From contig NW_021831732.1 in assembly GCF_006345805.1 (NCBI RefSeq), positions 1 to 34,242 on the forward strand: a DNA stretch of 34,242 bases, written 5' to 3'. This DNA comes from Octopus sinensis (Eukaryota). The notes under the pieces were generated by a model. That model did no database searches. It was not told where the DNA came from and saw only the letters and a list, made by a program, of their open reading frames with translations. Made by a program: the position numbers and the translations under genes. Positions 1-34,242 of the stretch are shown here, one piece after another (within the stretch, counting starts at the first letter, position 1; each line of letters opens with the position of its first letter).

Positions 1-4
1 ATAT
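1..4 (-). other. Possible start of a further phase-1 exon running off the window edge
   Basis: Minus strand reads TATTTATTTTACAG|ATAT, the same acceptor style (YYTTYACAG|AT) as the two micro-exons. Only 4 nt are visible. Confidence 0.25.
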
Positions 5-122
5 CTGTAAAATAAATATAACCATTATCCTATAAGCTTTCATTAAGCAAAACGTAAATCTGATGCTAAAATAGATAATTAGTAAATATATATCCTGCAA
101 CTGATAGAAGGATTATACAGAA

Positions 123-509
123 CTAGCATTATCGCCTGGCGTTGCTCGGGTTTGTAAGGGAAATAACTATAAAGCATTTTTAGAGAGTTATAGCCAAAAA
201 ATAGCAAAAAAATGGAAAAAAAATTATGGTAAATTTTTTTTTTTGAGAGTTAAAACGGTCGAGTTGCGTCCCCTAGACAGTCTGTGGTTTGTGTTTCTGA
301 TTCTCGACCCCATGTCGAATTTATCGATTTTTTTCAGAACTGGGGGAACTTTTCAAAATTTTCTCTGCGTTAGTTTTGAATTATGACATTGGGCTATGTG
401 TGTGTCAAGTTTCATCAGAATCAGTTGAAAGCCGTGGTCAGGGTGAGGGTACAACCTGACAGACACACAGAAACACACACAGACAAACTGCCGTTTATAT
501 AGAGAGAGA
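123..509 (-). mobile_element. Non-autonomous Helitron-type element
   Basis: Minus strand A|TC...CCCGAGCAACGCCAGG subterminal hairpin...CTAG|T, with a (CA/CAGA) microsatellite near the 5' end. These are the canonical Helitron termini and AT target. Confidence 0.75.
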
Positions 510-752
510 TTGGTAAAGACATTGGTTTATGTCAATTTTTGCTCTTAATAATATTTTTCTCTTTGAATTCTTCTTTCACAAACTAGAAAATGCCAAATCC
601 TTTCTATAACAATTAAATAGTACAACAGACAGACGATCCTCAAGAACGAAGCTAATTAATCCATTCAGTCAACTACAAATATATCCCACCAAGGGTCATA
701 ATGAAAACTTCTTAACAGGAAAACAAAAAAAAACTAATTCAGAAGAAACTTT

Positions 753-1710
753 GGATCTTTTCGGTTTGAACGGCAGTTTTTTCGAGCGGTGTCATATGAA
801 ATTGTCACCCATAATTATGACCCTAGTATCGATCCATTGCATTTCAATCTGTTTTAGGGTTAGGGGTGGGGGGAAGGGTATCTTTTTTTCTACAGAAATG
901 TAAATAAACCCAATCTGTTTCTTAAACGAGGGACATATTCATACGGCACAGAATGTTTTTTTTACCTCAATAGACGTGATTGATTGGTTGAAATTGCAGA
1001 AATTGAAGAAAAAAAACAACAAATATCTTACAAACTATAGAATTTTCTCAATAAAGCCAAGAGAAAAAGATGTTTTATAAACACATTCTACCAGTATACG
1101 AAGTTTAAAAGTGTTTAGTTACGTGGAAATTATTTTTAAAAAACTGCCGGTCAAACCGCAAAGATCCTATTTCTTAAATGAGGGACATATTCATACGGTG
1201 CAGAATGATTTTTTACGTCAATAGATGTGATTGATTGGTTGAAATTGCAGAAATTGAAGAAAAAAAACAACAAATATCTTACAAACTAGAGAATTTTCTC
1301 AATAAAGCCAAGAGAAAAAGATGTTTTATAAACACATTCTACCAGTATACGAAGTTTAAAAGTGTTTAGTTACCTGGAAATTATGTTAAAAAAACTGCCG
1401 GTCAAACCGAAAAGACCCAAATATCTTACAAACTATAGAATTTTCTCAATAAAGCCAAGAGAAAAAGATGTTTTATAAACACATTCTACCAGTATACGAA
1501 GTTTAAAAGTGTTTAGTTACCTGGAAATTATTTTTAAAAACTACTGTTCAAACCGAAAAGACCCAAATATCTTACAAACTATAGAATTTTCTCAATAAAG
1601 CCAAGAGAAAAAGATGTTTTATAAACACATTCTACCAGTATACGAAGTTTAAAAGTGTTTAGTTACGTGGAAATTATTTTAAAAAACTGCCGGTCAAACA
1701 GAAAAGATCC
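753..1710. mobile_element. Non-autonomous TIR element (GGATC termini, Merlin-like) with tandemly reiterated right end
   Basis: Left TIR GGATCTTTTCGGTTTGAACGGCAGTTTTT. Right-TIR copies end at 1167, 1418, 1564 and 1710. Flanks GAAACTTT/AAAATTTT match 6/8. A single-copy relative lies at 8028-8438. Confidence 0.75.
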
Positions 1711-1811
1711 AAAATTTTTGTAATTGTTCAGTTACAAACTGTGATTTTGATTAAGTATTAGAAAAATATTTGCATGATGATGATGACAACGGGGGGGGGG
1801 GGGCAACGGCA

Positions 1812-2870
1812 GCGCGTGAGCTGCCAGAATCCTTTTTATGCTGGATGAAATGCTTAGCAGTTTTTCAGCTGTTGTCACATTCTGAGTTCAAACTCCACCA
1901 AGGTCTTTCGTCCTTTCAGGGTCGATAAATTAAGTACCCATTAAACACTGAGGACAACGTAATTGTCCCCGCTCCGCAAAATTCAGGCCTTGTACCTATG
2001 GCAAGGGTCTTACTATCATCATCATCATCATCGAAGGTGTGAGCTGACAGAACTATTACTGCACCAGAAAAAAGGTCCTGTGGCGAGCTGGCAGAAACAT
2101 TAGCACGCCGGGCAAAATGCATAGCCGTGTTTTGTCTGCCGTTATGTTCTGAGTTCAAATTCCGCCAAGGTGGACTTTGCCTTTCATGCTTTCGGGGTCG
2201 ATAAATTAAGTACCAGTTACACACTGGGGTTGATGTAATCAGCTTAATACCTATGTCTGTCCTTGTTTGTCCCCTCTGTCTTTTAGGCCCTTGTGGGTAG
2301 TAAAGAAATAGGTATTTCGTCTGCCGCTACATTCATCATCATCATCATCGTTTAACGTCCGTTTTCTGCGCTAGCACAGGTTGGATGGTTCGACCAGGAC
2401 CTGGGAAGCCAGGGGCTGCACCAGGCTCCAGTCTGATCTGGCAGTGTTTCTACAGCTGGATGCCCTTCCTAACGCCAACCACTCTGCGAGTGTAGTGGGT
2501 GCTTTTTACGTGCCACCAGCACAGGTGCCAGGGGAGTCTGGCATCGGCCACGATCGGTTGGTGCTTTTAACGTGCCAAGGCGGCGCTGGCATCGGCCAAT
2601 TCTGAGTTCAAATTCCGCCAAGGTGGACTTTGCCTTTCATCCTTTCGGGGTCGATAAATTAAGTGCCAGTTACGCATTGGAGTTGATGTAATCAGCTTAA
2701 TACCTATGTCTGTCCTTGTTTGTCCCCTCTGTCTTTTAAGCCCTTGTGGGTAGTAAAGAAATAGGTATTTTTTTTTTACCCATTAACCCCTGAGTTCAAA
2801 TACTGCTAAGGTCAGCTTTGCCTTTCATTCCTTTGGGGTTGATGAAATAAAGGACCGACTAAATATACTC
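1812..2870 (+). mobile_element. Cluster of SINE family B copies (Nin/Deu-domain-like core), one split by an RTE tail
   Basis: Repeated GAGTTCAAATTCCGCC...GCCTTTCATCCTTTCGGGGTCGATAAATTAAGTACCAG core with a tRNA-like head GGCGAGCTGGCAGAAAC. Confidence 0.75.
2334..2598 (-). mobile_element. 5'-truncated RTE LINE 3' end
   Basis: Matches the 3' UTR and (GAT)n tail of the LINE at 16451-19828. Inserted inside a SINE unit. Confidence 0.85.
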
Positions 2871-2969
2871 AAATTAATGGAATTGAGGAACCTCTTCCAC
2901 ATGAAATTCCTGACCTTGCACCAAAATTAGAATTATTATTGTTATTATTAGCAAAAGCGATTTCCTTAC

Positions 2970-3218
2970 CTTTCATCACCAAAGTATAACTTTCTGAGCA
3001 GAAATAGTAGTCACAAAAACTCCAAGTCAAATCTTGTTCAGTGACATTATGGATCAAAAGAGTTGAGCTGTTACCCTTGTAATGAACTTCATAATTTCCT
3101 TTATTCTCACAAGTATCTACACATTGAAGATAATTAAACTCGTTAACCCACAAAACTGGTGTTCCAATCAAGCTTGATTCGATATGAATAGTAGCATTTT
3201 TTCCTAATACAACTGGTG
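2970..3218 (-). CDS. Exon, Ig-like domain 2 body (phase 1-1, 249 nt): PVVLGKNATIHIESSLIGTPVLWVNEFNYLQCVDTCENKGNYEVHYKGNSSTLLIHNVTEQDLTWSFCDYYFCSESYTLVMK
   Basis: Acceptor TTTTTATTTCAG, donor G|GTAAGG, open frame. Aligns without gaps to exon 6471-6226 (22/81 aa identical). N-glycosylation sequons NAT, NSS, NVT. Confidence 0.85.
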
Positions 3219-3384
3219 CTGAAATAAAAAGGTAAAAGTCAATATTATTGATTTGTTTCCCATATGAAAGATTTCTGTTTTTTTTTGTTTTTTTTCATCA
3301 TCATCGCCAATTTAACATTTATTTTTCCCTACTTGGGATCAGAGTTTTCTTTGTGCACAATTGGATGCACTTCCTGTCCTAATA

Positions 3385-3923
3385 GGTACTCGGACTGCAT
3401 AGGCAGTCCAATATCGCCTCCGCAGGTGGCTGCGGAGGTAATCTTTATATATAAAACTAAAGTTGTGTGTGTGTCTGTCTACTCCGATTTAGATTCCTAA
3501 CTACTCCCACATTTTGCGGTGCAGTTTAACCAAAAGCGGGTATCTTATAGTCATGATTCATATCGAGCCCTTCTGGGTTTTAGCGCGTGTCTACGATGAG
3601 TCTACGATTTAAAAAAAAATTTACGTTCATTTTTCCGCATTATTAACGCATTGTTGCTCAGTTTATGTAAGGGAAGTAACTCTCTAAAAATGCTTATATA
3701 GTTATTTCCCTTACAATGCCGAGCGATACTATTAGTAGAACATAAAATTCTATCAAGGGTCATAGCGACCTTTGACAAGAAAGAGTTTGCTTTCCTCTTC
3801 ACGGGCCCCAACTTGTCGGTGCAGAGTTGTCTGCAGGTGGCAAGGCAACTTGCTTGGGGGCTCCGATGAGGAGGATTCACCTTATTTCTATTGATATTTT
3901 TGTATTCGAGGGCTTGTTGTGTT
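3385..3923. mobile_element. Insertion flanked by a 27-bp direct repeat, hairpin-rich, interrupted by a Helitron
   Basis: CAATTGGATG(CA/TT)CTTCCTGTCCTAATA at 3358-3384 and 3924-3950. The paralogous intron near 6830 has one copy. Confidence 0.55.
3442..3735 (+). mobile_element. Non-autonomous Helitron-type element
   Basis: A|TCTTTATATATAAAA...GTGTGTCTGTCT 5' end and ...GCCGAGCGATACTATTAG|T 3' end (degenerate CTAG). Confidence 0.6.
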
Positions 3924-4189
3924 CAATTGGATGTTCTTCCTGTCCTAATATCCCAGTTTGTTGAATAACAAAGAGCCTGGACATGCTTTACCTAGTAAAC
4001 TGGAAACAAACGACCCCATATAAACGAGCCTTTTGTTTACTAAGATTGTGCAGAGTAAGATACACCCTTGTCACCCATAAAGTTAATCAAGTTGTACAGA
4101 AATTTCTATGCCACTGAAACCAGGAAACTGGCCCTTATGAGCCTGGCATCGCTTGAGAAGGAAATCAAGTTGTAGTCAGATGTTACAAG

Positions 4190-5165
4190 CATAAAGGAGA
4201 GGCCTTAAATGTGATTGACCAGGTCAAGAAAGTTATAATTAATTAGAAACAGAATTAGACTTGATGAGATGCAGTTTGATTTTCTGCCAGGAAGAAGGAC
4301 TACTGCTGCCATCTACTGAGTAAAACAACTTCAGATGTATTTAGCTAAAAAATAAATCATTTCACTTGGCATTTGTTGACTTGGAGACAGCTTTTGACAG
4401 GATATGGAGATCTCTGAGGAAGCTAGGAGTTGACAAATGGCTTGTGAGGGCTGGATACGCCATGTATAGGGGTGCTGTAAGAGTTAATACAGCAGACGAA
4501 GGTGACGAGCTGGCAGAACCGTTAGCATGCCGGGCGAAATACGTAGCTGTATTTCGTTTGCCGTTACGTTGTGAGTTCAAATTCCGCCGAGGTCGACTTT
4601 GCCTTTCATCATTTCGGGGTCAATAAATTCAGTACCAGTTACGCACTGGGGTCAATATAATCGACTTAATACCTTTCTCTGTCCTTGTTTGTCCCCACTG
4701 TGTTCAGCCCCTTTTGGATAGTGAAGAAATAGGTATTTCGTCTGCCGTTATGTTCTGAGTTCAAATTCCGCCAAGGTCAACTTTGCCTTTAATCCTTTCG
4801 GGGTCGATAAATTAAGTACCAGTTACGCACTGGGGTCAATATAATCGACTTAATACCTTTCTCTGTCCTTGTTTGTCCCCTCTGTGTTTAGCCTCTTGTG
4901 GGCAGTAAAGAAATAAGTATTTCGTCTGCCGTTATGTTCTGAGTTCAAATTCCGCCAAGGTCAACTTTGCCTTTAATCCTTTTGGGGTCGATAAATTAAG
5001 TACCAATTATGCACTGGGGTCGATGAAATCGACTTAATTTGTTTGTTTGTCCCCCCTGTGTTTAGCCCCTTGTGGGTAACAAAAAGAAATAAATACAGCA
5101 GTGAATTTAAGTTCCGGTAAGATTTCACCAAGGTTCCGTTCTCAGTACCTTCCTATTCATCAGTG
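4190..5165 (+). pseudogene. Degenerate RTE reverse-transcriptase fragment split by a SINE
   Basis: Remnant frames LDEMQF..PG..TT.AI, LAFVDLETAFDR, LRKLGVDKWLVRA and Y.SEFK..HQGSVLS, with stops and frameshifts. Confidence 0.8.
4496..5091 (+). mobile_element. SINE family B with three tandem 3' units
   Basis: 10-bp TSD AATACAGCAG at 4486-4495 and 5092-5101. Confidence 0.85.
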
Positions 5166-5167
5166 TG

Positions 5168-5305
5168 CAGGCACATGGCCTAGTGGCTAGAGTTGCGGAC
5201 ACACAGTCGAGGGATCACGGGTTCGAATCTCAGACTGGGCGATGTATGTGCTTATGAGCAAAACACCTAAGCTCCACGTTGCTCTGGCAGAAGGTAATGG
5301 CAAAC
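5168..5305 (+). mobile_element. SINE family C, partial (tRNA-like head)
   Basis: GGCACATGGCCTAGTGG...GGTTCGAATCTC with A/B boxes. Same family as 7369 and 14800. Confidence 0.7.
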
Positions 5306-5417
5306 TGATCAGAAAAGGAAATAAAAAAGTAACCAAAAACTCTGAGTTAAGGGAAAGAAACAGAAGACAGAATTGGAAAGAGTGTCTAGCGTAAAAGGAG
5401 TTTGTAAATCCATTTAC

Positions 5418-5456
5418 CGTTTTGGGTCATCTTATAAATTTCTATTCTTGTCGAAT
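5418..5456 (-). CDS. 39-nt micro-exon (phase 1-1): (N/D)STRIEIYKMTQN(A), A strand of Ig-like domain 2
   Basis: Acceptor TCATCTTTTACAG, donor G|GTAAAT. In frame between the two Ig exons and homologous to micro-exon 8932-8876. Confidence 0.72.
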
Positions 5457-5567
5457 CTGTAAAAGATGAAAACAAAAAAAGATGACAACAAAGAAAAAAG
5501 ATGAAAACAAAAAACGATGTAAACAAAAATTTTTGAGTTTCAGATTTTACATTCAATCAACAGGATT

Positions 5568-6199
5568 CATCATCATCATCATCATCGTTTAACGTCCGTT
5601 TTCCATGCTAGCATGGGTTGGACGGTTCAACTGGGGTCTGGGAAGCCAGGAGACTGCACCAGGCTCTAATCTGATCTGGCAGTGTTTCTACAGCTGGATG
5701 CCCTTCCTAATGCCAACCACTCCATGAGTGTAGTGGGTGCTTTTTACGTGCCACCGGCAAGGCTAGCAATGGCCATGATCGGATTGGTGCTTTTTACGTG
5801 CCACCGGCACAGGTGCCAGGCGAGGCTAGCAATGGCCATGATCGGATTGGTGCTTTTTACGTGCCATGGCACAGGTGCCAGGCGAGGCTAGCAATGGCCA
5901 TGATCAGATGGTGCTTTTTAGGTGCCACCAGCACAGGTGCCAGGCGAGGCTGGCAATGGCCACGATCGGATTGGTGCTTTTTACGTGCCATGGCACAGGT
6001 GCCAGGCGAGGCTGGCAATGGCCATGATTGGATTGGTGCTTTTTACGTGTCACCGGCACAGGTGCCAGGCGATGCTGGCAACAGCAACGATCAGATTGGT
6101 GCTTTTTACGTGCTACCGGCACAGAGGCCAGCTGACCCGGTTCTGATGGTTCTCTTACATGCCACCGGCGGCACTGGTATCACAACTACAATTTCCAAA
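5568..6199 (-). mobile_element. RTE LINE 3' end with an internal ~62-bp VNTR (7 unit starts)
   Basis: (GAT)n tail. GGTGCTTTTTA(C/G)G recurs near 5736, 5786, 5849, 5910, 5973, 6035 and 6098. Confidence 0.85.
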
Positions 6200-6225
6200 A
6201 GTATCATTATAATTCATTTCCTTAC

Positions 6226-6471
6226 TGTTTATTTTCAGATGAAATATCCCTCCTTCGACGTTGTCGTCTAGAAATTTCCAAGTCAAACATTTGTTAGTTA
6301 TTCTCCTCATCCAAAGAGAAGACTTGTTGCCACTCTGACTCACTTGAAATTCAGTACCTTTGGCACATGATCTATCGCACTCGTACTTCTTATTGCCACA
6401 AGACCACACAGCCGGTCTCTTCATGTTTTCAATTTCAATAGAGAGGGTGGCACTTCCTCCGAGTATTTCCC
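6226..6471 (-). CDS. Exon, Ig-like domain 1 body (phase 1-1, 246 nt): GEILGGSATLSIEIENMKRPAVWSCGNKKYECDRSCAKGTEFQVSQSGNKSSLWMRRITNKCLTWKFLDDNVEGGIFHLKIN
   Basis: Acceptor TTTCTTTATTTCAG, donor A|GTAAGG, open frame, ungapped homology to exon 3218-2970. Confidence 0.85.
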
Positions 6472-6499
6472 CTGAAATAAAGAAATCAAGATGTTTACT

Positions 6500-6787
6500 T
6501 CCTAGTTACATGGGTCCAGGTTCAGTCTCACTTAGTGGCACCTTGGGCAAGGGCGTGCCACTATAGTCTTAGGACAACCAAAGCCTTGTGAGCAGATTTG
6601 GTAGGTGGAAACTGAAAGAAGACTGTCGTGTGTCTGCATGTGTGTGAGTGTGTCTGTGTACGTGTGTGGTTGTGTGTGTTTCAGCAAAGCAGTTCAGCAA
6701 AGGAGACCAACAAAATAAGTACCAGACTAAAAATTTCTTCAAGGTAGTGCCCCAGCATGGCCATAGTCTAATGACTGAAACGAGCAA
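6500..6787 (+). mobile_element. Old SINE family A copy just upstream of the Ig1 acceptor
   Basis: Diverged GGTTCAGTC...GGCACCTTGGGCAAG...GGAAACTGAAAGAAG...CCAGCATGGCC. Confidence 0.7.
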
Positions 6788-6881
6788 GTGACCATCATGC
6801 TTGAATGGATCAGAGTTTTCATTTCTAACAGTAGGATGCTCTTCCTGCCACTAACCTCCATCTGTTTCCCAGTCTATAGAT

Positions 6882-7100
6882 CAGTGGTTTTCAACCAGGG
6901 TTCCACGGAACCTTAGGGTTCCGCCAGTACAGTCCAGGGGTTCCGCAAGAAGTTACAAAACTGCTGAAATCGGCAGTAATTTTGAATTCTCCTGTGCAGA
7001 TATGTGTGCATAAGACTATTAAATTATTGCACAGGGGTTCCTCGAACCAGTGGAATGTTTCCTTGGGGTTCCGCTCCAGCAAAAAGGTTGAAAAGCCCTG
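6882..7100. mobile_element. hAT-type MITE
   Basis: TIRs CAGTGGTTTTCAACC / GGTTGAAAAGCCCTG. 8-bp TSD CTATAGAT/CTATAGAA. Confidence 0.85.
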
Positions 7101-7368
7101 CTATAGAATAACAAACAGCCTGGATATGTTTTATGCAGGGAACTGGGAATAAACGACACCGTATAAATGGGCCTTTTGTTTACTAAGATTGTGCAACACA
7201 ACAAGATTTTGTGGTGAACTTCAAGCAAATGACATCGCTGGGAAAACCATATTGTTGCAAGTAGCCATCTTTAAATAAGGGGCCAATTTGACGTAACGTC
7301 GTATTGCCGAAGAAATATCATTGTCGTTTTTCCATTGGTTAATATAACTGCTCATATAAGGATTCTGT

Positions 7369-7663
7369 GGAGGCGCAATGGCCTAGTGGTTAGGGCAGCG
7401 GACTCGCGGTCGCAGGATTGCGGTTTCGATTCCCAGACCGGGCGTTGTGTGTGTTTATTGAGCGAAAACACCCAAAAAGCTCCACGAGGCTCCGGCAAGG
7501 GGTGGTGATCCCTGCTGTACTCTTTCACCACTCTTTCTCCCACTCTTTCTTCTGTCGGCCTGCTCGCTTAGCCAGCGGGGTGGCATCATTCGAAGGCTAA
7601 AACAATGTGAACGCATTGTGACCAGCGATGTGTAACAACATCTGATGGTCTGGTCGGTCACGT
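7369..7663 (+). mobile_element. SINE family C, full length
   Basis: tRNA-like head GGAGGCGCAATGGCCTAGTGG...GGTTTCGATTCCC. TSD ATATAAGGAT. Confidence 0.85.
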
Positions 7664-7908
7664 GATATAAGGATACTAAAAGTTACTTAAAGAATATTGG
7701 TATGTAATTTCGATTCTTTAAAGTCAAGTTGAGCAGTTATAAAAACCCGGGATTTTGGGATGTAATTAAACCCCACGACACTCACTCCTTTGAGACATTG
7801 GGGATTTTTCATGCCATGTCCAAGGAAAATCCAACAATATAGTAAAATAAGTTTGTGGCATATTTTAACTTCTAAAACACCATATCTACCCAGTGCTGCC
7901 CTCTAGTG

Positions 7909-8581
7909 CAATGGTTCTCAACCATTCTTCACCTATGGACCCCTTTGTTTCCTATTATACTCAGGTGAACCCTTATAACCATTTCAGGTTTAAAACATCC
8001 TAGTATATTCTTATAATCAAATATTTTGGATCTTTTTAGTTTGAACGGCAGTTTTTTCTAGCGGTGTCATATGAAATTGTCACCCATAATTATGACCCTA
8101 GTATCGATCTATTGCATTTCAATCTGTTTTAGGGTTAGGGGTGGGGGGAAGGGTATCTTTTTTTCTTCACAAATGTAAATAAACCCAATCTGTTTCTTAA
8201 ACGAGGGACATATTCATACGGCACAGAATGTTTTTTTTACCTCAATGGACGTCATTGATTGGTTGAAATTGAAGAAATTGAAGAAAAACAACAAATATCT
8301 TACAAACTATAGAATTTTCTCAATAAAGCCAAGAGAAGAAGATGTTTTATAAACACATTCTTCCAGTATACGGAGTTTAAAAGTGTTTAGCTACCTAGAA
8401 ATTATTTTTAAAAACTGCCGGTCAAACCAAAAAGATCCAATATTTTTAGGAATTATATAACAAAATTGTTAAAATATTTTGTGTACTGTAAAAATATAAC
8501 CCATTAATTGTACATAAATTTTAACAACAAAATCCTATATGGACCCCCAACAGCCATATTGACCCCGGTTAAAAACCACTA
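7909..8581. mobile_element. hAT-type MITE hosting a nested element
   Basis: CAATGGTTCTCAACC / GGTTAAAAACCACTA ends. TSD CTCTAGTG/TTCTAGTA (6/8). Confidence 0.7.
8028..8438. mobile_element. Non-autonomous TIR element with GGATC termini (Merlin-like), 411 bp
   Basis: TIRs GGATCTTTTTAGTTTGAACGGCAGTTTT / AAAACTGCCGGTCAAACCAAAAAGATCC. Perfect 8-bp TSD AATATTTT (8020-8027, 8439-8446). Superfamily assignment is inference. Confidence 0.8.
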
Positions 8582-8875
8582 TTCTAGTAGATTCCTCAAT
8601 GAGTGATTCTGGCTCATTGGCCTTTATCAATGGGAAACTCCAGAGAAAGATAAACCTGAGCAGATTCAAAGCTGTTGTTTTATCTAAAGAGCAGTCACTA
8701 TCAGTGACTGAGTTGTGCTAGTGAACTGCCTGGTTGGAATAAATGTTTTAAGAAATCAAAAAACACAAATGAAACAGTGAATAAAATTTATGAGTTGAGT
8801 TAAAGAAATAGAAGAGAGAATTGAAAAAGTTGTGTCTAGTTTAGAAGGCGAAAGGGGATAAGGCAATCCACTTAC

Positions 8876-8932
8876 CACTTTGGGTGAAATTTTTAACTCC
8901 TTCTGATCTCAAATCATTTGGACTTGCCAAAT
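8876..8932 (-). CDS. 57-nt micro-exon (phase 1-1): (D)LASPNDLRSEGVKNFTQS(G), linker plus A strand of Ig-like domain 1
   Basis: Acceptor TCATCTTCCACAG, consensus donor G|GTAAGT. In frame with exon 6471. Paralogous to 5456-5418. Confidence 0.75.
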
Positions 8933-9325
8933 CTGTGGAAGATGAATACAAGGACTTTTGAATTTCAGATTTTACATTCGATCAACAAGATTGTTTCCTA
9001 TTTCTGTTACGATAATTAAATAGTAATTAACACGAGTAGATCTAATTACACATTATATACTGTACCACTGGTATGTTACTCCATACTCCTATTAGCAATA
9101 ATCTACATAAACCTAACTTATACACTTAATCTAAGAAGCTCACACTTACGAACCTTTCAGAAAATATACGCGTGATGAGTTTTTCGTACTTACCAGCACT
9201 AAGTTATTTAAATGCACCCGAGCACTAAACATACTAGTCTGGCACACTACCCCCACCATAGCTCTATGTCACGCTGGTGAGACCCATATATTTCATAATT
9301 ATTGGTGCTACCTTGTTCATGGCTA

Positions 9326-9384
<59 letters not shown>

Positions 9385-9619
9385 CTTATATACAATTAGA
9401 TATATATTATAGCTAAACTACCCATAGTTGATACATTTACCTAAACACAAACACCCCCAACTGCATCTAGAACTGATATAGTTTCTTCCCTAAGACCAAA
9501 ATAGAGCACCCCTTTTAACTACACCCAAACAACACCATTTTAGATGAAAATAATGGTAATATGAATGAGATTAAAGAAATGAGTAATTATCTTAACGAAA
9601 TTACATGAATTAAATTATA

Positions 9620-10002
9620 GGCGCAGGAGTGGCTGTGTGGTAAGTAGCTTGTTTACCAACCACATGGTTCCAGGTTCAGTCCCACTGCGTGGCACCTTGG
9701 GCAAGTGTTTTCTACTACAGCCTAGAGCCGACCAATGCCCTGTGAGTGGATTTGGTAGACGGAAACTGAAAGAAGCCTGTCGTATACATGTATATATGTT
9801 TGTGGGTCTGTCCCCCTAGCATTGCTTGACAACCGATGCTGGTGTGTTTACGTCCCCGTCACTTAGCGGTTCAGCAAAAGAGACCGATAGAATAAGTACT
9901 GGGCTTACAAAGAATAAGTCCCGGGGTCGATTTGCTTGACTAAAGGCGGTGCTCCAGCATGGCCGCAGTCAAATGACTGAAACAAGTAAAAGAGTAAAGA
10001 GT
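9620..10002 (+). mobile_element. SINE family A
   Basis: Head GGCGCAGGAGTGGCTGTGTGG...GGTTCAGTCCCAC, (AAGAGT)n tail, approximate TSD ATGAA(A)TTAAA(A)TTATA. Confidence 0.9.
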
Positions 10003-10078
10003 ATGAGAGATGAAATTAAAATTATATTTTGGAAGGGACATTTTCAGTGGTTAGTTAATGAAATCAAGCTGTTAGTAA

Positions 10079-10414
10079 TGACCCCCTTCGGTCAGACACT
10101 GACCATGGGTTTGCACCTAGAGAGTTACCCTCTGAGGCACAAGTCTGGGCGAGGTTGTTTTATGGAAGACCAGCAGTCGCCCATGCATACCGGCCTCCCC
10201 TCTCCACATCACCGATGTTGTCCAAGGGAAAGGCAAAGGGGCCGATACAGCTTGGCACCAGTGACGTCGCAACTCATTTCTACAGTTGAGTGAACTGAAA
10301 CATCGTGAAATAAAGTGTCTTGCTCAAGAACACAACACGCAGCCCGGTCCGGGATTCGAGCTCACAAACTCACGATCGTAAGCTCGACGCTCTAACCACT
10401 GAGCCATGCGCCTT
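10079..10414 (-). mobile_element. SINE family D
   Basis: tRNA-like head on the minus strand. 14-bp TSD CAAGCTGTTAGTAA (10065-10078, 10415-10428). Same family as 26123-26443. Confidence 0.9.
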
Positions 10415-10639
10415 CAAGCTGTTAGTAAATAATATATTTAAAGTGTTAATGGCGAATGAAGTCAAGGAGTGGAAAAGAATGAGATGAATCGTAGCTTCGC
10501 TTCTCAAGATTGTTTGGAGGAGGAATCGGATGTCGGCAGAAAAAAGCAAAACTAAAGCAAAAACGGAAGAAAACTTACAAAAGCACCATGAAAACAAAAA
10601 GATCGACTTTAAAGGGTCCATCTGAAAAAATAATTTTGG

Positions 10640-11050
10640 AAAATATGCAAAAAATTGTTAGCATGCGAGACAAAATGTTTCGTGGTATATCGACCGTCTA
10701 TATTCTCTTGGTTCAAATTCTGCTGAGGTCGACTTTGCCTTTCATCCTTTCGGGGTCGATAAATTAAGTACCAGTTACGCACTGGGGTCGATGTAATCGA
10801 CTTAATACCTATGTCTGTCCTTGTTTGTCCCTCTGTGTTTAGCCCCTTGTGGATAATAAAGAAATAGGTATATTGACCGTCTATATTCTCTTGGTTCAAA
10901 TTCTGCTGAGGTCGACTTTGTCCTTCATCCTTTCAGGGTCGATAAAATAAGTACCAGTTGAGAACTCGGGGGGGGGGGTCAATGTAATCAACTTACCCCC
11001 ACCCCTCCCCCAAACTTGCTGGCCGTATGCCAAAGTTTGAAAGCAATGTT
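10640..11050 (+). mobile_element. SINE family B, two tandem core units
   Basis: Duplicated GACCGTCTATATTCTCTTGGTTCAAATTCTGCTGAGGTCGAC core. Confidence 0.75.
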
Positions 11051-11189
11051 ACAAATTTAGTTGTTACCTTAATTCAAGGGCAATGCATGAATATCATCAT
11101 CATCATCACCATTTAACGTACATTAATACTTTTTGATAGTTATATATATGTATAAAAAAAAATATATAAATATATATAAAATATATATA

Positions 11190-11592
11190 GGCGCAGGAGT
11201 GGCTGTGTGGTAAGTAGCTTGTTTACCAACCACATGGTTCCGGGTTCAGTCCCACTGCGTGGCACCTTGGGCAAGTGTCTTCTACTATAGCCTCGGGCCG
11301 ACCAAAGCCTTGTGAGTGGATTTGGTAGACGGAAACTGAAAGAAGCCCGTCGTATATATGTATATATATGCGTGTGTGTGTTTGTGTGTCTGTGTTTGTC
11401 CCCCTAGCATCGCTTGACAACCGATGCTGGTGTGTTTATGTCCCTGTTACTTAGCGGTTCGGCAAAAGAGACCGATAGAATAAGTACTGGGCTTACAAAA
11501 GAATAAGTCCCGGTGTCGAGTTGCTCGATTAAAGGTGGTGCTCCAGCATGGCCGCAGTCAAATGACTGAAACAAGTAAAAGAGTAAAAGAGT
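11190..11592 (+). mobile_element. SINE family A
   Basis: Full head-to-tail match, inserted in a (TA)n tract. Confidence 0.9.
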
Positions 11593-11593
11593 A

Positions 11594-11677
11594 ATATATA
11601 TATATATATATAATTTTTAAAAATTTTTAATCAAAATATAAATAAAAATATAAATAAAATAATAATAATAAAAATAA

Positions 11678-11720
<43 letters not shown>

Positions 11721-11825
11721 CTATAAGTATAAATTAATATTTTAAAATATTTTTAAAATTTTAACTTTAAATTTAATTAATTTAAATTTTGAATTTTATA
11801 TATTTTGTATATTATATTAATTAAT
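11594..11825. repeat. Near-pure A/T low-complexity tract
   Basis: About 230 bp with very few G/C bases. Confidence 0.8.
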
Positions 11826-12340
11826 TTAAATTCACTGCTGTATTTATTTATTTTTATTACCCACAAGGGGCTAAACACATGGGGGACAAACAAGGACAGA
11901 CAAACAAATTAAGTCGATTACATCGACCCCAGTGCGTAACTGGTACTTAATTTATCGACCCCGGAAGGATGAAAGTCAAAGTCGACCTCAGCGGAATTTG
12001 AACTCAGAACATAAAGACAGAGGAAATACCTATTTCTTTACTACCCACAAGGGACTAAACACAGAGGGGACAAACAGATTAAGTCGATTATATCGACGCC
12101 AGTGCGTAACTGGTACTTATTTGATTGACCCCGAAAGGATGAAATGCAAAGTCGACCCCGGCGGAATTTGAACTCAAAACCTAACGGCAGACGAAATACC
12201 TATTTCTTTACCACCCACAAGGGGTTAAACACAGAGAGGACAAACAAGGACAGACAAACGTATTAAGTCGATTATATCGACCCTAGTGCGTAAATGGTAC
12301 TTATTTAATTGACCCCGAAAGGATGAAAGGCAAAGTCGAA
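11826..12340 (-). mobile_element. SINE family B trimer, 5'-truncated, carrying 3' flank from the 5.1-kb copy
   Basis: Three core units on the minus strand. 11826-11849 is the exact reverse complement of 5087-5110. Confidence 0.85.
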
Positions 12341-12593
12341 CTATCCTGTGTATGAATTAACAGCTCGTAACAGGAACTTATCATGGTGCGAATATAAGCG
12401 GTTTCGTGGAATTCGAAAAGGAAGTAGTTACAACACTTAACTTGCCGTTGTCTGACATAACAACCCTAGAAGTTTGTTCCCTTTCGTCTACGGACTGAAT
12501 TACCTGGATTATAAACTCTGAATTGGACCTGATACTTAGGTGATTATGGAATTGTAAAAGTCTGGGACTCCTTAAGAAGTAAGTCAATCCTTA

Positions 12594-13060
12594 TTTTGTG
12601 TTTTATTTACTTTGTTTAAAAAATTGCCAAAAAATTATTTACTTTGTGTTTTGGGGCGAACCTTCGGTATAGGTACACGTGTGGCTTTGTTCACATTTCT
12701 GAAGATAACAGAAACCCTTTTTTCTCACCCCTAACTCTAACCCTAACACAAACCCTAACCCCCCATATATAAAAAGATACTTTCTTGAAATGTATTCGGT
12801 ACTTCAGGTACTTACAGGGGTACCTATACCGAAGTTACGCCTAACAGAAACCCTTTTCTCCCACCCCTAACCCTAACACAAACCCTAATCCCCCATATAT
12901 ATAAAAAAATACTTTCTTGAAAGGTATTCGGTAGTTCCGGTACTTACACAGGTACCTATACCGAAGTTACGCCTTACTTTGGTTTAAGAAAATAATTTAC
13001 TTTGGGTAAAAAAATATTATTTATTTTGTGTTTTGTTTACTTTGCGGCGTAGTCCCTAAA
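12594..13060. repeat. Unclassified repeat with 22-bp inverted repeats, a 132-bp tandem duplication and (CCCTAA)-like tracts
   Basis: GGCGAACCTTCGGTATAGGTAC (12655-12676) versus reverse copies at 12820-12841 and 12952-12973. Confidence 0.6.
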
Positions 13061-13179
13061 AGTCTTTGTAAATGAGAGGGAACTATAACATAAAAAGATA
13101 TAGGGTGTTTAAACCAGAAATCCGTCTGGGCATTCTTTGATGAATTTTCTCGCAAATACCATCCGCAGTTTGTAAATTA

Positions 13180-13557
13180 CGGCGAGTTGGCAGAATCGTT
13201 AGCACGCTGGGCGAAAGTTCAAATTCCGCCGAGGTCGACTTTGCCTTTTATCCTTTCGGGGTCGATAAATTAAGTACCAGTTCCACACTGGGGTCGATGT
13301 AATCGACTTAATCCATTTGTCTGTCCCTGTTTGTCCTCTCTGTGTTTAGCCCCTTGTGGGTAGTAAAGAAATAGGTATTTCGTCCGTCCTTACGCTCTGA
13401 GTTCAAATTCCGTCGAGGTCGAATTTGCCCTTCATCCATTTAGGGTCGATAAAATAAGTACCAGTTACGCACTGGGGTCGATATAATCGACTTAATCCGT
13501 CTGTCTGCCCTTGTTTGTCCCCTCTGTGTTTAGCCCTTTGTGGGTAGTAAAGAAATA
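13180..13557 (+). mobile_element. SINE family B dimer
   Basis: Head plus two core units. Confidence 0.85.
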
Positions 13558-13841
13558 TATATTGGAATTTGATTTGGAAAAAAAACCCCACTTCCTCCTT
13601 TTTTCTTCACTCTGACAAATATTGAAATTTTTTCAATATTTTCTTCCCATTTATAGCAGAAATTCTTTTATGCTATTAAGAAAAATTATTTTGAAAATTT
13701 GTAATATTTATCAACTTTAAAACTTAACGGTTATGGGATATGCTAGAAACAACAGCCAAATTTCCCTTAAATGGCACACCTTCTCGTCTGAAAATATTTA
13801 CTTTTTTTTTTATTGAAAAGATTTATTTATTGTTATATTTC

Positions 13842-14162
13842 GGAATGGTCATTTTGCCAGTTTAGCCAATTAAAACACACGCACTATATATTTGATGGGT
13901 ACTAGTCGCGTAGACTGGACCCGGTTTGCGCACACGCGCATCCGCGCTAGCCAGTCGTAGGTAGTCGATATATACGTGTTTGTCCCCGCAACATTGCTTG
14001 ACAACCGATGCTGGTATGTTTACGTCCCCGTTAATTAGCGGTTCGGCAAAAGAGACCGATAGAATAAGTACTAGGCTTACAAAGAATAAGACCTGGGGTC
14101 GATTTGCTCGACTAAAAGGCGGTGCTCCAGCATGGCCACAGTCAAATGACTGAAACAAGTAA
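13842..14162 (+). mobile_element. Element sharing the SINE family A 3' half but with a different 5' part
   Basis: The 3' half CATTGCTTGACAACCGATGCTGG...GACTGAAACAAGT matches family A. The 5' part lacks the family A head. Confidence 0.6.
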
Positions 14163-14544
14163 AAAAAAAAAACTGGTAAAAAAAAATCCCCTTACCTTAA
14201 AAGAGTTAATTAACAACTCTAACGTTTTTGGAATGAATTGAATATGGAGATCAGTGTGTGTCTTTTAGCCAGCTTCTTGTGACTCCATAGATCATGACAG
14301 CAAACTTTTGTTTCGAATGAGAAATTTGCATTGTGTAAACTAATATATTTCGATTTCGCTACGCATGAACGAAAGAAAACAAAACATTTGCTGGTAAAAG
14401 TGTCAACAGATAAGAAAAAGTGAGAGGAGGACTGTGTTCTTAAAATATCTGTCCAGATAATAATCAAACTAACAACCCTTCCACTTTGCCAGGTATATAT
14501 ATATATATATATATATATAGGTGTAGGCGTGACTGTGTGGTATT

Positions 14545-15095
14545 AAGGCGGCGAGCTGGCAGAAACGTTAGCACTCCGGGCAAAATACTTAGCGGTATTT
14601 CGTCTGCTGTTACGTTCTGAGTTCAAATTCCGCCGAGGTCGACTTTGCCTTTCATCTTTTTGGAGTCGATTAAATAAGTACCAGTTACGCACCAGGGTCG
14701 ATATAATCGGCTTAATCTGTTTGTCTGTTCTGGTTTGTCCCCTCTGAGTTTAGCCCCTTGTGGGTAGTAAAGAAATAGGTATTAAGTGTGTGTGTAGGTG
14801 TGGAAGCACATGGCCTAGTGATTAGAGCAGCGGACTCACGGTCGAGGGATCGTGGGTTCGAATCTGAGACTGGGTGATGTGTGTGTTTATGAGCGAAACT
14901 CCTAAGCTCCACGCGGCTCCGGCAGAAGGTAATGGCGAACTTCTGCTGACCCTTTCGCCACAACTTTCTCCCACTCTTTCCTCCTGCATCTTGCAGCTCA
15001 CCTGTGACGGACCGGCGTCCGTCCAGGTGGGGAACCTATACGCCAAATAAACCGGGAAACCGGCCCTTATGAGCCAGGCATAGCTCTAGAAGGAA
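14545..15095 (+). mobile_element. SINE family B (14545-14786, TSD GGTATTAAG) followed by SINE family C (14800-15095)
   Basis: Direct matches to other copies in the window. Confidence 0.8.
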
Positions 15096-15316
15096 CAAAT
15101 AATGTGTGTATGCGTGTGTGTGTTTTGTGTTTGTATTTAGCAAAAGCAGCTAGAATACTAAAAATCGTCCATTTTCTTGTTTGATTTTACGTTTTCGTTT
15201 TTCGTTGTTCTACGTTTATTTGTGGTGTCCTGTACTCATATATGCATGTATGTATACATATAGATGTAGGTATGTACATATATGTATGTATGCATATGTT
15301 TTATTTATTAAATTGT

Positions 15317-15365
<49 letters not shown>

Positions 15366-15841
15366 CAAATTATTACATTATATAAAAGGGCTTAGTAAAA
15401 TAAATTACTTTGCCGCATACTGAACTCATTAGAAATAGCAGCTAAAAAAAACATTTATAAAACTATTTCTAATACTTAAAGAAAACCTCTCTCATATAGT
15501 GTATGAGAGGATCTTCAAAAGCGATAGGAGGCCGAAGGAGTATGCTCCCACTTTCAGTGTTTTCAAATCCAAACCAGGGAGTTCTGAGCTGATGATAGAA
15601 ATGTCGAGTTTTGACTAATCTTGAAACGTACGTTCTCAAATAACCTTTGCATCTGATTTTTTAATGTCTCTACCCCCCATACTTCCGTGAGTTGAATTGA
15701 GCAAACACTATATGAGAGAGGTTTTCTTTAAGTATTAGAAATAGTTTTATAAATGTTTTTTTTAGCTGCTATTTCTAATGAGTTCAGTATGCGGCAAAGT
15801 AATTTATTTTACTAAGCCCTTTTATATAATGTAATAATTTG
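15366..15841. repeat. Perfect 137-bp inverted repeat (15366-15502 / 15705-15841) with a 202-bp spacer
   Basis: Base-by-base comparison of the arms shows no mismatch. No TSD found. Confidence 0.95.
15583..15640 (+). ncRNA. Minimal type-I hammerhead ribozyme motif (Penelope-type)
   Basis: Stem I TGAG/CTCA, core CTGATGA (15589-15595), stem II AGA/TCT plus GTCGA/TTGAC, GAAA (15623-15626), palindromic stem III ACGTACGT, GUU site. Confidence 0.7.
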
Positions 15842-15920
15842 AATTCGCCTTAAATGGTCCCTTTGCATACTGAACACTTGGTGAAATTGATTAATTAATT
15901 AATTTTACCCTCAATTGTTG

Positions 15921-15976
<56 letters not shown>

Positions 15977-15977
<1 letters not shown>

Positions 15978-16182
15978 TCTCTTTTTTCTCTTTTTACTTG
16001 TTTCAGTCATTTGACTGCGGCCATGCTGGAGCACCGCCTTTAGTAGAGCAAATCGACCCCGGGACTTATTCTTTGTAAGCCTAGTACTTATTCTATCGGT
16101 TCTCTTTTGCCGAACCGCTAAGTGATGGGGATGTAAACAGACCAGCATCGGTTTTCAAGCAATGCTAGGGGGACAAACACAG

Positions 16183-16249
<67 letters not shown>

Positions 16250-16412
16250 TACGACAGGCTTCTTTCAGTTTCCGTCTACCAAATCCACTCACAAGGCATT
16301 GTTCGGCCCGGGGCTATAGCAGAAGACACTTGCCCAAGATGCCACGCAGTGAGACTGAACCCGGAACCATGTAGTTGGTTAGCAAGTTACTTACCACACA
16401 GTCACTCCTACA

Positions 16413-16415
<3 letters not shown>
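15977..16415 (-). mobile_element. SINE family A
   Basis: Full-length reverse-complement match, flanked by (TA)n. Confidence 0.9.
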
Positions 16416-16450
<35 letters not shown>

Positions 16451-16452
<2 letters not shown>

Positions 16453-19400
16453 ATCATCATCGTTTAACGTCCGTTCTCCATGCTAGCATGGGTTGGACGG
16501 TTCGACCGGGGATCTGGGAAGCCAGAAGGCTGCACCAGGCTCCGGTCTTATCTGGCAATGTTTCTACAGCTGGATGCTCTTCCTAACGCCAACCACTCCG
16601 TGAGTGTAGTGGGTGCTTTTTACGTGCCACCTGCACTGGTGCCAGGCGAGGCTGGCATCGGCCACAGTTGGATTGGTGCATTTTACGTGCCACCTGCACG
16701 GAAGCCAGTCGAGGCGGCACTGGCTTCGGCCACGATTCGGATGGTGCTTTTTACATACCACCGACACGGAAGCCAGTCAAGGCGGCGCTGGCATCAGCCA
16801 CGATTCGGATAGTGCTTTTTACGTATCTCCAGTCCAGGGGTCCTGGCATCTGTCGGGTGCCAGTCATAGGATTGGTTCAATTTCGATTTCAATTTCACTT
16901 GCCCCAACAGGTCTTCGCAAGCAAGGTGCCTGTCGTCGGATGAGGTTCGATATCGACTTCGCTTGCCTCAACAGGTCTTTGTGTGTCGAAGGGAGGAAAG
17001 GCATGCATAAGTGGGCTGGACTCACTTGTCCTGCCTGGTCTTTTCACGCACAGCATATTTCCAAAGGTCTCGGTCGCTGGTCATTTCTTCAGTGAGGCCT
17101 AAAGTTCGAAGGATGTGCTTCACCACCTCGTCCCAAGTTTTCCTGGGTCTACCTCTTCCACGGGTTCCCTCCACTGCTAGGGATTGGCACTTTTCACACA
17201 CCTATCTTCATCCATTCTCGCCACATGACCATACCAGCGCAATCGTCTTTCTTGCACACCACAACTGATGCCTCTTAGGTACAACTTTTCTCTCAAGGTA
17301 CTTACACTCTGTCGAGCATGCACACTGACATTACACATCCATCGGAGCATACTGGCTTCATTTCTCGCGAGCTTACGCATGTTCTCAGCAGTCACGGCCC
17401 AAGTTTCACTGCCATGTAGCATGGCTGTTTGTACACATGCGTCATACAGTCTGCCTTTTACTCTGAGCGAGAGGCCTTTAGTCACCAGCAGAGGTAAGAG
17501 CTCCCTAAACTTTGCCCAGGCTATTCTTACTCTAGCCGTTACACTTTCAGCACACCCACCCCCACTACTGACTTGGTCACCAAGATAACGGAAGCTATCA
17601 ACTACTTCTAGTTTTTCCCCCTGGAAAGTGACGGAAGTTGTTTCCTGCAGATTTTCAGAGGTTAATGCTCCCGAGCATCTGCCACATACAAAAACCATCT
17701 TCCTAGTTAGCCTTCCTATGACATTGCTGCACCTCTTATGTGTCCATAGCTTACACTTGGTGCATCTTATAGAGTTTCTACCTACACCTTTTCTACAGAT
17801 CGAGCAGGGCCATCTACCTGAAGGCGTTTGTGATTTGTCTACCTTCCTACTTATTACGACTTTGGTTTTAGCTAGATTGACTCTAAGGCCCTTCGATTCT
17901 AAACCTTGCTTCCACACCTGAAACTTCTTCTCCAGTTCTGATAGTGACTCAGCAATTAGAGCAAGGTCATCAGCATAGAGGAGCTCCCAGGGGCATCCTG
18001 TCTTGAATTCCTCCGTTATTGCCTGGAGGACTATGATAAATAGGAGGGGGCTGAGGACTGAGCCTTGGTGGACCCCTACCTCTACCCGGAATTCTTCACT
18101 GTACTCGTTGCCAACCCTCACCTTACTAGCAGCGTCCCTGTACATGGCTTGCACAGCTCTCACTAACCATTCATCTATTCCTAGTTTCCTCATTGACCAC
18201 CAGATGAGGGATCGGGTGACCCTGTCGAAGGCTTTCTCCATGTCAACAAATGCCAGGTACAGGGGCTTATCTTTGGCTAGGTATTTCTCCTGCAGCTGCC
18301 TTACCAGGAATATAGCATCAGTGGTACTTTTCCCTGGCACGAACCCAAACTGCATCTCATCTAAACTAACTCTCTCTCTAATTAGTTGGCTTATGACCCT
18401 CTCCGTAACCTTCATCACCTGATCCAACAGCTTGATGCCCCTGTAGTTATTTGTATCTAGGGCATCGCCTTTACCTTTGTAGCAGTTGACTATTATGCTG
18501 CTACACCAGTCATTGGGTATGACTCCTTCGTGTATCACCTGATTAACTATACGGGTGACTAGGCTATAGCCAACACTACCAGATATTTTGAGCATCTCTG
18601 CAGTGATACCTGATGGGCCTGGGGCTTTCCTTGTCTTCATGCTTCTAATTGCCTTAACTACCAAGGAACTATCAACCCTGATAGCTGGTCCCTCTGTTGG
18701 GTCAACGTTCGGCAGACTCTCTTTATCCCATTCATTTTCTTTATTCAGCAACCTTTCATAGTGGCGTCTCCAAGCCTCTCTCTTTGCATCCTCGTTTAGC
18801 GCAAGTGAACCATCTTCCATGTGAACACACTTCTCTTCTACCACATCACAATTCTCTTTCACACACTGTCTTGCAACGCGAAACACCTCCAGTTTTTGGT
18901 CCTCACGGCGCAGAACATTGGCAAATTTTTTCTTATCTGCTTTCCTTCTGGCTAGATAGACCTGTCTACTAGCTTCCCTTTTAGCAGTCTGATATAATTC
19001 CCTGCTACCCCCATTCTTCCAGTGCTTCCAAGTCTGTCTCTTTTCTCTAATAGCCCTGTCTACAACACTGTTCCACCACCATGTTACCTTGGGACGAGAG
19101 GGGACTTTGCACCAGCCACAGATCTGGTCAGTGGCTCTCAGCAGGTTGTCCCTTAGAAACGTCCAGTTGCTCTCTACCCCATGTGATACTCTATCCCCTT
19201 CTACTTCGTCAAAGGCTTCAAGTAGCATGTCCCTAAATCTCTGTCCATTCGCAGGATCTTTAAGCTTCCAGATCCTTCTTCTCCATGTTGGTCGTCTTCT
19301 GGTTGTTCTCCTAGTCCTGATCCTAAAGTCACTAACTACCAGTCTATGTTGTGGGGTACATTCTTCACCTGGGAAGGTTTTGGCATTTATAAGCAGCCAT

Positions 19401-19828
19401 CTCTCCCTTTGCCTGGCAAAGATGTAGTCAATTTGGCTGGTATGTTGGCCCGATCGGTAGGTGACTAGGTGGCTGGTAGGTTTCGTGAAGTTAGTGTTGC
19501 AAATCCTAAGATTATTTGCATCGCAGAACTCCAGCAGCCTGGTTCCCTCCTCGTTGCGGGAACCAAAGCCATAGCCTCCATGTACGCCATGGAAGCCCCC
19601 AGCATGTCGTCCAACGTGACCATTGAAGTCACCAGCCACAAAGAGAAGGTCTCTGTCGTTCATCAACGAGGTAGTCTGCAGTAGAGTGTCATAGAATCGG
19701 TCTTTCTGTCCATCGGGTAGCCCTGGCTGAGGGGCATAGGCTGATATAATGGTTGCTAAACTATGATGAAGCGCTAATCTAATCTTAAGTATTCTGTCGC
19801 ATACTCTGATTATCTCAATTACTTTATC
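16451..19828 (-). mobile_element. RTE-clade LINE, 5'-truncated inside the APE endonuclease, with ~570-bp 3' UTR and (GAT)n tail
   Basis: APE motifs (ISAYAPQ, AGDFNGHVG, QIDYI, QHRLVV) and RT motifs (QFGF, VDMEKAFD, HQGSVLSP, YADD, YLG). Inserted in a (TA)n tract. Confidence 0.95.
17022..19828 (-). pseudogene. RTE APE-RT ORF lacking its N-terminus, with a single 1-nt frameshift at 17191-17194
   Basis: Open from DKVIEIIRVCDR to DEDRCVK. Adding one A restores KCQSLAVEGTRGRGRPRKTW...KTRQDK-stop (TGA 17024-17022). Confidence 0.9.
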
Positions 19829-19836
19829 TCCTCAAT

Positions 19837-19892
<56 letters not shown>

Positions 19893-20878
19893 AAAAAATG
19901 AAGTTCGAAAATGCTGCTGTATTATACAATTTTTAATTTTTATATATACATTATAACATGTTTCAGTTCCTGAAATGAACTTTATCAAAAAAAGTTATAT
20001 ATAAAAAAAGACAGCTCATGCCGTCAAACACAAGAAATTCATTTATAATACACAACGGAGTCAGACATCTTAGAGTTCATGTATAGTTGATATATAGTTC
20101 ATGTATAGTTGATATATATATATATACTTATATACAAGACGTTATTTGTCAATAGAAATAGATCAGCATGTTGACAATGTCTTATTTATCTTTTACCTGA
20201 CGAACCTACAAATAAATGAGTAATCTTTCATTTTATTTCTACTTTCGTTATTCTCTTTTGCCAACCCTTATCCTTTAAATAGGGTCCTCTTAGACTGGGG
20301 TCAAAGGACATTGTTTTCCATGATGGTTAAACTTGTTTACACCTGTCAGGTGAAGTACAAGTAAAGAAACACTAACACACACTCAACAGGCTTCTTTCAG
20401 TTTCCATCTACCAAATCCACTCTGAAGGCTTTGATTAGCCAGGGGCTTAAGTAGCAGGTGCTTGTTGAAGGTACCCCACAGTGGGACTGAACCCAAAACC
20501 ATGTGACTGGAAAACAAATGTCTTACCACAAAGCTACACCTGAGACTATCATGAATTGGTTCCCAATTTGGCAAAAGGCCTGCAGTTTCAGGAGAGGGGG
20601 TAAGTTGCTCACATTGACCCCTTTGTTAAACTGGTACTCATTTTATCGACCTAAAAAGGATAAAAGGCAAAGTTGACCCTGGCAGAATTTGAACTCAGAA
20701 AACAGACGGAATGTTGCAATGCCTTTTACCCAGCAGGTTAAAGATTCTGCCAGCTCACTGCCTTACCTGAGCCTGTGATGAATTAAAGATGTAAAAAAAC
20801 AGACTTGGTAGCCATGGTTGGAGCATCTCAGATTAAATTTGACCTAGGGCTAAACAAAAGATAATAGAAATGTAAATA

Positions 20879-21428
20879 GGCGCAAGAGTGGCTGTGTGGT
20901 AAGTAGCTTGTTTACCAACCACATGGTTCCGAGTTCAGTCCCACTGCGTGACACCTTGCGCGAGTGACTTCTACTATAGCCTCAGGCTGACCAAAGCCTT
21001 GTGAGTGGATTTGGTAGACGGAAACTGAAAGAAGCCAGTCGTATATATGTATATATATATATGTATGTGTGTGTGTCTGTGTTTGTCCCCCTAGCATTGC
21101 TTGACAACCGACGCTGGTGTGTTTACGTCCCCGTCACTTAGCGGTTCGGCAAAAAGAAACCGATAGAATAAGTACTGGGCTTACAAAAAGAATAAGTTCC
21201 GGGGTCGATTTGCTCGACTAAAAGGCGGTGCTCCAGCATGGCCGCAGTCAAATGACTGAAACAAGTAAAAGAGTAAACTTAGCGGTTCGGCAAAAAGAAA
21301 CCGATAGAATAAGTACTGGGCTTACAAAAAGAATAAGTCCCGGGGTCGATTTGCTCGACTAAAAGGCGGTGCTCCAGCATGGCTGCAGTCAAATGACTGA
21401 AACAAGTAAAAGAGTAAAAGAGAGAGTA
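20879..21428 (+). mobile_element. SINE family A with a 140-bp tandem duplication of its 3' part
   Basis: CTTAGCGGTTCGGC...AAGAGTAAA occurs twice. Flanked by a 73-bp direct repeat. Confidence 0.9.
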
Positions 21429-21739
21429 TGGTAGCCATGGTTGGAGCATCTCGGATTAGCTTTGACCTTGGGCTAAACAAAAGATAACAAAAATGTAAAT
21501 ATAAAAACTCAACAAAACTATTTGTAATTTTTAATTTTTTTTTTTTATTTATAATTGTTAAATTTCAGAATTAGGAAAAACTGTATTTTTTAATTTTTAT
21601 TTCATTTAAAACAGTTATAATTGGAGATAGGGGTGGGTGAATAGACAGACAAATCTACCCCTTTATCTAGCTCACTGTCAAACTAATTAGGGAGCTAGAC
21701 AGAGGTATGTCTTAATGAGACAACGGTATGCATTGAATG

Positions 21740-22960
21740 CAGTGGTTCTCAACTTTGGCCCCTATGACTCCTGGATATGTATATAAGATTTTTAAGGGTC
21801 CATGCTGACAAAACAGTTCATTGGGGACCTACAGTAGTAATTTAAGGGGCCACATAAATGTATTTATTGTAAGAAACAGCTTGGGTCCTTTCTCCAACTT
21901 TGGCCCCTATGACTCCTTGGTGTGTATATAAGATTTTTAAGGGTCCATGCTGACAAAACAGTTCATTGGGGACCTACAGTAGTAATTTAAGGGGCCACAT
22001 AAATGTATTTATTGTAAGAAACAGCTTGGGTCCTTTCTCCAACTTTGGCCCCTATGACTCCTTGGTGTGTATATAAGATTTTTAAGGGTCCATGCTGACA
22101 AAACAGTTCATTGGGGACCTACAGTAGTAATTTAAGGGGCCACATAAATGTATTTATTGTAAGAAACAGGTTGGGTCCTTTCTCCAACTTTGGCCCCTAT
22201 GACTCCTTGGTGTGTATATAAGATTTTTAAGGGTCCATGCTGACAAAACAGTTCATTGGGGACCTACAGTAGTAATTAAGGGGCCACATAAATGTATTTA
22301 TTGTAAGAAACAGCTTGGGTCCTTTCTCCAACTTTGGCCCCTATGACTCCTTGGTGTGTATATAAGATTTTTAAGGGTCCATGCTGACAAAACAGTTCAT
22401 TGGGGACCTACAGTAGTAATTAAGGGGCCACATAAATGTATTTATTGTAAGAAACAGGTTGGGTCCTTTCTCCAACTTTGGCCCCTATGACTCCTTGGTG
22501 TGTATATAAGATTTTTAAGGGTCCATGCTGACAAAACAGTTCATTGGGGACCTACAGTAGTAATTTAAGGGGCCACATAAATGTATTTATTGTAAGAAAC
22601 AGGTTGGGTCCTTTCCCTAACATTTTCCAGGGTTCATCCAACTCAAGTGAATGTGTGAGAAACAAAATAGGATTTTTGAAAGACATTTCTTTTAAACTAA
22701 TCTTTAAACATTGAATAGCTTTTGTGGGTCCACCAAAATAAAATAGTAATTAAAGGGGGCTCCATGCAAGCAAAGTAGTAAATTTGGGATCCACAATAGT
22801 ATTTTAAGGGCCCCTGTAAATATTTAGTTTTAGATGTGTGTATTGGTTATGTATTGCAAGAAACAGCTGGGTTTCTTTCTCTAACATTTTACAGAGTTCA
22901 ACTTACACAAGTTGACGTGTAGAAAACGAAACAGGAATTCGGAAAGAAGTTTCTAGAAAA
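21740..22960 (+). mobile_element. hAT-derived element containing a 144-145-bp tandem array (6 units, 21751-~22614)
   Basis: Starts CAGTGGTTCTCAAC. Unit starts at 21751, 21896, 22041, 22186, 22330 and 22474. A diverged related unit lies at ~22720-22960. Confidence 0.75.
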
Positions 22961-23048
22961 CTAGTTTTTAAATGTCAAATGGCTAATGGGATCCACCAGA
23001 GTAAAATTGTAATCAATATATATACATATATATACACACACACACACA

Positions 23049-23424
23049 GGCGCAGGAGTGGCTGTGTGGTAAGTAGCTTGCCTACCAACCACATGGTTCT
23101 GGGTTCAGTCCCACTGCGTGGCATCATGGGCAAGTGTCTTCTGCTATAGCCTCGGGCCGACCAAAGCCTTGTGAGTGGATTTGGTAGACGGAAACTGAAA
23201 GAAGCCTGTCGTATATATGTATATATATATGTATGTATGTATGTGTGTGTATATGTTTGTGTGTCTGTGTTTGTCCCTCTAGCATTGCTTGACAACCGAT
23301 GCTGGTGTGTTTGCGTCCCCGTCACTTGGCGGTTCGGCAAAAGAGACCGATAGAATAAGTACTAAAGGTGGTGCTCCAGCATGGCTGCAGTCAAATGACT
23401 GAAACAACTAAAAGAGTAAAGAGA

Positions 23425-23426
<2 letters not shown>
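23049..23426 (+). mobile_element. SINE family A
   Basis: Head and tail match, with a short internal deletion. Confidence 0.9.
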
Positions 23427-23455
<29 letters not shown>

Positions 23456-23497
23456 TAGATAGATAGATAGATATGTATGAATATATAGATATGTATG

Positions 23498-23548
<51 letters not shown>

Positions 23549-23803
23549 ATATATGTATCAAAAGAAAAACAGGACGCAAAGGATCTTGCGGTACATGTTT
23601 CTGGCTTTATTGAACTATTTATATCAATGCATAATTGATATAACATGTAGGTCAACAGCCTTCTTCAGCCGCGTATATCATGTTATATCAATTATGTTAT
23701 ATCATGTTATATCAATCATGCATTGATATAAATAGTTCAATAAAGCCAGAAACATATGTACTGCAAGATCCTTTGCGTCCTGTTTTTCTTTTGATACATA
23801 TAT
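23549..23803. repeat. Near-perfect ~100-bp inverted repeat (23549-23647 / 23703-23803)
   Basis: Arms differ by two substitutions and one 2-nt indel. Confidence 0.92.
23588..23672 (-). ncRNA. Minimal type-I hammerhead ribozyme motif (Penelope-type), sense to the host gene
   Basis: Minus strand: stem I GCGG/CCGC, CTGAAGA (23668-23662), stem II GGCT/AGCC, GAAA (23601-23598), palindromic stem III ACATGT, GUA site at 23594-23592. Confidence 0.75.
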
Positions 23804-23876
23804 CCTATCACCTATGCTACTAGCTGGCATATACAGGTGCTTACAGTTATCAAGTATTCACCCTGAATTTTTTGTA

Positions 23877-23924
<48 letters not shown>

Positions 23925-24205
23925 CACACACACATCATCATCATCGTTTAACGTCCGTTTTCCACGCTAGCACGTGTTGGACACATATATATATACATAC
24001 ATACATATACAGTGAGAGGTTAGGTAGAGATAGGCAGGTGTATATAATATAGAATTTCACACACACATGGTCAGGTACATAGGTTGGTGTGTATATATAA
24101 TGGTGTAGCATTAAATGTGTGTATATGTACATACACATGTATATATCGAGGTTAAGTTGAGATAGGTGTGTATATATAATGGCATGGACTAGTTAGACTT
24201 GTATA

Positions 24206-24419
24206 CAGAAGGAGGTGCTGAAAAGTTCCTGGTTTTAAGGATATCGCGAAAATCCAGGTGGGAGGTTTAACCTTCTGGGTTCTTTTACAGGGCTCAGAAA
24301 AACTGGAGGACCACTGCAATAAGTGTGGGGATCTGAGAGGGGAATATGTTGAATAAAATTGTAATTAACTGATCCTTCTATATTTTCTTTTGCCCAAGGC
24401 CTGGAATTTTTCAGGTCTC

Positions 24420-24423
<4 letters not shown>
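24206..24423. mobile_element. Tc1/mariner-derived MITE
   Basis: TA|CAGAAGGAGGTGCTGAAAAGTTCC and GGAATTTTTCAGGTCTCCCTT|ATA degenerate TIRs with TA flanks. Confidence 0.7.
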
Positions 24424-24453
<30 letters not shown>

Positions 24454-24461
<8 letters not shown>

Positions 24462-24679
24462 GTTGTTTACTGTCAATTGAATGTGACAGTTGGGAATTAC
24501 ACCACTGCTGTTTAGCCCTAGGAAGCATCGACGCTTCCTGTTGGCTTCGACACATTTCCTGTGTCCTTATATAGGAAATGTGTCGAACCCGACAAGAAGC
24601 GTCGATGCTTCCTAGGGCTAAACAGCGGTGGTGTAATCCCCTACTGTCACGTTAAATTGACAGTACACAACCATTCTAT
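24454..24679. repeat. Fold-back element with 107-bp arms and a 12-nt loop
   Basis: 24454-24560 versus 24573-24679: 9 mismatches, no gaps. Confidence 0.92.
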
Positions 24680-24808
24680 CGCCCCACCACCGTACATATC
24701 TCTATGAGATATTTAGAAATTTAATATATATAATATATATATATATTATATATATATATATTATATTAAATTAGAGTTCATTGCTAAAGCTCACTAAGAT
24801 AAATATTT

Positions 24809-24885
24809 CAATTACCTGAAGATTGACTGTAACCATAACTCGAATTATTACGAATTGGACAGCCATGAAACGATCGTAGTGTTTT
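24809..24885 (+). ncRNA. Degenerate minimal type-I hammerhead motif in a probable Penelope-like tail (~24770-25110)
   Basis: CTGAAGA (24816-24822), stem II TG.CTGT/ACAG.CA, GAAA (24867-24870), palindrome ACGATCGT, GUA site, partial stem I. Confidence 0.55.
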
Positions 24886-25107
24886 ACTCATTATCTTTTA
24901 TTAAACTTTTAATACTTTTGATATATATTTAAAATAATATAATTTAATTAATCTTATGTATTGGCTTAAGTTTTTCATTGTTTGATTTGCCTATTAGTGG
25001 TTTTATCTCTAATTTAATATAATATAATATATTTATACTATAAAATTGGATTTAATCCTAAATCTGATTTTTCCCTGTAAGTTTGGATTTATTCCCTAAT
25101 ATTTTAT

Positions 25108-25141
<34 letters not shown>

Positions 25142-25701
25142 ACATACATATATATTTGCGTGTGTGTGTGTGTATTCTGGGGTTGGACTGTTAAAGTTCA
25201 TGGTTGCTATAGATTCATGTTTGTGAAACAGCTTTTGGGGAGGCAGGGAATAAGGGTGGGGTGGGGGAATACATGGGTGTGTGTATAGGAAAGCAAAAAA
25301 GAGTACATTTTATATAGTCTGATGTAATGTGATAATTTTTTTTTTTTTTTACTCAAACAATTCACTTTCTTTGCAGATCTCTTCTCTTGAATTTCATTCT
25401 GCTGGATTCATCAGGGAAAAAACCAAACCAACCACACGCAAACACTTGCACACACACACACACACACACATATACATCAGTGGTGTCACCTAGGGGGGGG
25501 GGTTAATAATTCTTTTATTTTTATTTTTTTATTTTTTGTGAAATACATATGTTACAATAGATTTCTGTGCATCACAAAGAAGAGAAATGTCAATTCCAGA
25601 AAGTTCCGCCTGAAAAAATAAAGAATTTGAAAAATGTTATTAATATGGCAAAAAGCAGGAATCTGAAATTAAACTTTTTAAAAATTTATTTTATAGTAAT
25701 A

Positions 25702-26443
25702 GGCGTAGGAGTGGCTGTGTGGTAAGTAGCTTGCTTACCACCACATGGTTCCGGGTTCAGTCCCACTGCGTGGCACCTTGGGTAAGTGTCTTCTGCTATA
25801 GCCCCGGGCCGACCAATGCCTTGTGAGTGGATTTGGTAGATGGAAACTGAAAGAAGCCTGTCGTATATATGTATATATATATATATGTATGTATGTGTGT
25901 GTATATGTTTGTCCCCCTAGCATTGCTTGACAACCGATGCTGGTGTGTTTACGTGCCCGTCACTTAGCGGTTCAGCAAAAGAGAACGATAGAATAAGTAC
26001 TGGGCTTACAATGAATAAGTCCCGGGGTCGATTTGCTCGACTAAAGGCGGTGCTCCAGCATGACCGCATTCAAATGACTGAAACAAGTAAAAGAGTAAAA
26101 GAGTAAAGAGTAATTGTAGTGTGAAGGCGCAAGGCTCAGTGGTTAGAGAGTCGGGCTTACAATCGTGAGGTTGTGAGTTCGAATCCCAGACCGGGCTACG
26201 TGTTGTGTGCTTGAGCAAGACACTTTATTTCACGTTGCTGTAGAAATGAGTTGCGACGTCACAGGTGCCAAGCTGTATCGGCCCCTTAGCCTTTCCCTTG
26301 GATAACATTGGTGGCATGGAGAAGGGAGCCTGGTATGCATGGGCGACTGTTGGTCTTCCATAAACAACCTTGCCTGAACTTGTACCTGGGAGGGTAACTT
26401 TCTAGGTGCAATCCCATGGTCAGTCATGACCGAAGGGGGTCAC
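25702..26443 (+). mobile_element. SINE family A (25702-26111) followed by SINE family D (26123-26443)
   Basis: Direct matches to other copies in the window. Confidence 0.88.
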
Positions 26444-26486
26444 AAACACAAGTAGTTGTAGTATTGTTAAACCCTTTACCATTTAA

Positions 26487-27721
26487 CCCTTTCGTTACCG
26501 ACCCAGCCAAAACCGGCTCTGGCTCCGTAGTAGAAATATCTTGCTTTCATAAGTTTTGAATTAAAATCTTCCACCAAACCTTAGTCACAATTTATGTTCC
26601 TAACACCAGCTTAATGATAACTAAGTTATTTTACTAAATTCTTTGTTATATTTAAAATTAATTGAATGAAACACAGAACATCTCAACAGAAATATGGTAA
26701 CAAAAGGGTTAAAATATATAATAGAGAAACAATTCTTAACCCTTTTGATACCAACCTGGCTGAAACCACCTCTGGCTCTGCAGTACAAATTTCTTGTTTT
26801 CATAAGTTCTGAATAAAAATCTTCCACCAAACCTTAGTCACAATTTATGTTCCTACACCAGCTTAATGATAACTAAGTTATTTTACTAAATTCTTTGTTA
26901 TATTTAAAATTAATTGAAAGAAACACAGAACATCTCAACAGAAATATGGTAACAAAAGGGTTAAAATATATAATAGAGAAACAATTCTTAACCCTTTTGA
27001 TACCAACCTGGCTGAAACCACCTCTGGCTCTGCAGTACAAATTTCTTGTTTTCATAAGTTCTGAATAAAAATCTTCCACCAAACCTTAGTCACAATTTAT
27101 GTTCCTAACACTAGCTTAATGATAACTAAGTTATTTTACTAAATTCTTTGTTATATTTAAAATTAATTGAAAGAAACACAGAACATCTCAACAGAAATAT
27201 GGTAACAAAAGGGTTAAAATATATAATAGAGAAACAATTCTTAACCCTTTTGATACCAACCTGGCTGAAACCACCTCTGGCTCTGCAGTACAAATTTCTT
27301 GTTTTCATAAGTTCTGAATAAAAATCTTCCACCAAACCTTAGTCACAATTTATGTTCCTAACACCAGCTTAATGATAACTAAGTTATTTTACTAAATTCT
27401 TTGTTATATTTAAAATTAATTGAAAGAAACACAGAACATCTCAACAGAAATATGGTAACAAAAGGGTTAAAATATATAATAGAGAGAAACAATTCTTAAC
27501 CCTTTTGATACCAACCTGGCTGAAACCACCTCTGGCTCTGCAGTACAAATTTCTTGTTTTCATAAGTTCTGAATAAAAATCTTCCACCAAACCTTAGTCA
27601 CAATTTATGTTCCTAACACCAGCTTAATGATAACTAAGTTATTTTACTAAATTCTTTGTTATATTTAAAATTAATTGAAAGAAACACAGAACATCTCAAC
27701 AGAAATAGGGTAACAAAAGGG
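26487..27721. mobile_element. Head-to-tail array of five piggyBac-type MITEs (~222 bp, period ~253 bp)
   Basis: Each unit reads TTAA|CCCTTT...GGTAACAAAAGGG|TTAA. Starts at 26487, 26740, 26992, 27245 and 27500. The spacer AATATATAATAGAGAAACAATTC is repeated four times. Confidence 0.9.
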
Positions 27722-27909
27722 TTAAACTCCATATCTAGCCCAAATATTCCACCTGTTTTATGTTTAAACAGGCCAGATCAGGCTTCTCACGCCTACCCTG
27801 CAATGTCATTCTAAAACTAAACAATCACGTCATTGAAATATCTCAAAGCCAAGAGATTATTTATGATTAATTCAAAACAATGTGAATTAATAAGCATTAC
27901 TTTTGATGT

Positions 27910-28445
27910 CTTGCAAAGAACTTGCACATGCAAGTGCTACCAGTTAAAAGCTCCGTATACCGGAAGCTAGCAAGTGTATGGGGTCATCAGGAGAGAATGC
28001 GCGCCGTTTCGGGGCCTACCTCTCGACGGCATCAATGCGCACCGGCCCCCCCCCTCACTGATATGAGGCCCCGCTTGCTAGATCAGCTGGTTATGAAGAA
28101 CTCAATATACTTCTAGCCATCGCTCATCGTCTCTTTTTAACCAAATCCAGTGGCTAGCCTTCTCCACTGCAGATTGGATATCAGTCATGGTGGTATTGAC
28201 TTTACGATGAGTTAGGCCTAGCGATAACAACAGTCGTCTCACGCTGTGTCCAAGAAACCCTCTACATCTGAAAGCATTTAAACCAGCCATATCTGATGCA
28301 AATATTCAGCGTCCCCAAAGTCCATCCCCTCCTCACCATGGTGGGGACACTGGCAATGGGTAGTGTCAGAGCTATGCCGTCAGGAACTTCGGTCCCTGGT
28401 AGGGGCCACCCAAGGTGGATTGGTCTAACACTGAGCAGTATTAGG
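27910..28445 (-). pseudogene. Decayed 3' fragment of a restriction-like-endonuclease LINE (Hero/NeSL-like)
   Basis: Remnant peptides RP....W....IALTLP, GW, CRGFLGHSVRRLLLSLG and AVEKASHWIWLKR resemble RLE C-termini. Clade call is from memory. Confidence 0.65.
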
Positions 28446-28459
28446 GCCACATATATATA

Positions 28460-28844
28460 GGCATAGGAGTGGCTGTGTGGTAAGTAGCTTGCTTACAAAC
28501 CACATGGTTCCAGGTTCAGTCCCACTGCGTGGCATCTTGGGCAAGTGTCTTCTACTATAGCCTCGGGCCGACCAAAGCCTTGTGAGTGGATTTGGTAGAC
28601 GGAAACTGAAAGAAGCCCGTTGTATATATGTGTGTTTGTGTATGTGTTTGTGTGTCTGTGTTTGTCCCCCCAACATTGCTTGACAACCGATGCTGGTGTG
28701 TTTACGTCCCCGTAACTTAGCGGTTCAGCAAAAGAGACCGATAGAATAAGTACTAGGCTTACAAAGAATGTCCTCGATTTGCTCGACTAAAGGCGGTGCT
28801 CCAGCATAGCCACAGTCAAATGACTGAAACAAGTAAAAGAGAGT
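28460..28844 (+). mobile_element. SINE family A
   Basis: Full head-to-tail match. Confidence 0.9.
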
Positions 28845-29165
28845 ATATATGTGTGTATTTGTGAGTGTATTTTTGTGTCTGTTTGGTTCCCTACAACCAC
28901 CTCTTTGTAACCTATGTTGGTGTGTTTATGTTCTTGTAACCGAGCATTTCAGTAAAGGGGACTGATAAAATAAGTATCAGGCTTAAAAAAAATTACTGGG
29001 GTTATTTCCTTTGATTAAAATTTCTTTGGGGTAGTGCCCCAGCATGGCCACAGTCTAATGGCTGAAAGAAGTGAGAAATAAAAGACAAAAAGATATGTAT
29101 GCTGCAATGGGTATGTAACTAGTTCAAACTGGTTTACCTTCTCTGTTCGTGTCTGTCTGTGTGTC

Positions 29166-29334
29166 CTAGAAACATGACACTCCTGCATCCTCATAGTGAG
29201 CGCAGTTGTGGTTTAACCATCCGTTGTGTTGACAATCAGACAGAGAGAGTTCGTTACCTAGGCAACTGACGTCATCCATGGCTATTTGACCGGTTCCAGC
29301 TCCAAATGCTGCCAACATGATGGCACGCCCACGT
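29166..29334 (-). CDS. Exon, C-half of SRCR domain 2: [55 protein letters not shown]-stop (may extend to a donor at 29138)
   Basis: Acceptor TTTTCTCTTCCTGTAG, phase 2 matches the preceding exon, four SRCR cysteines. Not present in the supplied ORF track. Confidence 0.9.
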
Positions 29335-29924
29335 CTACAGGAAGAGAAAAAATTTTAAAAAACAGGCATTTTAACGTTTGTAAATGGTGTGTCATGGGAT
29401 TGTTAACACTAAGGCAATGATACAGGTGTGGTACTCAAGAATTATTCTGCAAACATAATTTACTATTACTTGTACCTATGTTGTTTAATTTTTGGTACAA
29501 TTACAACAAAATTGGGGCATTTTGACACCAGAGCAATTTGGATACAGACTTTAAAATGTTCACTTAAAGAGAATAACAAGCTACATAATGCAAAATTTTT
29601 ACTTTTCAAAAATTCCAATTCTAAAGGGTTGAAACAAACCCGAGCAACTCTGGGCGATACTGCTGGTATATATATAAAGCTGAAGTTGCCTGTGAGTGGC
29701 AGGTTTGGTAGCCTTCAACTAACACTATCTCTTCCGAGACCCTGCGGCGCAAGGTGACCAAAATTGAGAGTATGATAGAAGAAGGCTTGCTCTTCATACC
29801 ATAGAAGATAAAATTCAAATCGGACCATGTTAACACCAAAAATTATTTACATCAAAAAGGTGCTTTTTTTGCATGAAAATCCCGATTTTTTACGATTTTT
29901 TACCTGTGGCGACATTCACCCTGG

Positions 29925-30190
29925 GTGGGTTTAGTCGGCTTCTTCTACCACCCTCGAGGCAGCTCGAACCATGGCAACCCACGCACGACGGTCCTGCGCC
30001 AGTTCACTGGAGATAGCGAGCCAGTCACAGTTCCATTGGCGCAGGCCCACCACCTGCGGTCCCGTGAGCACAGAGAGGTCCTCCTTGATCGTTGTAACCA
30101 AGGTCTTCAGCTGACCGCCCGCACGTTTCTGCCAGTTGGGAAGTGGAGTTGGGAGAAGGACAGCTCCACTTCCCAACTAGCAGAAACGCC
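29925..30190 (-). pseudogene. LINE ORF C-terminal fragment (RTE-like)
   Basis: WQKRAGGQLKTLVTTIKEDL...LAQDRRAWVAMV resembles RTE-type C-termini. Confidence 0.65.
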
Positions 30191-30336
30191 CGGGCGGGCA
30201 GCTGAATTATATTTCATGAACTTCTTCCATGAAATATAATTTAGATCGCTTTAACCCTTTACTTACCAGATTTCAGCATAAATAGATATATTTTGGTGTA
30301 AAAACCCTTTAAAAAGAATGTTGGTGGGTTACTCAC

Positions 30337-30481
30337 GTGTAGCCCAGCATTCGACAGACAACGGTGGCATCCCTCTCGTCCCATGAATCATCACATATTG
30401 TACCCCAGACACCTGCATGGTAAATCTCAACACGTCCTTCATTGGGTGCATTACCACCAACTAACTTGACTGACCCTTCAC
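30337..30481 (-). CDS. Exon, N-half of SRCR domain 2: [49 protein letters not shown]
   Basis: Acceptor TATTATTCAG, donor AC|GTGAGT, phases 1-2. Classic GRVE..WGT.CDD.W..VVCR.LG motif. Six Cys over two exons indicates group A SRCR. Confidence 0.94.
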
Positions 30482-30517
30482 CTGAATAATAGACAGACCA
30501 AAATTTCTTATTAACTC

Positions 30518-30549
<32 letters not shown>

Positions 30550-31389
30550 GATAGATAGAGATAGATAGATATAGAGAGATAGATAGATATATAGATAGAG
30601 AGATTATAGATTATAGATAAATGTATATTCTTAGCCTCGTGGCTGTCCATTGAATCGATGTATAGCTAGGGGTTATCAAATAAGGAGGTCTGAACTTACT
30701 TGAGGGAGGATAGGTCACAGGTTCTGGCAGGTTTTCAATTTCTGTAATGTTTGGTGTCTGTAAAGTTGTCGCAGGAGCTGTAAAAGATGATAACGGAATG
30801 AGAAATGTTAAAATTACTGTATTTTCCAGCTTAGAAAGTCAGATTTTACTGAGCAAGATTTACAGCCAAAAGTAAGTTGCCTTATAAAATGAGATGACTT
30901 TGGACGGCCAAAGATTCCATGTGGAATGCAGCAAGATTTGAAAAGATTGGACTGATGTTCAAATGTTTACAAGATGAGCGTGTGCTGAAAAGGTCTTGGT
31001 TTGGGGTTTAAGAAAATACAGGAGAATCAGGCCAGAACAGTACTGGAGGAGAATTTTCCATCATGGACAAGTGGCTTTTGGAAGAGGAGCCTTGCAAGTC
31101 TACCAGATAGATGGAAGAACATTGTAGAAAATGAAGGAGAGTCTATTTTAGATTAAAAAAGAAGTTTGTTTATGGTAATTTTGAAAAATAAAAGAAGTAT
31201 AAAAATATCCTCATTATTTATGCGATGATCCAGTAAATTGACTCGGAAAATACTCTATGTCTGAATAAAAGATGTGATGGTCACAGCTGGAACATTTTTA
31301 ATCATAGGTCTGTCTGTATCAGGACTGACCTAGGGTTAAACAATAGGCATTAATACAACCTACTACACTACACGTTTCTATCATTATCA

Positions 31390-31637
31390 TCATCATCATC
31401 ATCATCGTTTAACGTCTGCTTTCCATGCTAGCATGGGTTGGATGATTTTGACTGAGGTCTGGCAAACCAGATGGTTGCACCAGGAACCAATCTTGATTTG
31501 GCAGAGTTTCTACAGATGGATGCCCTTCAAGCCAGAAGGCTGCACCAGGCTCCAGTCTGATCTGGCAGAGTTTCTACAGTTGGATGCCCTTCCTAACGCC
31601 AACCACTCCAAGAGTGTAGTGGGTGCTTTTATATATA

Positions 31638-31684
<47 letters not shown>

Positions 31685-31852
31685 ATTATTATCATTGTTT
31701 AACGTCCGCTTTCCATGCTGGCGTGGGTTGGATGATTTTGACTGAGGGCTGGCAAACCAGATGGTTGCACCAGGCTCCAGTCTGATCTGGAAGAGTTTCT
31801 ACAGTTGGATGCCCTTCCTAACGCCAACCACTCCGAGAGTGTAGTGGGTGCA
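31390..31852 (-). mobile_element. Two adjacent RTE 3'-end fragments
   Basis: CATCATC..GTTTAACGTC tails at ~31390 and ~31693, with internal duplication. Confidence 0.8.
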
Positions 31853-32396
31853 TATGATGCATGGACACCAATGCCGCTAGGCTCCGGGAAACGTATGAAA
31901 CAAAGATTAATGAAAAGTTTGAATATAAGAAGGGGTGTTTTGGACAAACTTCTGAAAATATTTTGAACAGGCAAAGGGTTGGCTATCACAGAATGGCTCA
32001 CTGTAAAGGCACAGAACTGCTTAACCCTTTGCCTGCCCTGTGTACCACATGATGGTACAAGGGGCATTCCTTTGGCATCCAGACATCATATATGATACAC
32101 AGTCCCTAGTTTTTTCAATCACCAAAGTAAATTGGAACTTATGAAAAGAAGGCTTTATATTGGGGAATTACAACCGTGAGCTCCTTTATAGGATCCAGTT
32201 AGCTCAAGGAGGAACCACGTCTGGTTTCGGCCCCTACTCCTTTACCGTTTTGACATGGCGGGGCTCCACCTTTCGGAGGTGCCTTCAGCTCTGGTGTTGG
32301 GTGCATGTCTTCTTTCTTCTGCTCCCTGGCCTCTTCGATGTATCGTCAACGAGGGTCAGCCGGTGACTGACTGACTTGTCAAATTTTCCCCTTTAA

Positions 32397-32858
32397 CCCT
32401 TTAGCATTTAAACCGGCCATATCCGGTCAAATACTAAGGCGGCGAGCTGGCAGACACGTTAAAGCGCCGGGCGAAATGCTTAGCGGTATTTCATCTGTCG
32501 TTATGTTCTGAGTTCAAATTCCGCCGAGGTCGACTTTGCCTTTCATCCTTTCGGGGTCGATAAATAAAGTACTAGTTTCGCACTGGGGTCGATGTAATCA
32601 ACTTAATCCCTTTGTTTGTCCCCTCTATGTTCAGCCCCTTGTGGGCAATAAAGAAATACATATCCGGCCAAAAGTATTCTGCCTGTTTTATGTTCAAACT
32701 GGCCAGATCTGGTCTCTCACACCAACCCTACAATATCGTTTTAACAATTAACAGCTACCTCATTAGAATCTCATAGCTACAAGATAATGCATGATTAGTT
32801 CAAAACAATGTGGATGAAAATGGATTAATTTTGGCAGAATAATGCGAACACTAAAGGG
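32397..32858. mobile_element. piggyBac-type MITE (second family) with a nested SINE family B (32436-32658)
   Basis: TTAA|CCCTTTAG...CTAAAGGG|TTAA. A related copy at ~26471-27905 hosts the MITE array. Confidence 0.8.
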
Positions 32859-33016
32859 TTAAATACCTGTCACTAAGCTCCAGCAGGCAATACCTGCCGC
32901 TAGGCTCCGGGAAACGTATGAAACAAAGATTAATGAAAAGTCTGAATATAAGAAGGGGTGTTTTGGACAAACTTCTGAAAATGATTTGGACTGGCAAAGG
33001 GTTGGTTCTATCTTAC

Positions 33017-33186
33017 CATTGATGCACATAACACTGGCGTCCTCATTGTGGCCACAGTTGTGTCTGCCCCAACCATGGTGGGAACAATGGAACAAGGAGG
33101 TTTCATTGCCCTGACAGGACACGTCATCCATCCAAATGGCACCACGTCCAGCTCCATAACGGGCTGAGATGAATGCTTGGCCAGAT
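33017..33186 (-). CDS. Exon, C-half of SRCR domain 1: SGQAFISARYGAGRGAIWMDDVSCQGNETSLFHCSHHGWGRHNCGHNEDASVMCIN
   Basis: Acceptor TTTTCTCTTTCTTCCAG, donor G|GTAAGA, phases 2-1. The N-half must lie beyond 34242. Confidence 0.93.
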
Positions 33187-33372
33187 CTGGAAGAAAGAGA
33201 AAATGGGTTTACCAATGTGGGGATTAGGGGTCAGCCAGAAGAAACATCTGGTTTAGAAAACCTGCCTCGATATATTCTTCTGATCTATGCCATACATGTG
33301 TGTTTGTATGTGTGTTGTATATAAAAAGGAAGCTTTGCATTTCTACTAAAACTTCATCTTCATATTCGAGGT

Positions 33373-33536
33373 GTAGGCATGGCTATATGGTTACAGGTGA
33401 CTTCTCAACCACATGGTTCCAAGTTCATCCCTCTTAAGGCAGTGTCTTCTATAGTCTCGGGCTGACCAAACCTTGTGAAGGGATTTAGTAGATAGAAACT
33501 GAAAGAAGCCCACCATGTGTGTTTGTGGTGTGTGTG

Positions 33537-33573
<37 letters not shown>

Positions 33574-34000
33574 CACATATATATATTATATATATATATA
33601 TTATATAATATTTATGTGTGTGTGTATATGTATGTATGTGTATATAATATTTATGTTTGCGTGTATATATGTATATATATATATATATGTATATATATAT
33701 GTATATATATATGTAGTGTATAATAATATTTATTGTGTGTGTATGTATATATGTATATATGTATTTATATATGTATGTATGTGTATATAATATTTATGTG
33801 TGTGTATATATATGTATATATATATGTATATATATATTTATGTATGTATGTATGTGTATATAATATTTATGTGTGTGTATATATATGTATATATATATTT
33901 ATGTATGTATGTATGTATGTGTATATATAAATATGTACGTATGTGTGTGTGTATATATATATATGTATGTATGTGTGTGTATATATATATATATATATAT
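33373..34000 (+). repeat. Partial SINE family A (33373-33513) followed by a (TA/TG)n microsatellite field
   Basis: Dinucleotide and tetranucleotide repeats, the source of the poly-IY/VC ORFs. Confidence 0.9.
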
Positions 34001-34242
34001 ACAATCTATTTCCGCATATGTGGCGACGTTTAGATAAAATGAGGTCAAAATTTGCAAAACTTTCCAGGAATTTATCTCATAGCTGTAGTGTAAGATGACT
34101 TCTAAATTACACATCTGTGTGCAGGCTAGCTTTAGAAATATTAGTCATGTAAAGATGCTATTACAAATGTCTTTTTCTACTTACTATATCCTTAGAAATT
34201 AAAACAAACGAAATAACAAATCTGTTTCTGTGTTTGTTTTTT

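What the first reader, a model, noticed from the sequence alone, without database searches (positions are those of the whole stretch)
2970..8932. Non-canonical Ig-like domain: no B-F disulfide, a CxxxC pair instead, A strand on a micro-exon
Seen: spliced repeats NFTQSGEILGGSATLSIE...PAVW...ECDRSC...SSLWMRRIT...LTWKFLD and KMTQNAPVVLGKNATIHIE...PVLW...QCVDTC...STLLIHNVT...LTWSFCD align without gaps. They keep V-set-like hallmarks (TQ in strand A, GxxATL in A'-B, C-strand Trp, S(S/T)LxI in strand E). Hydrophobic residues replace both canonical cysteines, LTWxF replaces DxGxYxC, and both repeats conserve CxxxC. Each domain's A strand is on its own 39- or 57-nt symmetric micro-exon, so skipping would remodel the N-terminal strand in frame. 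The Ig fold is inference from the pattern.
Basis: partly seen in the sequence, partly recalled or inferred. Interest (0 to 1): 0.7.

Follow-up and report, generated by a model that had tools for sequence, protein, structure and literature searches.

The report
Divergent mollusc Ig-like domain, split exons
This octopus gene encodes a cell-surface protein with two immunoglobulin-like domains of an undescribed molluscan type: the usual core disulfide is missing, a conserved CxxxC loop is present, and each domain's first strand sits on its own tiny exon.

Summary
On the minus strand lie five phase-1 exons with AG/GT splice sites. They are a signal-peptide exon, a 57-nt micro-exon, a 246-nt main exon, a 39-nt micro-exon and a 249-nt main exon. 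The transmembrane exon lies just outside the window. The product is 96% identical to an uncharacterized 290-aa Octopus type I membrane protein.

The two repeats belong to a family of about 35 proteins in Octopus and Argonauta, with distant relatives in abalone. No Pfam model reaches threshold. Even so, the family profile matches true I-set Ig domains (hhalign 95%), AlphaFold gives a confident eight-strand beta-sandwich (pLDDT 89), and every top Foldseek hit is an Ig domain.

The B-strand Cys is replaced by Ile. Abalone relatives carry DAGTWKI, which links DxGxYxC to LTWxF. CxxxC is present in all 38 family domains examined (CxxxxC in two), and three domains have no other Cys, so it is probably a self-closed loop. 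The predicted A strand lies on the micro-exon in both domains.

A paralogous locus has the same two-exon module, surplus micro-exons, and a CU-rich intron element found only downstream of micro-exons. RefSeq isoforms of one paralogue mix micro- and main exons independently.

This is a new variant of the Ig fold, better described as I-set-like than V-set-like. Its function and any splicing regulation are untested.

The parts
10579..10621 (-). First coding exon: ATG plus 43 nt. It encodes the start of the signal peptide, MDPLKSIFLFSWCF, and ends in phase 1.
   Evidence: tblastn of P0001 gives 100% identity over 14 aa. Splice sites TTTTTTCAG|ATG and TTT|GTAAGT. It lies outside the finding's coordinates.
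8876..8932 (-). Micro-exon 1: 57 nt, phase 1-1, encoding YLASPNDLRSEGVKNFTQS. It carries the end of the signal peptide, the N-terminal linker, an NFT sequon and the predicted A strand of domain 1.
   Evidence: The AF2 A strand at residues 8-15 is VKNFTQSG. The family-specific donor G|GTAAGTGGAT and acceptor CATCTTCCACAG are present. This exon is tandemly duplicated in O. vulgaris.
8800..8828 (-). CU-rich intronic element about 45 nt downstream of the micro-exon 1 donor.
   Evidence: It matches the 29-nt motif CTTTTCAATTCTGTCTTCTATTTCTTTCC with 4 mismatches. In 124 kb of three loci the motif occurs only downstream of micro-exons.
6226..6471 (-). Main exon 1: 246 nt, phase 1-1. It encodes strands A'/B to G of Ig-like domain 1, including PAVW, ECDRSC and LTWKF.
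   Evidence: Family HMM score 120.9 bits. AF2 and Foldseek results.
5418..5456 (-). Micro-exon 2: 39 nt, phase 1-1, encoding (N)STRIEIYKMTQN. It carries the interdomain linker and the predicted A strand of domain 2.
   Evidence: The AF2 two-domain model has a strand at 105-108, KMTQ. The conserved donor and acceptor motifs are present.
5352..5380 (-). CU-rich intronic element downstream of micro-exon 2.
   Evidence: 2 mismatches to the 29-nt motif. The 100-nt downstream flank is 70-77% identical to those of a paralogous locus.
2970..3218 (-). Main exon 2: 249 nt, phase 1-1. It encodes strands A'/B to G of Ig-like domain 2, including PVLW, QCVDTC, LTWSF and the FCDYYFC pair.
   Evidence: Family HMM score 105.2 bits. 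In the AF2 two-domain model the pLDDT of this domain is 79-97. The next exon (transmembrane plus tail) lies about 1.1 kb beyond the window start, judged from the O. vulgaris locus.

Best explanation
The region is most of an octopus gene for a type I membrane glycoprotein. The orthologue is the uncharacterized LOC115231405.

Its ectodomain is two tandem, strongly diverged I-set-type Ig-like domains. They belong to a molluscan domain family that no Pfam model recognises at threshold.

In this family the core B-F disulfide has been replaced by hydrophobic packing. Ile sits at the B-strand Cys position. Trp and Phe/Ile sit at the Tyr and Cys positions of DxGxYxC. The domain is instead stapled locally in two ways:
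- A six-residue C(D/N)x(S/T)C insertion after strand C', present in every family domain examined, that most likely forms its own small disulfide loop.
- One further, subtype-specific disulfide. Type A (window domain 1) pairs the end of strand C with the E-F loop. Type B (window domain 2) bridges the F-G hairpin. Type C pairs strand A with strand G.

Each domain is built from a two-exon module. A symmetric micro-exon encodes the linker and edge strand A. A roughly 246-nt exon encodes strands A'/B to G. All exons are phase 1-1, so modules and half-modules can be duplicated, skipped or recombined in frame.

I infer that the protein acts as a cell-surface recognition or adhesion molecule, and that its ectodomain composition is varied by module duplication and possibly by alternative splicing.

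Shown here: the gene model, the family, the Ig relationship, the loss of the canonical Cys residues, the Cys co-variation and the exon architecture at two independent loci.

Inferred: the actual disulfide connectivity, regulated splicing and function.
For: Gene model and orthologue.

Family:
- 52 hits at E<=1e-3 among 1.84 billion representatives.
- The small members looked up by name are all octopod and all 'uncharacterized' or hypothetical, apart from one zinc-finger-annotated model that looks like a fusion; three others are unnamed Logan contigs, one from an octopus meta-transcriptome.
- Abalone relatives carry CNPSC and DAGTWKI.

Ig relationship:
- The profile also hits Pfam-verified multi-I-set proteins.
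- hhalign gives 95% probability, E 3.5e-8, with the B-strand Cys aligned to Ile and CxxxC as a six-residue insertion.
- AF2 pLDDT is 89.3 for domain 1 alone and 79.8 for the two-domain model.
- All top Foldseek hits are Ig domains.

Cysteine co-variation:
- C46 and C50 are present in all 38 domains (two as CxxxxC).
- C39 and C76 co-occur in 16 of 18 domains.
- C82 and C87 co-occur in 6 domains.
- Three domains contain only the CxxxC cysteines.

Exon module:
- The same micro + main architecture is found at a paralogous locus 11 Mb away, with 4 micro-exons for 2 main exons.
- The introns of the two modules in the window keep collinear remnants of similarity.
- The intron flank downstream of micro-exons is 69-77% identical between paralogues, against 56-64% for main-exon coding sequence.
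- A 29-nt CU-rich element is found only there.

Isoforms and expression:
- RefSeq isoforms X8, X9, X11 and X12 of LOC115225115 combine micro- and main exons independently.
- A spliced family mRNA with the micro-exon segment included is present in an octopus meta-transcriptome (PMC11662614).
Against: - No single family domain reaches Pfam's gathering score for any Ig model. The best are I-set at E 0.0078 and Ig_3 at E 0.0022.
- Foldseek TM-scores are only 0.57-0.65 with rmsd of 4-5 A.
- The I-set profile used in hhalign was built from proteins chosen because they matched the query profile, so its E-value is partly circular.
Disulfide connectivity rests on co-variation only.
- No RNA evidence was examined for this gene. 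The isoforms are predicted models from a paralogue.
- Between the window and O. vulgaris the CDS shows 5 non-synonymous and 2 synonymous codon changes. This is compatible with relaxed constraint, though the counts are too few to test.
- Cytoplasmic tails in the family are short and carry no recognised signalling domain, so function is a guess.
Confidence: 0.72

Rival explanations
1. The micro-exons are constitutive. The intron after strand A is only an inherited intron position, the surplus micro-exons are dead duplicates, and the multi-isoform RefSeq models are annotation noise from a repetitive locus. On this view nothing is remodelled by splicing.
For: - In every model inspected, each main exon is preceded by at least one micro-exon.
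- Skipping micro1 would delete the signal-peptide cleavage region, so at least that exon must be included.
- The O. vulgaris model simply includes both copies of the duplicated micro1, as a gene predictor would.
- Conserved intron flanks may only reflect what a 39-nt exon needs in order to be recognised at all.
Against: - Four isoforms of one paralogue differ exactly by whole micro- or main exons, including an A-strand swap in X12.
- The intronic flank is more conserved than the coding sequence, and the element is specific to micro-exons. From general knowledge of splicing, both are typical of regulated exons.
Confidence: 0.4
2. The conserved C(D/N)x(S/T)C is not a structural disulfide. It is instead a functional site, such as a metal-binding or redox-active dithiol at the top of the domain in a CDR2-like position.
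For: - Conservation is extreme, including the flanking acidic residues (YECDRTC), across octopods and abalone.
- The motif is an insertion relative to I-set domains. It lies after strand C'.
Against: - The setting is an extracellular, glycosylated domain, where paired cysteines are normally oxidised.
- Three domains have only these two cysteines, which fits a self-closed pair.
- Two members tolerate CxxxxC spacing, which suits a loop disulfide better than a precise metal site.
Confidence: 0.15
3. The repeat is some other beta-sandwich (FN3, cadherin-like or a novel fold), and the Ig-like motifs are convergent.
For: Pfam Ig models stay below threshold. Foldseek TM-scores are moderate.
Against: - All top-50 PDB matches for the one-domain model are Ig domains, and none is FN3 or cadherin. 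The same holds for the two-domain model.
- The profile matches many true I-set repeats.
- The abalone relatives retain DxG before TW.
Confidence: 0.04
4. This particular gene is a decaying or non-functional copy of the family.
For: Between two closely related octopus genomes there are 5 non-synonymous and 2 synonymous codon differences. No expression data were seen for this locus.
Against: - All five exons are open with intact splice sites in both genomes.
- Coding identity (98.7%) is at or above that of the surrounding introns, which are 96-98% identical.
- All family-defining residues are kept.
Confidence: 0.08

Closest known systems
I-set immunoglobulin domain (Pfam PF07679; titin, obscurin and telokin type)
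   Same: - About 95 residues, with predicted strand order A-B-C-C'-D-E-F-G and no C'' strand.
- Conserved C-strand Trp, GxxxTL in strand B and S-T-L-x-I in strand E.
- Profile-profile match at 95%.
- Titin M1 and obscurin Ig domains are among the best Foldseek hits.
   Different: - There is no B-F cysteine pair.
- DxGxYxC is replaced by (D)LTWxF.
- A six-residue CxxxC insertion follows strand C'.
- There are extra local disulfides.
- Every single domain scores below Pfam's gathering cut-off.
Uncharacterized multi-repeat membrane proteins of abalone (Haliotis XP_046341939.2 and XP_071094808.1)
   Same: - The same CxxxC (CNPSC) and TWK(I) in strand F, with no B-strand Cys.
- A Cys pair near the N and C termini of each repeat, as in the octopus type C domains.
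- A C-terminal membrane span.
   Different: - They keep the Asp-x-Gly of the canonical F-strand motif (DAGTWKI).
- They have 3-5 repeats.
- Their gene structure was not examined.
- They are only distantly similar (E 1e-4 to 1e-15 in the library search).
Extracellular Ig domains that naturally lack the canonical disulfide, such as CD2 domain 1 and CD58 (recalled from memory, not tested here)
   Same: A cell-surface Ig-like domain held together by hydrophobic packing instead of the B-F cystine.
   Different: Those are isolated vertebrate V-like domains with no CxxxC insertion, no family-wide replacement pattern and no micro-exon architecture.
[quoted passage not shown]
   Same: Very short, in-frame exons inside or between Ig domains of a surface receptor. 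Including them changes the ectodomain surface or linker.
   Different: - There the inserts are a few residues in loops or linkers of otherwise complete domains, and their regulation and ligand effects have been demonstrated.
- Here the micro-exon carries a whole edge strand plus the linker for every domain, and regulation is unproven.
Combinatorial-exon surface receptors (insect Dscam1 half-Ig exon arrays, clustered protocadherins; from general knowledge)
   Same: Tandem arrays of duplicated, frame-compatible exons that encode parts of adhesion domains. Gene copies are clustered.
   Different: No evidence of mutually exclusive choice, of stochastic expression, or of homophilic specificity. The exon numbers are far smaller.

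Membership tests
Immunoglobulin superfamily fold (Ig-like beta-sandwich) | Two-sheet Greek-key beta-sandwich of 7-9 strands | tested here: met
   AF2 predicts 8 strands at pLDDT 89.3 and pTM 0.81. All top Foldseek PDB hits are Ig domains. This is a prediction, not an experimental structure.
Immunoglobulin superfamily fold (Ig-like beta-sandwich) | Invariant Trp in strand C packing on the core | tested here: met
   W37 is present in 37 of 38 family domains and aligns with the I-set Trp.
Immunoglobulin superfamily fold (Ig-like beta-sandwich) | Canonical disulfide between strands B and F | tested here: not met
   The B position is Ile (or Leu/Val/Thr). The F position is Phe or Ile, by strand parity and the abalone DAGTWKI intermediate. 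This feature is common in Ig domains but not obligatory.
I-set domain (PF07679) | Score at or above Pfam's gathering cut-off (23.7 bits) | tested here: not met
   Window domain 2 scores 14.2 bits, E 0.048, and domain 1 has no hit. Five of 32 family domains match weakly, the best at E 0.0078.
I-set domain (PF07679) | Detectable homology to bona fide I-set repeats by profile methods | tested here: met
   The family profile hits obscurin-like and other Pfam-verified multi-I-set proteins, E down to 1.5e-37 summed over repeats. hhalign gives 95%, E 3.5e-8. The target profile was built from those same hits, so this is partly circular.
I-set domain (PF07679) | F-strand motif DxGxYxC | tested here: not met
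   It is replaced by (D)LTWxF, with a one-residue deletion relative to DAGTWKI of the abalone relatives.
V-set domain (PF07686) | Extra C'' strand and a domain length of about 110 aa | tested here: not met
   There are 96 residues including the linker. Only one strand (C') and a short loop are predicted between C and D. There is no Pfam V-set hit. VL domains do appear among the Foldseek hits, at lower TM-scores.
Regulated micro-exon systems in IgSF receptors (for example PTPdelta meA/meB) | Short symmetric exon within an Ig ectodomain | tested here: met
   The exons are 57 nt and 39 nt, both phase 1-1. Paralogues have 39-nt exons.
Regulated micro-exon systems in IgSF receptors (for example PTPdelta meA/meB) | Demonstrated alternative, regulated inclusion | not testable with these tools
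   Only predicted RefSeq isoforms of a paralogue and conserved intronic elements are available. No read-level RNA data could be examined.
Molluscan FREPs (IgSF plus fibrinogen domain) | C-terminal fibrinogen-related domain | tested here: not met
   The orthologue ends in a transmembrane segment and a short tail. The database holds no precomputed Pfam domain for it. The window exons match nothing but a weak I-set hit.
Fibronectin type III domain | FN3 topology or profile match | tested here: not met
   There is no FN3 among the top 50 Foldseek hits and no Pfam fn3 hit.

The most novel reading that the evidence does not exclude
Molluscs possess a previously undescribed class of Ig-like domain with a rewired disulfide architecture. 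Octopods have expanded it into clustered genes built from frame-compatible half-domain exons. Conserved intronic elements direct combinatorial inclusion of the A-strand micro-exons and of the domain exons. The result is a splice-generated repertoire of surface receptors for neural or immune recognition, comparable in principle to Dscam or protocadherin diversity.
Probability: 0.12. Interest if true: 0.8.

Novelty: new variant of a known kind. Interest (0 to 1): 0.48.

Why it matters
- It defines a domain family that current libraries miss. Dozens of octopus surface proteins annotated 'uncharacterized' can now be read as IgSF members, with a clear sequence signature: PxxW, C(D/N)x(S/T)C and TWxF.
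- It gives a natural example of an extracellular Ig fold that has dropped the core cystine and moved its disulfides to loops. The abalone sequences preserve an intermediate.
- The two-exon module and its micro-exon-specific intron element offer a tractable system for asking how very short exons are recognised.
- It also allows a test of whether cephalopods diversify surface receptors by splicing. Cephalopods are already known for expanded protocadherin, zinc-finger and receptor families.

Tried and rejected
- Direct Pfam scan of the two repeats gave only sub-threshold hits.
- A sequence search of PDB with the repeat profile found nothing significant. Obscurin Ig appeared at E 1.1.
- The word-indexed protein search found only the orthologue. 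With the family alignment it found a single extra protein, so it was of little use for this family.
- Literature searches by topic and by six locus IDs found no description of the family.
- A look-up of the genomic locus of LOC115225115 (P0003) found nothing on record.
- The hhalign register aligned the Cys of 'FCD' in domain 2 with the canonical F-strand Cys. I rejected this register for three reasons.
  - That part of the alignment has low confidence.
  - Predicted strand parity puts W and F, not that Cys, on the core side.
  - Abalone DAGTWKI aligns W with Tyr and I with Cys.
- I considered that the SRCR exons upstream on the same strand might belong to this gene. I rejected this because the orthologous model starts with its own ATG and signal peptide at e1.
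- I considered that the 'GKEITSANNNNNNSF' tails of several family models might be a conserved secreted-isoform C-terminus. They are most simply read-through of the conserved donor GTAAGGAAAT into an AAT-rich intron.
- The tRNA scan was negative.

Full report
**1. What is in the sequence**

The window is eukaryotic DNA from an octopus. Bases 1-11189 are 96-98% identical to Octopus vulgaris chromosome OX597842.1 at about 27.4 Mb.

Splice-site inspection and comparison with the orthologous protein give five coding exons, all in phase 1 and all with AG/GT boundaries:
- e1, 10579-10621: ATG plus 43 nt, encoding MDPLKSIFLFSWCF.
- micro1, 8876-8932: 57 nt.
- main1, 6226-6471: 246 nt.
- micro2, 5418-5456: 39 nt.
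- main2, 2970-3218: 249 nt.

The spliced product is 96% identical to XP_036355964.1, 'uncharacterized protein LOC115231405', of 290 aa. That protein continues into a transmembrane segment and a short tail. In O. vulgaris the exon for these lies about 4 kb downstream of main2, which would be about 1.1 kb beyond the start of this window.

So the finding covers most of a type I membrane protein: signal peptide, two repeats, membrane span.

**2. Check of the observation**

The two repeats are related well beyond chance. tblastn gives E about 1e-9 for 73 gapless residues at 30% identity. Over 96 residues they are 27% identical without gaps. The exon lengths of 57 and 39 nt and their symmetry are as stated.

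There are three small corrections:
- Matching the two TQ dipeptides needs a one-residue shift.
- micro1 also carries the end of the signal peptide.
- Each repeat has two more cysteines besides the CxxxC pair.

**3. A family, not a one-off**

A profile of the two repeats was searched against 1.84 billion representative proteins. It found 52 proteins at E<=1e-3.

About 35 of these are small proteins with 1-4 copies of the same repeat, mostly followed by a membrane span. Those with a source name are from Octopus sinensis, O. bimaculoides, O. vulgaris or Argonauta hians. They are annotated 'uncharacterized' or hypothetical. The one exception is a zinc-finger-annotated model that looks like a fusion. 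Three others are unnamed contigs from Logan assemblies, one of them from an octopus meta-transcriptome. Many loci share one O. sinensis scaffold or the same O. vulgaris chromosome.

More distant hits are abalone proteins, XP_046341939.2 and XP_071094808.1, and a third protein that is probably also from abalone. They have 3-5 repeats with the same hallmarks...FLWVRP...TCNPSC...STLTIHSV..DAGTWKI.

The remaining hits are giant proteins that Pfam confirms as arrays of I-set domains, for example a lamprey obscurin-like protein.

Literature searches by topic and by locus ID found no description of the family.

**4. Is it an Ig domain?**

No single repeat reaches any Pfam gathering score. The best results are I-set at 14 bits for window domain 2, I-set at E 0.0078 among 32 family domains, and Ig_3 at E 0.0022. 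Three independent lines nevertheless agree:
- The family profile collects true I-set proteins in the library search.
- hhalign of the family alignment against an I-set profile gives 95% probability, E 3.5e-8. That profile was built from the hit proteins, so the result is partly circular.
- AlphaFold2 with the 32-sequence alignment gives a confident all-beta model of domain 1, with pLDDT 89.3, pTM 0.81 and eight strands. Its top PDB matches are all Ig domains: titin M1, several obscurin Ig domains, MyBP-C C0, twitchin Ig26 and antibody VL, at TM 0.57-0.65 and E about 3e-4.

A two-domain model has pLDDT 79.8, with domain 2 at 79-97. It matches tandem Ig structures.

There is no C'' strand and the length is about 95 residues. 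The domain is therefore I-set-like rather than V-set-like.

**5. What replaced the canonical features**

In the profile-profile alignment the B-strand Cys column is Ile (ATLSIE against ATLxCE). The ECDxxC segment is a six-residue insertion after strand C'.

For strand F the hhalign register is unreliable, so I used two other arguments:
- The predicted F strand is T-W-K-F-L in domain 1 and T-W-S-F-C in domain 2. Lys or Ser between W and F implies that W and F face the core.
- The abalone repeats read D-A-G-T-W-K-I, which superimposes on D-x-G-x-Y-x-C with W at the Tyr position and I at the Cys position. The octopus (D)-L-T-W-x-F is the same motif with one residue deleted.

**6. Cysteine pattern (38 domains)**

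- C46 is invariant, and C50 is present in 36. The other two domains have CxxxxC.
- C39, two residues after the C-strand Trp, and C76, three residues before the F-strand Trp, co-occur in 16 of 18 cases. This is type A, which includes window domain 1. In Ig topology both positions lie at the same end of the domain.
- C82 and C87 (FCDxxFC), across the F-G turn, co-occur in six domains. This is type B, which includes window domain 2.
- A third pattern pairs an A-strand Cys with C87. This is type C. The abalone repeats have a similar pair near their N and C termini.
- Three domains contain only the CxxxC cysteines. In an extracellular domain these two therefore most likely bond to each other.

All connectivity here is inferred.

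**7. Exon architecture**

AlphaFold places strand A of domain 1 at VKNFTQSG and strand A of domain 2 at KMTQ. Both are encoded by the micro-exons.

The two modules in the window keep collinear remnants of intron similarity, so micro-exon, intron and main exon were duplicated as a unit.

A paralogue 11 Mb away on the O. vulgaris chromosome (P0008, locus L002) has the same architecture.

The donor context G|GTAARTGGAT picks out micro-exons and nothing else in 124 kb of three loci. Each one is preceded, at 39 or 57 nt, by CATyTTyyACAG.

Counts of micro-exons against main exons are 2:2 in the window, 3:2 in O. vulgaris and 4:2 in the paralogue. In O. vulgaris, micro1 has been duplicated in a 1.2-kb tandem repeat. 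Surplus micro-exons therefore exist.

Between paralogues, the 100 nt of intron downstream of micro-exons is 69-77% identical. This is more than the 56-64% identity of the main-exon coding sequence.

A 29-nt CU-rich element, CTTTTCAATTCTGTCTTCTATTTCTTTCC, lies about 45 nt downstream of eight of the nine micro-exon donors, within four mismatches, and occurs nowhere else. From general knowledge of splicing, such flank conservation is typical of exons that depend on intronic regulators. I did not test that here.

**8. Splicing evidence**

Four RefSeq isoforms of the paralogue LOC115225115 decompose exactly into shared units:
- X8: M1-u1-u2-M2-u3-M3-u4-M4.
- X9: M1-u1-M5-u3-M2-u3-u5-M4.
- X11: M1-u3-M2-u3-M3-u4-M4.
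- X12: M1-u1-M2-u3-M3-u4-M4.

Micro-exons and main exons are therefore used independently. The combinations include orphan micro-exons in tandem and one A-strand swap.

These are predicted models, and I could not inspect the supporting reads.

One family member (P0016) is present as a fully spliced mRNA contig, with its micro-exon segment included, in an octopus meta-transcriptome, SRR3401912 (PMC11662614).

For the window's own gene:
- Skipping micro2 would stay in frame, giving ...KIN-T-PVVLG..., but would delete strand A and the linker.
- Skipping micro1 would fuse the hydrophobic core of the signal peptide to main1 and remove the cleavage region. That is unlikely to be a functional option (read from the sequence).

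**9. Constraint**

Between the window and O. vulgaris the 634-nt CDS differs at 8 positions. These amount to 5 non-synonymous and 2 synonymous codon changes. Introns differ by 2-4%. The exons are intact and slightly better conserved than the introns. The ratio suggests weak constraint or fast evolution, but the counts are too small to test.

**10. Interpretation**

The best-supported reading is a cell-surface glycoprotein, with about seven N-glycosylation sequons, that displays two divergent I-set-type domains of a molluscan subfamily with relocated disulfides. Each domain is built from a duplicable two-exon module.

By analogy with other small IgSF membrane proteins, the most likely role is recognition or adhesion. 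The tails in the family are short and lack recognisable signalling domains.

The closest functional parallel for the micro-exons is the meA/meB mini-exon system of PTPdelta (PMC4423211, PMC12598525). There the regulation has been demonstrated and the inserts are loop or linker peptides, not a whole strand.

**11. Verdict**

The feature is a new variant of a known fold. It is a real, conserved and apparently undescribed domain family, but its function and splicing regulation remain open.

Noticed in passing
window 29190-29330, 30333-30500, 33070-33215 (minus strand): Exons of a neighbouring gene upstream on the same strand encode scavenger-receptor cysteine-rich (SRCR) domains. Each domain is split into an N-terminal and a C-terminal half-exon. 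Example peptides are [17 protein letters not shown] and IWMDDVSCQGNETSLFHC.
   Followed up: partly
window 17177-19666 (minus strand): An 829-aa open reading frame of a non-LTR retrotransposon, with endonuclease and reverse-transcriptase regions (YADD motif), lies between the Ig-like gene and the SRCR exons.
   Followed up: no
L001 11754-12594 and 12901-13750 (O. vulgaris), against window 8439-9277: O. vulgaris carries a tandem duplication of about 1.2 kb that contains a second, identical copy of micro-exon 1. The annotated protein includes both copies, which repeats NDLRSEGVKNFTQS. The window genome has a single copy.
   Followed up: yes
window 2960-2969 and 6216-6225 (minus strand); L001 and L002 main-exon donors: All six main exons end with the identical donor context GTAAGGAAAT. 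Several database models of family members (P0007, P0022, P0033, P0021) end in ...GKEITSANNNNNNSF. This looks like read-through of that donor into an AAT-rich intron rather than a genuine C-terminus.
   Followed up: partly
window 5756-6131; also 16612-16824: A 62-68-nt tandem array (six copies) begins about 95 nt past the main exon 1 donor, inside the intron. It creates a spurious 157-aa ORF on the plus strand that overlaps the end of main exon 1.
   Followed up: no
window 4549-5038, 11899-12339, 13216-13557 and other sites: Many copies of a SINE-like repeat of about 184 nt (GAGTTCAAATTCCGCC...GGGGTCGATAAATTAAGTACCAGTTACGCACTGGGGTCGATATAATCGACTTAAT) fill the introns. ARAGORN finds no intact tRNA.
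   Followed up: partly
proteins P0020/P0060, P0025, P0030, P0043, P0045 (Octopus, Argonauta): One subfamily has a single CxxxC Ig-like domain followed by a different Cys-rich module of about 90 aa (KPKIE..C.Y.V.A.CS.P.T.I.C....CSDG.T....G.V.C.F). This module was not analysed.
   Followed up: no
protein P0036 (XP_036358517.1, 'zinc finger protein 239-like', O. sinensis): This gene model fuses C2H2 zinc fingers to a C-terminal CxxxC Ig-like domain. It is probably an annotation merge of neighbouring genes.
   Followed up: no
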